Sequence record: MW269952.1 | Reading direction: 5' to 3' (one strand) | Length of the DNA stretch: 64,000 nucleotides | Source of the DNA: Escherichia phage P479 | In this document: positions 1 to 64,000 of the stretch, piece after piece | How the letters are laid out: every line of letters starts with the position of its first letter | Position numbering within the stretch: position 1 is the first letter of the stretch | Position numbers and translations under genes: made by a program | The notes under the pieces: model-generated | Databases searched by the model: none | The model's input: the letters and a program-made list of their open reading frames with translations, nothing else | What the model was told of the DNA's origin: nothing

Positions 1-2
1 TA

Positions 3-89
3 GATAAATCTGGCAAAGAAGTGGATTATTTGTTTAATCAGAAATTGGGTGATATCGCTAAACTTATGGGTCAATACTCTAAGAAATGA
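3..89 (+). CDS. 3' end of an upstream gene (partial), product not recognised
   Basis: Open frame from window edge to TGA at 87-89 (...DIAKLMGQYSKK*). Confidence 0.3.
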   Translation, partial: DKSGKEVDYLFNQKLGDIAKLMGQYSKK

Positions 90-140
90 TGTACATCTCC
101 AAATGATAGGGTTATAATGACCCTATCAACTACGGAGAAC
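90..140 (+). promoter_or_regulatory. T4-type early promoter, -10 in hairpin loop (PeSL-like)
   Basis: TGTACA 90-95, 17-bp spacer, TATAAT 113-118 flanked by inverted repeat GATAGGG/CCCTATC, then conserved ATCAACTAC..GGAG leader. Confidence 0.6.
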
Positions 141-144
141 AAAC

Positions 145-561
145 ATGACTCGCATTAATTTAACCCTGGTATCTGAACTTGCTGACCAACATCTTATGGC
201 CGAATACCGTGAGCTTCCTCGCGTTTTTGGCGCTGTTCGTAAGCATGTACAAAATGGTAAAAAGGTTTCTGACTTTAAAATCCCATCATCTTTTCTTTTA
301 GGGACTGGTCATGTCACCTTCTTTTATGATAAACTTTTGTTCCTTAAAAACCGCCATCAAGAACTTATTGCGGAATGTTTAAAGCGAGGATTTAACATAA
401 AAGATATTTCTACCCAAGATTTAAATGATATTCCTGATGAATGGAAGAATGATTATCAACCATCAATCTGGTCAATTGAAATCAGTCAAGCCAGACTGAA
501 TGAGAAAATTTCTCAAAAGCCTACCTGGTACAAATACTATGGGAAAGCTGTGTACGCTTAA
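145..561 (+). CDS. denV: Endonuclease V, pyrimidine-dimer DNA glycosylase/AP lyase
   Basis: 138 aa, N-terminus [27 protein letters not shown] matches T4 endonuclease V almost residue for residue. Confidence 0.95.
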
Positions 562-609
562 CTAAAAAGGTTGTATAATGATTTTATCAACCAAACAATG
601 GAATATAAA

Positions 610-873
610 ATGAAAACGTATCAAGAATTTATTACTGAATCTGCTAAAGCTCCTGCTGGTTCCTTTAAAGTCCGCGCGTTTGCTGGTGATGCTGAAGACT
701 TTGGCACCATGAAGCGCAATGGTTATTCTTTCTTTGGCGGCGATGGTAAAGAAATTGTCACCTATGCAAAACGTCGCGAAATCGCATTCGTGGTTGCTGG
801 TAAGAAAGTTGATGTTGACGATATTGAATGGGACTTTGAGACCTTTGGTATTGTTTCTGGCGGTAAAGCATAA
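610..873 (+). CDS. ipII: Internal protein with capsid-targeting sequence (IPII-like)
   Basis: N-terminus MKTYQEFITE matches the T4 internal-protein CTS (cleaved after I-x-E); ATG 610 chosen over the TTG at 571 because a TATAAT box lies at 574-579. Confidence 0.65.
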   Translation: MKTYQEFITESAKAPAGSFKVRAFAGDAEDFGTMKRNGYSFFGGDGKEIVTYAKRREIAFVVAGKKVDVDDIEWDFETFGIVSGGKA

Positions 874-875
874 CT

Positions 876-925
876 GTTTACTTTTTGATGGGATAGTGTA
901 TAATTATCCCATCAACTTGGAGAGA
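876..925 (+). promoter_or_regulatory. T4-type early promoter (PeSL-like)
   Basis: GTTTAC 876-881, 17-bp spacer, TATAAT 899-904 within GGGATA/TATCCC inverted repeat, GGAG Shine-Dalgarno before ATG 930. Confidence 0.65.
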
Positions 926-929
926 ATAA

Positions 930-1229
930 ATGAAAACTTATCAAGAATTTATCACAGAAGCTAAAGCTCCTAAAGCATTTCAAATTGGGGTTCAAGGCAA
1001 TTTAGACCAACAATATGTTGATGCCATTGTAGCAAGCCTCGGTAAACAGGGCGTACAAGTGGATTCGGTTGATTTTACTAAAGGCAATACTTTTAATATT
1101 GTCACATCTAAAGGTTCTTTAGCTAAAGTTAAAAAGGCCTTTGGTGTAGCACAAGCATATGAAATCGACCACTCTGAATTAGAAAATAAAGGTCGCCAGA
1201 ACACAATTAAAGGTTCTGGTTCTTTCTAA
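930..1229 (+). CDS. ipIII: Internal protein with capsid-targeting sequence (IPIII-like)
   Basis: N-terminus MKTYQEFITEAKAP; 99 aa; adjacent paralogue of the previous ORF. Confidence 0.65.
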   Translation: MKTYQEFITEAKAPKAFQIGVQGNLDQQYVDAIVASLGKQGVQVDSVDFTKGNTFNIVTSKGSLAKVKKAFGVAQAYEIDHSELENKGRQNTIKGSGSF

Positions 1230-1389
1230 TAAAGGCAAGCCGACCCTCTCCTCATGAACGTCGCGTCCTCTGAGTGATGGACCTTTCCCTACCTGTAATA
1301 AGGTCGAGCCCAAGTGCGGTAAAGGGTTTACATACGGATACATGGACGAATTATGTGCCAAGGAATGGCCCCACAACTAAGAGACAACT

Positions 1390-1917
1390 ATGAAATTTTT
1401 AACTCCCATTTATCTAACCTTAATGCACGCCTTCGCTGAACGCGCCATTGAACGCTTAGATTCAGACCAATATACCTGGTATGAACCCGCTTCAAGAATG
1501 CAAGAGTTTGGTACTCTGAGACTTGACGGTGGAAGACAAACAGGTAAAACAAGTGCCATTGCACAGTTTGCTGCGGATTGGGTTTCCAAAGGTAATGATG
1601 TGATTGTTATGTCGAGTTCTTCGCATCGCTCACGAGAAATCTGTAATATAATAAAGCGGGTTTCTAAGGCACAACCACATCTTAATGTTGAACGACCTGG
1701 ATTCGTTGTCTATGATACTGTACGCAGTTTCCTTGATGAAGATAATTTCCATAAGTACCGTGGATTGCGTTTTACGCGTCTTTTAATCATTATTGAAGAA
1801 CCTATTCGCCTCCCTGCAATGGATAAGTTCTATGAAGCTTATCAGGTAATGATGAATAAATTTATGTGTCAAGGTGATAAGCCTTTGCCACTGTTCTTTG
1901 TGATAGGAATGCAATGA
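1390..1917 (+). CDS. Hypothetical P-loop NTPase-like protein
   Basis: 175 aa; Walker-A-like GGRQTGKTS and Walker-B-like LLIIIEEP; first of five overlapping ORFs. Confidence 0.45.
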   Translation: MKFLTPIYLTLMHAFAERAIERLDSDQYTWYEPASRMQEFGTLRLDGGRQTGKTSAIAQFAADWVSKGNDVIVMSSSSHRSREICNIIKRVSKAQPHLNVERPGFVVYDTVRSFLDEDNFHKYRGLRFTRLLIIIEEPIRLPAMDKFYEAYQVMMNKFMCQGDKPLPLFFVIGMQ

Positions 1918-2210
1918 TGACTGATGAAGAACTTTTTGAGTTCTGTTATTTCTCACGTAAGGTCCGAAGAGAGGACCTTACTACAAATTTTGAATATGCT
2001 TATTTCTATCCATTAGAATATGTATTCATGTCAGGGCCCTTTAAGGGCTCTCGTTTTAGATGTCATGCTCCAAGTATCCGATTAATGAAACAGGTTCCTT
2101 ACTTTACTCTCGAGTTCATCTCTGGGCCTTGTAAGGGTATTATTACTCGTAGTCTCTTGACTTATGACCAAGAGATTCATATGATTTCTGATTGGAAAAA
2201 ATATGTCTAA
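1914..2210 (+). CDS. Hypothetical protein
   Basis: 98 aa; ATGA overlap with upstream stop; internal repeat SGPFKGSRF / SGPCKGIITRS. Confidence 0.4.
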   Translation: MMTDEELFEFCYFSRKVRREDLTTNFEYAYFYPLEYVFMSGPFKGSRFRCHAPSIRLMKQVPYFTLEFISGPCKGIITRSLLTYDQEIHMISDWKKYV

Positions 2211-2417
2211 ATTGACTATTGAAGGTTCTGACGAAGCTCTGAAAAGATTTGTTGAATGGTTTAATGGACCAGGTGAACAAGACTTTCTGGAAGTCTGGGA
2301 TGGCGGTCGGTGGAATGGTAAAGAAATGATTTACCCGACTACCTATATCTCCGTGCAAGGTTGGACTGAAGGCCTTCGTTTGGTAGAATATGATATCGCA
2401 ACTGGCGAGGAAGTGAA

Positions 2418-2421
<4 letters not shown>
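2203..2421 (+). CDS. Hypothetical protein
   Basis: 72 aa; overlaps neighbours. Confidence 0.4.
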
Positions 2422-3001
<580 letters not shown>

Positions 3002-3045
3002 TGTACAAGCAGGTTGAAATGAGTTATGATTATCCCATCAAACAA
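3002..3045 (+). promoter_or_regulatory. T4-type early promoter (PeSL-like)
   Basis: TGTACA 3002-3007, 17-bp spacer, TATGAT 3025-3030, TATCCCATCAA leader, AAGGAG Shine-Dalgarno before ATG 3058. Confidence 0.55.
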
Positions 3046-3057
3046 AAGGAGATAATC

Positions 3058-3516
3058 ATGACTACTATCGATTCAAGTGTTTACATTCGCCGCAATAAAC
3101 TTCGTCGCATTTTTGAAACGGAGTTCCTCAAAATTAATAATGCTATCAACAAGGCTTGTAAAGAAGCAGGCCTTGAGGCATTCTTCATTAAGTACAGTCC
3201 GCACCTGTTGGACCGTGCAATCCAACGTGAAATTGATGAACAATATGTTTTTGACTTGTTTGGAAAAATCACACCACATGTAAAAGAAATCGTTGAATTC
3301 CTGGAGATGAAACCACTCCCGGAAGTTGAAGCACAAATTGACCCGAATGTGAACTATCGTCCACTTCGTCTGGAAATCACAGACAAGAACCTATGGTTAG
3401 GAATGACAGTTAACCCAGCTCTTCCTGGGAAGTCTCCGACCATGTGTTGTCGTATGGCGTTTGTTAACTCTAATCGTCTGGAAGGAAAAATTAGCACAAA
3501 AGTGATTTATATCTAA
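3058..3516 (+). CDS. regB: RegB sequence-specific endoribonuclease
   Basis: 152 aa; VYIRRNKLRR..HLLDRAIQREIDE..RLEITD..NLWLG..CRMA motifs match T4 RegB. Confidence 0.9.
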   Translation: MTTIDSSVYIRRNKLRRIFETEFLKINNAINKACKEAGLEAFFIKYSPHLLDRAIQREIDEQYVFDLFGKITPHVKEIVEFLEMKPLPEVEAQIDPNVNYRPLRLEITDKNLWLGMTVNPALPGKSPTMCCRMAFVNSNRLEGKISTKVIYI

Positions 3517-3526
3517 TGGGGAATTC

Positions 3527-4069
3527 ATGAAAAAAGTAATCGCCACCTTACTATTGACAGTTAGTATGTCTGCCCATAGCGTAGAGCCTACTTTCAGTAA
3601 TGAACAAATGGGGAACCTCCAGTATGCTTATGCGTTTGGAGAACAGTTCCAGAAAAATGGTAAGTACAAAGAAAATCCGCACCAACATAATGGTTTGGGA
3701 TATATCATGGCTGGTTTAGCCTGGCAGGAAAGTTCTGCTGGGATTAATACTGGATTAAATAAAGATAAGCATCATGCATATGGTATATTCCAAAATTATC
3801 TTCCAACCGTGCGCGAACGCGTGAAACAGGTTGGGTGGACAATGACAGATAAAGAAATAATCAAGATGATAAGCAAGAGAGAGAACAGTACACGCTGGGC
3901 TTATATTGAGCTTTCATACTGGTTGAATATTCATAAGGGGGATATAAGGAAAACACTATCATCATATAACGCAGGGTGGAATGTGAAAGCTGGTAATACG
4001 TATGCTTCACAGGTCCTAGAAAAAGCTAACTACTTAAAATCACGAGGCCTATTAAAAACGGTGGATTAA
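3527..4069 (+). CDS. Secreted lytic-transglycosylase-like protein (SLT fold)
   Basis: 180 aa; N-terminal signal peptide; ES...AYGIFQ motif typical of SLT domains; lies next to regB. Confidence 0.5.
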   Translation: MKKVIATLLLTVSMSAHSVEPTFSNEQMGNLQYAYAFGEQFQKNGKYKENPHQHNGLGYIMAGLAWQESSAGINTGLNKDKHHAYGIFQNYLPTVRERVKQVGWTMTDKEIIKMISKRENSTRWAYIELSYWLNIHKGDIRKTLSSYNAGWNVKAGNTYASQVLEKANYLKSRGLLKTVD

Positions 4070-4071
4070 AA

Positions 4072-4431
4072 ATGGTAAGAGTTATCACTTTAGCCATAGG
4101 GTTAGTATTCAGCATGGGAGGAATAGCTTCAGTACAGAGCGACGACAACAACAGCATCATAGAATATGCAACGAGGACGGCTAAAGATTATTGTGCAGCA
4201 AGCAATGTGGATTGTATAATCCAGTTCAGTGCCAAGCTCACCGCAGCCTATAAAGATGGTCAAAATGATGTTGAACATACGCTTTTGAAAAAGAATGTAT
4301 TATCCAACAAATATGAAAAGAAATTATTTGAAATGGATTGCATTCTATCAAGTGCAAAATACAAGGCGGCCTGCACCAGTATGGTTGACAGGTTAGTGGA
4401 TTCATATAATAGAGGATTGAACTCTAAATGA
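4072..4431 (+). CDS. Hypothetical secreted protein
   Basis: 119 aa; hydrophobic N-terminus, several Cys. Confidence 0.4.
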   Translation: MVRVITLAIGLVFSMGGIASVQSDDNNSIIEYATRTAKDYCAASNVDCIIQFSAKLTAAYKDGQNDVEHTLLKKNVLSNKYEKKLFEMDCILSSAKYKAACTSMVDRLVDSYNRGLNSK

Positions 4432-4907
4432 TTACCCAGTATATTAAGGGCGATATCGTCGCCCTCTTTCTTCAAGGCAATATTATTGCACATGGTTGCA
4501 ACTGCTTTCACACAATGGGTTCCGGTGTAGCTGGACAGTTGGCGAAGGCTTATCCAAAAGTTTTAGAAATAGATAAAACCACTACTGAATACGGTTCTCG
4601 TGATAAATTAGGCGATATGTCTATTGTTTTTAAACATAAGCCTACAGGTTTTGGCATGTGCTATAACTTGTATACGCAATACGAACCAGGCCCTAATCTT
4701 GATTATGGTGCTTTAGTAAATTGTATGATAGAATTAAATCTACAAGCAGAAACCCTTTTGTTTAAACCGGTAATTTATATTCCTCGTATTGGTTGTGGTA
4801 TTGCAGGTGGAGATTGGGATAAGGTATCTCAATTAATTGATATGTTTACTCCTGATATTGATTTAATAGTGGTGGATTATGAAAGCACATTACCCGCATC
4901 CGTTTGA
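4428..4907 (+). CDS. Macro-domain protein (putative ADP-ribose binding/hydrolase)
   Basis: 159 aa; GDIVALFLQGNIIAHGCNC...MGSGVAGQL...IGCGIAGGDW matches the macro-domain nucleotide-binding signature. Confidence 0.65.
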   Translation: MITQYIKGDIVALFLQGNIIAHGCNCFHTMGSGVAGQLAKAYPKVLEIDKTTTEYGSRDKLGDMSIVFKHKPTGFGMCYNLYTQYEPGPNLDYGALVNCMIELNLQAETLLFKPVIYIPRIGCGIAGGDWDKVSQLIDMFTPDIDLIVVDYESTLPASV

Positions 4908-5091
4908 CCCTAAAAACAAAGCGGAAATTATTCGACGCTGGACCGAAACTCGAGTAACCAAATGTCCTATAAAAAGTCAACACAACACTGATAAATGGTA
5001 TATCGGTGAATATGTTGAATATACTTTTATAGATAAAAATAAACGCAAACAGCACGTAGAAGAATATTGCTTAAAGGTGCAATGGTTATGA
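4879..5091 (+). CDS. Hypothetical protein
   Basis: 70 aa; GGTGGA Shine-Dalgarno; overlaps the macro-domain gene 3' end. Confidence 0.3.
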   Translation: MKAHYPHPFDPKNKAEIIRRWTETRVTKCPIKSQHNTDKWYIGEYVEYTFIDKNKRKQHVEEYCLKVQWL

Positions 5092-5294
5092 GCCAAGCCC
5101 GAATTCTTAAAACGGCCAAATGTGAAAAATGTGAATGGCCGGTAATCGCAGCTTTATGCAACGATGAAATGAATTGCGAATATGATTACTGGTGGTACTG
5201 TTCTAATAAAGGATGTTCTAATCATAAGGGTGAAGGTTTTCATTCTGGTTATTGCGAACATCCTAAATTTGTGCGATATGGGGAACCGAAATGA
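5088..5294 (+). CDS. Hypothetical Cys-rich (zinc-binding?) small protein
   Basis: About 68 aa with 10 Cys (CEKCEW, CNDEMNCEYDYWWYC, CSNHKGEGFHSGYCEH); AAGGTG Shine-Dalgarno. Confidence 0.4.
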   Translation: MSQARILKTAKCEKCEWPVIAALCNDEMNCEYDYWWYCSNKGCSNHKGEGFHSGYCEHPKFVRYGEPK

Positions 5295-5476
5295 GTTTAA
5301 GCATTAGTCAGAAAAGTAGATTATTTGAGCTCATCCATGAGCTTTTGGATGAGCATACAGAAGCAAACGCCTTTTATGATGAATACGGTCCAATAGATGC
5401 CGAACATCAGGAAGAATTTGCCAATCGATTTGATGCGAAAGAAAACGAATTAATAGCTTATGTGAATACGCTTTAA
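5291..5476 (+). CDS. Hypothetical acidic protein
   Basis: 61 aa; overlapping start. Confidence 0.35.
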   Translation: MSLSISQKSRLFELIHELLDEHTEANAFYDEYGPIDAEHQEEFANRFDAKENELIAYVNTL

Positions 5477-5485
5477 GAAGGTGAT

Positions 5486-6058
5486 ATGGCGAGTTTAATT
5501 TATCATTACGCAGCAATGAATGCAGGCAAAACAGCTTCATTGCTGACTGCAGCTTATTCCTATAAAGAGCGTGGAATGAGTGTGCTTTTGCTAAAACCTG
5601 TTATTGATAATCGGGACTCGGAAGGCGAAATTAAATCACGCATCGGTATTAGCCAGGAAGCAAACCTGGTAACGGCCGACATGAACCTGTTTGAATTCTA
5701 TAAATGGGCCGAGTCTCAAAAGGATATCCATTGTGTCCTGGTCGATGAAGCTCAATTTTTGTTACCAGAGCAAATTGACCAGTTAGCTCAAGTGGTTGAT
5801 AATTACAATATCCCCGTTATGTGTTACGGGTTAAGAACAGATTTTCGGGGTCAATTATTTCCCGGTTCGGCCAGACTTCTGGCTATTTCGGATAAACTGG
5901 TTGAATTAAAGGGCGTCTGTCATTGCGGCCGGAAAGCAACCATGACCGCTCGAGTAATCGACGGTGCTGCTGTAAAGGACGGCGAGCAAGTATTGGTCGG
6001 TGGGAATGAATCGTACGTATCTTTGTGCAGAAAACATTGGCTCGAATTAACAAGCTGA
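5486..6058 (+). CDS. tk: Thymidine kinase
   Basis: 190 aa; P-loop NAGKTASLL, VDEAQF, C-terminal zinc ribbon CHCG...LCRKH; matches T4 Tk. Confidence 0.95.
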   Translation: MASLIYHYAAMNAGKTASLLTAAYSYKERGMSVLLLKPVIDNRDSEGEIKSRIGISQEANLVTADMNLFEFYKWAESQKDIHCVLVDEAQFLLPEQIDQLAQVVDNYNIPVMCYGLRTDFRGQLFPGSARLLAISDKLVELKGVCHCGRKATMTARVIDGAAVKDGEQVLVGGNESYVSLCRKHWLELTS

Positions 6059-6065
6059 GGTTCAC

Positions 6066-6341
6066 ATGGTATACAAGGTTTGGACGTATATCTCTATTTT
6101 GATATTCCTGGTTTTGGTTTTTGTTCCTATGCAACAGGACCAGGAAAGGTATGAGCGCGAAGTCGAAATCGTTGCAAGTACCTATCACTCGTTCAACAAA
6201 GAGTGCCCCAATAAAAACGGAATAAGCCTGCAACAAGCATACTATTTGTCAACGATTACCAGCCCAAAACAACGGGTCTGGGTTGAACGTAATTTTGCAG
6301 GTTTATTTTCAGAGTACTGCTTTAATTTTAAACGTCTATAA
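6066..6341 (+). CDS. Hypothetical membrane protein
   Basis: 91 aa; N-terminal transmembrane helix; GAGG Shine-Dalgarno. Confidence 0.4.
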   Translation: MVYKVWTYISILIFLVLVFVPMQQDQERYEREVEIVASTYHSFNKECPNKNGISLQQAYYLSTITSPKQRVWVERNFAGLFSEYCFNFKRL

Positions 6342-6344
6342 ATA
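6337..6344 (+). promoter_or_regulatory. T4 late promoter (TATAAATA)
   Basis: Exact TATAAATA about 70 bp upstream of the rI start. Confidence 0.45.
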
Positions 6345-6413
6345 CAGTTACTAACTAGTATTCCGCTATGTTAAGGCTGCAAAGCGTAATCATGACCAAC
6401 AATAGGAGTCCTT

Positions 6414-6707
6414 ATGGACCTTATTCGAGGACTTTCATTAAGTCTAATAATCCTGGGCTGTTTAGGCCCAAATCTGTCCTCTGCAACAGAGGGGAAGTTT
6501 ACCCAATATGCAGATAGTGCGATGAAGATTTATTCGCAATTCAAAGAACCAAGCGTGCACCAATCCGAACAGTTCTGGGCGTTTATCAAGACTGAATGGA
6601 ACAACAAAAGCCAATGCGAAACTGAAATTACCTGCAAAAGCGATGGTAAAGCTGCGGCGAGAGAGTACGCTAAATTAATGAAGGTAAAATTGGAAGATGA
6701 AATTTGA
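6414..6707 (+). CDS. rI: Lysis-inhibition regulator membrane protein RI
   Basis: 97 aa; N-terminal signal-anchor; SEQFWAFIKT...C...AREYAKLMKVKLE resembles T4 RI C-terminal domain. Confidence 0.7.
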   Translation: MDLIRGLSLSLIILGCLGPNLSSATEGKFTQYADSAMKIYSQFKEPSVHQSEQFWAFIKTEWNNKSQCETEITCKSDGKAAAREYAKLMKVKLEDEI

Positions 6708-7080
6708 TGATTTCGTAACGGGTCGTGGGTCTGAGGTGGATTCATATATTGGGTGGTTGTTAGTCTCTTTGGCTTATTTTAAGTCCGCCCATCTTGAAAC
6801 CAAAAGTTACGCCCGCCATAAAGCTTATGATTTCTACTTCACAGAAATCCAAGGTCCACTCGACCAGTTCAGTGAGCAATGGTTAGGTTACAGCGGGAAA
6901 CAATACAAAGCTGCATTACCGTCCGCCTCGGACTTGCCGAAAGATACAATTTTGTTTTTAGATGAAATGATTAAAAGCTCGGAAAGAGTCTATAAAGTTG
7001 TACCCAAGGCTATTCAATCGACTCTGGACGATATCGTTGGAGTTTTCTTTCAGACTAAGTATCTGTTAACATTAGAGTAA
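6697..7080 (+). CDS. Hypothetical protein
   Basis: 127 aa; overlaps rI stop. Confidence 0.4.
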   Translation: MKFDDFVTGRGSEVDSYIGWLLVSLAYFKSAHLETKSYARHKAYDFYFTEIQGPLDQFSEQWLGYSGKQYKAALPSASDLPKDTILFLDEMIKSSERVYKVVPKAIQSTLDDIVGVFFQTKYLLTLE

Positions 7081-7105
7081 TTCAAAAGGTCTGCCTTCGG
7101 GTGGA

Positions 7106-7174
7106 CCTTTTTTCATTTAGGGGTTTACAACACCATAAAAAGGGTGTACTATTATCCCATCAACTACTGAGGAG
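7106..7174 (+). promoter_or_regulatory. Early promoter cassette (PeSL), near-identical copy at 38369-38438
   Basis: GTTTACA..GGGTGTACTATTATCCCATCAACTACTGAGGAG, preceded by UUCG hairpin 7087-7113. Confidence 0.65.
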
Positions 7175-7180
7175 AACACA

Positions 7181-7384
7181 ATGAGAATTAAAAATATCAA
7201 GATTGATGCAGTTAATACTGGTGATGAGGTTGTTATCTATCTTAATGATTATGCAATCTTTATGGACAGTGCCACTGATGAAGAAGTGGTTGAACTCTTA
7301 CAGAAAGCTCCATTTGAACTGTGTGAAGAAGATGCTACCCATCTTTCATCAGCAATTTTCTCATTATCATATGTGGTGGAATAA
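7181..7384 (+). CDS. Hypothetical acidic protein
   Basis: 67 aa; starts just after the PeSL cassette. Confidence 0.4.
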   Translation: MRIKNIKIDAVNTGDEVVIYLNDYAIFMDSATDEEVVELLQKAPFELCEEDATHLSSAIFSLSYVVE

Positions 7385-7620
7385 TGAAACTTACAAATAC
7401 CATGGTTTCATTGGAATATGAAACCAATAATCATATTCTTGAAATTAAGATATTTGATGACGGAAGCATATTTGCTGATTACAGAGGATATAGAATCCGC
7501 CTGGAAAAGGACGAGCTCAAGGAACCATGGCTCCTTAAAGACACCTTAAAAGGTTGTGGGTGCAAGCTGAAGAACACTCAAGTCCAAGAATTAATTTCTA
7601 CCATCAAAAAATACTGGTGA
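7384..7620 (+). CDS. Hypothetical protein
   Basis: 78 aa; start overlaps upstream stop. Confidence 0.4.
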   Translation: MKLTNTMVSLEYETNNHILEIKIFDDGSIFADYRGYRIRLEKDELKEPWLLKDTLKGCGCKLKNTQVQELISTIKKYW

Positions 7621-7624
7621 TATT

Positions 7625-7807
7625 ATGTTAACTACTGAACAGATTGAAAAAATTATCAAACTCGCCTGGCACATTGAAAATGCATCCAATGACCTGGCTG
7701 TTGAATATTGTGAAGGTTATTCATATTCTGGAATAGAACAGTGTAAACGAGATTTGGCTAACTCTAAAGCAGCCTTGGTTGAGTATCTGAATGAGTTGAA
7801 AGAATAA
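7625..7807 (+). CDS. Hypothetical protein
   Basis: 60 aa. Confidence 0.35.
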   Translation: MLTTEQIEKIIKLAWHIENASNDLAVEYCEGYSYSGIEQCKRDLANSKAALVEYLNELKE

Positions 7808-8064
7808 TGGCTGTTGGATTTGCAAAAGATGGTGCTGAACAGTTAGAGATGGAAGCGGTTGTACAGGCCGCCATCACCCATGCGAGAGCACAAGTTGCAG
7901 TTGAAAGGGAGTCTGCTGAATTCTGTTTTGACTGCGACGAAAAAATTCCTGAAGCGCGGAGACAAGCGATTAAAGGCGTGATATATTGTGTTGGTTGTCA
8001 ATCAATGCATGATGAAATTTTTAAACGTGAGCCAAGAAACTGTTGGCACAGGAGCATGAGATGA
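7807..8064 (+). CDS. DksA/TraR-type C4 zinc-finger protein
   Basis: 85 aa; CFDCDEKIPEARRQAIKGVIYCVGC is a Cys-x2-Cys-x17-Cys-x2-Cys finger of the TraR/DksA type. Confidence 0.5.
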   Translation: MAVGFAKDGAEQLEMEAVVQAAITHARAQVAVERESAEFCFDCDEKIPEARRQAIKGVIYCVGCQSMHDEIFKREPRNCWHRSMR

Positions 8065-8155
8065 TTTACTATCTTGAACCTTGGGCTTGGTTAACAATGG
8101 CTGTAGGGCCTGTTTTAATTGGTTTATTCTTTTCATGGTTAGCGAGGAAACTGTA

Positions 8156-8371
8156 ATGTTATATGACCCAAGTGGTAATTCTGAAAATGGTGTGATTGTT
8201 CTGGAGCCTGAGCATCCAGTTGGTGACGTATACCGCCCAGTTGAAGTGTGCGAATGTAATTTTGTTAAAGGTAATACTGGTGGGATTTCCATTGAGCAAG
8301 ATGATGATGTTATTTACCTGGATGCAAGCCAAGTAGAAGCTCTTTATAGTATTTTAAAACATAACCGTTGA
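8156..8371 (+). CDS. Hypothetical protein
   Basis: 71 aa from ATG 8156 with GAGGAA Shine-Dalgarno. Confidence 0.35.
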   Translation: MLYDPSGNSENGVIVLEPEHPVGDVYRPVEVCECNFVKGNTGGISIEQDDDVIYLDASQVEALYSILKHNR

Positions 8372-8381
8372 GGAACAGAAA

Positions 8382-8942
8382 ATGATTATTGAAACAACTG
8401 AATTGTTTGGCGAACTGACCGCTGAAGTAGTTAATAACGCAATTGAGCTTTGTCAAGAAGACGATAAAATCGTACTGACTATCGCTGATATTAAACCGCT
8501 TTACGATTTAAAGGTTTTGGACAGACACGATTATCTTAATGGTCGTGCTAGTGCTCCTGTTGATATCAATGATGATATGTATGCCTATATCTATAAAAAT
8601 GAAAACGGGTTTAATCTGGAAAATGGTATTGAATGTCTGAGCATCAGCGATTCTGATAAATTCTTTGATTGTATTTTCAAACTCTTCCAGGAAGAATGCA
8701 AGCCAGAAGTTGAATGGAAAGTCCCTGGTCAAGACGCACTGATTCGCTCTAGCGAAACGTTTGAAGGCGATGAAGAGGAATTAGATTATAATACTGAACT
8801 GACTGTGTATCAACATAACGGCCGTGACTTGTTGTCCATTGTCCAAAGACATGACGGTGAAAGTGAAGTTGTATTTACTAAAGACGAGCTAAAAGTTTTA
8901 GTCTCTTATCTGAACTCTGTTATCCCAACTATGAACTCTTAA
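8382..8942 (+). CDS. Hypothetical strongly acidic protein
   Basis: 186 aa; Asp+Glu far exceed Lys+Arg by eye. Confidence 0.45.
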   Translation: MIIETTELFGELTAEVVNNAIELCQEDDKIVLTIADIKPLYDLKVLDRHDYLNGRASAPVDINDDMYAYIYKNENGFNLENGIECLSISDSDKFFDCIFKLFQEECKPEVEWKVPGQDALIRSSETFEGDEEELDYNTELTVYQHNGRDLLSIVQRHDGESEVVFTKDELKVLVSYLNSVIPTMNS

Positions 8943-8952
8943 GGAAAATATT

Positions 8953-9405
8953 ATGATTATCAATGCAAACTCTTGGCATGCTCGTTTCCACGATAAATTT
9001 TATGACCGCCATTCTCGTCCGCACTCATTGTGTGCTTACTTTTGGAAAATGGTTTGGGCCTGTTTTGTTTGTGCCATTTTTATCGGTAGTATGGTTTTTG
9101 GATTAACTGTCGCGGGGGCTGGTGTATTAGAGCATTTCTTTGTATTAAGTACCCCGGTTGGTTTAGGTTTAGGGTTTATTTTAGGACTAGCTACACTGGC
9201 TCTTATTCTGGCGGTAGCATTTGGTTTAATGTATGGTCTAATGAATTTATGGTCCTGGTATGATTTACGTAAAGAAGAAAAGGAATGGCAACGTATTCTA
9301 GCCAAACGTGAAGGAAAGGAAACTAAAGAAAACATCGTTATTCAATACATTAAAGCTCGTAAATCTAAGATGTGTCCTGTAATCCACTTCGAGGACAAAA
9401 AATGA
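8953..9405 (+). CDS. Hypothetical multi-pass membrane protein
   Basis: 150 aa; hydrophobic helices in residues 30-110; overlaps the next gene. Confidence 0.45.
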   Translation: MIINANSWHARFHDKFYDRHSRPHSLCAYFWKMVWACFVCAIFIGSMVFGLTVAGAGVLEHFFVLSTPVGLGLGFILGLATLALILAVAFGLMYGLMNLWSWYDLRKEEKEWQRILAKREGKETKENIVIQYIKARKSKMCPVIHFEDKK

Positions 9406-10412
9406 GAACAGTTATGAAAGGCTACTTCGGTAGCCACCTTTATGGAACAAGTACCCCAGAATCTGATGTCGATTTTAAAGAAATCTTTGTTCCACATCCT
9501 CGTGATATTCTACTTGGGACGGCGATGAACCATACCAACCTGAACACAAATAACACGGCCACCAAAAATACAAAAGATGATGTTGACCATGAACTTTATA
9601 GTCTGAAATATTTCTTTAAACTGGCAGCCGAAGGCGAAACCGTTGCTCTGGACATGATTCACACCCCGGCTGACCTGGTAGTCAAATCCGATTTACCAGA
9701 TGTATGGAAGTTTATTCAAGACAACCGTTCACGGTTTTATACAACTAACATGAAAGCCTATTTAGGGTATGTCCGTAAGCAAGCTTCTAAATATGGTGTT
9801 AAAGGTTCTCGTCTGGCTGCTCTGCGTGGTGTACTGGCTATTGTTAACCAGATTCCTGAACAGTGGGTCGATTATCAAGAAGACGGTTCGACTAAGCAAC
9901 GTCGCACTAAGGTAGAAGATATCAAACATCGACTCCCTGAAAATGAGTTCTGTGAATGGGTATTCCATAACCACGAGAAAACAGGTCCTCAAACGTTCTA
10001 TACTGTTCTTGGACGTAAGTACCAAACCACCTTGTCTTTAATCGAGCTCAAGCAATCTCTGAATAAGCTCGATGCGGAATATGGTGAACGTGCTCGTAAG
10101 GCTGAAGCCAATGAAGGTATTGACTGGAAAGCATTGAGTCATGCTTACCGAGCTGGATATCAGCTGAAGGAAATTTATATGACCGGTGACCTTCAGTATC
10201 CTTTACGAACAGCACCGTTTATCCTTGAAATCAAACAAGGGCTACATGCTTTTAAAGATGTACAGGCTGAACTTGAAGCTATCGTTGATGAAGTCGAAAC
10301 TAATGCCATCTGGGCTGCTAAGAACGGTATGCCTGCGAAGGTGGACATGAAGTTCTGGGACAAGTTTGTTGAAGAGGTATATCTTGACAACCACAATTCC
10401 TATTATCGTTAA
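9402..10412 (+). CDS. Pol-beta-superfamily nucleotidyltransferase-like protein
   Basis: 336 aa from ATG 9402 (GAGGA Shine-Dalgarno); GSHLYGTSTPESDVDF fits the G[SG]-x9-D-x-D nucleotidyltransferase motif. Confidence 0.55.
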   Translation: MRTVMKGYFGSHLYGTSTPESDVDFKEIFVPHPRDILLGTAMNHTNLNTNNTATKNTKDDVDHELYSLKYFFKLAAEGETVALDMIHTPADLVVKSDLPDVWKFIQDNRSRFYTTNMKAYLGYVRKQASKYGVKGSRLAALRGVLAIVNQIPEQWVDYQEDGSTKQRRTKVEDIKHRLPENEFCEWVFHNHEKTGPQTFYTVLGRKYQTTLSLIELKQSLNKLDAEYGERARKAEANEGIDWKALSHAYRAGYQLKEIYMTGDLQYPLRTAPFILEIKQGLHAFKDVQAELEAIVDEVETNAIWAAKNGMPAKVDMKFWDKFVEEVYLDNHNSYYR

Positions 10413-10418
10413 ATTCTA

Positions 10419-10442
10419 AGGACCCTTCGGGGTCCTTTTTTA
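10419..10442 (+). terminator. Rho-independent terminator (UUCG tetraloop)
   Basis: AAGGACCC-TTCG-GGGTCCTT followed by a T-run. Confidence 0.7.
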
Positions 10443-10455
10443 TTTTAAAAAGTAG

Positions 10456-10510
10456 TGTACAACCAGATGGTCATGAGGCATAATGTTCCCATACTGAGTT
10501 ACCAAATAAA
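10456..10510 (+). promoter_or_regulatory. T4-type early promoter (family with CCATACTGAGTTACCAAA leader)
   Basis: AAAAGTAGTGTACA, 17-bp spacer, CATAAT 10479-10484, then GTTCCCATACTGAGTTACCAAA. Confidence 0.6.
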
Positions 10511-10525
10511 CAAACGGAGAATAAA

Positions 10526-10732
10526 ATGTTAGAATTAATCAAAGCTGCTGGTGAAAAAGGTCTGATGGTTAACACTCGTGACCCAGAACAACGTCAAGCA
10601 TTTGGTGAGTTAAAAGCCAAAGGTCTGGTTAAAGCATCCCTTGGTATTGGTAATGCTTTGCGTGTGACTTTGACCCCTGCGGGTAAAGCAATGTTCTTCC
10701 CTAAACCATTACCAAAACGTCGTCGCAAGTGA
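10526..10732 (+). CDS. Hypothetical small basic protein
   Basis: 68 aa; C-terminal KRRRK tail; GGAG Shine-Dalgarno. Confidence 0.4.
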   Translation: MLELIKAAGEKGLMVNTRDPEQRQAFGELKAKGLVKASLGIGNALRVTLTPAGKAMFFPKPLPKRRRK

Positions 10733-10738
10733 GGAATT

Positions 10739-11041
10739 ATGAAGAAGTATGAACTTGACATGATTGATGCATGTCTGAAATCTGCTGACCATTTTAAGTT
10801 GAAAATGCACAAGTTAAGAGGAATGGTCAAAACTCCAGAAGAGAAGAAGCGATATGCTCTGAAGGAGAAATGTAAAGCTCTTATCATGATGGATAAGCTG
10901 CAAATGGTCGCCGCAGAAGCTCACAGGACACGTAAAGCTGAGGCCCTTGGTGTTTATATGGCAGAGCAGCTCCATCGCGCCCAGCAAGCCGTTAAGAGCG
11001 TCTGGTTCAGCGGTGAAAATACTGAAAGAACTTTTAATTAA
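10739..11041 (+). CDS. Hypothetical protein
   Basis: 100 aa; basic, helical. Confidence 0.4.
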   Translation: MKKYELDMIDACLKSADHFKLKMHKLRGMVKTPEEKKRYALKEKCKALIMMDKLQMVAAEAHRTRKAEALGVYMAEQLHRAQQAVKSVWFSGENTERTFN

Positions 11042-11044
11042 ATG

Positions 11045-11095
11045 TGTACATAGTATGGGGATAGACGTATAATGTTCCCATACTGAGTTACCAAA
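11045..11095 (+). promoter_or_regulatory. T4-type early promoter (same family as 10456)
   Basis: TGTACA 11045-11050, 17-bp spacer, TATAAT 11068-11073, GTTCCCATACTGAGTTACCAAA leader. Confidence 0.6.
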
Positions 11096-11109
11096 TACTG
11101 GAGAATAAA

Positions 11110-11634
11110 ATGGAAGCTAAATCAATCTTTAATCTGATTAATTACAATAATGGTAATTTTAAATCAGAATCGCAAAGCAAGTTCTTTAATGATGTTGCTT
11201 GTGCGGGTGAGATTACAGTATCAGGTGGTCAGACTTATAAAAACGCCTGGAACTGGATTGTGACTGTTGATTCAGTTGGTATTGTTGATGTGTATAAAAA
11301 CACCAACAAAAACCACTCTTTGTTCTGGTCAAGAGAGACTAATGCAGAATATCAAGCGGCAAGAGCGAAGAAAAATATGCCTACTGAATCTGATGTACAA
11401 AACATCAAATCAGATATCCAATATTATGATGGTCTGATTGCTGAACAACAAGCGGTGCTTGATAAGTTTAATGAAATCAAGGCATGTAAAGAGATTCCTG
11501 AATTCATGCGGGAATCAGTTAATGAACAATACAATCTCACTTCAGAGCGTATTGAAACCTATACCAAACAAAGAGCAGAGCGCCAGGTACTCCTTCAGAA
11601 GTTTGAAGAGCGTTTAAAGACGGTTCTCGCATAA
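11110..11634 (+). CDS. Hypothetical protein
   Basis: 174 aa. Confidence 0.45.
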   Translation: MEAKSIFNLINYNNGNFKSESQSKFFNDVACAGEITVSGGQTYKNAWNWIVTVDSVGIVDVYKNTNKNHSLFWSRETNAEYQAARAKKNMPTESDVQNIKSDIQYYDGLIAEQQAVLDKFNEIKACKEIPEFMRESVNEQYNLTSERIETYTKQRAERQVLLQKFEERLKTVLA

Positions 11635-11697
11635 ACGCTTTATACCAAGGATGGTATAATGGTTCTGACCTTTGATTAATCTATTGAGGAAATTATT

Positions 11698-12543
11698 ATG
11701 TCGCAAGCAATTAATGAAATTCGTTCTGAAGTTAAAAAAGTTGTTAAATTTAACAGTATTCCAAGTACTAAAGATGTGGTTTTAAAGGTTCTATATATGA
11801 TGTGGGATAAGTTCAATGTTTGTACTAATTCTGCTGAATTCACTAAAATCTTTAATAAAACAACGGGATTGCTTACATTAGAAGACCGAGTCATGAAATC
11901 TCTTCATCGTTCAGGTATGTTGTCTCGTGCTAATGCTAAAATTCTACTTAAAAATTATAACAAAGGCTATGACCTTTATGGTCGTGCGATTAGCACCATG
12001 ACATTTGATGAAGTGGTCAAAGACCTTTGGAAGAACCAACGTCGTTTACTGGCGCTTGGCGCGCGTCTTGCAAGTGGTCAAGATAAACAAATGACCTTTA
12101 AAACCAATAATTCTTTAGATTATAAACTATTTAATGTTATTAAAGGTCAAAATGAAGGTGAATACAGTATTTCTTCTTTTAGTGGATGTCAATACGAAAA
12201 CTGGAAATTCCATCTTCGTTTGGCGTTGTCTGTACTGGAATGTCATGGTGTTCTTACCTTTTATGATGTTCAAACTGGAGGCGTCCAGCGTATTAAATTA
12301 TGTCAAATTAAAGACCAAGTTGAAGTCAGTCCTTCAGAACAAGCTCCTAAAATGGAACCTGTTCCAGTGCGAAGCAATGAAAAATATTCAGAGCAAATTG
12401 AGCTTTTCACTAAACAGATTGAAGAGCTTAACATCACCATCCAGCAGCAAGATGATGAAATTTTCCGCCTGTCAGGACTGAACGGCGCGGCAAAAGCTGA
12501 ACGTCAGAAACTGATGGACGTTATTAAATTGCTTAAGGCTTAA
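11698..12543 (+). CDS. Hypothetical protein with C-terminal coiled coil
   Basis: 281 aa; heptad-like C-terminus (...EELNITIQQQDDEIFRLSGL...KLMDVIKLLKA). Confidence 0.45.
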   Translation: MSQAINEIRSEVKKVVKFNSIPSTKDVVLKVLYMMWDKFNVCTNSAEFTKIFNKTTGLLTLEDRVMKSLHRSGMLSRANAKILLKNYNKGYDLYGRAISTMTFDEVVKDLWKNQRRLLALGARLASGQDKQMTFKTNNSLDYKLFNVIKGQNEGEYSISSFSGCQYENWKFHLRLALSVLECHGVLTFYDVQTGGVQRIKLCQIKDQVEVSPSEQAPKMEPVPVRSNEKYSEQIELFTKQIEELNITIQQQDDEIFRLSGLNGAAKAERQKLMDVIKLLKA

Positions 12544-12544
12544 T

Positions 12545-12760
12545 ATGACCATTTTGATTATCAGTATTATTTTTGGTTATCTTGTGACGGGTTTTATTAC
12601 TACCCTGTTGCTTCACAAGTTTGATAGTCCCTACGAAAGTGGGGACGAGTATGATGCGGTGTTCACAACATTTTGCTGGCCTATATTCTGGGTAGTCGCT
12701 GTTATAATGTGTGTGACCTGGCCTTTTGCTAAACTCTATGAAAAATTATTTGGACTATGA
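12545..12760 (+). CDS. Hypothetical small membrane protein (CWP-motif family)
   Basis: 71 aa; two hydrophobic segments; FCWPIFWVVAV motif shared with ORF 15472-15633. Confidence 0.4.
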   Translation: MTILIISIIFGYLVTGFITTLLLHKFDSPYESGDEYDAVFTTFCWPIFWVVAVIMCVTWPFAKLYEKLFGL

Positions 12761-12761
12761 T

Positions 12762-13643
12762 ATGAACATTAAAACACGTAAAGAATATTCTCGATTTGAA
12801 CAGCGTGAAGGACGTGCAACCCGTCTTATCGCGATGAATTCTCTGGTTAACTTTGGCAAAATCAAATCAGGTTCTGCCACCCAGGGGTATGGACAACGTA
12901 TTGTAAGAATTAACTCTCTGAATGATTACTGCCGCCGCCCGGCGTTTTTGTTTGGTGCCACAGTTCGTAAGAGCATCAAGGAAATCCTGGCCGCTGGACT
13001 TCGTATTCGTAAAGCTCCAGTTAACATCAAGAACTATAATTTTACCTCCAGTAACTTGATTATCAATATCAAGAATGATGGTGTGCAGATTAAGTTCAAG
13101 CCAACCACCAAGGGTGATGTTGCTCTTTGTGATACCTTTAAAGAGGTTATGGGTATTGCGCTGTTTTATATGCGCCATGCTGTTGAAGCATACACGTTTG
13201 AAGAAGATACAAATTATATCCACCAAACGGAAAAATTCCTTAAAACTATAACCATTGATATTAAATTGACTAAAGAATATCTTTTGTCTTACGCTCCTTA
13301 TCAGGAGAAAAAGGAACCAGAAATGACAGAACGTATCCCTACCGCATCATATGGCCCAGCATTTGCAGGTCAGTTTAAATCTTACGACCAGGCTAAAATT
13401 TCACCGTTGGACGTTAAAAACATGTACAAATGGAAAGTTCAACCATCCAGCTCTCTTGAAATCTTTAACCCACCAATGAAGCCTATTGAGAGCTATCATG
13501 CTGATGCTATCCAGGAATCAGTCAACCGCTTAAATGGTCTGATTGAAGATGAGAAAAAGGGTATCCAGGATGTTCTGAATCGCATCAAGAACATGGAAAC
13601 ACAACGCAATAAATTGCAGGCGGCGATTTTAGCATTAAAATAA
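12762..13643 (+). CDS. Hypothetical protein with C-terminal coiled coil
   Basis: 293 aa from ATG 12762; C-terminus ...LNGLIEDEKKGIQDVLNRIKNMETQRNKLQAAILALK. Confidence 0.45.
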   Translation: MNIKTRKEYSRFEQREGRATRLIAMNSLVNFGKIKSGSATQGYGQRIVRINSLNDYCRRPAFLFGATVRKSIKEILAAGLRIRKAPVNIKNYNFTSSNLIINIKNDGVQIKFKPTTKGDVALCDTFKEVMGIALFYMRHAVEAYTFEEDTNYIHQTEKFLKTITIDIKLTKEYLLSYAPYQEKKEPEMTERIPTASYGPAFAGQFKSYDQAKISPLDVKNMYKWKVQPSSSLEIFNPPMKPIESYHADAIQESVNRLNGLIEDEKKGIQDVLNRIKNMETQRNKLQAAILALK

Positions 13644-13644
13644 T

Positions 13645-13690
13645 GTTTACTTCCAAGGATGGAGGGAGTATAATGAATTCCTACTTTATG
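13645..13690 (+). promoter_or_regulatory. T4-type early promoter
   Basis: GTTTAC 13645-13650, 18-bp spacer, TATAAT 13669-13674; GAGGAG Shine-Dalgarno before ATG 13702. Confidence 0.55.
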
Positions 13691-13701
13691 AGGAGAACAC
13701 T

Positions 13702-14691
13702 ATGACACGTAACGAATATATCCAGGCCTTTAACGCAACTATCGACACAAAAGTAAAACCATTGACAGGCGAATCGGCTATCCTTTTAATTATCAATTAT
13801 TGGTTAAATCAGATTGATTCGACGATTGTTGCATCTGGTCGCTTCAAGAAAGACATTGCAACTATTGCGAGTCGTGCCGGTAATGATGATATCAAGAAAA
13901 CTTTTAAAGGTTCCAGAGTCCTGGCGTACCTGGTTAATAAAGACCTTCTTCATAAGTTTGGTGTTGAATCCAACCGCGGTAAAGGTACAATTGGGTATCA
14001 TTGGTTTGGCGATGTTGAAAAATACTACCTTGATAAACAAGGCTATACTGTTTCTGAATTCGCACATTGCTGGGCTCGTGAATTCAGAGATAACAAAATG
14101 TCTATCATAAAATCAGCGACAAAATTGATGGGCGGTGATTTTCGCACTATCTCCCATTTGGCTGAGCACATGATAAAGGTTAAAGAGTCTGGTGAAAACC
14201 AGGTAATTATTACAGTTAAGCATGAGTTCTTTACGCCGGTGGCTACTCCAGAAAATGTCAAAAAGTATCTTGATGTTGCCTGTACGCTTACTCATCAGCT
14301 GGTGTGTGCCCTTAACTATATGCGCACTGTTGAAAAAATTAAAGTAGACCCTATCACCAGTGCTCATGGTTGGAAAGGTTGGAAAATTGTGGTGACATTA
14401 CGCGAAGTTAAATGTGCAAAACAACCAACTGATGCAGAAATTTATAAAAAGAAAAGTGAGGAAATTATGAATGCACCACAAGAAACCACCCTTGAAGACC
14501 TGATTGATAATCTGAATAATGAGCCAGCGGAACAAAAAGCGCCTGAAATTGTTGCTCTGGAAATGGCGTATAATAAAGCTCTTGCTGTTAATAAAAAGGC
14601 AACTGAAGACTATACTAAAGCCAAGCGACTTTGGGAAGAATCAACCAATCGTCTGGATAAACTGGAACAAGCTCTGGAGCTGCTGAAATGA
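13702..14691 (+). CDS. Hypothetical protein with C-terminal coiled coil
   Basis: 329 aa; C-terminus ...[32 protein letters not shown]. Confidence 0.45.
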   Translation: MTRNEYIQAFNATIDTKVKPLTGESAILLIINYWLNQIDSTIVASGRFKKDIATIASRAGNDDIKKTFKGSRVLAYLVNKDLLHKFGVESNRGKGTIGYHWFGDVEKYYLDKQGYTVSEFAHCWAREFRDNKMSIIKSATKLMGGDFRTISHLAEHMIKVKESGENQVIITVKHEFFTPVATPENVKKYLDVACTLTHQLVCALNYMRTVEKIKVDPITSAHGWKGWKIVVTLREVKCAKQPTDAEIYKKKSEEIMNAPQETTLEDLIDNLNNEPAEQKAPEIVALEMAYNKALAVNKKATEDYTKAKRLWEESTNRLDKLEQALELLK

Positions 14692-14981
14692 AACAACGTT
14701 TAGCTGAAGATATTGCAGAAACTGCATTTCCAGAATGGACCCCCGCAGCGGGGGTTAATAAAGGTCTTATAAACTGGACTGATGATTATAGTCAGGTTCC
14801 TGATTGGGATATGGTAATGGCTATGGTTCGCCGCCGGGAACGTGCTTCTAAGAGCGTTCCAAACTGTCCAGAATGTGGAACTGAACAGGTCCAGTTAGTC
14901 CATTGGCAGACTAGTAATCTTCGTTATAAATGCAGACATTGCAAACACAAATTTGAGCGAGAAGAAAATGGCAAAGCGTAA
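14688..14981 (+). CDS. Hypothetical zinc-ribbon protein
   Basis: 97 aa; CPECG...CRHC Cys4 pair. Confidence 0.4.
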
Positions 14982-15210
14982 AGAATATCTTGAGACTGCT
15001 GATAAGGCGGTCCGTGAATTAACTCTGGCCTATTATAAAGAACACGGTAAACTTCCGGATAGTTATTCAGTATTGAAATCTGCTTTAACTCGTTCATATA
15101 ATAATATGCGTTCAGAAGTTTATGGTATTATGGTCAAACATAAAGAACAAACCGGTCAATACCCCGATTATACTGAGACCTTCAAACAAGTATTAGGAAT
15201 TAAGGAATAA
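14968..15210 (+). CDS. Hypothetical protein
   Basis: 80 aa from ATG 14968 (alternative TTG at 14953). Confidence 0.35.
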
Positions 15211-15211
15211 T

Positions 15212-15475
15212 ATGTTTAAAGTATATGGTTACGATTCATCTATTCATCGCTGTGTTTTCTGTGATAATGCAAAACGTTTACTTGACGTTAAAAAACATCC
15301 TTATGAATTCATCAATGTTATGCCGGAAAAAGGTGTGTTTGATGATGAGAAGATTGCTCAACTCCTGGTTGCGCTTGGTCGCGAATCTCAAATTGGTTTG
15401 ACCTTGCCACAGGTATTTGCCCCTGATGGAAGTCATATTGGTGGCTTCGACCAACTGCGGGCATATTTCAAATGA
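15212..15475 (+). CDS. nrdC: Thioredoxin/glutaredoxin NrdC
   Basis: 87 aa; MFKVYGYDS.IH.CV.CDNAKRLL...PQVFAPDGSHIGGFDQLR.YFK nearly identical to T4 NrdC. Confidence 0.95.
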   Translation: MFKVYGYDSSIHRCVFCDNAKRLLDVKKHPYEFINVMPEKGVFDDEKIAQLLVALGRESQIGLTLPQVFAPDGSHIGGFDQLRAYFK

Positions 15476-15633
15476 TTGAATTAATGTTGGTTGTTTTGTA
15501 TCTTATCATCGGTATTGGTTATGCTAAGACCCTAGCTAAATTAGATGATTCCGGTGATTTTTGTTGGTGGCTGACGTCTATGATTTGTTGGCCTTTATTT
15601 CTGGTTGGTGCTTCATTCTGGAACTTTAAATGA
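15472..15633 (+). CDS. Hypothetical small membrane protein (CWP-motif family)
   Basis: 53 aa, below the ORF-track cutoff; ATGA overlap with nrdC; MICWPLFLVGAS motif paralogous to ORF 12545-12760. Confidence 0.4.
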   Translation: MIELMLVVLYLIIGIGYAKTLAKLDDSGDFCWWLTSMICWPLFLVGASFWNFK

Positions 15634-15938
15634 ACGAATTAAGTGGACAAACCATTTATCTGGGTGATGGTAAAGAAGACGACCTGGAATTTAAACTCTA
15701 CGAATATATGGTTGCATTAGCTAAAGAAGAAGGTATTGACTTCGCTGTAGCTAATCCGTATGGCGAGAACACTGTTGTAATCGGTGACACCGCTTATGAA
15801 GTCCAATGGCAATACGTTGGTCTTGAATCTGAAGAATATGACGTTACTGATGATGGTAAATGGTATCCTATAGGTCCTTGGTACTGGGACAACGGTGAAC
15901 CCGATTTTGAAGTATCGAGTTGGTGGTGTGACCGTTAA
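15630..15938 (+). CDS. Hypothetical strongly acidic protein
   Basis: 102 aa; rich in Asp/Glu and Trp/Tyr. Confidence 0.4.
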   Translation: MNELSGQTIYLGDGKEDDLEFKLYEYMVALAKEEGIDFAVANPYGENTVVIGDTAYEVQWQYVGLESEEYDVTDDGKWYPIGPWYWDNGEPDFEVSSWWCDR

Positions 15939-16069
15939 GCCATGGTATGTCGCTCGGTGGGATACGATAGAACCTACCGAGCCAGAGGAACCTGTTTACA
16001 ACGGTTCCGAAATAGAGTATAATGAACCTTCAAACAATGAGTTAATCGATATGGAGTTTGGGTTTTACT

Positions 16070-16246
16070 ATGAAAACTGGACTGATTTATACTGAAAAAC
16101 TAAATGGCACTAAGGTCTGGAAACTTCTTATCAAAGGAAGTCCAACTGACCAGTTTATGGCCACCTGTGTAGGATTATATACCCGTCCTACTAAAAAGAT
16201 GATTCGTCAATTTAAACGTTTGCATCGCTCGTTCTACGGGGTCTGA
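16070..16246 (+). CDS. Hypothetical small basic protein
   Basis: 58 aa from ATG 16070; start uncertain. Confidence 0.3.
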   Translation: MKTGLIYTEKLNGTKVWKLLIKGSPTDQFMATCVGLYTRPTKKMIRQFKRLHRSFYGV

Positions 16247-16376
16247 TATGGATGCTCTTATTACGGTATTTTGGGCCGGAGTTGCTTTATTCGGATTGTT
16301 GTTAGTGCTAAGTTGCACTGCTAAACTATTAGGATATTAATAAATACCCTTATCTAATAATGGTAAGGGTTTTATT

Positions 16377-16850
16377 ATGTTGTTGACTGGCAAATTATAC
16401 AAAGAAGAAAAACAAAAACTTTATGATGCACAAGCTGGTAAGTGTCCAATTTGCCACCGTGATTTGGACTCTGATGTTCAGGCCAACCATCTTGACCATG
16501 ACCACGAATTGAACGGACCAAAAGCCGGTAAGGTTCGCGGGTTACTATGCAATCTGTGCAATGGAACAGAAGGACAAATGAAGCATAAGTTCAGCCGTTC
16601 GGGTCTAAAAAGTCGCGATGTTGACTACCTGGAATGGTTAGAGAGTTTGCTTGTCTATCTGAAATCTGATTATACCGAAAACAATATTCACCCCAATTTT
16701 GTAACAGACAAAGCCAAAGAGTTTGGCCGCCTGGGGAAAGAAGAAATGATTCGGGAAATGCTTTTGAATGGTATGACTTATAATGAATCTGACACCAAAA
16801 CACAATTAATGGCTTCATTTAAGAAGCAGCTTAGAAAGAGTTTAAAATGA
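16377..16850 (+). CDS. 49: Endonuclease VII (Holliday-junction resolvase)
   Basis: 157 aa; MLLTGKLYKEEKQK.YDAQ.GKC.IC.R...HLDHDHELNGPKAGKVRGLLCNLCN nearly identical to T4 gp49. Confidence 0.95.
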   Translation: MLLTGKLYKEEKQKLYDAQAGKCPICHRDLDSDVQANHLDHDHELNGPKAGKVRGLLCNLCNGTEGQMKHKFSRSGLKSRDVDYLEWLESLLVYLKSDYTENNIHPNFVTDKAKEFGRLGKEEMIREMLLNGMTYNESDTKTQLMASFKKQLRKSLK

Positions 16851-18664
16851 CAATTGAAAACGAAATTGAAGGATTGATTCATAAAACTAATAAAGACCTT
16901 TTAAACGAGAATGCTAATAAAGATTCTCGTGTTTTTCCAACTCAACGTGACCTTATGGCTGGTATTGTATCTAAACACATTGCCAAAAATATGGTCGCGT
17001 CTTTTATTATGAAAGCACATGAAAGCGGAATTATTCATTTCCATGATATTGATTATTCCCCTGCTCTTCCATTTACTAATTGTTGTTTAGTAGATTTAAA
17101 AGGAATGCTTGAGAACGGATTTAAGCTCGGTAATGCGCAGATTGAAACTCCCAAATCAATCAGTGTTGCTACTGCAATTATGGCACAAATTACTGCGCAG
17201 GTTGCTTCCCATCAATATGGTGGAACGACTTTTGCGAATGTAGATAAAGTACTTTCTCCTTATGTTAAACGTACCTATGCGAAACATATTGAGGACGCGG
17301 AAAAATGGCAAATCACCGATGCATTGAATTATGCCCAATCTAAAACAGAAAAAGACGTATATGATGCATTCCAAGCTTATGAATATGAAGTAAATACTCT
17401 CTTTAGCTCAAATGGTCAGACTCCTTTTGTGACAATTACATTTGGTACCGGAACTGACTGGACCGAACGAATGATTCAGAAAGCAATTCTGAAAAATCGT
17501 ATTAAAGGGCTTGGTCGTGATGGGATAACTCCTATTTTCCCTAAACTTGTTATGTTCGTTGAAGAAGGTGTTAATCTTTATAAAGACGACCCGAACTATG
17601 ATATTAAGCAGCTTGCTTTAGAGTGTGCAAGCAAAAGAATGTATCCTGATATCATTTCAGCTAAGAATAACAAAGCTATCACTGGTTCATCTATTCCTGT
17701 TTCTCCAATGGGTTGTCGTAGTTTCTTGAGCGTATGGAAAGATTCGACTGGTAATGAAATTCTTGATGGACGTAATAATCTTGGTGTTGTAACATTAAAT
17801 CTTCCTCGTATTGCGTTAGATTCTTATATTGGAACGCAGTTCAATGAACAGAAATTTACTGAATTGTTCAATGAGCGAATGGATTTATGTTTTGAAGCTT
17901 TGATGTGTAGAATTAGTTCCTTAAAAGGAGTTAAAGCGACTGTTGCTCCTATTCTTTACCAAGAAGGTGCATTCGGGGTTCGTCTTAAACCTGATGATGA
18001 TATAATTGAGTTATTTAAAAACGGTAGAAGTTCAGTGTCCCTGGGATACATTGGTATTCACGAATTGAATATTCTTGTCGGTCGTGATATTGGACAGGAA
18101 ATTTTGACTAAAATGAATGCTCGTCTTAAGCAGTGGACCGAAAGAACCGGATTTGCTTTTAGCTTGTATTCTACTCCTGCTGAAAACCTGTGTTATCGCT
18201 TCTGTAAACTTGATACCGAAAAATATGGAAGTGTAAAAGATGTTACCGATAAAGGCTGGTACACTAATAGTTTCCATGTTTCAGTAGAAGAAAATATCAC
18301 TCCGTTTGAAAAGATTTCTCGCGAAGCACCATATCATTTCATTGCGACAGGTGGTCACATTTCTTATGTTGAACTTCCTGATATGAAAAATAACCTAAAA
18401 GGTCTTGAGGCTGCATGGGATTATGCCGCACAACATTTAGATTATTTTGGTGTTAATATGCCAGTAGATAAATGTTTTACGTGCGGAAGTACCCATGAAA
18501 TGACTCCTACTGAAAACGGATTTGTTTGTTCTATTTGTGGAGAAACTGACCCTAAAAAGATGAACACAATAAGAAGAACATGTGGCTATTTGGGGAATCC
18601 GAACGAACGTGGATTTAATCTCGGCAAAAATAAAGAAATCATGCATAGGGTTAAACACCAATGA
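16847..18664 (+). CDS. nrdD: Anaerobic ribonucleoside-triphosphate reductase
   Basis: 605 aa; glycyl-radical C-terminus and Cys4 zinc site (CFTCGS...CSICG); uninterrupted. Confidence 0.9.
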   Translation: MTIENEIEGLIHKTNKDLLNENANKDSRVFPTQRDLMAGIVSKHIAKNMVASFIMKAHESGIIHFHDIDYSPALPFTNCCLVDLKGMLENGFKLGNAQIETPKSISVATAIMAQITAQVASHQYGGTTFANVDKVLSPYVKRTYAKHIEDAEKWQITDALNYAQSKTEKDVYDAFQAYEYEVNTLFSSNGQTPFVTITFGTGTDWTERMIQKAILKNRIKGLGRDGITPIFPKLVMFVEEGVNLYKDDPNYDIKQLALECASKRMYPDIISAKNNKAITGSSIPVSPMGCRSFLSVWKDSTGNEILDGRNNLGVVTLNLPRIALDSYIGTQFNEQKFTELFNERMDLCFEALMCRISSLKGVKATVAPILYQEGAFGVRLKPDDDIIELFKNGRSSVSLGYIGIHELNILVGRDIGQEILTKMNARLKQWTERTGFAFSLYSTPAENLCYRFCKLDTEKYGSVKDVTDKGWYTNSFHVSVEENITPFEKISREAPYHFIATGGHISYVELPDMKNNLKGLEAAWDYAAQHLDYFGVNMPVDKCFTCGSTHEMTPTENGFVCSICGETDPKKMNTIRRTCGYLGNPNERGFNLGKNKEIMHRVKHQ

Positions 18665-19131
18665 ATTATGATAGATTTTATCCTTGCGATTTTGTGAATG
18701 GCCCTGGATGCAGGGTCGTTCTTTTCGTTACAGGTTGTTTGCATAAATGTGAAGGGTGTTATAATAAATCAACATGGAATGCTAGAAATGGTGTTCCATT
18801 CACTGGTGAAACACTAGAACAATTAATTGAATGTTTGAATAATGATTATATAGAAGGATTAACTATAACCGGGGGAGACCCTTTCTATCCCGATAACCGA
18901 GATGTTATTCACTCTGTGGTTCAAACTATTAAAAATCTTTATCCCAATAAAAGCATTTGGATGTGGACAGGATATAAGTTTGAAGATATTAAACAACTAG
19001 AAATGCTTAAATATGTTGATGTTATTATTGATGGGAAGTATGAGAAAAATCTTCCGACCAAAAAACTGTGGCGAGGGTCAGATAATCAGCGACTTTGGTC
19101 AAATACCGATGGGGTGTGGAAACATGATTAA
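18661..19131 (+). CDS. nrdG: Anaerobic RNR activating enzyme (radical SAM)
   Basis: 156 aa; CxxxCxxC radical-SAM cluster (CLHKCEGCYN). Confidence 0.9.
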   Translation: MNYDRFYPCDFVNGPGCRVVLFVTGCLHKCEGCYNKSTWNARNGVPFTGETLEQLIECLNNDYIEGLTITGGDPFYPDNRDVIHSVVQTIKNLYPNKSIWMWTGYKFEDIKQLEMLKYVDVIIDGKYEKNLPTKKLWRGSDNQRLWSNTDGVWKHD

Positions 19132-19245
19132 ATTGAATTACATTATGGGTACTATAAATGATATGATTTTTCATTTTGGTCCAGAATTTTATTCGCAGTA
19201 TAGTTTAGTGCTTATCAATGCTTGGTTAATCAATTAAGGGTAAAT

Positions 19246-19461
19246 ATGGATAAATTTAGAAATGCTGCAGCAGATATTCTGGCAAACATAACGCTTGTTT
19301 TGTTCATCGTTTGTCTGCTTATTCTGGCTATCCCGTTTGGTTTGCTGTTTGTTATCATCGGTTGGTTAAGCACCAATCCTGGCCTCGAAAGCTCTGAATT
19401 CAACAAACGAATCCAGGCTATCCATAGTACCATTGCAAAAATGATGAAGGTGAAAGAATGA
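19246..19461 (+). CDS. Hypothetical membrane protein
   Basis: 72 aa from ATG 19246; central transmembrane helix. Confidence 0.4.
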   Translation: MDKFRNAAADILANITLVLFIVCLLILAIPFGLLFVIIGWLSTNPGLESSEFNKRIQAIHSTIAKMMKVKE

Positions 19462-19757
19462 AACGTTTTGAAGAATATGTAACTACTAATTGGACCGCAT
19501 GGGACAAGTTCGGTGATGAATGGTACTTCCATGACTGTGACCTGAACCCGGAATTCTTTGTCGGTAAGGAAGAAGACCTTAAAGACATCTATGCTCTATC
19601 AGAGATTCATGGAATCAAACCGACGGTTTATTTCTCTTTCGATGACACGGGTTTCCTGGTACAGGTTTATGTCCCGTACGCAACTGCCAGCGATGAAGAA
19701 GTTATTAAAACCTGGAACTACCAAGGAGTGATTTCCTGTGGGCCAAAACTCGACTAA
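19458..19757 (+). CDS. Hypothetical protein
   Basis: 99 aa. Confidence 0.4.
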   Translation: MKRFEEYVTTNWTAWDKFGDEWYFHDCDLNPEFFVGKEEDLKDIYALSEIHGIKPTVYFSFDDTGFLVQVYVPYATASDEEVIKTWNYQGVISCGPKLD

Positions 19758-20055
19758 GATTGAAATCTATGGTATCCCCGAAGAAGTCGGTCGATGCCCC
19801 GGTTGTATGCACGTCAGGAGCCTTCTGGGCTCCTTAAACCTTCCTTATACATTCTATTCAGTCCTTAACAAACAAGGCTCTGAAATCGCTTATGACAGGC
19901 CTTTAATCGTGTCTCTGGCTAAGCGTGCTGGATATCCTACCCTTAACATTCGGTACCCGGTGATTTTTGTCAATGATGAAAAAATGACCAATATTCCTGC
20001 CTTTAAAACAAAACTGATATCCCTGGGGTATGACCAGGATTTAATTGAAGATTAA
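19738..20055 (+). CDS. nrdH: Glutaredoxin-like protein (NrdH-like)
   Basis: 105 aa with GTG start; CPGC active site after a beta-strand (KIEIYGIP); T4 has nrdH beside nrdG. Confidence 0.55.
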   Translation: MGQNSTKIEIYGIPEEVGRCPGCMHVRSLLGSLNLPYTFYSVLNKQGSEIAYDRPLIVSLAKRAGYPTLNIRYPVIFVNDEKMTNIPAFKTKLISLGYDQDLIED

Positions 20056-20056
20056 A

Positions 20057-20115
20057 AAAGGGGTGTACAAGCCCCTTTGAATGATGTATCATTATCCCAT
20101 CAACTACTGATGAGG
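20057..20115 (+). promoter_or_regulatory. Hairpin plus early promoter (PeSL)
   Basis: AAAGGGG-TGTACAAG-CCCCTTT hairpin carrying TGTACA (-35), TATCAT 20087-20092, leader TATCCCATCAACTACTGATGAGGAG. Confidence 0.55.
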
Positions 20116-20123
20116 AGAACATT

Positions 20124-20300
20124 ATGACTATCCAAGATAAAGAAATTAAAGTCAACCAGTATTATTCAATCAACGGCAAAGCTGTTCTAGTAACTGAAAT
20201 ATCTAGCCTGGATGTGTGGTATACCATAATTGACCTTAATATTAAAATGATTTGTGACCGTGGTGTATTTTGTTCGATAGCTAAGGAAATTAAATTATGA
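20124..20300 (+). CDS. Hypothetical small protein
   Basis: 58 aa, below ORF-track cutoff; immediately after PeSL leader. Confidence 0.35.
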   Translation: MTIQDKEIKVNQYYSINGKAVLVTEISSLDVWYTIIDLNIKMICDRGVFCSIAKEIKL

Positions 20301-20551
20301 GCCTGAAATTACATTCAATTAAAAATGTCGCCACCCTTAATCTGGATGATGAACGTTTGATTTTTATCACCGTCACTGATAAGAATATTGAAATTGCAAA
20401 TGGTCCTAAGACTTATTGTTGCCCAGTGAAGAATTGGAAACATGTAACCTTTTTGACCCTGGGTGACCGTCTGAAAGACCTTAAGTTGGATTTGGATGTC
20501 AAAGATATCCAGTACATTAAAAATCTTATTGGATATAAACTGCTGAGGTAA
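20297..20551 (+). CDS. Hypothetical protein
   Basis: 84 aa. Confidence 0.4.
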   Translation: MSLKLHSIKNVATLNLDDERLIFITVTDKNIEIANGPKTYCCPVKNWKHVTFLTLGDRLKDLKLDLDVKDIQYIKNLIGYKLLR

Positions 20552-20553
20552 CT

Positions 20554-20847
20554 ATGGGTAAAACTATTCGTCGCAAAGAATTGTCTGTAAAAGATTTTTA
20601 TTATTCAGGGCGTCGTCAGGCGCCTGATGGTGTAAGTCAGGAACAAGTTGAAGAAAATATCTTCCGTTCAGACAAATGGAAGCGTATGCGTGGTGTTGAT
20701 TCAGAAGTCAAGAATGAGATGAATCGTCAACTGCGTAAAGAAGTTCGTCAGTTGAAAAAAGATGTATACGTTGAGGATGATTTTGATTATAATACTTCTC
20801 ACCGTGTTGCAAAACGTAAATCAAACGAGTGCTATCGTTATAGCTGA
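20554..20847 (+). CDS. Hypothetical basic protein
   Basis: 97 aa; Lys/Arg-rich. Confidence 0.4.
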   Translation: MGKTIRRKELSVKDFYYSGRRQAPDGVSQEQVEENIFRSDKWKRMRGVDSEVKNEMNRQLRKEVRQLKKDVYVEDDFDYNTSHRVAKRKSNECYRYS

Positions 20848-20854
20848 GGAAAAT

Positions 20855-21052
20855 ATGAATCCTGAATCTAAATTATCACAGCGAATTGCTGAATCTCGTC
20901 GTCAGTTCTTTGAAAATATGATAGCTCAAGGTATTGATGACGAAGTTTTTCTAAACTGGTTTTGGAATCACAAATATTCAAGTTGCTCGGGTGCTTTGTT
21001 AATTTCCGCCGCAATGATGTATGAAGGCTGGAAAGCCGCTAAAGCGCAATAA
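20855..21052 (+). CDS. Hypothetical protein
   Basis: 65 aa from ATG 20855 with GAGGAAAATATG initiation context. Confidence 0.4.
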   Translation: MNPESKLSQRIAESRRQFFENMIAQGIDDEVFLNWFWNHKYSSCSGALLISAAMMYEGWKAAKAQ

Positions 21053-21110
21053 AAACCAACGGGGTCATGGTATAATGACCCCAGGATAATAAAATTTTAA
21101 TTGAATGAGA
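21048..21110 (+). promoter_or_regulatory. PeSL hairpin with -10 box in loop
   Basis: GGGGTCA-tggTATAATg-TGACCCC (21061-21081). Confidence 0.5.
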
Positions 21111-21124
21111 CTGAGGAATATATC

Positions 21125-21451
21125 ATGACTGCATCTATCACTAACACCATCGCTAATTTCGCATTTGCTAAAGTTAACACTCTGATGAAATCTGGTTTCG
21201 TCACCCCTGAGATTCTGGACCAGTGGGAAGGCGATGTACAGAAGTTGATTATTGCAGAAGGTCAGACAATGGGTAAAGCGCGTATTCGTGAAAGCCTTGT
21301 CCAGTATATCCTGAATGAATTTGATGTAGTAGCGTTTGGTCTACCGCTCCCACGTGAAAACAAAGAAGTTTCCGATAAAGCCATCAAGCGTATGAACTCC
21401 CAGCGCAAGAAAGGTTTTGTTGACCTGAAAATTATTAAGGGTGCGAAATGA
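21125..21451 (+). CDS. Hypothetical protein
   Basis: 108 aa from ATG 21125; GAGGAA Shine-Dalgarno. Confidence 0.4.
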   Translation: MTASITNTIANFAFAKVNTLMKSGFVTPEILDQWEGDVQKLIIAEGQTMGKARIRESLVQYILNEFDVVAFGLPLPRENKEVSDKAIKRMNSQRKKGFVDLKIIKGAK

Positions 21452-21711
21452 TGTGTCCCGCTATTGAATTACCTGAAGGTGTTGCGGTAATAGTATCATA
21501 CAAACATACGTATGCTAATGGAATTCGCCGAGCTCATAAAATTAGTCAAGGTTACTATTTACAAAGGACTTTAAATTATTTCATTTCAATGGGGTATGAA
21601 TTCAAAATCTATCCTATGTGTACTAAAACCAAGTACACTAAAATCGATGCTTGGGAAGCTTGGGCGGAAGGCATGACATTAGACGAATTCCTGGACTACT
21701 TAAATGATTAA
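21448..21711 (+). CDS. Hypothetical protein
   Basis: 87 aa. Confidence 0.4.
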   Translation: MMCPAIELPEGVAVIVSYKHTYANGIRRAHKISQGYYLQRTLNYFISMGYEFKIYPMCTKTKYTKIDAWEAWAEGMTLDEFLDYLND

Positions 21712-21970
21712 AATAAAACTCTCTAATTACGATAAAAACTTGGAAATGATTACTATGAAAGAAGAACTCCTGAATGATGTCCGCTTTACGGGTTATGCAG
21801 TTCAATTTAATGGTGATGGGGTTCTCCAGATTGAAGGTGACCACTTTATTATTGAATATGAATTCCATCAGTATTGGTTGTATGCCAAAGATGAAGTAGG
21901 TGGGATTGATTATGTTGACCAGTTTGATAAGCTTGACGATGTTTTAGAAGCTGCCCAGATGGTGTACTGA
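21704..21970 (+). CDS. Hypothetical acidic protein
   Basis: 88 aa; start uncertain. Confidence 0.35.
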   Translation: MIKIKLSNYDKNLEMITMKEELLNDVRFTGYAVQFNGDGVLQIEGDHFIIEYEFHQYWLYAKDEVGGIDYVDQFDKLDDVLEAAQMVY

Positions 21971-22236
21971 TGCACATCAATCATACAATGATATCCATCC
22001 AGGACCTGGGAACGTTTTGGGTGGATGAATTCATGAAAATAACATTCTTCCCACATGCAGAAGGGTATGGCTCTTGGGAGTCCCATATCGGCATGTTGAA
22101 TGAAGGGCAATACCGCAACGAGCATGACCGTCTGATGGAATTCATTAGTGATGCCGAGGTTATCCCTTATATTGATATTCACGAATTTAAGGCAATTATG
22201 GAGAAGGTCTTTCAGGCGTACTGTTTACTTCGCTAA
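21970..22236 (+). CDS. Hypothetical protein
   Basis: 88 aa. Confidence 0.4.
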   Translation: MHINHTMISIQDLGTFWVDEFMKITFFPHAEGYGSWESHIGMLNEGQYRNEHDRLMEFISDAEVIPYIDIHEFKAIMEKVFQAYCLLR

Positions 22237-22284
22237 TGCTTTGTATTAAGGATGATATAATATTCATATACTAAGTGAGGCGAT

Positions 22285-22842
22285 ATGAACGAAATTAAAT
22301 TAACCAAGAATAACTATGTAAATAATAAAGAGCTTTTGAAAGCTATTTCGGAGTGGAAACAGAAGCTGAATGCGAACACCGACCCGAACAAAATTATTCG
22401 CCAGAACGATGTTATCGGTCTGGCGATTATGCTTATAGCCGAAGGTCTTAGCAAACGTTTCAACTTCTCCGGATATACCCAATCCTGGAAGCAAGAAATG
22501 ATAGCAGACGGAATTGAGGCCGCAATAAAAGGTCTTCACAACTTCGACGAAACAAAATACGATAATCCACATGCTTACATAACAATGGCTTGCTTCAATG
22601 CTTTCGTTCAGCGTATCAAAAAAGAACGTAAAGAAATGGCAAAGAAATATAGCTACTTCGTCCATAACGTATATGATTCACGTGACGACGATATGGTGGC
22701 TCTGGCTGATGAAACATTTATCCAGGACATCTATGACAAAATGACACAGTACGAATCCTCTTTAGTTAAAGCGCCAGGGTCTGATAAGAGCGCCAAAGAT
22801 AAAGAAGGTGATTTGGATTTTTTATATGGAACATCAATTTGA
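22285..22842 (+). CDS. 55: Late-transcription sigma factor gp55
   Basis: 185 aa; NYVNNKELL...[36 protein letters not shown] matches T4 gp55. Confidence 0.95.
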
Positions 22843-23059
22843 TATTACCGATTTTTTAGATAAAATCGAGGAAGACTTTACGGCTCTCCCATATTTCATT
22901 AAACTTTATCTACGAGACATAAAAGGTCTTCCAATTGATATCGACCCTTTAAACGTCCGGAATCTGGAATTTACTTCACCGGATAATAACGTTGATTACC
23001 GTTATCATGTGGATAATGCTAATCTATATTTTACAATTGAGTTAACTCCCAAGGATTAA
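22826..23059 (+). CDS. Hypothetical protein
   Basis: 77 aa from ATG 22826; overlaps gene 55 end. Confidence 0.35.
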
Positions 23060-23060
23060 T

Positions 23061-23372
23061 ATGCAAGCTCCAGATATTTCTCAACTGACCGATAAGCAGA
23101 TTGAAGAAGCACAGGAACGTCTCGAAGAAGCGAACGCACTCGAAGCAACCAGTCAAGCCGCGAAGATTCTGAAAAAGAATGCTCGTGAAATTGCACGACT
23201 GAACAAGCATGCTCAAGGCGCAGTGCTGGAAAACAATTTTGAAGCATACAAATACGCTTTAGTTAAACTGCGTGGGATTTACCGCCAACCCGTTACGGAA
23301 GACCTGATTAAGTTGATGTGGGATTCTACTCGCAAACAAATTTGGGAAATCGTAAATGGCATTAGTAAATAA
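23061..23372 (+). CDS. Hypothetical helical protein
   Basis: 103 aa. Confidence 0.4.
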   Translation: MQAPDISQLTDKQIEEAQERLEEANALEATSQAAKILKKNAREIARLNKHAQGAVLENNFEAYKYALVKLRGIYRQPVTEDLIKLMWDSTRKQIWEIVNGISK

Positions 23373-23562
23373 ACCTTTTAAACGGCTTCTTATTGGAGCC
23401 GCTTTCAGACTTCGCTCATACGGTAATATCTGTATCAAGCAGTCCGAAACCGAATGTAAGCTCCTTGGCCCTTATGGTGTTCCAAAAGGTATTGTTAAAA
23501 TTGAGCCGACATCCAAAGTTTGGGTAGACTCACATCAACTTAAGAAATGGTGGCAACGATGA
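23356..23562 (+). CDS. Hypothetical protein
   Basis: 68 aa. Confidence 0.35.
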   Translation: MALVNKPFKRLLIGAAFRLRSYGNICIKQSETECKLLGPYGVPKGIVKIEPTSKVWVDSHQLKKWWQR

Positions 23563-23783
23563 TAACATGGACAGCAGGCTAATGAACGACGAATACGAAA
23601 AAGTTTAAGAGGTCATATGAATGACGAATTCGACGGATTTTGATAAGATTAAATCTGACAAAAATGAGATGATACTTCAATTTGAAGCCGCTCGCATTAA
23701 AGCAGAAAATGAAGGTACTATTACCTATAAGCCTATCAAGTTCAGGTCTTCTCACGAACCTCTGTACGGTGTATTAATTGGAA

Positions 23784-23808
23784 AGGAAGCCTAGCGCTTC
23801 CTTTTTTG
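23784..23808 (+). terminator. Rho-independent terminator
   Basis: AGGAAGC-ctagc-GCTTCCT followed by TTTTTT. Confidence 0.65.
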
Positions 23809-23991
23809 CTTTATATTCGGGATGATAAAATGAACCAACTGAGGAGAACATATGGAATTATTTTTAGGATATGTCGTGTTATTCATGGCATTCTACACAT
23901 TCACACGAGCTTGTTGGATAGGATTCTTTTCTACTCCTGACGGGTTCATTTCAATAATTTTATTTTGCACTGCGATAACGGCGCTTGGCTT

Positions 23992-25011
23992 ATGAAAATT
24001 TTAAATTTAGGTGATTGGCACTTGGGTGTCAAAGCTGACGACCCATGGGCTCAAAACATTCAACGCGATGGTATTTTACAGGCGATTGCATATTCCAAAG
24101 CGAATGGGATTAAAGTCTGGATTCAATATGGTGATATTTTTGACGTCCGTAAGGCCGTAACGCATAAGACGATGGAATTCAGCCGTGAGATTATGGAACT
24201 CCTTCGTGAAGCAGGAATTACTATGCACACGATAGTCGGGAATCATGACATGAATCTGAAGAATAAGATTCATCCTAATGCTATCACCGAACTCCTGAAT
24301 AAGTATGACCATGTTAAAATCTATGATAAGCCAACGACTGTTGATTTTGACGGTTGCCAGATTGATATGATTCCATGGATGTGCGACGAGAACGCAACTG
24401 ACATTCATCAACACATCAAAACTTCTGGGGCTGAATATTGCATCGGTCACTGGGAATTAACCGGGTTTTATTTCTATAAAGGATTGAAATCCCACGGGCT
24501 TGAGCCTGATTTCCTTAAGAAGTACAAGCAAGTTTGGTCTGGTCACTTCCACACAATTTCAGAAGCTGCAAACGTTAAGTACATCGGGACACCATGGACA
24601 TTAACAGCAGGTGATGAGAACGACCCGCGCGGGTTCTGGGAATTTGATACCGAAACCGAAGAGATGAAATTTATTCCGAATGAAACCACCTGGCATCGGA
24701 AGATTTTCTATCCAAACGAAACTATTAACTACGACGACTTCAAAGACTTATCAGTCCGTGTTATTGTAGAAAAAGTCGATAAAGACCTGACCAAGTTCGA
24801 ATCTGAATTAGAAAAGCGTGTGCATGAATTGCGTGTTGTCAATAAGGTTGATAACAGTGTTGATACGACTGACTCCGAAGAAGAGTTAGACATAAAACGC
24901 TTAACTGATATGATGGCAGAATATATTGATGCATTACCTGACACCAATGAGAAAGAATCAAAAGCTCTTAAAGCATTGGCCAACAAATTATATCTTGAGG
25001 TGCAACCGTGA
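23992..25011 (+). CDS. 47: Recombination endonuclease subunit gp47 (Mre11-like)
   Basis: 339 aa from ATG 23992 (MKILNLGDWHLG); phosphoesterase motifs GDIFD, GNHD, GHFH. Confidence 0.9.
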   Translation: MKILNLGDWHLGVKADDPWAQNIQRDGILQAIAYSKANGIKVWIQYGDIFDVRKAVTHKTMEFSREIMELLREAGITMHTIVGNHDMNLKNKIHPNAITELLNKYDHVKIYDKPTTVDFDGCQIDMIPWMCDENATDIHQHIKTSGAEYCIGHWELTGFYFYKGLKSHGLEPDFLKKYKQVWSGHFHTISEAANVKYIGTPWTLTAGDENDPRGFWEFDTETEEMKFIPNETTWHRKIFYPNETINYDDFKDLSVRVIVEKVDKDLTKFESELEKRVHELRVVNKVDNSVDTTDSEEELDIKRLTDMMAEYIDALPDTNEKESKALKALANKLYLEVQP

Positions 25012-25271
25012 AACTTTATGATTTTAATGAAGCGGGGCTTGAACATATCCGCGAATGTGATGTGGTTGACGACGATAATCAACCGAATACTATTAAGTAT
25101 TGGTTTGAAGCTATCACTGACCGGGAAACCGGTCAACTTATCAAAGTCTATGTAGTCACCGATTGGGCCGTAGAATTTAGCTTTAATGTAATGGAAGATG
25201 ATACCCCAGAGACATTAATTCATATGGCTGAATCATGCATCAAGGATGCTTATTATGATGAAGACTTTTGA
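25008..25271 (+). CDS. Hypothetical acidic protein
   Basis: 87 aa; between genes 47 and 46. Confidence 0.4.
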   Translation: MKLYDFNEAGLEHIRECDVVDDDNQPNTIKYWFEAITDRETGQLIKVYVVTDWAVEFSFNVMEDDTPETLIHMAESCIKDAYYDEDF

Positions 25272-25464
25272 ATTTAATCTTGATGATGAATTTGTAGCAA
25301 ATATTGATTATACCGAAGAAGATTCTAGATATGTCGGAATAATTTATATCACATCAAAAACGGCGCAGGGAGTGGTTTGCATGGCTGAATTTGATGAATG
25401 CTTTTTAGATTATGATGATATGATAGAATGGTCTAAAAGATACATTAAAAGGAATCTTTTGTGA
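25246..25464 (+). CDS. Hypothetical acidic protein
   Basis: 72 aa. Confidence 0.35.
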   Translation: MLIMMKTFEFNLDDEFVANIDYTEEDSRYVGIIYITSKTAQGVVCMAEFDECFLDYDDMIEWSKRYIKRNLL

Positions 25465-27143
25465 AGACTTTTAAGCTTAAGAAAGTTATCTATAAAAATA
25501 TTATGTCGGTTGGTGCTCAACCGATTACTGTTGAACTGGATAAAGTCCAGAAAACTCTGGTCACCGGCAAGAATGGTGCGGGTAAATCTACGTTCCTTGA
25601 AGCGGTTACCTTTGCTATGTTCGGTAAGCCTTTCCGTGATGTAAAGAAAGGCCAGTTGATTAACTCGAGCAACAAAAAAGATATGCTCGTTGAATTGTGG
25701 ATGGAATATGATGGAAAAGAATACTATATCAAACGCGGGCAAAAACCCAATGTTTTTGAAATCTCTTGTGGCGGTAAACGTCTTGATGAATCTGCCAGCA
25801 GTAAAGACTTCCAAGCGGAATTTGAACAGCTCATCGGAATGTCCTATGCAAGCTTCAAACAGATTGTCGTACTCGGCACAGCTGGATATACCCCTTTTAT
25901 GGGCCTATCCACTCCTGCAAGAAGAAAACTTGTCGAAGACCTTTTAGAGGTTTCTGTACTGGCCGATATGGATAAGCTGAACAAATCTCTTATCCGCGAA
26001 GTCAATAGTCAAATCCAGGTGATGGATGTGCAGCATGACGGGATTGTTCAACAGATTAAAATCTATCAGGACAACGAAGACCGTCAAAGAAAATTATCAG
26101 GTGATAATCTGTTGCGGCTGCAAACGATGTATGATGAACTTGCCACAGAAGCACGTGGAATCAAGACAACTATCGAAGAAGCAACGACAAGACTGACCGA
26201 GATAATCTTGGGAGAAGACCCTGAGCATGAACTCACGAAGTTAAAGCAGGAATCATTCCTGATTAAGTCGAAGATAGACGATTACCGAAAGGTTGTTGGT
26301 CTGTACGAGAAAGGTGGTTGCTGTCAGACTTGCGCCAGTCAGTTGCATCCAGGAGACCCTATTGTCGCCAGGATTGAGTCAAAGATTGAAGAATGTAATG
26401 TATCAGCTGATAACCATAAAGCTCGCCAGAACGCTGTTCAGGAGCAATTTGATGCGTATTCTGCTGCAAGACAAAAACAACGTACAATAGCTCAAGACAT
26501 TCAAACCAAGAAACAAACCTTAGTCCAGACTGTCGAAAAAGCTAAAAAGGTTAAAGCATTAATCGAGCAAGCTAAGTCAGAATTCATCGACCATGCAGCA
26601 GACATTAAAATGCTTCAAGACCAGCTTGATAAAATAGTCAAACAGAAATCCGACCTTGTGATGGAAAAATATCAACGTGGTATTCTAACGGATATGTTGA
26701 AAGATTCCGGTATCAAAGGCGCGATTATTAAGAAATATATTCCCATCTTTAATAAGCAGATAAACGCTTATCTTAAAGTTATGGAAGCTGATTATAGTTT
26801 TACGTTAGATGAAGAGTTCAACGAAACGATTAAATCTCGTGGACGTGAAGACTTCAGCTATGCATCATTTAGCCAGGGTGAAAAAGCTCGTATCGATATC
26901 GCATTGCTGTTTACATGGCGTGATATTGCTGCGAAAGTATCTGGTGTGCAAATTAGTACGTTGATTCTGGATGAGGTCATGGATTCAGCCACTGACGCCG
27001 AAGGCATCAAAGCTATCCAGGCAATTATTAATAAATTGGAAGGTCAAAACGTGTTTATCATTAGCCATCGTGAACACGACCCAGAAGCATATGGACAGCA
27101 TCTTCAAATGAAAAAAGTCGGTCGATTTACTGTTCTGGAATGA
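25461..27143 (+). CDS. 46: Recombination endonuclease subunit gp46 (Rad50/SbcC-like ATPase)
   Basis: 560 aa; Walker A GKNGAGKST, coiled-coil middle with CxxC zinc hook (CCQTCAS), signature FSQGE and Walker B LILDEV. Confidence 0.9.
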   Translation: MKTFKLKKVIYKNIMSVGAQPITVELDKVQKTLVTGKNGAGKSTFLEAVTFAMFGKPFRDVKKGQLINSSNKKDMLVELWMEYDGKEYYIKRGQKPNVFEISCGGKRLDESASSKDFQAEFEQLIGMSYASFKQIVVLGTAGYTPFMGLSTPARRKLVEDLLEVSVLADMDKLNKSLIREVNSQIQVMDVQHDGIVQQIKIYQDNEDRQRKLSGDNLLRLQTMYDELATEARGIKTTIEEATTRLTEIILGEDPEHELTKLKQESFLIKSKIDDYRKVVGLYEKGGCCQTCASQLHPGDPIVARIESKIEECNVSADNHKARQNAVQEQFDAYSAARQKQRTIAQDIQTKKQTLVQTVEKAKKVKALIEQAKSEFIDHAADIKMLQDQLDKIVKQKSDLVMEKYQRGILTDMLKDSGIKGAIIKKYIPIFNKQINAYLKVMEADYSFTLDEEFNETIKSRGREDFSYASFSQGEKARIDIALLFTWRDIAAKVSGVQISTLILDEVMDSATDAEGIKAIQAIINKLEGQNVFIISHREHDPEAYGQHLQMKKVGRFTVLE

Positions 27144-27900
27144 GCCTCTTATTGAGGCTTCATTTTGCAGTTATCAAAATGCCAACGTTTCATATTGGCT
27201 GGCGTACCGACTACATTACAATGTGGACACTGAATTTTGGGGTCCACCTTTTTCTTCCGGTTTGGATTGGATTTGCAGAATTGTTGGTGAGTGGATATAA
27301 CACACTTTTTACCTTCAAGACCACAAAATTCACAAGTTAAAATTTCATGTTTAGCTTGTTTTAATCCTACTGAAATTTTTTGCTTTTGTTTTTCTGGAAT
27401 AGTATGAACAACCTTGTTTGGACCTTTGGAACAGTTATCAAAATGCCAACGATTCATATTGCCAACGAGACCGGTTTTTCCACAGTGTGGACATTCAACT
27501 CTCGGTTTTAATTTGGCGGATTCTGACATTTTCTTTCTGGTTTCATCGGAGAAAATTTTATTTTGTTGAGCTTCCAAGTTTTTACGACGAAGCCATCCAA
27601 ATAATTTGTTTTTGCTTCTGTCGGCGTTTGGTGAGGAAACTGTCATCATGCGCGCGGCATAGACCAAAGAAGCATTATTTGGATGCATTTTGACCAACAG
27701 TTGATGACAAACGAAATGTTCCTCGGGAGTTAAATCAACAAGATTTGAAGCGTCGTCTGCCCCACCCATACAACGGGGTATAATGTGATGACTTTCAGAG
27801 TATGTGGTTAATTTGCGATTCAATGCTCTGCTAATAAGCTTTTGGTAAATGATGTTATAATTCATATCAGACCCTTGTTTGATACTGCAACGGATAATAT
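27144..27900 (-). mobile_element. Homing-endonuclease insertion between genes 46 and 45
   Basis: Only antisense gene in a co-directional replication-gene block; HNH family. Confidence 0.55.
27149..27865 (-). CDS. Free-standing HNH homing endonuclease with three zinc-ribbon repeats
   Basis: 238 aa from the internal Met (MNYNIIYQKL); HNH motif SHHIIPRCMGGADDASNLVDLTPEEHFVCH; three CPHCGKTG/NMNRWHFDNC-type repeats; AAGGG Shine-Dalgarno. Confidence 0.75.
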   Translation of the reverse strand: MNYNIIYQKLISRALNRKLTTYSESHHIIPRCMGGADDASNLVDLTPEEHFVCHQLLVKMHPNNASLVYAARMMTVSSPNADRSKNKLFGWLRRKNLEAQQNKIFSDETRKKMSESAKLKPRVECPHCGKTGLVGNMNRWHFDNCSKGPNKVVHTIPEKQKQKISVGLKQAKHEILTCEFCGLEGKKCVISTHQQFCKSNPNRKKKVDPKIQCPHCNVVGTPANMKRWHFDNCKMKPQ

Positions 27901-28121
27901 TATTTATGAGCAATTTTTTAACCGGGCAGCATTTACTGGCTGTCCCTGAAATTAAACGGTATGTGTTAGTTAATACCTTTTCGAAAGATGAACACCTTGT
28001 TACTGAACGTGACTTACAAAACGCTTTCGGTGAAGAATATGTTAAAATAATCGCGAACAGACACAATGCCTGGTTCGCATATGAATACTTTGATTAATTG
28101 ATAATGAATAGAGAGAATATT

Positions 28122-28529
28122 ATGAACAACGTAACTGCTAAAGATATCCAAGTTAAAACCATCCGCACCGACGCTAACCCACACAACCAAAACCGCATCC
28201 GCAAATCCTGGGTCCTGGCATGTGATGAAGCATCTGCTGCCCGTCTGCAGTCTCTGCCGCAAGAAGTTAAATTCATGCTGTACGGTGTGATTGATACTGA
28301 TGTATCTGATAAGTGGATTGAACTGATGCGTAATCACTACAACGATTCACTGGCTGCTGGTGCTAAACTGGTTATCGACCGTGACGGTTCCGAACGTCTT
28401 GAAGATGATTATTGTGTTAACTCTGACGACCATCTGGTGCAAGCTGGTTCTATTATTGCTGCGCAACTTCCAGAGTATATTGAATCTCTTCCAGAAGCTA
28501 TCCGCAAACAAATGGCAGTTGTTGCTTAA
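28122..28529 (+). CDS. rpbA: Hypothetical protein, RpbA-like by position
   Basis: 135 aa from ATG 28122; sits between genes 46 and 45 where T4 encodes RpbA; sequence not verified. Confidence 0.35.
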   Translation: MNNVTAKDIQVKTIRTDANPHNQNRIRKSWVLACDEASAARLQSLPQEVKFMLYGVIDTDVSDKWIELMRNHYNDSLAAGAKLVIDRDGSERLEDDYCVNSDDHLVQAGSIIAAQLPEYIESLPEAIRKQMAVVA

Positions 28530-28559
28530 TTAATTTTGATTTGAATAAAAGGTAATTAA

Positions 28560-29255
28560 ATGAAATTCTCTAAAGACACTATCGCAGTTCTGAAAAACTT
28601 CACTTCCATTTACTCTGGCATTATGCTTAAGCCAGGTAATACCATCCTGACTCGTTCTGTAACTGGAGCGTCATATGGTGAATCTGAAATCAATGATACA
28701 ATCGACTTTGAAGCTGCAATTTATGACCTGAACGGCTTCTTAAGTATCCTGGGCCTGGTAACTGACCAAGCCGAAGTATCTCTGGCTGAAGATGCATCGA
28801 ATATCATTATCAAAGACCAACGTTCAACGATTCACTGGCCAGCGGCTGACCCGAGCACTATCGTGTTCCCTGCTAAGAAGATTCCTTTCCCGGTAGCTAA
28901 GGTTATCTTCGACCTGAAAGGCAGTGACTTGCAGCAGCTTCTGCGTGTGGCTGGCGGTTTGTCTCTGGATACCTTTGCAATCACCAACAAAGACGGTAAG
29001 ATTGTTATCCATGGTTATAACCAGCTCGAAGATAAAGAATTAGCGCGCCCATTGTATTCCCTGGTGTGTGGTGATTATGAAGGCGATGCAGCGTTCAAAT
29101 TTATCATTAACAAACTGAACATGAAAATGATTCCGGCTGATTACCGTGTTATGCTTTGGGCGAAAGATGATAAATTTGCTACGAAGTTTGAAGGCACACA
29201 AGCAAGCTATGTGATTGCAATGGAACAAGGCTCTAGCCACGAATTCCAAGATTAA
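28560..29255 (+). CDS. 45: Sliding clamp gp45
   Basis: 231 aa; SGIMLK, IHWPAADPST, FPVA, LQQLLRV, KFEG match T4 gp45. Confidence 0.95.
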   Translation: MKFSKDTIAVLKNFTSIYSGIMLKPGNTILTRSVTGASYGESEINDTIDFEAAIYDLNGFLSILGLVTDQAEVSLAEDASNIIIKDQRSTIHWPAADPSTIVFPAKKIPFPVAKVIFDLKGSDLQQLLRVAGGLSLDTFAITNKDGKIVIHGYNQLEDKELARPLYSLVCGDYEGDAAFKFIINKLNMKMIPADYRVMLWAKDDKFATKFEGTQASYVIAMEQGSSHEFQD

Positions 29256-29258
29256 TAA

Positions 29259-29276
29259 ATGGGGCTTCGGCCCCAT
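29259..29276 (+). promoter_or_regulatory. UUCG-tetraloop hairpin between genes 45 and 44
   Basis: ATGGGGC-TTCG-GCCCCAT with no T-run after it. Confidence 0.45.
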
Positions 29277-29311
29277 GGAGTACAAAGTAGAAACTAATAT
29301 GAGGAAAATAT

Positions 29312-30271
29312 ATGTTAACGGTTAATGACAAAGAATTCATGTGGGAACAAAAATACCGCCCAGGTACATTATCAGAGTGTATTCTCCCGGCTCATGATAA
29401 AGAAACATTAGAGGCGATTGTTAAAAAAGGTTTGATTCCTAACTTGATTCTGGTCAGTAGTTCCCCTGGTACTGGTAAGACAACAGTTGCAAAAGCTATG
29501 TGCGCAGATACGAATTCTGATATGCTGTTTGTTAACGGCTCCGATTGTCGAATTGACTTTGTGCGTAATGAATTGACTCGCTTTGCATCATCCAAATCAA
29601 TCGAAGGTCGCCGCAAGGTAATCGTTATCGATGAGTTCGACCGTGCAGGTCTGGCTGAATCACAACGGCACCTCCGTAGCTTTATGGAAGCTTATTCGAG
29701 CAACTGTTCAATCATTATGACCGCGAACAATATCGATGGCATTATCACTCCGTTGCAGTCTCGTTGTCGCGTCATTAAGTTTGGTGAAGCAACTCCGGCT
29801 GACCAGACTACCATGATGAAAGAGATGATTCATCGTGCAGTTGCGGTATGTAAAAACGAAGGCGTTGAAATCGAAGACCTGAAAGTTGTTGCTGCTCTGG
29901 TTAAGCATAATTTCCCGGACCTGCGTAAGACAATTAACGAGCTTGACCGTTACTCTGCAAAGGGTGTTATCGATTCTGGTATTCTGAGCATCGTAACAAA
30001 CAATCGCACGCCAATTGATGATGTGATTGATGCCCTTAAGGACCGTAACTTTAAAGTTCTCCGTGGTCTGGCTCCTAAGCATGCAAATGATTATTCAAGC
30101 TTCATTGCAAAGCTGGCTGATGAAATGTATGGCAAACTGACTGGTGCAAGTATCATCCGTATGTATGAGATTGTGGGTGAGAACAATCAGTATCATGGCA
30201 TTGCGGCCAATACCGAAGTTCACTTGACTTATCTGTTTGCTCAACTGGCTGGGGAAATGAAATGGCTGTAA
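29312..30271 (+). CDS. 44: Clamp-loader large subunit gp44 (AAA+)
   Basis: 319 aa; Walker A SPGTGKTT, VIVIDEFDRAGLAESQRHLRSFMEAYSSNCSII and C-terminal EIVGENNQYHGIAANTE match T4 gp44. Confidence 0.95.
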   Translation: MLTVNDKEFMWEQKYRPGTLSECILPAHDKETLEAIVKKGLIPNLILVSSSPGTGKTTVAKAMCADTNSDMLFVNGSDCRIDFVRNELTRFASSKSIEGRRKVIVIDEFDRAGLAESQRHLRSFMEAYSSNCSIIMTANNIDGIITPLQSRCRVIKFGEATPADQTTMMKEMIHRAVAVCKNEGVEIEDLKVVAALVKHNFPDLRKTINELDRYSAKGVIDSGILSIVTNNRTPIDDVIDALKDRNFKVLRGLAPKHANDYSSFIAKLADEMYGKLTGASIIRMYEIVGENNQYHGIAANTEVHLTYLFAQLAGEMKWL

Positions 30272-30840
30272 GTCTCTTTGATGATGACGTTCAATTAAAC
30301 GAACATGAGGTTGCGTGGAAATCACGCGACTTTAACAAAATTCAGGAATTGTCCGATTCATACAAAGAGAAAGCAGAAAATGAATTGTTCGCGATTCTTA
30401 ATGACATAACCGTTAGCAAAAAACCACGGAATCTGATTCAATCGGAAAACTACAATAAATTCTGGCTGGATAACGCATTGAGTCAACATGTTGATTGCAT
30501 CATGCAGGTGAACGTGATGAACTTAATCGGTTCTGGGTTAACAGACCAACAGCATTATAATTATTTGCTGCATGCAGTTCCACAAGGCAAGCGTTATGGC
30601 AAATGGGCCAAGGCTGAACCGGATGTAGTCAACGTCCAGCTTGTGCTCAAGCTTTTAATGAAATATTATACAATTAATGCAGATGATGCTTTGATGTATA
30701 TGGAAACATTGAAAGTCAAAGGTAGTCTTAAAGATGTTTTGAAAAAGACAAAAGGTCTGGTAACGGATGAATTCTTAAAGACCGTTACCAGTAATGTGAA
30801 AGAACAAAAAGAAATTAAAAAACAAATATTGGAATGGTAA
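30262..30840 (+). CDS. 62: Clamp-loader small subunit gp62
   Basis: 192 aa; DDVQLNEH.VAW, FKEKAENE, MNLIGSGL, GKRYGKWAK, KGLVTD.FLK.VT.NVKEQK match T4 gp62. Confidence 0.9.
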   Translation: MAVSLFDDDVQLNEHEVAWKSRDFNKIQELSDSYKEKAENELFAILNDITVSKKPRNLIQSENYNKFWLDNALSQHVDCIMQVNVMNLIGSGLTDQQHYNYLLHAVPQGKRYGKWAKAEPDVVNVQLVLKLLMKYYTINADDALMYMETLKVKGSLKDVLKKTKGLVTDEFLKTVTSNVKEQKEIKKQILEW

Positions 30841-30841
30841 A

Positions 30842-31210
30842 ATGATTGAAATTACATTAAAGCAACCTGAAGACTTCCTGAAAGTTAAAGAAACTCTGAC
30901 CCGTATGGGCATCGCAAATAATAAAGACCGTGTGCTGTACCAGAGCTGCCACATCCTCCAGAAGCAAGGTCGTTATTATATTGTTCACTTCAAAGAAATG
31001 CTGCGCATGGATGGTCGTCAGGTGGATATTGACGGCGAAGACTATCAGCGCCGTGATTCCATCGCTCAACTGCTCGAAGACTGGGGCTTAATCGCTATTA
31101 AAGAAGAAGAGCATAATGAATTGTTCGCAGTAACAAATAACTTCCGTGTTATCTCCTTCAAACAAAAAGACGACTGGAAGCTCGTAGCCAAATATACAAT
31201 TGGTAATTGA
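30842..31210 (+). CDS. regA: Translational repressor RegA
   Basis: 122 aa; MIEITLK.PEDFLKVKETLTRMGIANNKD.VLYQSCHILQK nearly identical to T4 RegA. Confidence 0.95.
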   Translation: MIEITLKQPEDFLKVKETLTRMGIANNKDRVLYQSCHILQKQGRYYIVHFKEMLRMDGRQVDIDGEDYQRRDSIAQLLEDWGLIAIKEEEHNELFAVTNNFRVISFKQKDDWKLVAKYTIGN

Positions 31211-31427
31211 TATGAAGCATGAAATTGAAACATGTGAACGCCTTAAAGAAGTATACGGACTTTCCCCAACTCAAACTATTTTTGACCTTTCCGAAGAACT
31301 TCAAATAGAATTTCAAAAGGAACTCAATAAATTATTGCATCCTGGTCAGAGAGTCTTCCAGGCTATGGTTAGAACTAAAGATGAAAATGGTAATCCGACC
31401 ATCGAACGTCGTACAATAGAAATTTAA
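31200..31427 (+). CDS. Hypothetical protein
   Basis: 75 aa; between regA and gene 43. Confidence 0.4.
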   Translation: MVIDMKHEIETCERLKEVYGLSPTQTIFDLSEELQIEFQKELNKLLHPGQRVFQAMVRTKDENGNPTIERRTIEI

Positions 31428-31430
31428 AGC

Positions 31431-31452
31431 AAAGGGACTTCGGTCCCTTTTG
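31431..31452 (+). terminator. Rho-independent terminator (UUCG tetraloop)
   Basis: AAAGGGAC-TTCG-GTCCCTTT then TTG; followed by a TAGTATAAT promoter-like box. Confidence 0.65.
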
Positions 31453-31512
31453 TAGTATAATAGCGTCAAGTCATAAAACAAAAGTCAATCACTCGACTAT
31501 AAAGGAAACCAA

Positions 31513-34227
31513 ATGCAAGAATTTTATTTAACTATCGAACAAATCGGTGACAACCTACACGAACGATATATTGACAAGAATGGTCATGAACGTGTTCGTG
31601 AAATCCCTTATGCTCCATGCTTGTTTATGCACGCCCGTGAAGACCAGGCTGCAAAGTATACAGACATCTATAATAAAGGTTGTGTGAAAAAAGAATTCGA
31701 TTCCATGCGTGATGCATCCCAGTGGATGAAGCGAATGAATGACATGGGTCTCGAAGCTATGGGTATGGATGACTTTAAACTCGCATACTTGTCCGACCGT
31801 TACCCACACGAAATCAAATATGATTCAAGTAAAATCCGTGTTGCTAACTTCGATATCGAGGTGACATCTCCTGACGGGTTCCCTGAGCCGTCTGAAGCAC
31901 GTCACCCTATTGATGCCCTGACGCACTATGATTCGGTAGACGATAAATTCTATGTCTTTGACCTTTTGGGCTCACCATACGCCACTGTGGAGCAATGGTC
32001 TATTGATATTGCTGCTAAGCTGCAGGAAGACGGTGGTGATGAAGTCCCTGAAGAAATCCTGGAAAAAATTGTTTATATGGCTTTCGATTCAGAAGAAGAA
32101 ATGCTCCAGCAGTATTTGGTATTCTGGAACGAGAAAACTCCGGTTATGTTAACTGGTTGGAACATTGAGAAGTTTGATATTCCATATATCTACAACCGCC
32201 TTAAAAATGTATTTGGTGAAGCTACAGCAAAACGTCTGAGCCCACATCGTCGTACAAAAGTTAAGGTCATTAACAACGGCTTTGGTGAAGAACAAGAAAT
32301 CATTCAGATTCTGGGTATCTCTGTTCTGGATTATCTGGACCTGTATAAAAAGTTCAGCTTCACAAACCAACCGTCTTATTCGTTGGATTATGTTGCGGAA
32401 TCTGAACTGGGTGTTGGTAAACTCCCGTATGATGGCCCGATTTCTAAACTGCGCGAATCAAATCACCAGCGGTATATTTCTTATAACATCATCGACGTTT
32501 ATCGTGTTGTGCAGATTGACCGTAAGCGGCAGTTTATTAACCTGAGTCAGTCAATGGGTTATTATGCAAAGATGCAGATTCAGTCTGTATTCAGCCCAAT
32601 CAAAACTTGGGATGCGATTATCTTTAACAGCCTGAAGACTCAAAACAAAGTCATTCCGGAAACCAAATCGCATGTTCGTCAATCGTTCCCTGGTGCATTT
32701 GTTAAGGAACCGATTCCAAACGCGTACAAATATGTAATGAGCTGTGACTTAACATCTCTGTATCCGAGCATCATCCGACAGATTAACATCAGTCCAGAAA
32801 CGATTGCCGGTTCATTTGCTCCAGCCCAGATGTATGAATACATCGCAGGAACTGCTGACCGTCCATCTGATACATTTAGTTGTGCTCCAAATGGTATGAT
32901 GTATTTTAAAGATGTTGCGGGTATTATTCCGACAGAAGTCACCAAGGTGTTTAATCAGCGTAAAGAACACAAAGGCTATATGCTTGCGGCTCAACGTAAT
33001 GGTGAACTGATTAAGGAAGCTCTGCGTAATCCAGGAACTGGTACAACCGAGCCTGAAGTTGATTATCGTTATGACTTTGATGATAATATGAAAACAACCT
33101 TGCATGGTCTGAATCAAACAGTTCTGAATGGTATGTTGTACAAAGCGCAGATGGAAGAAGTTGCAGGCATGACCGCACAGATTAACCGTAAACTACTTAT
33201 CAACAGTTGTTATGGTGCTCTGGGTAATATCTGGTTCCGTTACTTTGACCTGCGAAATGCGACCGCGATTACATCTTTCGGACAACTTGCATTGCAGTGG
33301 ATTGAGCGTAAAGTTAACGAATACTTCGATAGTGTTTGTGGGACAAGCGGCGAAACTTATGTATTCTATGGCGATACTGACTCCATTTATATCCAGTGCG
33401 ATAACCTGATTAAAAAGGTTGGTGGCGAATCTAAATTCCGTGATACAAACCACCTGGTTGACTTCATGGACAAGTTTGCGAAAGACCGTCTGGAACCGGC
33501 AATCGATAAAGCTTTCCGTGAGCTGGCTGAATACATGAACAACAAACAGCACCTTATGTTTATGGACCGTGAAGCGATTGCATGTCCTCCGCTAGGTTCT
33601 AAAGGTGTGGGTGGATTCTGGACGGCGAAGAAGCGTTATGCGCTGAACGTGTACGATATGGAAGGCACACGATATGCTGTTCCGAAACTGAAAATCATGG
33701 GTCTGGAAACTCAAAAGTCGAGTACTCCAAAGGCATGTCAGAAAGCTCTGAAAGAATGTATCCGCCGTATGCTGCAAGAAGGTGAAGAATCTCTGCAGAC
33801 ATACTTCAAGGAATTCAATAAGGAATTTAATGAGCTTAACTACATGACCATCGCTGGTGTATCATCGGTTAACAACATCCAGAAATATAATGAAGGTGGT
33901 TTCCCTGGATTTAAGTGTCCGGCTCATATCAAAGGTGTGCTTGCATATATGCGTGCAACTAAAGGCCTGAAGACTGTTCCACAAATCATGGAAGGGGAAA
34001 AGGTGTATGTACTTCCTCTTAAAGTTGGCAACCCGTTTGGTGAAACCGTGATTGCATGGCCATCAGGGATTGAACTCCCGATTGAAATTCGTGACCAAGT
34101 CCTGCAGTGGATGGACTACAACACACTGTTCCAGAAGACTTTTGTTAAGCCATTAACAGGTTTCTCTGAAGCCGCAAAGGTTGATTACGAAAAGAAAGCA
34201 ACTCTTTTTGACATGTTTGACTTTTAA
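31513..34227 (+). CDS. 43: DNA polymerase gp43 (family B, with 3'-5' exonuclease)
   Basis: 904 aa; exo motifs FDIEV and YNIIDV, polymerase motifs SLYPSII, KILINSCYG and YGDTDS; no intron. Confidence 0.95.
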   Translation: MQEFYLTIEQIGDNLHERYIDKNGHERVREIPYAPCLFMHAREDQAAKYTDIYNKGCVKKEFDSMRDASQWMKRMNDMGLEAMGMDDFKLAYLSDRYPHEIKYDSSKIRVANFDIEVTSPDGFPEPSEARHPIDALTHYDSVDDKFYVFDLLGSPYATVEQWSIDIAAKLQEDGGDEVPEEILEKIVYMAFDSEEEMLQQYLVFWNEKTPVMLTGWNIEKFDIPYIYNRLKNVFGEATAKRLSPHRRTKVKVINNGFGEEQEIIQILGISVLDYLDLYKKFSFTNQPSYSLDYVAESELGVGKLPYDGPISKLRESNHQRYISYNIIDVYRVVQIDRKRQFINLSQSMGYYAKMQIQSVFSPIKTWDAIIFNSLKTQNKVIPETKSHVRQSFPGAFVKEPIPNAYKYVMSCDLTSLYPSIIRQINISPETIAGSFAPAQMYEYIAGTADRPSDTFSCAPNGMMYFKDVAGIIPTEVTKVFNQRKEHKGYMLAAQRNGELIKEALRNPGTGTTEPEVDYRYDFDDNMKTTLHGLNQTVLNGMLYKAQMEEVAGMTAQINRKLLINSCYGALGNIWFRYFDLRNATAITSFGQLALQWIERKVNEYFDSVCGTSGETYVFYGDTDSIYIQCDNLIKKVGGESKFRDTNHLVDFMDKFAKDRLEPAIDKAFRELAEYMNNKQHLMFMDREAIACPPLGSKGVGGFWTAKKRYALNVYDMEGTRYAVPKLKIMGLETQKSSTPKACQKALKECIRRMLQEGEESLQTYFKEFNKEFNELNYMTIAGVSSVNNIQKYNEGGFPGFKCPAHIKGVLAYMRATKGLKTVPQIMEGEKVYVLPLKVGNPFGETVIAWPSGIELPIEIRDQVLQWMDYNTLFQKTFVKPLTGFSEAAKVDYEKKATLFDMFDF

Positions 34228-34296
34228 GTGTTTACAACGGCAATGGATTGCCGTATGATTACCGCATCAACTGATGAATAACTTAAGGATATTAAA

Positions 34297-34539
34297 ATGG
34301 AAACATTAATTGCGGGTACTGTTGTTCTTGGGGCTGGTTCTTTCTTCCTGGCTGCACTGACATATTTTCTGCCGTGGATTATCGCGCTGCTGCGTGGTAC
34401 CAAAAGTAATTGCGGAATCTTCTTTGTTAACCTCCTGTTAGGTTGGACAATGGTCGGATGGTTTATTGCATTTATCTGGGCACTCGTTGCTGAACGTAAA
34501 TCAAACGCACAAGTAATTATCATCAAGGAAGCAAAATGA
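34297..34539 (+). CDS. imm: Small membrane protein, Imm-like by position
   Basis: 80 aa; two transmembrane helices; directly after gene 43 as in T4. Confidence 0.4.
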   Translation: METLIAGTVVLGAGSFFLAALTYFLPWIIALLRGTKSNCGIFFVNLLLGWTMVGWFIAFIWALVAERKSNAQVIIIKEAK

Positions 34540-34680
34540 AGATAATTACAATTATTGTACTGATTGCATTTTTTAGTATGTCAATCTACTGGGCAATAAT
34601 GACTCCACATATGATTCCAACTTTAATTTTGGGTTGGGTATTTTTGGGGCTCCAAGCCCGCTATGAATGTTTTAATTAGG
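34537..34680 (+). CDS. Hypothetical small membrane protein
   Basis: 47 aa (MKIITIIVLIAFFSMSIYWAIMTP...), below ORF-track cutoff. Confidence 0.3.
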
Positions 34681-34687
34681 AAGCAAA

Positions 34688-35191
34688 ATGAAAAAGTTAG
34701 CTATCGCAGCTGTTATGCTGCTATCTGGTTGTGCTTACCAGGGCGATGTTGTTAATGCCAACGAGATTGGTAAAGCGCGAATTGCTGCAGACCGTCAGGT
34801 GCACAATGGTTCCTTTGATTTCAAAGGTGGTACTGGACTTATCTACAAACGCGACAACAATCAATGTGGAAACAACTGCGCGAAATATGCTCAACAAGAA
34901 ATTGAGTACAAACGCGAGCAAGCTGCGAAGCATGACGAAATCATTGCCAAGCTGGAAGCAGAAACCAAGCGACAAAATGACCTGGATACTGTTAACCAGA
35001 TTTCACAGGTCTGCATGTCATACATCAATATGCAGATAAACATCATGCGCGCAGAAGCTTATCAGGCAGCAGAGACGGGTTCTCCAAAAGCTAATGAGTA
35101 CCGCGATATGTATCAGCGTTCTGCTCAAAACCGTCTGAGCTATATTAATAAATGTGTAGCTAAAGAGAAAGCACGCCAAGGTATTAACTAA
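34688..35191 (+). CDS. Predicted lipoprotein
   Basis: 167 aa; signal peptide with lipobox LLSGC; occupies the slot where T4 has gene 42 and beta-gt. Confidence 0.5.
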   Translation: MKKLAIAAVMLLSGCAYQGDVVNANEIGKARIAADRQVHNGSFDFKGGTGLIYKRDNNQCGNNCAKYAQQEIEYKREQAAKHDEIIAKLEAETKRQNDLDTVNQISQVCMSYINMQINIMRAEAYQAAETGSPKANEYRDMYQRSAQNRLSYINKCVAKEKARQGIN

Positions 35192-35420
35192 ACAAACTGC
35201 GAGAAGAATATTATGATTGGTATGTTATTGATTAGCCTATGGTTGTTGTCTGCATTTGGTATTGGTTTTATGTACTGGTGGGACAAACGTCAGACCCGGA
35301 AGATTGTTGAACGTGCAATTAATCGTGGATTCAATCGTTAATTGCTCTGAAAATACAGTGATATAATTATCCTATCTTAAACCTGTGAGAAAAATATAAT
35401 GGTGCCTATGGAAAAAATGA

Positions 35421-36599
35421 ATGTCTATTGCAGATTTGAAATCCCGTTTGATTAAAGCTTCTACATCCAAAATGACCGCGACTCTTACCAAGTCCAAGTT
35501 TTTTAATGATAAAGATGTAGTTCGTACAAAAATCCCGATGCTGAACATTGCAATCAGCGGTGCACTAGATGGTGGTATGCAGTCAGGTTTGACTATTTTT
35601 GCTGGTCCGTCAAAACACTTTAAATCCAATATGGGTTTAACGATGGTCTCTGCATATATGAACAAATACCCCGATGCAATCTGTTTGTTCTATGATTCAG
35701 AATTTGGTATCACAGAAGCATATCTTCGTGCAATGAAAGTTGACCCGGAACGTGTTATCCACACGCCAATCCAGTCGGTTGAACAATTGAAAGTTGATAT
35801 GGTTAACCAGCTTGAAGCAATTGAGCGTGGTGAAAAAGTCATTATCTTTATTGACTCAATCGGTAACATGGCGTCGAAAAAAGAAACAGAAGATGCGATG
35901 AACGAAAAAGTTGTTGGCGATATGACTCGTGCTAAATCCCTGAAATCTCTGTTCCGTATTGTTACTCCATATTTTAGCATCAAGGATATTCCTTGTGTCG
36001 CGGTTAACCATACAATCGAGACGATTGAGATGTACAGTAAAACCGTTATGACCGGCGGTACAGGTGTTATGTATTCCGCGGACACCGTATTCATTATCGG
36101 TAAACGTCAGATTAAAGAAACTGGTAAAGAACTTGAAGGCTTCCAATTTGTTCTGAACGCCGAAAAATCCCGTATGGTCAAAGAGAAAAGTAAATTCTTC
36201 ATTGATGTAAAATTCGATGGGGGTATTGACCCGTATTCTGGCCTGCTTGATATGGCAATGGAAATCGGATTTGTGGTGAAACCAAAAGTTGGTTGGTATA
36301 ACCGTGAATATCTTGATGTTGAGACCGGTGAAATGGTCCGCGAAGAAAAATCATGGCGTGCAAAAGATACTAACTGCACCGAATTCTGGGGCCCGCTGTT
36401 CAAACACGAACCTTTCCGTGATGCAATCAAACGCCATTACCAACTGGGTGCAATCGATAGCAATGCTGTTGTTGATGCCGAAGTTGATGCGCTTATTGCT
36501 TCCAAGGTTGAAAAATACACTGCTCCTGAAGGTAAGACAAAACCGTCCGCTGCAGATATCGAAAACGATTTAGATATGATGGAAGACCTTGATGAATGA
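35421..36599 (+). CDS. uvsX: RecA-like recombinase UvsX
   Basis: 392 aa; DLKSRLIKASTSK..., Walker A GPSKHFKS, close match to T4 UvsX along its length. Confidence 0.95.
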   Translation: MSIADLKSRLIKASTSKMTATLTKSKFFNDKDVVRTKIPMLNIAISGALDGGMQSGLTIFAGPSKHFKSNMGLTMVSAYMNKYPDAICLFYDSEFGITEAYLRAMKVDPERVIHTPIQSVEQLKVDMVNQLEAIERGEKVIIFIDSIGNMASKKETEDAMNEKVVGDMTRAKSLKSLFRIVTPYFSIKDIPCVAVNHTIETIEMYSKTVMTGGTGVMYSADTVFIIGKRQIKETGKELEGFQFVLNAEKSRMVKEKSKFFIDVKFDGGIDPYSGLLDMAMEIGFVVKPKVGWYNREYLDVETGEMVREEKSWRAKDTNCTEFWGPLFKHEPFRDAIKRHYQLGAIDSNAVVDAEVDALIASKVEKYTAPEGKTKPSAADIENDLDMMEDLDE

Positions 36600-36933
36600 T
36601 ATCGATTTATCTGATTTAGATAATTTCGAGAAAGATGCGGAGGGAGCTAAGGCTCCTTCTGTACCTTACTACGAAAAAAGTTTGGAGATTATCCGGCAAT
36701 CCATGGGAACTGTGCGACAGGAAATTCTGTTATCACTCCCTGATGGGTCCAGTCACATTGTGTACGTAACCGGAATTAAAATTGAACCATCTGGAAAAGT
36801 TTCAGTTGATTTCGGCACCCCTTCTGAAGACCGCAAAGCGGAGCTTGCAGTGCATGTAGAAAAGTGTGTTACAATGCAAATACAAGATGAAATTGATAAG
36901 ATTAAAATGAAAAAGAGGTGGTGGAAGTGGTAG
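36589..36933 (+). CDS. 40: Hypothetical protein, gp40-like by position
   Basis: 114 aa between uvsX and gene 41 as in T4; sequence not verified. Confidence 0.4.
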   Translation: MMNDIDLSDLDNFEKDAEGAKAPSVPYYEKSLEIIRQSMGTVRQEILLSLPDGSSHIVYVTGIKIEPSGKVSVDFGTPSEDRKAELAVHVEKCVTMQIQDEIDKIKMKKRWWKW

Positions 36934-38357
36934 AAACTATTTTATCCCAGCTACTCTTTAACAAGGAATATTTTGTTAAAGTCTGGCCATATCTGAATAA
37001 CACATATTTTGAAAAGGGTCCTGCAAAGACCCTTTTTAATACGATTAACGAACACGTAAAAGAATATCAAGCGGTACCAACTAAGACTGCACTTGATATC
37101 GCGCTCGACAGTTCTGACCTTTCTGAAGTCGAATATGAAGGCACAAAGAAACTCTTAGGAGTCCTGGCCGATACACCAGAAGACCAGGAATGGTTGGTTA
37201 AAGAAACCGAGAAGTATGTACAGAAGTCTGCGATGTTCAATGCCACATCCAGGATTATCGAAATCCAGAGTAATGCCGAACTTCCGAAAGACAAACGTGA
37301 TAAACGAATCCCGGATATTGGTGCCATCCCTGACATCATGCGCGATGCATTGTCTATCTGTTTTGACTCTGCTCTGGGCCATGACTGGTTAAACGATTAC
37401 GAAGCTCGATTCCAGACTTATCTGAACAAATCGAAGAAGGTTCCGTTCCGTATTAACATCCTGAATAAAATCACAAAGGGTGGGGTTGAGTACGGTACAG
37501 AGAATGTTTTACTGGCCGGGACGAACGTCGGCAAATCCCTTGGACTTTGTTCGTTAGCCGCTGACTATCTTCAGACTGGTCATAATGTGCTTTATATAAG
37601 CATGGAAATGGCTGAAGAAGTATGTGCCAAACGTATTGATGCCAACTTGCTGGATGTATCTCTGGATGATATTGATGAAGGTCATGTGTCATGGGCAGAA
37701 TACAAAAGTAAGATGGAAAAATGGCGCGCAGCAGGGACTCTTGGGACTCTGAAGATAAAACAATATCCAACTGGTGGTGCTCATGCGGATACCTTCCGCG
37801 CATTATTGAATGAATACAAACTGAAGCAAGGGTTTGTGCCGGATGTGATTATTGTTGACTACCTGGCAATCTGTGCAAGCTCAAGACTGAAAACGTTTAC
37901 CGAAAACAGTTACGGTCTGATTAAGATGGTTGCAGAAGAACTTCGTGGTCTGGCGGTCGAGAAAAATGTGGTCCTGTGGACTGCAGCACAGACAACCAGG
38001 GGTGCGAACGTTGCAGCTGAGATTGATATGGCTGACATTGCAGAATCCTTTGGTATTGCTCACACGGCCGACTTTATGTTGGGTGTTGTTGAGACCGAAG
38101 AATTCGCTCAAATGGGACTACAGTTAATCAAACAACTTAAGTCTCGTTATGGCGATAAGAACTACTATAATAAATTCAAGATGGGTGTTAAGAAAGGTAA
38201 TCAGCGCTGGTACGAGGTTGATGATGATTCAGCTCCTAAACAAGGCTCTACGGTTAAAGAAGCCACTGGTGAGATGAATCGCCAGGCTGAAATGAATAGA
38301 CAAACCAGGGTCAACAGGAGCGACCTGGACGACCTTGCTGCTCAAATGAAATTCTAA
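36918..38357 (+). CDS. 41: Replicative DNA helicase gp41 (DnaB-like)
   Basis: 479 aa with GTG start; Walker A GTNVGKSLGLCSLAADYLQ.GHNVLYISMEMAEEVCAKRIDAN matches T4 gp41. Confidence 0.95.
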   Translation: MVEVVETILSQLLFNKEYFVKVWPYLNNTYFEKGPAKTLFNTINEHVKEYQAVPTKTALDIALDSSDLSEVEYEGTKKLLGVLADTPEDQEWLVKETEKYVQKSAMFNATSRIIEIQSNAELPKDKRDKRIPDIGAIPDIMRDALSICFDSALGHDWLNDYEARFQTYLNKSKKVPFRINILNKITKGGVEYGTENVLLAGTNVGKSLGLCSLAADYLQTGHNVLYISMEMAEEVCAKRIDANLLDVSLDDIDEGHVSWAEYKSKMEKWRAAGTLGTLKIKQYPTGGAHADTFRALLNEYKLKQGFVPDVIIVDYLAICASSRLKTFTENSYGLIKMVAEELRGLAVEKNVVLWTAAQTTRGANVAAEIDMADIAESFGIAHTADFMLGVVETEEFAQMGLQLIKQLKSRYGDKNYYNKFKMGVKKGNQRWYEVDDDSAPKQGSTVKEATGEMNRQAEMNRQTRVNRSDLDDLAAQMKF

Positions 38358-38376
38358 AGACCTTCGGGTCTTTTTC
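38357..38376 (+). terminator. Rho-independent terminator (UUCG tetraloop)
   Basis: AAGACC-TTCG-GGTCTT followed by TTTTT. Confidence 0.7.
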
Positions 38377-38438
38377 ATTTTAGAGGTTTACATCACCATA
38401 AAAAGGGTGTACTATTATCCCATCAACTACTGATGAGG
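38369..38438 (+). promoter_or_regulatory. Early promoter cassette (PeSL), copy of 7106-7174
   Basis: About 92 percent identical over roughly 68 bp to 7106-7174 (GTTTACA..GGGTGTACTATTATCCCATCAACTACTGATGAGG). Confidence 0.65.
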
Positions 38439-38446
38439 ATAATAAA

Positions 38447-38695
38447 ATGTTATTAGTTAATGTGCATTACCAGTTCAAATCTGAAGAAGCTCTCCAAAAG
38501 TATGCTGATATTTGTGAGCATAATAAAAGAACAGCTGCCATTGTTGGTCTGAAGCCTTTTAAAATTTTGGATTGCTCCTTGAACAGAGCAAGGCGCTGGT
38601 GTAGTGTTGCCTGTCATGCTTCAGTTGAAGGGAATGATTATTTTTTCATTACTTTCAATGCACAAGATTTTCATTTAATTAATGAATTAAAATAG
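38447..38695 (+). CDS. Hypothetical protein
   Basis: 82 aa; first ORF of the 41-61 island. Confidence 0.4.
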   Translation: MLLVNVHYQFKSEEALQKYADICEHNKRTAAIVGLKPFKILDCSLNRARRWCSVACHASVEGNDYFFITFNAQDFHLINELK

Positions 38696-38750
38696 TGTAC
38701 AAGCCCCTTGTCTTAGGACATAATGATTTCATATTGAGTTACACAATAAA
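38696..38750 (+). promoter_or_regulatory. T4-type early promoter
   Basis: TGTACA 38696-38701, 17-bp spacer, CATAAT 38719-38724. Confidence 0.55.
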
Positions 38751-38773
38751 CCAACTGTTAAAAGGAAAACCAT

Positions 38774-39076
38774 ATGTTTAATCAAACCGACATGAATCGT
38801 TACTATTTTGGACAATTCGCTCGCCGTGATGAAAACTGTGCTGCTCTTATCGCATCAGGCATTCAAACTGGTAAATTAATAAAGCTCAAAAGCGATGTTC
38901 AACCTTCATCTGTTCGCAGCTCTCTTCGTGAATATCTGCTTGCAGGCGGTGAAGTATATGTTATCGCTGAACCTTTTGTTAATGTGTGCGATGATTACAC
39001 AATTAGTGTGACTGTTATGCACCCAACTACTGGGAAAATTCGTTGTCTGACTATGCACAACTATGAGTTGGCATAA
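38774..39076 (+). CDS. Hypothetical protein
   Basis: 100 aa. Confidence 0.4.
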   Translation: MFNQTDMNRYYFGQFARRDENCAALIASGIQTGKLIKLKSDVQPSSVRSSLREYLLAGGEVYVIAEPFVNVCDDYTISVTVMHPTTGKIRCLTMHNYELA

Positions 39077-39082
39077 GTGAAC

Positions 39083-39108
39083 AAAGGGGCTTACAGCCCC
39101 TTTTTCTT
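39083..39108 (+). terminator. Rho-independent terminator
   Basis: AAAGGGGC-ttaca-GCCCCTTT followed by TTC. Confidence 0.65.
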
Positions 39109-39144
39109 ATGTTATAATGACCCTATCAACTACTGGAGAATAAA

Positions 39145-39462
39145 ATGAAAACCATTGATTGCAAGGCAGAATACAAAGTTTATTATCATGGGTCAAGCTC
39201 TAATGCTGGAATCCAAAATATGCTTTGTCCTCCTGATGCAACTGGTGTTCTGTCAGAAGTTGGGCGTAAGAAAAATTTAGGGCGTGTGTTTTTTACTGAA
39301 GATATTGGTTTGGCGCGTATCTATGCAGGAAGAGCAGCTCGCTCATATGGAGGAGAACCCCGTCTTTATCGTGTGATTGCACCTGTTGACGTGGTTTGTT
39401 TAAATGATACTAAAGGCGCAACAGTTTATCATGCTGCCTGGGCGTTTTGTGAGGAAATCTAA
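39145..39462 (+). CDS. Hypothetical protein with H-G-S motif (possible minimal NAD-utilising/ART-like fold)
   Basis: 105 aa; YYHGSSSNAGIQNML...GRVFFTEDIGLARIYAG is reminiscent of H-G-S ... aromatic signatures of H-Y-E ADP-ribosyltransferases or Tpt1; speculative. Confidence 0.35.
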   Translation: MKTIDCKAEYKVYYHGSSSNAGIQNMLCPPDATGVLSEVGRKKNLGRVFFTEDIGLARIYAGRAARSYGGEPRLYRVIAPVDVVCLNDTKGATVYHAAWAFCEEI

Positions 39463-39666
39463 ATGTATAAATTAGAGAACGTAGTGTTTATTGGTTGGTT
39501 TGAAAATGGCAATATGTTTACCAAAGAAACTGCGCTGGATGTCAGTGACAAAAATATGATTGAATGGGTTACAGTGCAGTATGCAGAAGTGAATAATGCG
39601 CTGGTTAAAGCCTTTGTTAATGATAATAAAGTTTTTGAATATGATTATCGTTCTAACGAAAAATAA
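39463..39666 (+). CDS. Hypothetical protein
   Basis: 67 aa. Confidence 0.35.
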   Translation: MYKLENVVFIGWFENGNMFTKETALDVSDKNMIEWVTVQYAEVNNALVKAFVNDNKVFEYDYRSNEK

Positions 39667-39726
39667 CAGTTTACATCAAAGGGATAATGCTGTATATTAT
39701 CCCTATCAACTACTGAGGAGATTGAA

Positions 39727-40020
39727 ATGAAAAAGTTATTAATCGCAGCAATTCTTACCGTAGCATCATGTGGTACAGCTCCAGTTACTGCTGGACTTGA
39801 TAAAGACCTTTGTGAGTGGTCTATGACCGCCGACCAGACTGATGTTGAACATCAGATTTATGCTGATATCATGAACATTACTAAACGTGACCGTCCAGAT
39901 ATGGTTAAAGAAGTATCTGACCAACTGGCTTCTGGTGACGTTATGCAGTATAACTATGTTCTGTATTGCGATGCTTCATTTGACAACAGCAAGATTGTTC
40001 AATGGGTTACAGGTGAATAA
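39727..40020 (+). CDS. Predicted lipoprotein
   Basis: 97 aa; signal peptide with lipobox TVASC; AGGAG Shine-Dalgarno. Confidence 0.5.
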   Translation: MKKLLIAAILTVASCGTAPVTAGLDKDLCEWSMTADQTDVEHQIYADIMNITKRDRPDMVKEVSDQLASGDVMQYNYVLYCDASFDNSKIVQWVTGE

Positions 40021-40021
40021 A

Positions 40022-40459
40022 ATGATTAACAGAACTTTAGTTATCAAAAAACTTCGTTGTAAAAATCAAAATGCACAAGCATACAGGATGTTTTGGAGCG
40101 ACGAAATTCAATACCTGGGTTATTTTCTTGTTGATAGTGATAATAGAATTACGTTTGCTCATAAACTTCTTAACAAAGAATTAAACCATTGGCAAGAACT
40201 TATTGCGGTCAAGTCTAAATTATTTTCGCGCAATACAATGCACCAATTGGTTTATTTTTTCGCTGACGGTATTCCCGACAAGGTTGAGTTTGACGGGTTT
40301 GAATTTAAAGACATCAACCCTGATAATGAATTGAATGGCAGTATTGTTAATATGGGTATCCCAGGTAAGTACATCAAAAACAGTCTTTTGAAACTTCTGG
40401 AAACCCCTGTTTATTCAGTTGATGACCAGATTTTTAATGCCTTCATGAAGCGAGATTAG
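40022..40459 (+). CDS. Hypothetical protein (C-terminal DDQIFNAFMKR tag)
   Basis: 146 aa from ATG 40022; 3' end carries a 36-bp direct repeat shared with the next gene. Confidence 0.4.
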   Translation: MINRTLVIKKLRCKNQNAQAYRMFWSDEIQYLGYFLVDSDNRITFAHKLLNKELNHWQELIAVKSKLFSRNTMHQLVYFFADGIPDKVEFDGFEFKDINPDNELNGSIVNMGIPGKYIKNSLLKLLETPVYSVDDQIFNAFMKRD

Positions 40460-40460
40460 T

Positions 40461-40817
40461 ATGAGTTATTATAATTTTCTGAATTTTGAACTGGCGAGCA
40501 ATAATGATGGTAATGCCCATTATGAATTCCGTGAGCCTCGGTTTAATCAGGCGATTGGTTATATTATCGTCAAAGATGATGTTATCATAAAGGCTCGCTC
40601 ATTCATGGTAATGAATGGACCTTATGAAGATACTCGCGGCTATCCATTTGATAAAAAGAATGTGCGCGATTGTGCAGCATGGATAACCGGAAACCCTGAA
40701 ATTGGGGTCATGATATCTACTGAAGCGAATGACATTCTGGAAGGGGTCGTCAAAGCTCAAGAACCGCCTACTGATATTGATGACCAGATTTTTAATGCCT
40801 TCATGAAGCGAGGTTGA
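40461..40817 (+). CDS. Hypothetical protein (C-terminal DDQIFNAFMKR tag)
   Basis: 118 aa; last 11 codons are a near-exact DNA repeat of the previous gene's 3' end. Confidence 0.4.
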   Translation: MSYYNFLNFELASNNDGNAHYEFREPRFNQAIGYIIVKDDVIIKARSFMVMNGPYEDTRGYPFDKKNVRDCAAWITGNPEIGVMISTEANDILEGVVKAQEPPTDIDDQIFNAFMKRG

Positions 40818-40818
40818 T

Positions 40819-41040
40819 ATGTATGTTTTGACCCAATTCTCTAAAGCAATATATAGTTACTCTTGCCAGTGGGAAGTCTTTATTGATACCCCTTCGCCTA
40901 AGTATGGTGTTTTTGGGCGAGTAACTACGCAAGCTTACGTTGCGCGACCGACTAAACGTCAGATTCGTAAACTTAAAAAGGCACATCGTCAATTGATTAA
41001 AAGAAGGGAACAATATGAGTGCAATGTGTACGGGCTCTAA
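40819..41040 (+). CDS. Hypothetical basic protein
   Basis: 73 aa. Confidence 0.35.
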   Translation: MYVLTQFSKAIYSYSCQWEVFIDTPSPKYGVFGRVTTQAYVARPTKRQIRKLKKAHRQLIKRREQYECNVYGL

Positions 41041-41206
41041 GATTTCTGTCTTCCAGATTTTTGAAGAATATGAAATCGTGTCGCAAGACCAAGAAGCAAT
41101 CCATGTTATCGCTGATGATGGGGTTACCTGGATTATTCCGTTGTATCATGAAGACACTTATGAAGTGACTGATGCAAATGGTGATAAAGCTATCTTCGTT
41201 GTATAA
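41015..41206 (+). CDS. Hypothetical acidic protein
   Basis: 63 aa. Confidence 0.35.
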   Translation: MSAMCTGSKISVFQIFEEYEIVSQDQEAIHVIADDGVTWIIPLYHEDTYEVTDANGDKAIFVV

Positions 41207-41209
41207 ATA
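41202..41209 (+). promoter_or_regulatory. T4 late promoter (TATAAATA)
   Basis: Exact TATAAATA 17 bp upstream of ATG 41226, with AAGGGGG Shine-Dalgarno between. Confidence 0.6.
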
Positions 41210-41225
41210 GCGGAAAGGGGGTGTT

Positions 41226-41393
41226 ATGAAAACATTCAAAGATTTTATCAACGAAAATATGGTTGCCGGTGATGCAGGTGGAAACCCAACTAATATCGCA
41301 ACAGGTACCACTTCCGGGGCAGTTGTCAATAAAGGCCCTGAACAAATCCCATCAAAAAAGCGTAAGAACAAAGACGATAAACCTACAGTATAA
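41226..41393 (+). CDS. Small internal-protein-like peptide with capsid-targeting sequence
   Basis: 55 aa, below ORF-track cutoff; N-terminus MKTFKDFINE parallels the IP CTS MKTYQEFI(A/T)E with I-x-E cleavage motif; basic C-terminus SKKRKNKDDK. Confidence 0.5.
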   Translation: MKTFKDFINENMVAGDAGGNPTNIATGTTSGAVVNKGPEQIPSKKRKNKDDKPTV

Positions 41394-41425
41394 TGGTCCT
41401 TCGGGGCCATTGAAATGAGGAAACT

Positions 41426-42454
41426 ATGTCATATATTGATAAAGAATTTGCAGTCAGAGCTTTATCGTATCAACCACGTTATAGAGAAGTCACCGGGAGC
41501 ACATTTAAAGCAAACTGTCGTTGCAAGGTTTGTGGGGACTCCCAGAAAGATTCACACAAGGCTCGATTCTGGGCGTATACTAATCCGGCTGATGGCGCGG
41601 TTTACGTGAAATGTTTTAACTGTGACTACTCCACGCATATAAGCAAATACATAAAAGAGTTTGAGCCTGATTTACACCGGGAATATATGGTTGAGAAGTA
41701 CAAGGAGAACGCCTTCGGGCGACAACGTAATGAAGTTGCAGAAGCTCCGAAAGAACCAGAAAAAACTCCGGTTATCGAACAGCTTGCTTTTTGTGAAAGA
41801 CTCGATACTTTACCAGAAGCACATCCGATAGTTAAGTATGTAAAAAGTCGATGTATTCCAAGCAATGTTTGGAACCGACTATGGTTTACAAACCAATGGC
41901 CTGCATTAGTTAACTCCGTTAATCCTGGGACGTATAAGAATGAAACGAATGAACCACGCTTGGTTATTCCTATCTTCAACGGCAAAAAAGAAATCGAATC
42001 TTTCCAAGGACGAGCTCTTCGCAAAGATGCACCACAAAAATATATCACAATCAAAGCTCACCCAGAAGCTTCCAAAGTCTATGGCGTAGACAAGATTGAT
42101 GAGCGTAAACGCGTATGGGTAATGGAAGGTCCGATTGATAGTTTGTTTATCCCTAACAGCATTGCGATAACTGGTGGAACATTGTCATTGGAAGCCGTTC
42201 CTTATCCAGAAACCAGAGTATGGGTAATGGACAACGAACCAAGACATCCGGATACGATTAAACGTATGAAGAAGCTCGTTGAAGCTGGCGAAGCTGTTAT
42301 GTTCTGGGACAATGCACCATGGCATACGAAAGACATAAATGAGATGGTTAAATCAGAAGGAGCAACCCCTGAACAAATCGAATCATATATGGCCGATAAC
42401 GTTGCTCAAGGATTGATGGCGAGAATGCGACTTTCGAAGTACGCAAAAGTTTAG
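41426..42454 (+). CDS. 61: DNA primase gp61
   Basis: 342 aa; N-terminal zinc ribbon (CRCKVCGDS...CFNCDYS) and TOPRIM region (VMEGPIDS); matches T4 gp61 length. Confidence 0.9.
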   Translation: MSYIDKEFAVRALSYQPRYREVTGSTFKANCRCKVCGDSQKDSHKARFWAYTNPADGAVYVKCFNCDYSTHISKYIKEFEPDLHREYMVEKYKENAFGRQRNEVAEAPKEPEKTPVIEQLAFCERLDTLPEAHPIVKYVKSRCIPSNVWNRLWFTNQWPALVNSVNPGTYKNETNEPRLVIPIFNGKKEIESFQGRALRKDAPQKYITIKAHPEASKVYGVDKIDERKRVWVMEGPIDSLFIPNSIAITGGTLSLEAVPYPETRVWVMDNEPRHPDTIKRMKKLVEAGEAVMFWDNAPWHTKDINEMVKSEGATPEQIESYMADNVAQGLMARMRLSKYAKV

Positions 42455-42651
42455 GAAGGGATTCCGGTAAAGTAACCGATGATGGAATGGATATGTTCCA
42501 TTGTGACCTGGAGTAAGTGTACCCCTTGTGTTGCAGCGATAGGCACAACCAGTAAGTTCCACAGGAAAACATCAAGAGCTAAAAAGCCCATGATGAGCTT
42601 CTTGTCTTTCTTACTGGTTAATTTCCAAATCTGATAGAATAATGTTCCCAT
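42451..42651 (-). CDS. Hypothetical small membrane protein (paralogue B)
   Basis: 66 aa; AGGTGGA Shine-Dalgarno 8 nt after paralogue A stop; shares LWN(F/L)(I/L)V.P(V/I)A...GV motif with A. Confidence 0.5.
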   Translation of the reverse strand: MGTLFYQIWKLTSKKDKKLIMGFLALDVFLWNLLVVPIAATQGVHLLQVTMEHIHSIIGYFTGIPS

Positions 42652-42659
42652 AGTTCCAC

Positions 42660-42857
42660 CTATATAAGGCCGATTAATGCCAGTGAAACATCTACAACTG
42701 ATTCGAGCGCGACGACTGGTAATATAACACCATGTGCCATTGCAACTGGAGCAACAATGAAGTTCCAGAGTAGAACTAAACAGAGTACCGAAAGGACCAG
42801 AATCGTTCGCTTACGACTGCCTTTGATGGCTTGAATTAGACTAGATAGTTTTAGCAT
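42660..42857 (-). CDS. Hypothetical small membrane protein (paralogue A)
   Basis: 65 aa; AAGGGGGA Shine-Dalgarno; late-promoter-like CATAAATA upstream on the minus strand; one transmembrane helix. Confidence 0.5.
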   Translation of the reverse strand: MLKLSSLIQAIKGSRKRTILVLSVLCLVLLWNFIVAPVAMAHGVILPVVALESVVDVSLALIGLI

Positions 42858-42941
42858 ACATCCCCCTTTCTTGTATTTATGCTTTAAACCAATACGATAT
42901 AATTAACATACAAACAACATGAATTGATAAGGAAAAATATA

Positions 42942-43457
42942 ATGGCTCATTTTAATGAATGTTCTCAACTGATTGCTGGTGTTGATAAAGCTCAGGGCGC
43001 TTATGATAATGCAATTTTTGAAGGCACTGACCCACTGCAAGTTATGCTTGATATGCAGAAATCATTGCAGGTTCGTCTGGCTAATGACCGTGATTATTGC
43101 TACCATCCAGATAAATTAGCGACTGCTGGTGATGTTGTTGCTTGGATGCGCGAACAAAAAGACTGCATTGACGATGAATTCCGTGAACTGATTACTTCAT
43201 TGGGTGAAATGTCTAAAGGTGAAAAAGATGCATCTGCTGTCTGGAAAAAATGGAAGGCTCGTTATACTGAAGCGCAAGCTAAACCAATTTCAGAAATGTC
43301 CCCAGAAGACCAGCTTGAAATTAAATTTGAATTAATTGATATCATGCATTTCGTATTCAATATGGCTATTGGTTTGAATATGTCTGCGGAAGAATTGTTC
43401 AAACTGTATTATCTGAAAAATGCCGAGAACTTTGCGAGACAGGACCGTGGCTATTAA
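42942..43457 (+). CDS. 56: dCTP pyrophosphatase gp56 (MazG-like)
   Basis: 171 aa from ATG 42942; MAHFNEC...DPLQVMLDMQ...YCYHPDKL.TAGDVV.WMREQKDCIDDEFREL.TSLGEMS.GEK.ASAVWKKWKARY nearly identical to T4 gp56. Confidence 0.9.
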   Translation: MAHFNECSQLIAGVDKAQGAYDNAIFEGTDPLQVMLDMQKSLQVRLANDRDYCYHPDKLATAGDVVAWMREQKDCIDDEFRELITSLGEMSKGEKDASAVWKKWKARYTEAQAKPISEMSPEDQLEIKFELIDIMHFVFNMAIGLNMSAEELFKLYYLKNAENFARQDRGY

Positions 43458-44103
43458 GGCAAGATTTCATAGGACGTATATAATTAAAGTTAAAACGCCG
43501 AAAGGCGTTTTTTGGTATGGTGGTAAACACGAAACCAATGTACTAGACCCATATAAAGACCGATATTCAGGCTCCGGAAAAATACTCTGGAACATATATA
43601 AAAAGTATGGAGTCAAATATCAAATTCGCTGGTTTGTTGGTCACCAGAATAGGGAAATGGCGTTTGAACATGAAAGATATCTAATATCATTATTAAATTC
43701 TAAACATGGTTCAAACTGTATTAATATTTTACCTGGTGGGCAGGGCGGAGGCGGATATGAATGGACTGATGAAATGAAGTTGGCCCAAACACTACGTTTA
43801 AATAAGCCCGAAACTAAAGCTAAAATGAAAAGCGCCCAATGTGTTGCTCAAAATCGCCCTGAACGCAAATCCAGACAATCAAAAGCAATGAGCGAGTTTT
43901 ATGCAAATGGTGGAAATAAAATCGTATCAGAAGCCACATCTAAAGCGCAAAGAACTGCAGCTCATTGGCATGAACCATTGAAAAGTGAAATCTATCAGAT
44001 TTGGCTTTCATTAGGTAAACCCGGTGGAGCTTCTGCTGTGGTTAAAGCACTTAAGGGAAAATACGAAACAACCCCCAGCGCACTTAAACTTTTAATATAT
44101 TAA
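43420..44103 (+). CDS. segF: GIY-YIG-like homing endonuclease (SegF-like by position)
   Basis: About 227 aa; YIIKV...VFWYGGKH, HERYLISLL and NILPGG resemble GIY-YIG elements; between gene 56 and soc as T4 segF; start uncertain, overlaps gene 56 end. Confidence 0.5.
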   Translation: MPRTLRDRTVAIKARFHRTYIIKVKTPKGVFWYGGKHETNVLDPYKDRYSGSGKILWNIYKKYGVKYQIRWFVGHQNREMAFEHERYLISLLNSKHGSNCINILPGGQGGGGYEWTDEMKLAQTLRLNKPETKAKMKSAQCVAQNRPERKSRQSKAMSEFYANGGNKIVSEATSKAQRTAAHWHEPLKSEIYQIWLSLGKPGGASAVVKALKGKYETTPSALKLLIY

Positions 44104-44117
44104 TTTAGAGGCATTTA

Positions 44118-44345
44118 ATGAAAAATAAATTACGCTTGGTTATAGACGCAGAAATTGATGAAAACATAAATTATGATTTTCAGCAAGTCACAATTGAAAA
44201 TTTTAAATCATCTCTTATGCGCACTGGATATGAAGTCAAGGAACACGAAGGTGTATTGTCCTTTATCAAAGATGCGAAAGCAACTATTGACTTTAGCGTT
44301 AGTTTAAATGGGGTTGAAGAAAAAGAAACATTTAAAATGTATTGA
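44118..44345 (+). CDS. Hypothetical protein
   Basis: 75 aa. Confidence 0.35.
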   Translation: MKNKLRLVIDAEIDENINYDFQQVTIENFKSSLMRTGYEVKEHEGVLSFIKDAKATIDFSVSLNGVEEKETFKMY

Positions 44346-44353
44346 TATAAATA
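44346..44353 (+). promoter_or_regulatory. T4 late promoter (TATAAATA)
   Basis: Exact TATAAATA 32 bp upstream of the soc start; AAGGAG Shine-Dalgarno. Confidence 0.7.
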
Positions 44354-44384
44354 CACCTGTAATTAAACAACAAAGGAGTTAATT

Positions 44385-44618
44385 ATGGGTGGTTTCGTTA
44401 ATATCAAAACCTTTACGCATCCAGCTGGTGAAGGTAAAGAAGTTAAAGGTGTTGAAGTATCAGTTCCGTTTGAAATCTATTCGAACGAGCACCGTATTGC
44501 GGATGCACACTATCAGACTTTCCCTTCGGCCGTTGCAGCCTATACTACTGTAGTGACTGATGCAGCCGATTGGCGAACTAAGAACGCGGCGATGTTTACG
44601 CCTACCCCAGTAGTTTAA
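44385..44618 (+). CDS. soc: Small outer capsid protein Soc
   Basis: 77 aa; VNIKTF, AHYQTFPS and AAY motifs match T4 Soc; late promoter upstream. Confidence 0.85.
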   Translation: MGGFVNIKTFTHPAGEGKEVKGVEVSVPFEIYSNEHRIADAHYQTFPSAVAAYTTVVTDAADWRTKNAAMFTPTPVV

Positions 44619-44622
44619 TTAT

Positions 44623-44647
44623 AGGGAACCTTCGGGTTCCCTTTTTG
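44623..44647 (+). terminator. Rho-independent terminator (UUCG tetraloop)
   Basis: AGGGAACC-TTCG-GGTTCCCT followed by TTTTT. Confidence 0.75.
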
Positions 44648-44694
44648 CTTTTAATAGAGATGGTATAATTATCTCAACTACAGAGGAGAATACT

Positions 44695-44892
44695 ATGTTA
44701 AACCGTTGGATTAAACCAAACAAAACTTTAGACGAAGTTATTGCCCATGATGTACATTTTAAGTATGGTCTGGGTGCGTTTGATGAGGTTGTCGTACATT
44801 CATTCATGATGCACGATGATGATTCTTTAGAATTCAATATTGAAATCCGTTGTGATGATGGTAAAGTTGAATTTAAACGAGGTTTCCTATGA
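44695..44892 (+). CDS. Hypothetical protein
   Basis: 65 aa; preceded by early promoter with GAGAT/ATCTC hairpin around TATAAT. Confidence 0.4.
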   Translation: MLNRWIKPNKTLDEVIAHDVHFKYGLGAFDEVVVHSFMMHDDDSLEFNIEIRCDDGKVEFKRGFL

Positions 44893-45248
44893 TTAGTTGG
44901 CTCAAGAATTTATTCAAGACCAAAGCAGGCGAAGGTGTGGTTCCTGTTAGCCTACCAGATGTCAAGCTAAGAGAATATGTTTACATGGGCGATGGTATGA
45001 TGGAAGAAGTTCGTCGCCGACCAGAAAAAGCCGGTAATGTCGGACCAGGTGCATTGCCATTGAATTCGAAAAAGTTAAAAGAGCATCTGGATTCAAGACG
45101 TTCTACGAGTCATGTTGATACTACACCACATATCGATACTACTTCGATTGTGGTTACTGCAGCTGCAGTTAGTTCGTGGACTGGTGATTCGTCTTATTCC
45201 TCCTATGATTCAGGAAGCTGTGATTCGTCTTCCAGCTCGTGTGATTAA
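44889..45248 (+). CDS. Hypothetical protein with Ser/Cys-rich C-terminus
   Basis: 119 aa; low-complexity tail SSYSSYDSGSCDSSSSSCD and repeat HVDTTPHIDTTS. Confidence 0.4.
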   Translation: MISWLKNLFKTKAGEGVVPVSLPDVKLREYVYMGDGMMEEVRRRPEKAGNVGPGALPLNSKKLKEHLDSRRSTSHVDTTPHIDTTSIVVTAAAVSSWTGDSSYSSYDSGSCDSSSSSCD

Positions 45249-45443
45249 ATGAGAATTACAAGTTGGCTTAAAGATTGGTTGGTTACTCCAGGGATTGATG
45301 ATTCCTGGGTGGCCAGAGCCGAGGAAGAAATGCAGCGCGAAGCTGAAGAATGGGCCGCCGCAAGCGTCAAAGATATGCAGGAAAAGAAGACCGAACGAGC
45401 TGCGCTTAAACTGATGCGTGATATCTACGGAGATAAATCATGA
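45249..45443 (+). CDS. Hypothetical protein
   Basis: 64 aa. Confidence 0.35.
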
Positions 45444-45585
45444 CACAAGAAGAAGCTGAACGTCAGGCAAAAGAAGCACTGGATTTGCTTTTGAAAATTG
45501 GCAGTAAAATGATGGAAGAAAATGAAAAGTACATCAAGGAAAATAAAGTTCCTGATGGTCCATTAGTTGGTAAGAGGAAAACATT

Positions 45586-46068
45586 ATGAAAGTATATGAA
45601 TTAGAATTCTATATCCGTGATTCATCCGGCCAAACACGACCTTACGATGCAACAGCCTGTCTTATCATGGTTTACAATGGCATGGATTCGGTTACTGAGT
45701 TGGAAACAAAATTAATGAACCTGACGATGCCAGAAAATGTCACGATGAAGGTATTTCATAACAAAAACGTTAATGTGGCTGAAGGGTGTCCGTTTACTGT
45801 TTCCGAAGCTCTGCATATCAAAGGCTATCGCCACCCGGACCTTTATGGCGAAGATATCATTTTCTATAAAGATAGAGATAAAATGGCCACTGAACGCCTT
45901 AAAGGTCGCACATATCTGATTTCCACTACCGACGACCTTGCTGAAGTTGAACGTCAGATTTGGAAGCACTTTGATATCGGCTTGCGCTTTACTTTAACAG
46001 AAGAAGCTATTCAAGATACTAAAATGCGTGCTCGTATGTATGGTTACGGTCCTATCGGTGGCTACTAA
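45586..46068 (+). CDS. Hypothetical protein (Mrh-like by position)
   Basis: 160 aa; between soc and the mod-like genes where T4 encodes mrh; not verified. Confidence 0.35.
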
Positions 46069-46243
46069 TGGATTTATTTGAACTTTTTGAAGAGCCTAAA
46101 GCTCCCACAGAAGCCCGTGTGGACCTATTTGACGAACTTGATGCGATTATACAGAAGCATGGTTTTAGTCTCCCAATGGAAGTTCTACGCGACCTGGCCT
46201 CATATTACGACGACCCACCTCCATGGGCACCATGGGTGAAACG

Positions 46244-46477
46244 ATGAACTGGTTAACAAATATTCCCACATCGGCGCTGGATATCGACCGTAAACACGCT
46301 CATAAGGAAATTGAGCAACAAAAAATTAATCGCTTACAAAGGATTAAGACTGAATCCGAGACAATTAAAGTCAAACGCCCGACAGAATCGAAAAGTTCTT
46401 ACTCATCATATCAATCTCCGATTGGCATGGCCGCAGACATTGCAGTCTTTGGCGTCCCACTTGGAGTATTTAAGTAG
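46244..46477 (+). CDS. Hypothetical protein
   Basis: 77 aa from ATG 46244. Confidence 0.3.
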   Translation: MNWLTNIPTSALDIDRKHAHKEIEQQKINRLQRIKTESETIKVKRPTESKSSYSSYQSPIGMAADIAVFGVPLGVFK

Positions 46478-46533
46478 TTTACTTACTCCCCTCCTAATGA
46501 CATAATGGTCTTTCTTACAACAGAGAGGCCATT

Positions 46534-47094
46534 ATGAACATCATCAAATCTGATACCGAACCCAACCAGTTAAAATTTAGTGAAATGGAGATAGCTTCAT
46601 TATTTGAATGCCGCACATCAAAAGTCGATAAGACCTTGCATTCAAACGTTAACTCAATCATCAAGTCAAGGTTATCTGTACCTGATACAGTCTTGTATCG
46701 TGGGGTTACCCAGCAAGAGATTGATTTGTTAGATGAAGCAAAAGAATCAATGCAACCTTTTGAATTTGGAAGGATAACCTCCTTTACAGAAGACTATGGT
46801 ATTGCCAGGGATTTTGCTGCAATGGAATATGTGTCAAGGACTATCATCAGATTGAATCATACAAAAGCTTTTTGTTACCATGATGCGATGCGCAAAATCG
46901 CGCTTGATGTTCCACTGGAATTCTTCAATACAGCCTCTGGTTCCAAACAGGCAGCAACGTTAAGACGTGAAGAATACATGGACATGATTGATTCTGAGCT
47001 TGAATGGTTTGTTCCAGTTGACCAGAAATTCGTGGTGGTTGATGCTGGATTTGTTGGTGATTATTATGTTCTTGACTGTGTACAAGAGCAATAA
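46534..47094 (+). CDS. modB: Mono-ADP-ribosyltransferase, ModB-like (R-S-E class)
   Basis: 186 aa; LYRG, SFTEDYGIARDFA and ELEW fit the R, S-x-S, E-x-E triad; position matches T4 modB. Confidence 0.5.
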   Translation: MNIIKSDTEPNQLKFSEMEIASLFECRTSKVDKTLHSNVNSIIKSRLSVPDTVLYRGVTQQEIDLLDEAKESMQPFEFGRITSFTEDYGIARDFAAMEYVSRTIIRLNHTKAFCYHDAMRKIALDVPLEFFNTASGSKQAATLRREEYMDMIDSELEWFVPVDQKFVVVDAGFVGDYYVLDCVQEQ

Positions 47095-47138
47095 GACACG
47101 TTAAGATGTTCCTATCAACTACTGATGAGGATAATAAA

Positions 47139-47753
47139 ATGCTGTACGCAAGTCACCAATTAGCAGAGTACATCAATGCAGTTAAATGTGAATATTTTCG
47201 TGAAAATACCCAGATTGAAATTGATGAAATTTACTCTGAGTTGGAACAGAGTACACTCTGGCAGTGCATGGAAAATAAGCCAGACACTATCCAGGAAACT
47301 TTGAACAAAATTATTCGTAAGAATTTGACTTCTGTTGTGCCTGGTAAGTTATATCGCGGGATTTCTAAGAAAACTTTGGCATATCTTGAAACCGTAGGAT
47401 GTGTTGGTGCTACGATTGAGTTTGACCGTGTAATGAGTTTCTCCAAAGATTTCAGTGTTGCGCGTAACTTTGCTTCCTTTAGCTTCTATGGAACCAAAAA
47501 TATTTTCTGTATTAATGATGCACCATTCGCATTTGATTATCAGGAAGCGATTTTTAAAATGATTTGTGCGGCACCTCCTGAAGAGTTCAACGGACTATAT
47601 CCTGAAATAACTCGTTCTTCAAACTTGCAATTAGTAAATGATGAAGATGAGATGATGTTCCCTGCGGGAACTACGCTACGCGTGGACTCTATTGAGAGCA
47701 TTTATAGATGGGAAGACTATAAATTATGGAATCTTTCCGTTCTTTCTTACTGA
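47139..47753 (+). CDS. modA: Mono-ADP-ribosyltransferase, ModA-like (R-S-E class)
   Basis: 204 aa from ATG 47139; LYRG, SFSKDFSVARNFA and EDEMMF; paralogue of the upstream gene. Confidence 0.5.
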   Translation: MLYASHQLAEYINAVKCEYFRENTQIEIDEIYSELEQSTLWQCMENKPDTIQETLNKIIRKNLTSVVPGKLYRGISKKTLAYLETVGCVGATIEFDRVMSFSKDFSVARNFASFSFYGTKNIFCINDAPFAFDYQEAIFKMICAAPPEEFNGLYPEITRSSNLQLVNDEDEMMFPAGTTLRVDSIESIYRWEDYKLWNLSVLSY

Positions 47754-47834
47754 AGTATTCTGGGTTAACAAAAGGCCAAAGACCTTAGAACCATTATACA
47801 CAGTAAAAATAAAAGCGTTAAAGGCTAAAAAGTA

Positions 47835-47885
47835 GTGTACATAAAAGATGTATAGTGTATAATGAATCCATACTGAGTTTTCAAT
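47835..47885 (+). promoter_or_regulatory. T4-type early promoter (AAAAGTAGTGTACA family)
   Basis: TGTACA 47835-47840, 16-bp spacer, TATAAT 47857-47862, then CCATACTGAGTT. Confidence 0.55.
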
Positions 47886-47909
47886 CGTCCGTAAGATGAG
47901 AAAAATATC

Positions 47910-48653
47910 ATGAATATGTCAAAAGAAGAGTTTGAATTAAAAGTTTACAAACGTCGCGAGCATACCAAAACGTCTGCAAAACGTCGTAACAAGGATTTCA
48001 ATCTGTCTAGTAAGTATATCGCCAATCTTTTGAAACAAGAATTCTGTGCGTATTCTGGTGAACGTTTTGATGAAAATTCAACTCAAGATAAAGTTTCCTT
48101 TGAACGCTTTAACAATGATATAGGTTATATTGAAGGCAATGTTATCCCTGTCAAAACTAAGTACAACGGTTTACGTGCTGATTTATCTCTTGATGAACTT
48201 AAACGTGCGCAGACTCGTTTGGCGGTGCGTATTAATGGCGGTTCTAAGATGCCCAATAGTTTTAAAGTAACTCCTGCTGACTATTATAAAATTCGCAAAA
48301 TTGTTAAAAATATTAAAGATACCGAACGTGGAATCAAGAAACGTCAAAAACATTTAAAAGAGCTTTATAAAAGTGGCGCTAAAGATACCACCCCTTCTGT
48401 GATTGCAGTCAAGGCTCGTATCCATGGACAAATGGCTTCCATCGGAACTAGTCAACGTGGGCTGAAAATGGTTATGGGTGGTCCTGACTGGCGTCTGAAA
48501 ATGAAATCATCTGACGCTGAAACGCGTTACGATATGTATGATAAAATTATTCAAGGTCTGGAGCGTTTAGATAAGTTGTCATTCATTGACCGCCTTAAAC
48601 TGAAACGTGGTCTACCTTTGAACGCGTCAATTTTTAAACTGATTAGAGGTTAA
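47910..48653 (+). CDS. Hypothetical basic protein (Srd-like by position)
   Basis: 247 aa; Lys/Arg-rich; between the mod-like genes and dda where T4 has srd; not verified. Confidence 0.35.
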   Translation: MNMSKEEFELKVYKRREHTKTSAKRRNKDFNLSSKYIANLLKQEFCAYSGERFDENSTQDKVSFERFNNDIGYIEGNVIPVKTKYNGLRADLSLDELKRAQTRLAVRINGGSKMPNSFKVTPADYYKIRKIVKNIKDTERGIKKRQKHLKELYKSGAKDTTPSVIAVKARIHGQMASIGTSQRGLKMVMGGPDWRLKMKSSDAETRYDMYDKIIQGLERLDKLSFIDRLKLKRGLPLNASIFKLIRG

Positions 48654-48654
48654 T

Positions 48655-48954
48655 GTGATGTACTACGCATATGTGCTGGTTCACAAAGATAAAGATGGTT
48701 TTGAACGCCCATTGGAGTATGATGGAAAGGTTACCTTATACACCACAAAAGCGGGCGCAGAATATGAACTTGCCAACTATTCATATACTACAAACCGCTA
48801 TTTACGCATGGGACGTATTGAAACACGGTATACTCCCAGAAAATGGTGGTTTGATAAGCGGGAAACAAAAACTGTTTTTCCTACTGAAGAACACGCACGA
48901 GAATTGAAATTAGTTTTAGATACTTTATATGTTAAGCGAGTAAAATTGGCATGA
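48655..48954 (+). CDS. Hypothetical protein (dda.1 position)
   Basis: 99 aa. Confidence 0.4.
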   Translation: MMYYAYVLVHKDKDGFERPLEYDGKVTLYTTKAGAEYELANYSYTTNRYLRMGRIETRYTPRKWWFDKRETKTVFPTEEHARELKLVLDTLYVKRVKLA

Positions 48955-50279
48955 TTAAATTTGAAGACTTGAACACAGGACAAAAAGAAGCTTTTGATTA
49001 TATCACTGAAGCTATTCAGCGACGTTCAGGGGAATGTATCACTCTGAATGGTCCAGCTGGTACAGGTAAAACTACTCTGACAAAATTTGTCATTGACCAT
49101 TTAGTGCGTAATGGAGTTATGGGAATTGTGCTTGCTGCACCAACTCACCAGGCGAAAAAAGTTTTATCTAAATTGTCTGGTCAAACAGCGAATACAATCC
49201 ATAGTATCTTGAAGATTAACCCGACCACATATGAAGACCAAAACGTTTTTGAACAGCGCGAAATGCCTGATATGTCAAAATGTAATGTTCTGGTTTGTGA
49301 TGAAGCGAGTATGTATGACGGGTCTCTGTTTAAGATTATTCTTAACTCTGTTCCTGAATGGTGTACTATTCTTGGGATTGGTGATATGCACCAGCTGCAG
49401 CCAGTTGACCCAGGAAGCACACAACAAAAGATAAGCCCATTCTTTACGCATCCTAAGTTCAAACAGATTCATCTGACTGAGGTCATGCGAAGCAATGCTC
49501 CTATCATTGAAGTGGCGACAGAAATTCGTAATGGTGGCTGGTTCCGTGATTGTATGTATGAAGGTCATGGCGTACAGGGGTTTACCTCACAAACCGCTTT
49601 AAAGGATTTCATGATAAACTATTTCGGTATTGTAAAAGATGCTGATATGTTGATGGAAAACCGGATGTATGCTTACACGAATAAATCAGTTGAAAAACTG
49701 AACAATATTATTCGTCGCAAGCTCTATGAAACGGATAAAGCATTTTTACCGTATGAAGTCCTGGTTATGCAAGAGCCGCACATGAAAGAGCTGGAATTTG
49801 AAGGCAAGAAATTCAGCGAAACCATTTTTAATAATGGTCAGTTGGTTCGCATCAAGGATTGCAAATACACTTCCACCATTCTCCGTTGTAAAGGGGAATC
49901 ACACCAGTTAGTGATTAATTACTGGGACCTGGAAGTTGAGTCAATTGATGAAGATGAAGAATATCAGGTTGACCGCATCAAAGTTTTACCAGAAGACCAG
50001 CAACCAAAATTCCAGGCATATCTGGCTAAAGTTGCTGACACATACAAACAGATGAAAGCCGCTGGTAAACGTCCAGAGTGGAAAGACTTCTGGAAAGCTC
50101 GCCGGACCTTCTTGAAAGTTCGTGCTCTTCCGGTCAGTACAATCCACAAGGCCCAGGGCGTTTCAGTGGACAAAGCATTCATCTATACTCCATGCATCCA
50201 TATGGCCGAAGCTTCATTAGCGAGCCAGTTGGCTTATGTTGGAATCACACGAGCGAGGTACGACGCATATTATGTATAA
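48951..50279 (+). CDS. dda: DNA helicase Dda (SF1B)
   Basis: 442 aa; Walker A GPAGTGKTTL, ILAAPTH.AKK.LSKL and FHKAQG..VD.AFIYTPCIH match T4 Dda. Confidence 0.95.
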   Translation: MIKFEDLNTGQKEAFDYITEAIQRRSGECITLNGPAGTGKTTLTKFVIDHLVRNGVMGIVLAAPTHQAKKVLSKLSGQTANTIHSILKINPTTYEDQNVFEQREMPDMSKCNVLVCDEASMYDGSLFKIILNSVPEWCTILGIGDMHQLQPVDPGSTQQKISPFFTHPKFKQIHLTEVMRSNAPIIEVATEIRNGGWFRDCMYEGHGVQGFTSQTALKDFMINYFGIVKDADMLMENRMYAYTNKSVEKLNNIIRRKLYETDKAFLPYEVLVMQEPHMKELEFEGKKFSETIFNNGQLVRIKDCKYTSTILRCKGESHQLVINYWDLEVESIDEDEEYQVDRIKVLPEDQQPKFQAYLAKVADTYKQMKAAGKRPEWKDFWKARRTFLKVRALPVSTIHKAQGVSVDKAFIYTPCIHMAEASLASQLAYVGITRARYDAYYV

Positions 50280-50511
50280 GGTACATAAAGAAGATTTAGA
50301 TAATCTTATCTATGGTATTCAGGACGCGGTTGAATTTTTCGAAGATAATCCGACTATCGTCGTGCAGGGTAATTACGTTTTACTGGAACTGAATCTTATT
50401 CGGAAACGTATGGCCGCGATTGAATATTTTAACAATGAAGAGCCAGGGATTTTTATCTCCGACTATGTTGCTGGCGAAATTCAGAAATTAAAAGAGATGT
50501 GCGATGATTGA
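50272..50511 (+). CDS. Hypothetical protein
   Basis: 79 aa from ATG 50272. Confidence 0.35.
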   Translation: MYKVHKEDLDNLIYGIQDAVEFFEDNPTIVVQGNYVLLELNLIRKRMAAIEYFNNEEPGIFISDYVAGEIQKLKEMCDD

Positions 50512-51187
50512 TGCTATTATTGACTTTGAAACTCTGGGAAACGGCTCGAAGGGAGCCGTTATTGACCTGGCTCTGATTACATTCGAATCTGACCCTGCTA
50601 TTGTAGAATCATTCGAAACTCTGGTTAATCGCGGCAAACGCATTAAGTTCAGCCTTGAATATCAAAAAGGTAAGCGGCTGTTCGACACAACAACTATGGG
50701 TTGGTGGAAAAAGCAATCAGCCGAAGCACGTGTTAACCTGGTCCCTTCTGCGCAAGATGTTGATACTTTAACTGGTATCCAACAGGCGATTGACTATCTG
50801 AATGGTAATGGAATTAACAAATATGAAAGCCTTATGTGGTGTCGTGGAATGTCTTTTGACTTCCCGTTATTTGTTGACCTTATCCGTGACCTGCAGCGCA
50901 ATGAGGGCATTCCCGAGCGTGAATTGAATACCTATAACCTGGAGCCGGTTGTATTCTGGAACCAGCGAGATATCAGAACCGCAATCGAAGCCCTGTCACT
51001 CGTCCGTAAAATGTGTGAAACTCCATTACCAAAGGGGACTTTAGATGGATTCGTGGCACACGATTCGGTGCATGACTGCGCGAAAGATATTTTGATGTTG
51101 AAGTATGCCCAGCGCTATGCTCTTGGTTTAGATGAAGTTCCTTCCGAAGAAGATGCAGACCCATTATCTTTGCCGAAAAAACGATAA
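50504..51187 (+). CDS. dexA: Exonuclease A (DEDDh 3'-5' exonuclease)
   Basis: 227 aa; IIDFET.G.G.K.AVIDLA, WCRGMSFDFP and GFVAHDS.HDCAKDI match T4 DexA. Confidence 0.9.
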   Translation: MIDAIIDFETLGNGSKGAVIDLALITFESDPAIVESFETLVNRGKRIKFSLEYQKGKRLFDTTTMGWWKKQSAEARVNLVPSAQDVDTLTGIQQAIDYLNGNGINKYESLMWCRGMSFDFPLFVDLIRDLQRNEGIPERELNTYNLEPVVFWNQRDIRTAIEALSLVRKMCETPLPKGTLDGFVAHDSVHDCAKDILMLKYAQRYALGLDEVPSEEDADPLSLPKKR

Positions 51188-51194
51188 AAAGTAG

Positions 51195-51250
51195 TGTACA
51201 AGGCCAATGGAAAGAGACATAATCATCTCATCAACTACTGATGAGGATAA
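51195..51250 (+). promoter_or_regulatory. T4-type early promoter (PeSL)
   Basis: TGTACA 51195-51200, 17-bp spacer, CATAAT 51218-51223 within GAGA/TCTC hairpin, leader CATCAACTACTGATGAGGATAA. Confidence 0.6.
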
Positions 51251-51254
51251 CAAA

Positions 51255-51512
51255 ATGATTACTTCTTTTGAAATTGGCCAACAATATGAAATGTCTGCTC
51301 TTCAAGCTGCTGAAGCAGGTCTGACTAAAGCGTTTGAATGCGCATTTACAAATATTCGTGGTAAAATCTTTACTGTCAATAAAATTGCGGTATATGATAA
51401 AGAAACAGACATGAACAAAGGCATCTACCTGAACGTGTCAAATGCAAAAGGTCGTCGTGAAATTATGGTTGTACAACCTAATCAACTGGCGATGTTCAAT
51501 AAGGTTGCATAA
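51255..51512 (+). CDS. Hypothetical protein
   Basis: 85 aa from ATG 51255. Confidence 0.4.
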   Translation: MITSFEIGQQYEMSALQAAEAGLTKAFECAFTNIRGKIFTVNKIAVYDKETDMNKGIYLNVSNAKGRREIMVVQPNQLAMFNKVA

Positions 51513-52267
51513 TGAAACCAGAATTTATTGACTTTGATGTTGTAAGTATGTATGTTCGCCCAATTAAACCATTAAAACTTGAGAAACAAAATATGACTAT
51601 TGAAATTAACAAAACTTATCAACTGATTGAACCTATTATTCAAAACGCAGCTATGGTTTCTGGGTATAATACTCTGGCTGATGCTTTAGGTGAAGGTGAA
51701 TTTATTGTTGAAACTTTTGTAAAAAGTAACTGGTTTGATAAAGCATATATTCTGCATGCACGTCGCCTTGATACAAATGAAGTAGAAAAAATTATGGTTT
51801 ATGAAGCTGAGATTGAACTCTTCAAAGAAGTTGAAGAAACTCCTATCAAAGTTGGTAAAACCTACCAGCTTATTGAAGATGATAGTCAATTTGGAAAGAC
51901 TGTCGCAATGCATGCTGGTTGGCGGGTACTGAAAGGTATTTTTGGATTTACTCCATTTACCGTTAAAACAGTTAAGTACCACAATCACCAAAGCATCTTT
52001 GAATTTACTGCAGTCAATGAATCAGGTGACAATCTTGAAGCTATCCTTTATCCGCGTGAATCTGTACTGCTGGAAGAAGTTAGCGAACTGGGCGACCCTA
52101 TTGACTTGCTATGTAAACCAGTTCAAATCAAACGCCCATTTAACAGTTCCATTTGTGGTTGGGTAACAGACCAGTGGATTGAAGATGGTGTTGAACTCCT
52201 GAACGTTGTCCATGCTGGTGAATTTACTGTTGTACCACGTTCCATGGTTGTTGAAATTTTTAATTAA
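51512..52267 (+). CDS. Hypothetical protein with repeated domain
   Basis: 251 aa; C-terminus (ICGWVTDQWIEDGVELLNVVHAGEFTVVPRSMVVE) paralogous to the C-terminus of ORF 52347-52838. Confidence 0.45.
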   Translation: MKPEFIDFDVVSMYVRPIKPLKLEKQNMTIEINKTYQLIEPIIQNAAMVSGYNTLADALGEGEFIVETFVKSNWFDKAYILHARRLDTNEVEKIMVYEAEIELFKEVEETPIKVGKTYQLIEDDSQFGKTVAMHAGWRVLKGIFGFTPFTVKTVKYHNHQSIFEFTAVNESGDNLEAILYPRESVLLEEVSELGDPIDLLCKPVQIKRPFNSSICGWVTDQWIEDGVELLNVVHAGEFTVVPRSMVVEIFN

Positions 52268-52273
52268 ATTTAA

Positions 52274-52317
52274 AGTGTACAAACTCATGGGGTCAGAGTA
52301 TAATGACCCCACTGGAG
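52274..52317 (+). promoter_or_regulatory. Early promoter cassette with -10 in hairpin loop (PeSL), copy at 63304-63347
   Basis: AGTGTACAAACTCaTGGGGTCAGAGTATAATGACCCCACTGGAG; GGGGTCA/TGACCCC stem around TATAAT. Confidence 0.65.
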
Positions 52318-52346
52318 AATAAACTTATTAATCAAGAGAGAAAATT

Positions 52347-52838
52347 ATGAAAGTTGAAGAAGGTGATATTGTACGTGTTTCTAAAGAATCTCGTTCTAAA
52401 GCTGCTGGTCGTTTTGTTGAGGTTGTGAGTCTTCGCACTAATTTAGTAGGTGGAATTAAAGAAGTTAAAGTGCGTATTATTCCTAAACATGGTCATGCTG
52501 AAACTCAATTGGCTTATGTACATCCTAAATTCCTGGAATCAACTGAATTTACTGGATACATCGCTCCAGTAGTTGAAGAAGTTGAAACCATCGACCAGTC
52601 TCATGTTGGGGTTGATTTTAAATGGAAATTAGGTAAAGGTGTCTTTTTCGTTTCACCTAAACCGTTTGAATACAATTGCATGTACGGTCCGACTTATGAA
52701 ACCACTAGTATGTCCGGTTACATCACCGACCAGTGGGTTGAAGAAGGTGTTAAGCTGTATAATATCGTGTTCCTTGGAACCTTTAAAGTAGTTCCTGAGA
52801 GCTTTATCGTTGAGTATGCCGATATTCATTTTGCCTAA
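52347..52838 (+). CDS. Hypothetical protein (MotB-like by size and position)
   Basis: 163 aa; C-terminal domain shared with ORF 51512-52267; T4 has 162-aa motB near dexA; not verified. Confidence 0.35.
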   Translation: MKVEEGDIVRVSKESRSKAAGRFVEVVSLRTNLVGGIKEVKVRIIPKHGHAETQLAYVHPKFLESTEFTGYIAPVVEEVETIDQSHVGVDFKWKLGKGVFFVSPKPFEYNCMYGPTYETTSMSGYITDQWVEEGVKLYNIVFLGTFKVVPESFIVEYADIHFA

Positions 52839-52884
52839 ATTATAAAATAATGATAGGGTTTGCCCTATCATTGAGGAGAATATT

Positions 52885-53109
52885 ATGTTTAATGAAGATT
52901 GTGTGACCACTTCCCTGACCGCTGAAGAGTTTTGGGAAACCGCTGAAAGTGATAAAGTGATTGTGAAGAAAAACATCAATGAATTTCTTTGTACCACTGA
53001 TATCATTTATGTGTATGCGTATGAAGGTGCGGAATTACCTAGCTATGCATTGTTCCGCGAAGAATCAGAAGATGGTACAGATTTCTGGAAGGAGACTTAT
53101 AATGTCTAA
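52885..53109 (+). CDS. Hypothetical acidic protein
   Basis: 74 aa; GAGGAG Shine-Dalgarno. Confidence 0.4.
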   Translation: MFNEDCVTTSLTAEEFWETAESDKVIVKKNINEFLCTTDIIYVYAYEGAELPSYALFREESEDGTDFWKETYNV

Positions 53110-53473
53110 ATTTGAAACTGACAAGTGGTATTATTTTAAAGATAATGTTGCTGAAAGCAGATTCCGTTTGTTATGCACAGATAATGATAATATAGCTGAT
53201 GCTATAATCAATGGCGAGGGATTTAGACCAGTCAGAATTGAAGGCGGTGATGTGTATAAAATGGAATTATCAACTGGTGAATTTGTGAGCCTATTCATAA
53301 AGGAAGATGAATTCCGTTTCTTTGAAGAAGAAAAAGATGGCGATACTGAAGATGAATGCGAAGACGCAGCTCCATCTGAGCCAAGCGAATTCCCTTTGAC
53401 TAAAATCACCATTTCTAATAACTCTGAAGCCTGGACCGTTTACCAGATGTTGAAAGCACACTTTAAGGAATAA
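53102..53473 (+). CDS. Hypothetical acidic protein
   Basis: 123 aa from ATG 53102 overlapping upstream stop. Confidence 0.4.
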   Translation: MSKFETDKWYYFKDNVAESRFRLLCTDNDNIADAIINGEGFRPVRIEGGDVYKMELSTGEFVSLFIKEDEFRFFEEEKDGDTEDECEDAAPSEPSEFPLTKITISNNSEAWTVYQMLKAHFKE

Positions 53474-53475
53474 CA

Positions 53476-53652
53476 TGCCACTTTATGACTATAAATGCCA
53501 ATCCAATGACTGCGCGAAAGAATACGAAAAAATCAAGAAAATCTCTGAAAGAGATAATGATGTTTGCCCTGATTGCCATCGGCTGGCTGTTCGGTTAGTC
53601 TCGGCTCCTAAACATGTTAATGGTGGTTTTTACGACCTGCTGACTAAGTGAG
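53476..53652 (+). CDS. FmdB-type zinc-ribbon protein
   Basis: 58 aa, below ORF-track cutoff; MPLYDYKCQSNDC...CPDCH is the FmdB-family CxxC...CxxC ribbon. Confidence 0.45.
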
Positions 53653-53657
53653 AAATT

Positions 53658-53918
53658 ATGAAGTACATTAATCGTTCTATTGCAGCGCTGGTTCTGGCAG
53701 TTTCATTGGCTGGCTGTACTGATACAGATAATGCTATTCGTGTGTTAGATGCAAACGGCTATGAACAAATCCAAATCACCGGATATAACTGGTTCTCTTG
53801 CGGTAAAGATGATTTCCAACATACAGGCTTTACGGCCGTGGGTCCAACTGGTAAGAAAGTTGAAGGAACTGTTTGTTCTGGTTTGCTATTCAAGAACAGT
53901 ACCATCCGATTTGAATAA
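53658..53918 (+). CDS. Predicted lipoprotein
   Basis: 86 aa; signal peptide with lipobox SLAGC. Confidence 0.5.
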   Translation: MKYINRSIAALVLAVSLAGCTDTDNAIRVLDANGYEQIQITGYNWFSCGKDDFQHTGFTAVGPTGKKVEGTVCSGLLFKNSTIRFE

Positions 53919-53937
53919 GGCCTTCGGGCCTTTTTGC
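53917..53937 (+). terminator. Rho-independent terminator (UUCG tetraloop)
   Basis: AAGGCC-TTCG-GGCCTT followed by TTTTG. Confidence 0.7.
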
Positions 53938-53981
53938 TTTAAAATATGTGACTTATAATACCTCCATACACAAGAGGAAAG

Positions 53982-54782
53982 ATGATGATTAATGAAGTAT
54001 TCGGGATAATAAAAAATAAATTTCCTGATTATATTCCACCATCGAGTGGAAATAGTGGGATTTATATAATTTATAATTTAATATCTCAAAAATATTATAT
54101 AGGAAGTTCAAATGATTTTCATCGTAGAATTGCCACGCATTTTCGGAATTTATCCAAAGGTGTTGGCATAAACAGCCATTTACAGTTTGCATATGACAAA
54201 TACGGTAAAGAATCATTTGTATGCGAACTAATAGAAAATATAGAAGTTTATAATAAAAAATATTTCTTGAAAAGAGAAAGTTTCTGGATAACTGAATTAA
54301 ATTCTATCAAAAACGGTTATAATATAACGTTGGCGGATTTTGGTGGTGACACAATGTCCAATCATCCAAGAAAAGCGGAAATTAATTTACTTAAAGGCGA
54401 AGCCGTTAAAAAACGGAATAAACTGTTAGATAAAACCGAATATAATAGAATATATGGAACTGGTGTTAAAAGAAAGCCATACCCCGATGATTTTGGTTAT
54501 AATGTCTCCCTGCGTAAAGCAGGCGAAAATCATCATTTCTTTGGCAAACATCTTTCTCTTGAACACAAAGATAAATTATCAAAATTATTCTCTGGTGGTA
54601 AAAATCCCGAGGCTAAAACGTACTCTATAAATGGGGTCATATTCACAACCCGAAAAGAAGCCGCCGAAGTTCTTGGTATTAGTTATCCTACATTACGAAA
54701 ACGCTGCAAATCCGATGATGTAAAATGGTCCAGTTGGAAATGTTTAGGTTATACTAAAAATTTAGAGGTCAAAAATGATTAA
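53982..54782 (+). CDS. GIY-YIG homing endonuclease (Seg-like)
   Basis: 266 aa; GIYIIYN...YYIGSS GIY-YIG motif, catalytic R/E/N spacing like I-TevI; AT-rich coding; immediately upstream of gene 39. Confidence 0.75.
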   Translation: MMINEVFGIIKNKFPDYIPPSSGNSGIYIIYNLISQKYYIGSSNDFHRRIATHFRNLSKGVGINSHLQFAYDKYGKESFVCELIENIEVYNKKYFLKRESFWITELNSIKNGYNITLADFGGDTMSNHPRKAEINLLKGEAVKKRNKLLDKTEYNRIYGTGVKRKPYPDDFGYNVSLRKAGENHHFFGKHLSLEHKDKLSKLFSGGKNPEAKTYSINGVIFTTRKEAAEVLGISYPTLRKRCKSDDVKWSSWKCLGYTKNLEVKND

Positions 54783-56607
54783 GAATGAAATTCAAATCCT
54801 TTCTGATGTAGCTCACGTAAAAGCTCGCCCATCAATGTACATCGGTAGTGTTACCAATGAAGACAAAGAAATTTTTCTGTTTGGTGAATATAAAAAGGTT
54901 CAATACGTTCCAGGTTTAATTAAATTAATCGAAGAAATTGCAAATAACTCTATTGATGAAGCTATTCGCACCAATTTTAAATTTGCAAACAAAATTTCAT
55001 TGAATATTGATATCAAAACAAACGAAGTGACCGTTGAAGATAATGGTCGAGGCATTCCACAGGCGATTGTTGTAACCCCAGAAGGCGAAGAAATTCCTGG
55101 GCCGGTCGCTGCATGGACCAAGGTTCGTTCGGGTGGAAACTTTAGTGATGATGCAAATCGTGTTACCACTGGGATGAACGGAGTGGGGTCCAGTCTTACC
55201 AACATTTTTTCAATATTGTTCACAGGCACCACATCAGATGGGAAAAATGAATTAACCGTTAATTGTTCAAATGGACTTGATAATATTTCATGGAAATCAA
55301 AACCATCAAAGTTGCAAGGAACTAAAGTTAAATTTATTCCGGATTTTTCGAATTTTGAAACGTCTGGTTTTGACGAAACATATGTCCAAATTATGCTTGA
55401 CCAAATCCAGACTCTTGCAGTCATTTATCCGGATATCGAATTCAAGTTCAATGGTAAAAAAGTGCAAGGTCACTTTAAAAAATATGCCAAGCAATACGAT
55501 GATGAAATCATTATTCAGGAACAAGATAATTGCTCAATTGCAATTGGTCGGTCACCCGATGGTTTCCGTCATGTGACTTATGTTAACGGAATCCATACAA
55601 AAAATGGTGGTCACCATATTGAATGTGTTATGGATGAAATGTGTGATGTGTTAATCCCGGCGATTAAACGCAAGTATAAAATTGAAGTAACCAAAGCACG
55701 CGTTAAAGAATGTATTACATTGTTGATGTTTATTCGCAATATGAAGAACATGCGATTTGATTCCCAGACCAAGGAGCGATTGACTTCTCCGGCTGGCGAA
55801 ATCAAATCACATATCCAGGTTGATGGCAAAAAGTTAGCTGGTTCGTTGTTAAAATCAGAAGCTGTTCTGATGCCTATTATTGAAGCTGCATTAGCCCGTA
55901 AATTGGCTGCAGAGAAAGCAGCAGAGACTAAGGCAAATAAGAAAGCTTCAAAGGCCAAGGTACAAAAGCATATCAAGGCCAACGAATGGGGCAATGATAA
56001 GCTGGAAACGACTCTATTCCTGACCGAAGGGGATTCTGCAACTGGTCCATTTATCAAGGTTCGCGACCGTGAATTGCAAGGTGCTTATCCATTACGTGGT
56101 AAGTTTAAAAACACATGGGGTTTGAAAGCGGTTGACGTTATGAAGAACGCTGAAGCCTTTGATGTGTGTGCAATTACTGGATTAACGATTGGACAACCAG
56201 CCGAGAATATGAATTACCGAAACATTGCTATCATGACAGATGCGGATGTGGATGGCGTCGGTAGTATCTATCCATCGTTATTGGCGTTTTTCAGTAACTG
56301 GCCAGAGCTGTTCCATGAAGGGCGAATTCGCTTTGTGAAAACTCCTGTTATTATTGCACAGCTCAAAGATAAACAAGAATGGTTCTATTCTCTTCCTGAC
56401 TATGAAGAAGCTAAGGATAAACTTCCGAAGCACACCATCCGATATATCAAGGGGCTTGGTTCTCTGGAAGATTCCGAGTACAAACGCGTATTGCTCGAAC
56501 CAGTATTCGAAGTTGTTCAATTACCTGACAACTGGAAAGAACTGTTTGAAATGTTATTCGGTAAAGATTCCCAGCAGCGTAAAGACTGGATGAATGCGAC
56601 GCTATAA
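54775..56607 (+). CDS. 39: DNA topoisomerase II large subunit gp39 (ATPase plus TOPRIM in one frame)
   Basis: 610 aa; GHKL ATPase N-terminus, TOPRIM LTEGDSA and IMTDADVDG; single continuous frame with no gene-60-style split. Confidence 0.9.
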   Translation: MIKNEIQILSDVAHVKARPSMYIGSVTNEDKEIFLFGEYKKVQYVPGLIKLIEEIANNSIDEAIRTNFKFANKISLNIDIKTNEVTVEDNGRGIPQAIVVTPEGEEIPGPVAAWTKVRSGGNFSDDANRVTTGMNGVGSSLTNIFSILFTGTTSDGKNELTVNCSNGLDNISWKSKPSKLQGTKVKFIPDFSNFETSGFDETYVQIMLDQIQTLAVIYPDIEFKFNGKKVQGHFKKYAKQYDDEIIIQEQDNCSIAIGRSPDGFRHVTYVNGIHTKNGGHHIECVMDEMCDVLIPAIKRKYKIEVTKARVKECITLLMFIRNMKNMRFDSQTKERLTSPAGEIKSHIQVDGKKLAGSLLKSEAVLMPIIEAALARKLAAEKAAETKANKKASKAKVQKHIKANEWGNDKLETTLFLTEGDSATGPFIKVRDRELQGAYPLRGKFKNTWGLKAVDVMKNAEAFDVCAITGLTIGQPAENMNYRNIAIMTDADVDGVGSIYPSLLAFFSNWPELFHEGRIRFVKTPVIIAQLKDKQEWFYSLPDYEEAKDKLPKHTIRYIKGLGSLEDSEYKRVLLEPVFEVVQLPDNWKELFEMLFGKDSQQRKDWMNATL

Positions 56608-56610
56608 ATA
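56603..56610 (+). promoter_or_regulatory. T4 late promoter (TATAAATA)
   Basis: Exact TATAAATA followed by 16-bp perfect palindrome GGGAGAATATTCTCCC (56616-56631) and a small ORF. Confidence 0.5.
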
Positions 56611-56649
56611 GATGTGGGAGAATATTCTCCCGTCTTATAGGAGAAGTCC

Positions 56650-56802
56650 ATGAAAAAGTGGTGGGTTACGTTGTCAAATGGCGAATACGGTTATCTGTGG
56701 GCCGATACTAAACCTTTGTTTGCATCCTTTGTCACCATTATGTGCGAGACCTGGGATGGCGAATACTATACCGCATATGGGCAAGTCTATAAAGTTGAGT
56801 AG
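56650..56802 (+). CDS. Hypothetical small Trp/Tyr-rich protein
   Basis: 50 aa; TAGGAGAAG Shine-Dalgarno; late promoter upstream, terminator downstream. Confidence 0.4.
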   Translation: MKKWWVTLSNGEYGYLWADTKPLFASFVTIMCETWDGEYYTAYGQVYKVE

Positions 56803-56804
56803 CC

Positions 56805-56829
56805 AAAAGGACCTTCGGGTCCTTTTTTA
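56805..56829 (+). terminator. Rho-independent terminator (UUCG tetraloop)
   Basis: AAAAGGACC-TTCG-GGTCCTTTT followed by TT. Confidence 0.75.
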
Positions 56830-56878
56830 TTATGTACAAGCCATAAAAATTGTGTTAAGATGTCCTTGAGGTGAAAAT

Positions 56879-57163
56879 ATGATTATGTCCGACGGAAGTT
56901 TAGTTAATCTGCAGAATGTTGCACGTTGTATTATGGAAGCTGGTCTGAGGAAGGTGCAGGAGCTCCCAGATAGCGACAGGAAGCGAAGTTACTTGTTAGC
57001 TGTAAGAACAGCAGCCATGAGCATTAAGGCTGGCCAGAAGGTCCCTGAGGAGCGAATTGAAGCACTCCTTGCATTGATATACCATGACCAAGAACATAAA
57101 GCTACCATGCGTAGTATGAGAAAAATATTACAGGAGATTGGAAATGACGAACTTCAAAGTTAA
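56879..57163 (+). CDS. Hypothetical protein
   Basis: 94 aa; upstream of rIIA. Confidence 0.4.
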   Translation: MIMSDGSLVNLQNVARCIMEAGLRKVQELPDSDRKRSYLLAVRTAAMSIKAGQKVPEERIEALLALIYHDQEHKATMRSMRKILQEIGNDELQS

Positions 57164-57347
57164 TATGGAACTGTTTGATAAAGCTGTTCATAAAGAATAC
57201 CGCGTTATCCAACGATTTTTTGATATAAGAGAAGCTGAAGAGTTTAAAGAACGCTTCAAAGAAATCCGTATTAAAATAGCTTCAGACACCGCAACAAAGG
57301 ATGAACTTCTTGAAGTTGCAGAATTAATCAAACGTAACATAAAGTGA
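57138..57347 (+). CDS. Hypothetical protein
   Basis: 69 aa. Confidence 0.35.
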   Translation: MEMTNFKVNMELFDKAVHKEYRVIQRFFDIREAEEFKERFKEIRIKIASDTATKDELLEVAELIKRNIK

Positions 57348-57354
57348 GAAAAAC

Positions 57355-59589
57355 ATGATTTTAGAAACTGAAAAGGAAACAATCCTTGGTAATGGTGCCA
57401 AGGCATCAGCATTCACAATCCAGGCATCTCCGAAGGTGTTTAAGATTCTGACCAGCGACCTTTATACAAACAAGGTGCGCGCGGTTGTCCGTGAGCTGAT
57501 TACCAATATGATTGATGCTCATATGCTCAATGGCTGTCAGGATAAATTCATTGTGCAAGCTCCTGGTGAACTGGACCCACGTTTTGTATGTCGTGACTTT
57601 GGTCCGGGTATGAGTGATTTCCAGATTCGTGGTGATGAAAATACCCCAGGTCTGTATAACAGTTTCTTTGCATCATCCAAGGCAGAATCCAATGATTTTA
57701 TTGGTGGCTTTGGTCTGGGTTCTAAATCTCCGTTTAGTTATACAGAGACGTTTAGCCTGATTTCATATCATGATGGACAAGTTAATGGTTATGTCGCTTA
57801 TATGGACGGCGATGGTCCACAGATTAAGCCAACCTTTAGCGAACCAATGAAACCTGGTGACCGGACGGGGATTGAAGTTGTTGTCCCGGTTGATAGTAAT
57901 GATTTTGGTAAGTTCCGCCACGAGATTGCATATATCATGCGCCCATTTGCCGGACTGGCTGAAGTACAAGGCGTAGGCGAAATTAATTACTTCCCAGAAT
58001 TTGATGATTATTATGCTCCAGCGCGTATTGATTATAGCAGCCCAGAACGTTATGGACTTTATGCAATTTATGGTGGAATTGTTTATCCGATTGGTGATGG
58101 TTATACAAAGAAAACCTGGATGACTGCCAAAAATGATGTTGTCTTTATTAAGTTCCCGATGGGTTCGCTGGATATTGCACCTTCTCGCGAAGCGTTATCA
58201 CTGGACAAACGTACGGTCGCAAATATCGTTGAACGTATTGAAGCCCTTGATAAGAAAGTCATGGAAGATGATTGTAAGAAATGGCAGGAATCAGAATGTA
58301 TCCGCCATACGTATCGCGAATTGCAGAGTCTGAGTTATGAAGCTCGTAATTTTCTGAAAGCTCGTAATGCTGAAACGAAATTTACAAAATCACAATTGAC
58401 TTTTAACCAGATGTACGAAATGTTCGAGCTGGACAAAGACCTTATTAATGCCGGGGTTGTCTATGATATCTATAGCACCACCCGTCTGAAACGTCTGCGT
58501 AACTCAAGCTCGAACACGAATACTGCAAGCCTGACAAGCATGTTTGGTATTCATAATGATACCTTGAATATTGTTATTGACGATGCTAAAGGGCGAATTG
58601 CGATGATTCGTGGTATCAGTTCAATGCTGTATGACACCAGCGCGAAAGCCAAAAAGCTCAAAGCATCTGGTAAAGTCCCGACTGTACAAGGTAGCAGTCT
58701 ATTGTTCGTTGACCCAACCAGCGAAATTCAAACACGTCTGATGGTTCAACTTCAAGAACGATTTAAAGGCGATACAGTTAATATCTATCGTACGTCTGAA
58801 CTGACCGCCCTTGTAAAAGACTGGATTCCGGTTGCGGACCCGAAAGAGCGTGTTAAGTCAAAGACTCCATCGGTGATTCGTTGGACTAAAACCAATGGTC
58901 GCTGGCAGTCTGTTGAAGAATTTACATGTGCAGCTGATGCAGAGGAAATCGATGGTTATGCTGTATTCATTAACCGCAGTAGCATTTCCCCGTTGAATCA
59001 AGAATATGGCACCACGACCTTCGGGACTCAAACATTATGCAAACTGGCAAACCTGTTGGAAATCAATGAATTCTGTGTTATTCGTCCACAGCTTCAGAAA
59101 AAGGTTACCAAGCTGGCACAGTGCGATTGTCTGATTGAAGCTGCAGTCAATCGTTATGTGGAATTGATTGATGCGGTTGATGTGGACCAGTACATTGCCG
59201 CTTCAAGCCGTTCGCGTTATTATATTCCTATCCTGTCTGAATATGCAGAACTGAATTTTATGTTCAAGTATTTTTATGCAAAAGACGTTCAGAAAGATGT
59301 GAATACTGACTATGCTGAACTAATGCAGTTCAATAAGTTCTTTGCTTATAACGCATATAACAGTGGAACAGTTGATAAGACCATGCAGGAAACTCTGGTC
59401 CTTTGCAATAAGATTTATGACGACCTGACCAAAAACGCTTCGGTAACAAGCGATAAAATGGTTTTTGAATTTGAAAAGAATCACCCGATTGTTTCACACT
59501 TTTTATATAACCGTAACGCTATGTCAACTGAACAAGTACAGAACGTTGCTCAAATCATGAAGGCCGTGGAAGCGGCCAATAAGGAATAA
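57355..59589 (+). CDS. rIIA: Membrane-associated protein RIIA
   Basis: 744 aa; ETEKETILGNGAKA, KVFKIL.SDLYTNK.RAVVRELITNMIDAH, GGFGLGSKSPFSYT and GSLDIAPSREALSLD match T4 rIIA. Confidence 0.95.
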   Translation: MILETEKETILGNGAKASAFTIQASPKVFKILTSDLYTNKVRAVVRELITNMIDAHMLNGCQDKFIVQAPGELDPRFVCRDFGPGMSDFQIRGDENTPGLYNSFFASSKAESNDFIGGFGLGSKSPFSYTETFSLISYHDGQVNGYVAYMDGDGPQIKPTFSEPMKPGDRTGIEVVVPVDSNDFGKFRHEIAYIMRPFAGLAEVQGVGEINYFPEFDDYYAPARIDYSSPERYGLYAIYGGIVYPIGDGYTKKTWMTAKNDVVFIKFPMGSLDIAPSREALSLDKRTVANIVERIEALDKKVMEDDCKKWQESECIRHTYRELQSLSYEARNFLKARNAETKFTKSQLTFNQMYEMFELDKDLINAGVVYDIYSTTRLKRLRNSSSNTNTASLTSMFGIHNDTLNIVIDDAKGRIAMIRGISSMLYDTSAKAKKLKASGKVPTVQGSSLLFVDPTSEIQTRLMVQLQERFKGDTVNIYRTSELTALVKDWIPVADPKERVKSKTPSVIRWTKTNGRWQSVEEFTCAADAEEIDGYAVFINRSSISPLNQEYGTTTFGTQTLCKLANLLEINEFCVIRPQLQKKVTKLAQCDCLIEAAVNRYVELIDAVDVDQYIAASSRSRYYIPILSEYAELNFMFKYFYAKDVQKDVNTDYAELMQFNKFFAYNAYNSGTVDKTMQETLVLCNKIYDDLTKNASVTSDKMVFEFEKNHPIVSHFLYNRNAMSTEQVQNVAQIMKAVEAANKE

Positions 59590-59590
59590 T

Positions 59591-60565
59591 ATGTTTAATA
59601 TTAAAGCTTTATCCAAATTTGACCAAAACCAGGTAGTTTCTCTTTATAAAACTGGTAATTATACCCAACAGGAACTAGCAGATAATTTCGGTGTATCGGT
59701 TGACACCATTCGCCGCGTTTTGAAAAATGATAAAGAATCAAAATTAGCTAAAACCATTTCTGCATCATTGAAAGCCGCTGTCGGGGTGGCGATTAATGCT
59801 CCAGTGACAGTAACGGTTGAAGTTCCGGTTGTTGAAGATACAATCGGCGGTAGCCGTCCAGAAATCGTATGGAACGCATCAAGCAAATTCGTTTCCATCA
59901 CTGAAGGTCGTACAGTCTGGAACGCAACAAAAGACCATAAACACTTTGATGATATTATTCAGGCATTGATTGAATTCCGTTATGAAGATGCTATCGAGTT
60001 TATTTCAATCAAAGCTGCAGTACAAAAATATGTGAAAGGCGATGTGCGTATTGAAGGTGGTAGTCTGTTCTATCAGGGAATTGAACTGCGCTCCGGCCTG
60101 GTTACTCGTATCATTGATTCAATGCAAAATGGCGAAGACTTTGAATTCTATCTGCCGTTCCTTGAGAATCTCCTTGAGAACCCGAGTGAGAAAGCTGTAC
60201 AGCGTTTGTTTGACTTCCTGGTTGCAAACGATATCGAAATCACCGAAGACGGTCATTTCATCGCATGGAAAATGGTTCGTTCAACCTACAAAGATTGCCA
60301 CTCAAACACATTCGACAACAGCCCTGGCCAATATGTTAAAATGCCGCGCTCTCGTGTGAATGACAATGACGAACAGACCTGTTCAACTGGGCTGCACGTT
60401 TGTTCTAAAGGTTATATCGGAAGTGGCTTTGGCCATGGTGATGGCCGCATCGTATCCTGTAAAGTTCACCCGCGTGATGTTGTAAGTATCCCGGTGGATT
60501 ATGGGGATAGTAAGATGAGGGTCTGTGGTTACCTGGTTCTTGATGATGTAACTGAACAATTCTAA
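59591..60565 (+). CDS. rIIB: Protein RIIB
   Basis: 324 aa; GNYTQQELAD..GVSVDTIRRVLKN, IEGGSLFYQ.IELRSGLV and CSTGLHVCSKGYIG match T4 rIIB. Confidence 0.95.
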   Translation: MFNIKALSKFDQNQVVSLYKTGNYTQQELADNFGVSVDTIRRVLKNDKESKLAKTISASLKAAVGVAINAPVTVTVEVPVVEDTIGGSRPEIVWNASSKFVSITEGRTVWNATKDHKHFDDIIQALIEFRYEDAIEFISIKAAVQKYVKGDVRIEGGSLFYQGIELRSGLVTRIIDSMQNGEDFEFYLPFLENLLENPSEKAVQRLFDFLVANDIEITEDGHFIAWKMVRSTYKDCHSNTFDNSPGQYVKMPRSRVNDNDEQTCSTGLHVCSKGYIGSGFGHGDGRIVSCKVHPRDVVSIPVDYGDSKMRVCGYLVLDDVTEQF

Positions 60566-60598
60566 ATTAATCGGGGCTTCGGCCCCTAATGAGGCTTT

Positions 60599-60796
60599 AT
60601 GTTAGGTTTCCAAGCACGTGCAGTTGAAGAACATGACCAGCTGGTTTTGAAAATCAATGCTCTTGAAGAATTTATTAAGGGCGGTGTTTTTGAAACTCTC
60701 GATGCTCGTCAACAAGGTCTTTTGATTGCCCAGTTAGACGCGATGGGCGCATATGCTCATGTACTGGCAACTCGTATCTCTTATTTTGGTGAATAA
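60599..60796 (+). CDS. Hypothetical protein
   Basis: 65 aa. Confidence 0.35.
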   Translation: MLGFQARAVEEHDQLVLKINALEEFIKGGVFETLDARQQGLLIAQLDAMGAYAHVLATRISYFGE

Positions 60797-60799
60797 ATT

Positions 60800-61069
60800 A
60801 TGATTAAGCATTTCAATGTGTCAGACCGTGACATCAAAGTTTCAAATCTCCGGGGTCATCATTATGCAGGAATAGTTTACTGCGGTAAGCTCATCAAGCA
60901 TGAAGGTGATGTTCACTATGGTTGGTTGGAATGTGATGAAGTAGTTGTTGGGGAATTCCCTGACCCGGATTCTGATACATTTGATGCTCATGACCGTTTG
61001 TATTATGGCGAGCTTCACATCCGTGGAATCGTCGGTATCGATGAGGTCGTAAATGATTCAGAAGAGTAA
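60800..61069 (+). CDS. Hypothetical acidic protein
   Basis: 89 aa. Confidence 0.4.
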   Translation: MIKHFNVSDRDIKVSNLRGHHYAGIVYCGKLIKHEGDVHYGWLECDEVVVGEFPDPDSDTFDAHDRLYYGELHIRGIVGIDEVVNDSEE

Positions 61070-61646
61070 AACATGGGAGCATCTGAAAAAGATGCCCTCC
61101 TTTCTTTATACAAAGGAAGACTTAAACCCCGAATCCCTGCAGAAGATTGTAGATACTGCCAGGTATTCATTGCGTAAAGACCCAGGTCAGGACCGTGAGC
61201 AAGTCATGCAAAGATGCATGGTTGCTACAATGGCTGAACAAGCTATTGCTAAATGGACCTCCGGTTTTTTATGTGGCGGCGATGAAGATTACGATAATCC
61301 TTACTCCTTTGCATTTGATGTAGTTTCGAAGGAAGGGGTAAGAATCGAAGTCAAGACCCACCAGTCTGGTTCCAAATGGATATCCGTGCATACTGGCCAC
61401 CAGGGCGATTATCCGCATGGTTACGGGATTAATCTTGGGCCATTTATGCAGCACAAGCTTGCTGACCTTATGATTATGCTCGATGTAAAAGAGACTCACA
61501 AAGGTTATAGATTTAAACCAAAATTCCTTGCTGGGCCTGGTGCTTTCGTTCCTGAGTCTGGTCTTGTGCAGAAGTCACAAGGGGATGGTTGGTACCTCCG
61601 TTCTTGTTCAGAAGAAAAATTTCCCTATCACCGGTTTACAAGCTGA
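61053..61646 (+). CDS. denB: Hypothetical protein, DenB (endonuclease IV)-like by position
   Basis: 197 aa; lies between rIIB and ndd where T4 encodes denB; sequence identity not verified from memory. Confidence 0.4.
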   Translation: MIQKSKTWEHLKKMPSFLYTKEDLNPESLQKIVDTARYSLRKDPGQDREQVMQRCMVATMAEQAIAKWTSGFLCGGDEDYDNPYSFAFDVVSKEGVRIEVKTHQSGSKWISVHTGHQGDYPHGYGINLGPFMQHKLADLMIMLDVKETHKGYRFKPKFLAGPGAFVPESGLVQKSQGDGWYLRSCSEEKFPYHRFTS

Positions 61647-61693
61647 ACCAACTGTGTAATAATGTCCTCATACCAACAAATGAGGACATTATC

Positions 61694-61969
61694 ATGGAAC
61701 ACGTTACTACTCACAACATCAAACAAATTCTTATCCAAGCACTCAAAAACAACAACATCAATTTTCCAACTCATGAAATTTTTGATGTAACATTCAACGA
61801 AGTCCAGGGTCAAGTTGCATATTATGACGTTATTGTTTATCTTTCAGAATTTGAAGTCTACCACCTGACTGAAATTGCTTTATATCTCTATCGCGGGACT
61901 GCAGATTTTACTGGGGTTGTGAATGCGGTTGGTGCATATAAAGAAGTTAAAGAACAAATGCACAATTAA
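61694..61969 (+). CDS. Hypothetical protein
   Basis: 91 aa from ATG 61694; GAGGA Shine-Dalgarno. Confidence 0.4.
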   Translation: MEHVTTHNIKQILIQALKNNNINFPTHEIFDVTFNEVQGQVAYYDVIVYLSEFEVYHLTEIALYLYRGTADFTGVVNAVGAYKEVKEQMHN

Positions 61970-61976
61970 AAAGTAG

Positions 61977-62030
61977 TGTACATCAGTATGGAGTCAGTGC
62001 ATAATGGCTTCATACTGAGTTACCAAACAG
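61977..62030 (+). promoter_or_regulatory. T4-type early promoter (AAAAGTAGTGTACA family)
   Basis: TGTACA 61977-61982, 17-bp spacer, CATAAT 62000-62005, then CTTCATACTGAGTTACCAAA. Confidence 0.6.
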
Positions 62031-62044
62031 TCTGGAGAAACAAA

Positions 62045-62308
62045 ATGAAATTTAAATTTTACTATGTCAAGCATAAAGTTACTGGGGAATTTGTTGCATC
62101 CGCGACCTTTGTCACCGGCGAAGGCGATACATACACCACAATGTTTTTATCAAAATGGGAATCAGACCAACCATATCTGTCAACTCGCGAAGACCTTCAA
62201 CGTTTGATTGATGGGCAATATAATAATTCCTGGTCCATTGATGTGTATAAATGTATTCAACATGCAATTGTTGAAAATCAACTTGAAATCATTGAGGTGG
62301 AATTGTGA
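62045..62308 (+). CDS. Hypothetical protein
   Basis: 87 aa from ATG 62045. Confidence 0.4.
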   Translation: MKFKFYYVKHKVTGEFVASATFVTGEGDTYTTMFLSKWESDQPYLSTREDLQRLIDGQYNNSWSIDVYKCIQHAIVENQLEIIEVEL

Positions 62309-62399
62309 GCAGCAGAACCTGGTGTTTTATCTGGATGTTGTGCATCCCAGTAATTTGTGTTTGTTTTAGTTTATTATTATTGAAACTTGCATAAAAGAG

Positions 62400-62452
62400 T
62401 GTACATCTCCGGTGGTTGTAGTATAATGAACCTATCAACTACTGGAGATGAT
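62400..62452 (+). promoter_or_regulatory. T4-type early promoter
   Basis: TGTACA 62400-62405, 16-bp spacer, TATAAT 62422-62427, leader CCTATCAACTACTGGAG. Confidence 0.55.
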
Positions 62453-62563
62453 TATGAAAAAGTTACTTAAAGCCATTTGGAACATGTTTGTACTGTTTGT
62501 TGTCCTGAGCATTTTCCCAATTGTTTTTATGATTGACCATGTGCGTGTTTACTTTAACTTCTG
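62453..62563 (+). CDS. Hypothetical small membrane peptide
   Basis: 36 aa (MKKLLKAIWNMFVLFVVLSIFPIVFMI...), below ORF-track cutoff. Confidence 0.3.
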
Positions 62564-62574
62564 AGGAAAATATT

Positions 62575-62721
62575 ATGGGTAATCGAATTTATAAAGTAAA
62601 GCTGCATGGTAAAGTGATTAAAACCCTTAGCTTTAATGCTTATATCAGTGCTGATTGTGCTCGTGATATCCTCATTGAGGAAGGTTATAGCAAATACATT
62701 CAAATTGAAGAAATTCTTTAA
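62575..62721 (+). CDS. Hypothetical protein
   Basis: 48 aa; TGAGGAAAATATTATG initiation context. Confidence 0.3.
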   Translation: MGNRIYKVKLHGKVIKTLSFNAYISADCARDILIEEGYSKYIQIEEIL

Positions 62722-62738
62722 TTACTGAGGAAAATATT

Positions 62739-62942
62739 ATGAAACTTTTTAAAGATGTGGTAGTCGGTGAGAGCTTTGTATTGCATAATGGCCAACAACT
62801 GATTCGTATTTCTCCTTTGCAAGTTGGGACCGAATTACAACCTGTTAATGCTACAGACCTCAATGATTCAACTAAGCGTTTTTGCGTAGGTCCTAGTGTA
62901 CAGTGTCTTACTGTTGATGAACTGATGGCTATTTCTGAATAA
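62739..62942 (+). CDS. Hypothetical protein
   Basis: 67 aa; same GAGGAAAATATTATG context. Confidence 0.4.
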   Translation: MKLFKDVVVGESFVLHNGQQLIRISPLQVGTELQPVNATDLNDSTKRFCVGPSVQCLTVDELMAISE

Positions 62943-62952
62943 GGAAAATATT

Positions 62953-63297
62953 ATGTCTAAAGTATTTTTTGGTAATCGCAACATTATGTTCTTTAAACAG
63001 ATTAGCATATCAGAAGCATTTGATTTAAGTTATTCAGGTGGTACAAAAGCTGTTAGCCTTAAAAATTTGATGTCTGCAGAATTTGCATTCTATCAGGACC
63101 CTGAAACTGGTTTCTACAAATTTATTAAGTTCCGCATGACTATGGACCGCGATTATCGTGACGTTTATTATACAAGTTATGAAAGTGTTATCAATGCAAT
63201 TCGTGAAGCTTATGGATTGGATTCGTTGTCTCTTGACCGCCTGTACAATGCAAGCCTTTACACCAGCGGATTTATTTTAGAACAGCTTCAAAAATAG
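62953..63297 (+). CDS. Hypothetical protein
   Basis: 114 aa. Confidence 0.4.
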   Translation: MSKVFFGNRNIMFFKQISISEAFDLSYSGGTKAVSLKNLMSAEFAFYQDPETGFYKFIKFRMTMDRDYRDVYYTSYESVINAIREAYGLDSLSLDRLYNASLYTSGFILEQLQK

Positions 63298-63303
63298 TGT
63301 ACA

Positions 63304-63347
63304 AACTCTTGGGGTCAGAGTATAATGACCCCACTGGAGCACAAAAC
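63304..63347 (+). promoter_or_regulatory. Early promoter cassette (PeSL), copy of 52274-52317
   Basis: 44 bp with one mismatch relative to 52274-52317; GGGGTCA/TGACCCC hairpin around TATAAT. Confidence 0.65.
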
Positions 63348-63370
63348 TTTAACTTATTGAGGAAATTAAT

Positions 63371-63820
63371 ATGTCTACTTACATGACCCGTCGTGACGTA
63401 CTGAATGCTGGCGCTACTACTGTTGCTTACATCCATAATGGTAATTATGTTGCAGGGCGCCCAACTAAAGAAGCTGTCACTCAACCAGGTTTTTATTTCG
63501 TGGTTAAAGGCGAAGGCGAATCACGTATTGTTGCTGCACGTTTTTATGTTGGTAACCAACGTTCACAACAAGGGTTTGACACTGTATTAAGTCACATCCG
63601 CAAACAACGTTCACAACTGTCGCGCACAATGGCGAACAATGGTGTTATCTATGAAGTCCTGTTTGTTCCAGTTTCTAAAATGAAACCTTTGACAACTGGT
63701 TATGGTAAAGGTCAAATTGCGATGGCGTTCACACGCTCACATAGTTCTGATTGTCAGACCCTTTCAGAAATGAATCGCATGCTTGCTGATAACTTTAAAT
63801 TCATTCTACAGAGCTATTAA
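63371..63820 (+). CDS. ndd: Nucleoid disruption protein Ndd
   Basis: 149 aa; [39 protein letters not shown] and C-terminal [15 protein letters not shown] match T4 Ndd. Confidence 0.9.
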
Positions 63821-64000
63821 TATGAGTAATTTCCATAATGAACATGTGATGCAATGGCATCGTCATAATCTGAAATTAACTGGCGTCTTTGGACGCCTGT
63901 GAGGAAAATATGCAATCAGTTTTTACTTTTATCTGGCTTGTAGCTGTTATCGTTGCTGTGACTCTTTTTGCTACAGGTGTATGGGTCCCAAGTACTCTTT

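Follow-up and report, generated by a model that had tools for sequence, protein, structure and literature searches.

The stretch of DNA that we analyzed (the window) comprises 64,000 nt from Escherichia phage P479 (sequence record MW269952.1). Between its genes for primase (gene 61) and dCTPase (gene 56) lie two short ORFs on the minus strand, referred to here as A and B, and the coordinates of these genes, their upstream signals, and their immediate neighbors are collected in Table 1. An earlier note on this DNA had described the pair as two ORFs of 65 and 66 aa located 8 nt apart, each preceded by a Shine-Dalgarno sequence and together, as the only genes on the minus strand, interrupting a 15-kb codirectional block. 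The sequence agrees with this layout and with both Shine-Dalgarno assignments, while the statement about the block is about right: the annotations of phages VR7 and VR26 place all of the neighboring genes on the other strand, and the next minus-strand gene within the window is an HNH homing endonuclease at ~27149-27865. Gene A terminates with a TAG codon at 42662-42660, which is followed by the 8-nt spacer (gtggaact) and the ATG of gene B at 42651. Given the short spacer and the lack of a separate promoter for gene B, the two genes are expected to be cotranscribed. The stop codon of gene B overlaps that of the primase gene, with positions 42451-42454 (4 nt) common to both genes. No strong intrinsic terminator was found 3' of gene B, the only candidate being a weak terminator-like site downstream of it (42370-42358), and a late transcript originating from the pair would continue antisense into the 3' end of gene 61. 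A search of Rfam with positions 41800-43300 yielded no match; for a type I toxin-like small membrane peptide, a cis-encoded antisense RNA repressing its translation would be expected.

Table 1. Coordinates of the A/B gene pair, its upstream signals, and its neighbors within the window.
Feature	Position	Strand	Remarks
Gene A, 65 aa	42660-42857	minus	A-type PHROG 2024; predicted bitopic inner-membrane protein; the copy that is maintained
Gene B, 66 aa	42451-42651	minus	B-type PHROG 2024 paralogue
Primase gene 61	41426-42454	plus	Convergent neighbor of the A/B pair
dCTPase gene 56	42939-43457	plus	Divergent neighbor; 5' region and promoter of A lie in the common 81-nt intergenic spacer
Shine-Dalgarno of A, GGGGGA	42861-42866	minus	AGGAGG in relatives
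Shine-Dalgarno of B, AGGTGGA	42655-42661	minus	Overlaps the stop codon of A
Late-promoter-like element CATAAATA	42874-42881	minus	16 nt upstream of the ATG of A

Both proteins matched PHROG 2024, a family of unknown function, along virtually their entire lengths (A, E 2.5e-26, residues 1-65 against profile positions 1-65 of 65; B, E 2.1e-25, residues 1-64), and this was the sole PHROG match for either one. They also matched each other by BLASTP (40% identity over 42 aa, E 2e-8), which together with the full-length PHROG matches bears out the earlier suggestion that they are real paralogues rather than chance ORFs. The core motif of the family, W-N-x4-P-x-A ... G-x-x-L-P, is present at all positions in A and at all except P47 in B, and the pair likewise occupies the position typical of the family in T4-like genomes, convergent on the 3' end of gene 61. 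For both types of gene, pN was far below pS, with dN/dS values of 0.13-0.44 wherever dS was estimable (0.14-0.44 for gene A). In comparisons of gene B with other genera, the synonymous sites were saturated (pS 0.67-0.93), while pN was 0.13-0.33. The short length of the ORFs would be compatible with chance open frames in an intergenic spacer, as would the missing annotation of the homologous ORF in the T4 reference record, JS98, SP18, and PEi20, but the probability of this is negligible: PHROG matches at E ~1e-26, purifying selection on the family, and ~820 homologous loci in which the start, Shine-Dalgarno sequence, and promoter motif are all kept refute it. Thus, A and B are real genes that are conserved, syntenic, and under purifying selection. 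Both exact protein sequences are already present in GenBank as hypothetical proteins of Escherichia phage P479 (100% identical for A), and PHROG 2024 is already catalogued, which makes this a mostly ordinary finding.

The A-type gene occurs in ~690 T-even-like phage records and the B-type in ~130, with Gaprivervirus being the only genus to carry both types, arranged in tandem as one operon. Convergence upon the 3' end of gene 61 was observed in Tequatrovirus, Gaprivervirus, Dhakavirus, Marfavirus, Kanagawavirus, Gelderlandvirus, and metagenomic T4-like contigs, and the same arrangement beside gene 61 was found in at least seven genera. The 4-nt overlap of gene B with the primase stop codon is mirrored by the genes of T4, RB32, JS98, Marfa, and Kosakonia 305. 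In T4, the homologue of A (54% identity; NC_000866 17738-17938, plus strand) has the same convergent place and orientation and overlaps the stop codon of gene 61, yet the T4 reference record carries no annotation for it. Annotated relatives include RB32ORF030w, RB69ORF029w, VR7ORF033w, VR26_031/032, and the P479 hypothetical proteins. The earlier note had placed the T4 early genes 61.x, sp, and dmd within this interval and supposed that the membrane protein pair had replaced them, a statement about T4 that is no observation on the sequence. Neither part holds, because all of these genes are located upstream of gene 61, not only in T4 and VR7/VR26 but also in the window, where the sp-like and 61.x-like ORFs are located at ~39.7-41.4 kb, and because T4 itself has the A homologue in the same convergent position. 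The comparison with other T4-like phages that the note had proposed found the frames to be conserved at one position across these genera. From the T4 homologue and the arrangement shared by at least seven genera, we can conclude that the pair belongs to an old syntenic family and is not a replacement. [quoted passage not shown]

An exhaustive profile search across 1.84 billion representatives recovered only 17 clusters, all of 33-82 aa, and no characterized relative was found among them. Likewise, searches of Pfam, NCBIfam, and PDB sequences, as well as a Foldseek search with the AlphaFold2 model, produced no meaningful match and no characterized homologue. We also found no paper on this gene in the literature searched by ORF names, T4 small or unannotated proteins, ribosome profiling, and transcription-start maps.

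The T4 late promoter consensus is TATAAATA, in which the first position is variable. The element upstream of gene A, CATAAATA, is a variant of this consensus that has C instead of T at the first base (position -13), and it lies on the coding strand within the ~10-40 nt before the start where an element of this type is found in late genes. Variation at position -13, including the tolerance of non-T bases, has been documented (PMC2988020, PMC1524935). The ATAAATA motif is three-fold depleted in the 64-kb window (7 copies vs 21.2 +/- 4.7 expected), and all seven copies lie 16-39 nt ahead of an ORF that begins with ATG, those of soc, gene 49, and 61.1 among them. Given that the motif is rarer than expected and always precedes an ORF, the promoter-like motif of gene A is no chance match, which upholds the earlier description of a late-promoter-like sequence at this site. 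Moreover, NATAAATA is found at the same upstream position of the homologues in T4, RB32, JS98, Marfa, Q7622, Kosakonia 305, and PEi20, and both NATAAATA and AGGAGG are conserved upstream across 7 genera, while the remainder of the spacer diverges. No sigma-70-like promoter was found placed to drive gene A, as the single 9-of-12 match (42968-42939) is >80 nt from its start. Judging from these signals, the pair is probably made late in infection, and a gp55-type late promoter, CATAAATA, would give rise to one mRNA encoding two paralogous PHROG 2024 proteins.

The earlier note had also assigned a basic N-terminus and one transmembrane helix to both proteins, and the charge distribution and the AlphaFold2 model of A concur. 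The model has a mean pLDDT of 78.6 and helices at residues 2-13, 15-41, and 51-62. There is one predicted membrane-spanning helix of 21-27 residues with a mean Kyte-Doolittle hydropathy of 1.8-2.6, while the second hydrophobic segment has only ~12 residues and is too short for membrane crossing. Among nine diverse family members, 5-8 K/R residues precede the helix and 0-1 follow it; charge is accordingly found at the N-terminus, and the C-terminal 19-27 residues hold 0-1 K/R and have a hydrophobic end. Residues W31, N32, P37, and A39 are invariant among 16 diverse members and L46 and P47 are nearly so. The conserved motif, W-N-x4-P-x-A...G-x-x-L-P, is predicted to lie where the helix reaches the periplasm. 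The predicted orientation is N-in/C-out: a K/R-rich amphipathic N-terminal segment would stay in the cytoplasm, followed by the single transmembrane helix and then by a periplasmic tail of ~25 residues, which may turn back to form a short hydrophobic helix. In this arrangement, the conserved residues (W-N-x4-P-x-A, followed by G-x-x-L-P-x-V-x-x-E/D) would be grouped in the turn and at the end of the transmembrane helix that faces the periplasm. Because of this clustering, the proteins most likely act through helix-to-helix contact, either among themselves or with a partner in the membrane, on the outer side of the inner membrane during late infection. Among bacterial regulators, small bitopic proteins such as MgrB and SafA (~50-65 aa, N-in/C-out) operate in a comparable way, using a membrane helix and short periplasmic tail to act upon a larger membrane protein. 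They resemble A and B in size and predicted orientation, but are host proteins unrelated in sequence, so the likeness is an analogy for the mode of working and no claim of membership.

The two genes of the pair appear to have had different fates. Gene B is orthologous to the single copy of Dhakavirus, Marfavirus, and Klebsiella phages, and it has decayed independently in many members of Gaprivervirus. The lesions include a +1 frameshift in VR7, an ATG-TGA nonsense change together with a 26-nt deletion and a homing-endonuclease insertion in DK-13 and RZ, and a 5' deletion in SP18, PSD2001, and TH54, while VR20 gave a split match. In the degraded-B genomes in which gene A was inspected (VR7, SP18, and DK-13), it was intact. 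Within the window, B carries the substitution P47L at the nearly invariant proline; none of the other proteins in its 90% cluster of 12 members has this change, which is private to the window. Gene A would thus represent the T4-type version that is maintained and gene B a Dhakavirus-type version that may be redundant beside it and hence is being lost in Gaprivervirus. The pair may have originated either from an old duplication with reciprocal loss or from an acquisition. As for recombination between T4-type and JS98-type genomes, the identities of the flanking gp56 and gp61 proteins displayed no clear switch.

The earlier note had named holin/antiholin-like, superinfection-exclusion, and small membrane toxin roles as possibilities for the pair. 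As holins or pinholins, A and B would build up in the inner membrane during late infection before permeabilizing it to release the endolysin. The proteins are small, have a membrane-spanning helix, and are predicted to be expressed late, all of which they have in common with the inner-membrane holins T of T4, S105 of lambda, and S68 of phage 21. In addition, a distant family member heads a codirectional block ending in a T4-type lysozyme, a lysozyme is also nearby in DCP80, and one member from phage OE5505 carries the UniProt name 'Holin'. However, this name is a single automatic label, and other members are misnamed 'DNA packaging ATPase' or 'dCTP pyrophosphatase'. Holins typically carry a hydrophilic, highly charged C-terminal tail, whereas A and B have their charged segment at the N-terminus and a hydrophobic C-terminus with 0-1 K/R. 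They share no sequence relationship with the three holins and match no PHROG lysis family, and in the T4-likes the gene lies outside any lysis cassette without an adjoining endolysin (its neighbors here being primase and dCTPase), with lysozyme proximity confined to distant members that are not T4-like. Furthermore, the T holin is found in 1975 phage records, including members of Tequatrovirus, Gelderlandvirus, and Kanagawavirus, which carry the PHROG 2024 family. With a T holin already present in these genera and no charged C-terminal tail, a holin role is unlikely, and we see only a slim chance for it.

Superinfection exclusion, defense, or counter-defense through contacts at the periplasmic face, whether by blocking DNA entry of other phages or by neutralizing a host abortive-infection effector that acts on the membrane, would fit the location of the conserved residues toward the periplasm. 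It would also suit the divergence of the two types (25-40% identical, with flanking proteins at 60-80%), the replacement of one type by the other within a genus, as occurs in conflict genes, and the accessory-gene positions of some distant members at prophage ends, beside host genes, or beside a RelA/SpoT-type gene. The T-even exclusion proteins Imm and Sp are encoded by early genes, and Imm contains two membrane helices. Like A and B they are small T-even envelope proteins, and sp lies a few genes upstream of the pair. In contrast, A and B have one full membrane helix and a late-type promoter with no convincing sigma-70 promoter, they match neither Imm nor Sp in PHROG or Pfam, and selection within each type is purifying rather than diversifying. 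Therefore, we regard an exclusion or defense function as improbable. The main function could instead reside in the RNA, with late antisense transcription into the 3' end of gene 61 shutting off expression from the early strand and the peptides being secondary. In T4, some sites are known to be transcribed from both strands, each at a different time (PMC2988020), the genes converge on gene 61 with stop codons overlapping or nearly abutting in almost every genus examined, and B is followed by no strong intrinsic terminator. Conversely, the amino acid sequence is kept while synonymous sites are saturated, the Shine-Dalgarno sequence is conserved, and the family also occurs in phages where the gene is not opposite primase. 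We accordingly rate this reading as very doubtful, and an RNA effect would be an additional function at most.

Taken as a whole, the locus is best explained as a minus-strand, two-gene late operon of paralogous PHROG 2024 membrane proteins in which B is redundant, a reading that we judge somewhat likelier to be right than wrong. What these proteins do is a tentative guess: a late accessory inner-membrane protein, possibly for control of the envelope or of lysis timing, is favored over a holin, even though on its own we would sooner expect this guess to fail than to hold. The lysis-inhibition protein RI of T4 combines a globular domain in the periplasm with a signal-anchor that can be released. 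A and B would resemble RI and RIII of T4, together with the accessory genes rI.-1 and rI.1 (PMC2962797), as small T-even proteins that act late at or near the inner membrane, the kind of accessory role favored here. A and B differ in having no sequence similarity, with PHROG 2024 as their sole PHROG match, and in having a periplasmic part of ~25 residues as opposed to the globular domain of RI.

In contigs that are not T4-like, distant members of the family (PHROG 2024 E 1.3e-9) are found where late operons end, and their neighbors include endonuclease VII, a T4-type lysozyme in two contexts, and an Rz-like protein with a transmembrane helix and coiled coil, although the Rz-like matches reach only E ~1e-3 and may reflect coiled-coil composition. 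These neighborhoods, which come from one or two other phage lineages, are weak pointers toward a role in lysis or a late module. Among the T4-likes, the PHROG 2024 gene is located away from e, t, rI, and the spanin genes. In the other lineage, the partner that recurs most consistently, a protein of 180 aa, resembles a 'minor tail protein', which points toward morphogenesis rather than lysis. The idea of a lysis cassette began with the distant member P0122, whose 180-aa and ~105-aa neighbors are not membrane proteins. A search for related loci returned nothing with a second distant member, P0118, and only near-identical copies with P0122.

As a discovery, this locus has small value, since the genes are deposited and the family is catalogued. 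It does reveal that the T4 reference annotation lacks a conserved ORF with a late-type promoter, purifying selection, and hundreds of relatives. The family could constitute an unrecognized, conserved late component of T-even envelope control, such as a modulator of the T holin or lysis inhibition or a host-specific membrane factor, which we think fairly unlikely. If it were true, the component would have been overlooked because the gene is missing from the T4 reference annotation, and types A and B would differ in specificity so as to match a partner. Simple genetics could settle the role of this small, membrane-bound family, which is easily deleted in T4. For the family itself, the tandem A/B pair, from which B has been lost repeatedly and independently, amounts to a natural experiment and indicates that one type can stand in for the other.

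A direct read of the sequence bore out the earlier note's description of two small minus-strand ORFs (A and B) in tandem between the primase and dCTPase genes. ORF A is closed by a TAG at 42662-42660, and 8 nt separate its stop from the ATG of B. A is preceded by GGGGGA, in place of which relatives have AGGAGG, and by CATAAATA at 42881-42874, with its ATG 16 nt further on; B is preceded by AGGTGGA, which overlaps the stop codon of A, and the stop codons of B and the primase also overlap. The suggestion that A and B are paralogous was likewise upheld, as they share 40% identity over 42 residues (E 2e-8). The sequence-level observation on the pair is thereby confirmed. The nearest other minus-strand gene is an HNH-type homing endonuclease ORF. 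The SegF-like gene is present in VR7 and VR26 and absent from SP18, JS98, and RB32.

Coordinates of the A/B pair, its neighbors, and comparison loci (window positions unless a locus is named)
Feature	Coordinates	Strand	Remarks
ORF A	42660-42857	-	65 aa; between genes 61 and 56
ORF B	42451-42651	-	66 aa; between genes 61 and 56
Primase gene 61	41426-42454	+	neighbor of B
dCTPase gene 56	about 42939-43457	+	neighbor of A
HNH-type homing endonuclease ORF	27149-27865	-	just after gene 46-like ORF; CATAAATA precedes
SegF-like homing endonuclease gene	43420-44103	+	overlaps end of gene 56
T4 homologue of A	NC_000866.4 17738-17938 (T4 locus L005 3739-3939)	+	between dam and gene 61
Non-T4-like locus	L017 3237-5610		
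Non-T4-like locus	L020 3260-5082		
Non-T4-like locus	L023 4272-5159		
Non-T4-like locus	L024 4263-5153		
Non-T4-like locus	L022 2980-4213		

It had also been proposed that the pair replaces the 61.x, sp, and dmd genes, which were thought to occupy this interval in T4. This was incorrect, as 61.1, 61.2, sp, 61.4, and dmd all lie upstream of gene 61 in T4, VR7, VR26, and the window, rather than between genes 61 and 56. The T4 61-56 interval holds dam together with a gap of 309 nt that neither NC_000866 nor AF158101 annotates; the gap contains a 66-aa opposite-strand ORF that is 54% identical to A and has an AGGAGG site, GATAAATA upstream, and a stop codon overlapping that of gene 61. Since T4 has its own homologue in this gap, the pair replaces no T4 genes, and there is no departure from T4 gene order of the kind proposed. 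The A/B pair is this phage's own form of a gene found in T4 too. In each of the T4-like loci inspected (T4, RB32, JS98, Marfa, Q7622, CGG4-1, Kosakonia 305, PEi20, and two metagenomic lineages), the gene is convergent with gene 61, facing its 3' end. In RB32, the T4-type homologue is annotated as ORF030w, "similar to RB69ORF029w", and homologues are unannotated in JS98, SP18, and PEi20, as in T4. The first ~15 codons of the Tequatrovirus ORF contain an inverted repeat, ATGGCA...TGCCAT, followed by a T-run on the other strand (Yersinia phage fPS-90, L030 596-636; T4, L005 about 3753-3790); it is annotated as an early-strand terminator in the fPS-90 record and is absent from copy A of the window. 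In the T4 relative T4_ev240 (L033 about 1483-1608), a 1-nt deletion in an A-run truncates the ORF; the gene may truly be lost there, or the homopolymer may have been misread in sequencing.

Gaprivervirus phages (VR7, VR20, VR25, VR26, SP18, UPEC01, and others) share 89-93% identity with the region. Protein A is 100% identical to an Escherichia phage P479 hypothetical protein and B exactly matches a second one; both genes are annotated in the VR26 record, and A is annotated in VR7 as VR7ORF033w, "similar to RB32 ORF030w". Both proteins match PHROG 2024 (function unknown) over their full length (A, E 2.5e-26; B, E 2.1e-25), and no relatives were found in Pfam, NCBIfam, a PDB sequence search, or Foldseek. 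A and B have been annotated before, fall within a catalogued family without known function, and have a T4 homologue. The family is narrow: among 1.84 billion representative proteins, an exhaustive profile search recovered only 17 clusters, all of 33-82 aa. By tblastn, A-type genes are present in 692 phage records; Tequatrovirus, at about 50% identity, makes up most of these, plus 33 Gaprivervirus-like records at ≥80% identity. The B type was found in 129 records, from Dhakavirus (JS98, JS10, VR5, Bp7), Marfavirus, and other Klebsiella phages as well as Enterobacter, Salmonella, and Edwardsiella phages; Kanagawavirus members fall between the two types. The earlier note had made its case depend upon conservation of the frames in relatives, and they are kept in hundreds of phage records, together with the start codon, Shine-Dalgarno site, and length. 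A-type pairs exhibit dN/dS of 0.14-0.44, and B-type comparisons between genera give pN of 0.13-0.33 with saturated synonymous sites (pS 0.67-0.93). Such conservation shows A and B to be genuine genes. Family members are misnamed, or named without support, in public records, for example as "DNA packaging ATPase" (UPEC01, SAKp28, and Klebsiella phages EI, MY02, and VAC36), "dCTP pyrophosphatase" (CGG4-1, SEA1, dhaeg), "thymidylate synthase" (SHP1), and, in UniProt, "Holin" (OE5505). Escherichia phage DCP80 (L032, PQ671644.1 1-48000), filed as Gaprivervirus, combines a siphovirus-like structural module with early genes of T4-like type and carries two oppositely oriented copies of rIIA; the record is probably a chimeric assembly. 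Between endonuclease VII and a gene of 183 aa lies a 57-aa family member that the record leaves unannotated (L029 2779-2952).

Both types occur together only in Gaprivervirus. B, which shares 74% identity with the JS98 gene, holds the ancestral position against the primase, as in its closest relatives; A, which bears the promoter, is located between B and gene 56. Flanking-protein identities revealed no clear recombination junction. B is intact in TH44, TH41, TH15, UPEC01, MN01, VR25, VR26, and the window, and has been inactivated independently in many other Gaprivervirus genomes: by a +1 frameshift in VR7, by a codon-2 nonsense mutation plus a 26-nt deletion in DK-13 and RZ (where a homing-endonuclease gene is inserted between primase and B), and by loss of the first ~27 codons in SP18, PSD2001, 212, and TH54. 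The match in VR20 is split, and several further records are fragmentary. A is intact in the degraded-B genomes in which it was inspected (VR7, SP18, and DK-13), which indicates that B is dispensable when A is present. A and B are most likely functionally interchangeable. The window B itself carries P47L (codon 47, 42511-42513) at a nearly invariant proline, a change confined to it within its 90% cluster of 12 members, the other 11 of which have proline.

The late-promoter-like sequence noted upstream of A withstood comparison. An NATAAATA element lies 10-25 nt 5' of the Shine-Dalgarno site in all genera. Marfa, Q7622, and Kosakonia 305 match TATAAATA perfectly; at the variable base, RB32 and JS98 have A, T4 has G, and the window and PEi20 have C. 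According to reviews, T4 late promoters tolerate variation at -13, where nine of 50 sites have A, and relatives show poor conservation of the T at this position (PMC2988020; PMC1524935). ATAAATA is about three-fold depleted in the window (7 copies versus 21.2 +/- 4.7 expected), and all seven copies (6338, 16340, 27901, 41203, 42874, 44347, and 56604) have an ATG-started ORF 16-39 nt downstream; soc, gene 49 (endonuclease VII), and 61.1 are among these ORFs. In this genome, the motif looks like a reliable late-promoter marker. Because the element is common to all genera, even though the surrounding spacer has diverged, and because of this depletion and placement, we infer with good support that A and B would be transcribed late. 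B has no promoter of its own, so it would have to be cotranscribed with A.

The distant members in non-T4-like contigs, whose membership was confirmed by PHROG 2024 (E 1.3e-9), lie at the end of late operons. The typical order is a tail protein, a 91-153-aa transmembrane helix/coiled-coil protein, endonuclease VII, the family member, a 180-aa protein, and a protein of about 105 aa, with T4-type lysozyme next in two contexts. The coiled-coil neighbor has weak Rz-like spanin matches (E about 1e-3). The 180-aa neighbor resembles the "minor tail protein" family phrog_1924 (E 6.8e-8) and is found again with a family member, the genes being ordered differently, in a third and more distant prophage. 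These neighborhoods support late expression and point weakly to lysis or morphogenesis as the setting, without fixing a role. A 2.2-kb contig (L021 129-1383) carries a 352-aa RelA/SpoT-domain gene with a 59-aa family member 17 nt upstream of it.

A and B encode membrane proteins. The basic N-terminus and single transmembrane helix reported previously recur in nine diverse members, which have 5-8 K/R in the 15-42 residues before the hydrophobic helix and 0-1 in the 19-27 after it; by the positive-inside rule, this predicts an N-in/C-out orientation. An AlphaFold2 model (16-sequence alignment, mean pLDDT 78.6) has helices at 2-13 and 15-41; after a loop at 42-50, a short helix at 51-62 folds back onto the membrane helix. 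W31, N32, P37, and A39 show no variation, and L46 and P47 almost none. The constraint is therefore concentrated at the periplasmic helix end and turn, suggesting an interface at which the helix packs against a partner or against itself.

We found no homologue with a known role. Of the roles named here, an accessory late envelope or lysis-timing protein ranks first, a possibility that we advance tentatively. A true holin is quite improbable, as T holin homologues occur in 1975 records, including members of several family-carrying genera, the protein has no charged C-terminal tail, and the gene is away from the lysis genes in T4-like phages. With no strong terminator found 3' of B, the transcript probably runs antisense into gene 61. 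We consider it very unlikely that the locus is mainly an antisense-RNA device. A role in exclusion, defense, or counter-defense is unlikely, and some other role accounts for the remainder. Overall, the interpretation in the earlier note is upheld in part: A and B are real genes for membrane proteins that are probably expressed late. Two by-products are useful: the T4 reference lacks annotation of its A homologue, and the Gaprivervirus pair constitutes a natural redundancy experiment.

Follow-up and report, generated by a model that had tools for sequence, protein, structure and literature searches.

The Mod ADP-ribosyltransferases of phage T4 make modifications that help to turn the host's expression machinery to the use of the phage. 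The target of ModA is the alpha subunit of RNA polymerase (at Arg265), and the targets of ModB include ribosomal protein S1, EF-Tu and trigger factor. These T4 proteins are the prototype of the Mod family and have already been characterised biochemically. [quoted passage not shown] ModB also carries out RNAylation, in which NAD-capped RNAs are attached to S1 and L2, and a catalytically dead ModB results in a smaller burst size and later lysis (PMC10468400). Why RNAylation is limited to ModB is not understood, according to the same authors (PMC10468400).

We analysed a window of 64,000 nucleotides from Escherichia phage P479 (sequence record MW269952.1), in which an initial annotation had proposed two ADP-ribosyltransferase paralogues side by side. 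The two genes, ORF1 and ORF2, are very probably the Gaprivervirus counterparts of T4 modB and modA, and code for small, single-domain, NAD+-dependent mono-ADP-ribosyltransferases of the R-S-E (C3/VIP2-like) class. Homology, intact catalytic residues, predicted fold and synteny are the basis for this identity, and analogy with the described enzymes suggests enzyme activity, arginine specificity and early timing for both products.

A tandem gene pair in a T4-like early region

By nucleotide comparison, bases 45500-50300 of the window match 105 phage records. The top match is Escherichia phage PSD2001 (98.2% DNA identity, with 100% of the query covered), and the next in rank are P896, RZ and Shigella phage SP18. 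All four belong to the genus Gaprivervirus (Straboviridae, Tevenvirinae), which places the window in the genome of a T4-like phage, oriented with its early genes on the + strand. The neighbouring genes were identified by PHROG/Pfam and BLASTP, and their order was compared with those in T4, SP18 and PSD2001. The order around the pair is soc, mrh.2, mrh.1, srh, modA.4, modA.3, modA.2, an extra 84-aa ORF, ORF1, ORF2, srd, dda.1, dda and dexA, which reproduces the T4 order from mrh.2 to dexA, with modB followed by modA. ORF1 and ORF2 thus lie between modA.2 and srd in a T4-type early region, at the modB/modA position where the initial annotation had placed them, and its coordinates for the two + strand ORFs (46534-47094 and 47106-47753) were also correct (Table 1).

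Table 1. Positions of the two mod-type genes, their motifs and expression signals, and of the macro-domain gene, in the 64,000-nucleotide window. Residue numbers in ORF2 are counted from ATG 47139.
Feature	Position	Strand	Evidence
ORF1, Mod-family R-S-ExE ADP-ribosyltransferase, modB slot, 186 aa	46534..47094	+	ORF, PHROG 832, BLASTP, AF2, Foldseek
ORF2, Mod-family R-S-ExE ADP-ribosyltransferase, modA slot, 204 aa, preferred start	47139..47753	+	
ORF2 long form, 215 aa, ATG 47106	47106..47753	+	
Promoter-like site, GTTTAC-18 nt-CATAAT, TG before -10	46477..46506	+	consensus scan, upstream of ORF1
Shine-Dalgarno-like GAGAGG, 5 nt 5' of ORF1 ATG	46523..46528	+	sequence reading
Shine-Dalgarno GAGGA, 7 nt 5' of ATG 47139 (preferred ORF2 start)	47127..47131	+	sequence reading
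ORF1 Y55-R56-G57 (R codon)	46699-46701		read from sequence
ORF1 S83-F84-T85	46780-46788		
ORF1 A91-R-D-F-A95, between S-F-T and E-x-E			
ORF1 E155-L-E157	46996-47004		
ORF2 Y72-R73-G74 (R codon)	47355-47357		
ORF2 S100-F-S102	47436-47444		
ORF2 A108-R-N-F-A112			
ORF2 E169-D-E171	47643-47651		
Macro-domain protein, Tk.4 orthologue	4428-4907		Pfam Macro E 5.4e-8, 33.2 bits vs cutoff 22

The ModB/ModA-type identity of this pair is already known, because its relatives in GenBank carry modB/modA or ADP-ribosylase labels–the records of SP18, VR20 and ECML-359 give the gene names modB and modA, and those of Escherichia phages PSD2001, P896, RZ and P479 annotate 'ADP-ribosylase' twice. The assignment is routine annotation, correct but ordinary. 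The pairs in SP18, PSD2001, P896, RZ and P479 are essentially the same genes as ORF1 and ORF2, with 95-98% DNA identity in the block. ORF1 is 97-99% identical to its Gaprivervirus counterparts, and a GenBank protein of 204 aa (P0001, "ADP-ribosylase [Escherichia phage P479]") matches ORF2 with 100% identity.

The sole difference from the SP18, PSD2001 and P479 genes is in the start codon of the second gene, which is annotated as the long form (215 aa) in the older SP18 record and as 204 aa in PSD2001 (615 nt) and P479. The most likely start of ORF2 is ATG 47139, which we prefer because a GAGGA sequence precedes it and because the N-termini of homologues agree with it: it is the start of P0001, and most ORF2 homologues begin with MLY, matching this position. 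By reading of the sequence we saw no convincing Shine-Dalgarno sequence upstream of ATG 47106.

Upstream of ORF1 is a promoter-like site that SP18 and PSD2001 have in identical form, and the same layout is present upstream of T4 modB (GTTTAC-18 nt-TATGAT). Because promoter-like sites are in no excess over shuffled sequence in the region as a whole (9 versus 9.4), the case for this promoter is one of positional analogy and not proof. By that analogy the site is probably a T4-type early promoter serving both genes, and its presence is consistent with ORF1 and ORF2 having the early expression known for T4 modA and modB. The sole match in a terminator scan falls inside ORF1 and was rejected as due to chance.

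Homology, catalytic residues and predicted fold

The two proteins have diverged from each other, as had been noted initially (34% identity over 121 residues; E = 2e-18), about as far as T4 ModA has from ModB (30% identity; E = 7e-16). In BLASTP searches, each has full-domain similarity to both T4 proteins, extending over 150-160 residues. ORF1 matches ModB with E = 2e-23 (31% identity) and ModA with E = 3e-12 (27% identity), and ORF2 matches ModA with E = 9e-21 (38% identity) and ModB with E = 2e-24 (36% identity). The proposed kinship with T4 ModA and ModB, which the lack of a significant alignment would have refuted, therefore stands, with significant E-values from 3e-12 to 2e-24. The T4 enzymes, whose biochemistry has been described, are only 27-38% identical to the two proteins.

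Both proteins match PHROG 832, "RNA polymerase ADP-ribosylase" (2.8e-28 for ORF1 and 1.3e-42 for ORF2), and the precomputed Pfam family PF26816 labels their homologues. Direct scans of both ORFs against Pfam and NCBIfam gave nothing above cutoff, the best match being to DRAT with E = 0.02; a match to Sld5 in these scans (E = 0.002) was judged to be spurious. A sequence search of the PDB gave no matches for ORF2 and only chance-level haemoglobin matches for ORF1, and no structure of a Mod-family protein. When 1.84 billion cluster representatives were searched exhaustively with a profile, only 49 clusters at 50% identity reached E <= 1e-3, and 28 of these reached E <= 1e-10; the Mod family is therefore small. 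The wider family was seen by this exhaustive search of representatives; a word-indexed homologue search gave 12 and 2 matches. Mod homologues are present in 931-1075 phage records, mostly of enterobacterial T4-like phages, with one to three matching places per genome.

The catalytic Arg, Ser (STS-type) and E-x-E of R-S-E enzymes are intact and in order in both ORFs, and we could read all four motifs that the initial annotation listed–Y-R-G, S-F-[ST], A-R-[DN]-F-A and E-x-E–in the order it gave (Table 1). In an alignment of 43 family members, with identities as low as ~23%, no columns are invariant other than R73, G74, S100, E169 and E171 (ORF2 numbering). Since these five residues are invariant and the alignments to the T4 proteins are significant, the agreement in motifs is far beyond chance.

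The alignment also bears on which serine is catalytic. The serine of S-F-[ST], which was the one picked initially, is the family-invariant one, whereas a later serine, in the stretch F-A-S/S-F-S, is not conserved across the family and is replaced in ORF1, which has Ala-Ala at this place. It is within this later stretch that database annotations of T4 ModA and ModB mark S109 and S111. The invariance of the first serine and the variability of the second argue for the S-F-[ST] strand serine, S99 in T4 ModB and S96 in ModA, as the catalytic residue, so that family-wide conservation would pin the catalytic position to the S-F-[ST] strand.

AlphaFold2 models of ORF1 (pLDDT 85.6, pTM 0.79) and ORF2 (pLDDT 94.4, pTM 0.88) both have a predicted ART fold. 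In both models the catalytic Arg is in a beta-strand, S-F-[ST] is in a strand that is followed by a helix, and E-x-E opens a strand that comes after a long helix. Ahead of the core lies a helical bundle at the N-terminus. In Foldseek searches with the ORF1 model, HopU1, C3, iota-Ia, CDTa, VIP2 and similar enzymes are among the PDB matches listed, and matches in BFVD include ModA/ModB models of other T4-like phages with TM ~0.8. The R-S-E mono-ADP-ribosyltransferase class, which had been proposed from motifs, is now backed by T4 similarity, PHROG 832, the invariant R/S/ExE residues, the predicted ART fold and synteny.

On the model of solved R-S-E enzymes, NAD+ would be held by the Y-R-G arginine and the S-F-[ST] serine, the second Glu of E-x-E would stabilise the oxocarbenium transition state, and the first Glu would direct the transfer of ADP-ribose to the guanidinium group of arginine. 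We infer arginine specificity because of the E-x-E motif and the biochemistry of T4 ModB. Soon after infection, with expression from the putative early promoter 5' of ORF1, the two enzymes would then ADP-ribosylate arginines of host proteins.

Correspondence with T4 ModB and ModA

The position of each gene suggests that ORF1 corresponds to ModB and ORF2 to ModA. The BLASTP bit scores are 80 for ORF1-ModB, 49 for ORF1-ModA, 83 for ORF2-ModB and 73 for ORF2-ModA. ORF1 therefore prefers ModB, and the best match of T4 ModA in the window is ORF2 (73 versus 49 bits), so the pairing based on position (80 + 73 bits) is also the best pairing by bit score (49 + 83 bits when swapped). Position and this bit-score pairing make up the case for one-to-one orthology with the T4 genes, which they suggest. 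Two further characters, the length of the loop and the sequence E-x-E-W, were considered as possible shared derived characters and rejected as not decisive: most members of the family have E-x-E-W, and the loop differs widely in length among them.

We also made a neighbor-joining tree of 45 family members (177 columns, 100 bootstraps). It contains several tight clades: ORF2 is in a clade with 96% support, ORF1 groups with P0013 and P0014 (100%), T4 ModA with P0034 (100%), and T4 ModB with P0023 (100%). The ORF1/P0013/P0014 group joins P0020 and P0021 at 84%. All the deeper nodes have bootstrap values of 0-25%, which makes it a star tree in which neither of the window proteins groups with its T4 namesake. 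With the tree in this form, the targets of the T4 enzymes are not transferable to ORF1 and ORF2 with confidence, and the names ModA and ModB pass between genera by position only. Similarly, since the restriction of RNAylation to ModB is not understood, there is no sequence rule by which RNAylation could be assigned to ORF1 or ORF2. Net charge and pI, considered as a hint of RNA binding, were uninformative, all four proteins being acidic.

This leaves some room for a different reading, in which both genes code for active ADP-ribosyltransferases but the T4 names are not transferable: ORF2 would be the ModB-like enzyme, acting on ribosomal proteins or in RNAylation, and ORF1 would be a genus-restricted enzyme with other targets, for example in host defence. 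We regard this as possible but doubtful. The shape of the tree, which leaves orthology unsettled, is in keeping with it, and so is the score of ORF2, which is slightly higher with ModB (83 bits) than with ModA (73 bits). That preference is shared by most of the family representatives, which score higher against ModB than against ModA, so it is T4 ModA itself that appears to be a divergent branch. The two types also differ in their distribution: for proteins of the ORF1 type, identity reaches 90% or more in only 33 phage records and stays under 60% in the remaining 898, and the closest relative found for ORF1 outside its own type is a single metagenomic protein with 61% identity, whereas the identity of ORF2-type proteins grades more smoothly (>=99% in 10 records, 80-90% in 34, and 60-80% in 40). 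Finally, the 2025 HIDEN-SEQ preprint ties another T4 protein, Alt, to evasion of Mokosh type I (10.1101/2025.11.20.689424), and its plot of the Mokosh screen also labels the ModA orthologue of Bas37, although the label by itself gives no result for that protein (10.1101/2025.11.20.689424). Against this reading are the conserved gene order and the preferences of ORF1 for ModB and of T4 ModA for ORF2, which favour the correspondence of the pair with modB and modA.

A related and equally tentative suggestion is that the Mod family, few in clusters and star-like in phylogeny, is a small set of fast-diverging phage ADP-ribosyltransferases in which paralogues have been retargeted between T4-like genera, so that the ORF1 type, which is restricted to Gaprivervirus, and perhaps ORF2, may act on other host proteins than the T4 enzymes do. 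Components of anti-phage defence are one possibility among the candidate targets of retargeted Mod paralogues, an idea in line with the role in Mokosh type I evasion reported for T4 Alt in that preprint. It is plausible that the two diverged paralogues may have targets separate from each other.

It is most improbable that one copy is a catalytically inactive or decaying duplicate with motif-like residues only: although ORF1 has 186 aa to the 207 aa of T4 ModB, is without ~17 N-terminal residues and has pLDDT <50 at residues 1-11 of its model, and although few proteins of the syntenic block have diverged as much as the Mod proteins (31-38% identity to T4, as against 33-81% for their neighbours), neither copy has lost any of the five family-invariant residues, the frames are uninterrupted and the proteins 95-100% conserved in many phages that were isolated independently, model confidence is high throughout the catalytic core, and the N-terminal shortening of ORF1 is common to its clade (P0013, P0014).

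The macro-domain gene and comparison with described enzymes

The initial annotation had combined the pair with a macro-domain protein into a writer-eraser toolkit, with the Mod enzymes adding ADP-ribose and the macro protein removing it. The genome does code for a macro-domain protein, as had been stated (Table 1), and macro domains are modules that bind or hydrolyse ADP-ribose, but other findings make such a partnership very unlikely. The macro gene is 42 kb upstream of the mod pair, between vs and tk, in a different early-gene block. We saw neither genomic linkage nor co-distribution of this gene with the Mod genes; its homologues are much more widespread, with 2857 phage records of Tk.4 homologues in many unrelated phage groups, including phages of Pseudomonas, Vibrio, Acinetobacter, Aeromonas and Campylobacter, which far exceeds the spread of Mod.

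The macro protein is instead an orthologue of T4 Tk.4 (57% identity, E = 2e-69), and it matches PHROG 335, "phosphatase" (9e-71). Its closest solved relatives by sequence are macro domains of the Appr-1''-p phosphatase, DarG and TARG1/OARD1 types. According to the preprint cited above, T4 depends on one gene alone, tk.4, for resistance to DarTG2, a defence that ADP-ribosylates DNA; its product, named AdfM, protects T4, and the proposed action of AdfM is removal of ADP-ribose from DNA (10.1101/2025.11.20.689424). The marks made by T4 ModB are N-glycosidic bonds to Arg, which are removed by ARH1 and resist NH2OH and ARH3 (PMC10468400). Neither the 20 mid-sized ORFs of the window that were compared with Pfam nor the first 25 kb as annotated in RZ contained an ARH/DraG or NADAR gene. 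The best reading of the macro protein is as a counter-defence gene product of the Tk.4/AdfM type, independent of the Mod enzymes and not a partner of them. The tandem R-S-E paralogues at the modB/modA position are thus the part of the initial annotation that we retain, and the writer-eraser toolkit is the part that we set aside.

Among structurally solved proteins, the AlphaFold2 models of ORF1 and ORF2 resemble Arg-specific mono-ADP-ribosyltransferases of the R-S-E class, such as Vis (4xzj), VIP2 (1qs1), the C3 exoenzymes, HopU1 (3u0j) and iota-toxin Ia, and Mod proteins can be likened to further solved members of this class, a Tre1-type enzyme (6drh_B) and ART2.2 (1gxy). Sequence identity between Mod proteins and these enzymes is only 8-20%. 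Unlike them, Mod proteins have a family-specific N-terminal helical bundle, and their ARTT region, the segment before E-x-E, is modelled as a long helix. Mod proteins also differ from the solved R-S-E toxins in being without secretion or translocation domains.

Compared with T4, ORF1 is in the same slot as ModB (NP_049636), as the first of the tandem ART genes, 3' of modA.2, and the Y-R-G, S-F-T and E-x-E-W motifs are common to the two proteins, although ORF1 is shorter by 21 aa. The targeting of S1, EF-Tu and trigger factor, and RNAylation, are features of T4 ModB. ORF2 is in the same slot as T4 ModA (NP_049635), as the second tandem gene, directly 5' of srd. The two are similar in length (204 versus 200 aa), and have in common a short loop before E-x-E and a 'P-A-G' after it, but where ORF2 has Y-R-G and S-F-S, T4 ModA has W-R-G and S-A-S. 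Specificity for Arg265 of RNA polymerase alpha is a feature of T4 ModA.

The invariant serine and the start of the second mod gene

In an alignment of the Mod family of ADP-ribosyltransferases, the serine of the S-x-[ST] strand is the sole invariant serine, corresponding to S99 in T4 ModB and S96 in T4 ModA. Two serines later in the sequences, ModB S111 and ModA S109, which we take to be the active-site residues flagged in database entries, fall in different alignment columns and are not conserved in the family.

The second mod gene of phage P479 has two candidate ATG codons, at 47106 and 47139. The downstream ATG is preceded by a GAGGA Shine-Dalgarno sequence and agrees with most deposited homologs (204 aa), and the annotation of Shigella phage SP18 uses the upstream ATG (215 aa).

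Genes and signals around the mod pair

By BLASTP we found no counterpart of the 84-aa ORF that precedes the first mod gene in the block of T4 examined, and a shorter, 234-nt form of it is annotated in SP18 and in Escherichia phage PSD2001. T4 mrh itself has no match that we could find in P479. Downstream of the pair, the second mod gene and srd are separated by 156 nt (47754-47909), and because this interval contains a promoter-like site upstream of srd, srd may have an early promoter of its own.

Features near the mod pair and elsewhere in P479
Feature	Coordinates	Strand	Remarks
Macro-domain protein gene	4428-4907	+	Tk.4 ortholog, 57% identity to T4 Tk.4
RlaP-type (RNA-repair-pathway Pol-beta family) nucleotidyltransferase domain protein	9372-10412	+	346 aa; Pfam 4.8e-11
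Minus-strand ORF	27149-28066	-	Matches PSD2001 gene after gp46 annotated 'homing endonuclease'
modA.3-type Mrh-like gene	45586-46068		Only Mrh-like gene in P479
ORF between modA.2 and first mod gene	46223-46477	+	84 aa; PHROG 14077, function unknown
Promoter-like site	47836-47863		TGTACA-16 nt-TATAAT; between second mod gene and srd
GIY-YIG/NUMOD3/I-TevI-type homing endonuclease ORF	53982-54782	+	266 aa

Homing endonuclease ORFs

The I-TevI-type ORF lies directly upstream of the gene for the large topoisomerase subunit. Because the PSD2001 annotation has no gene of that size at the matching place, the ORF appears to be a mobile insertion, variable among close relatives. The ORF matching the PSD2001 gene annotated 'homing endonuclease' is the sole sizeable minus-strand ORF of its stretch.

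Nucleotidyltransferase and macro-domain genes

The counterpart of the RlaP-type gene in Escherichia phage RZ is annotated as 'nucleotidyltransferase'. The macro-domain gene is flanked by vs on one side and by tk.x genes on the other. Its product matches the NCBIfam DarG model weakly (28 bits, the cutoff of 250 being far above this), and its T4 ortholog, Tk.4, has recently been named AdfM, an anti-DarTG2 factor (10.1101/2025.11.20.689424).
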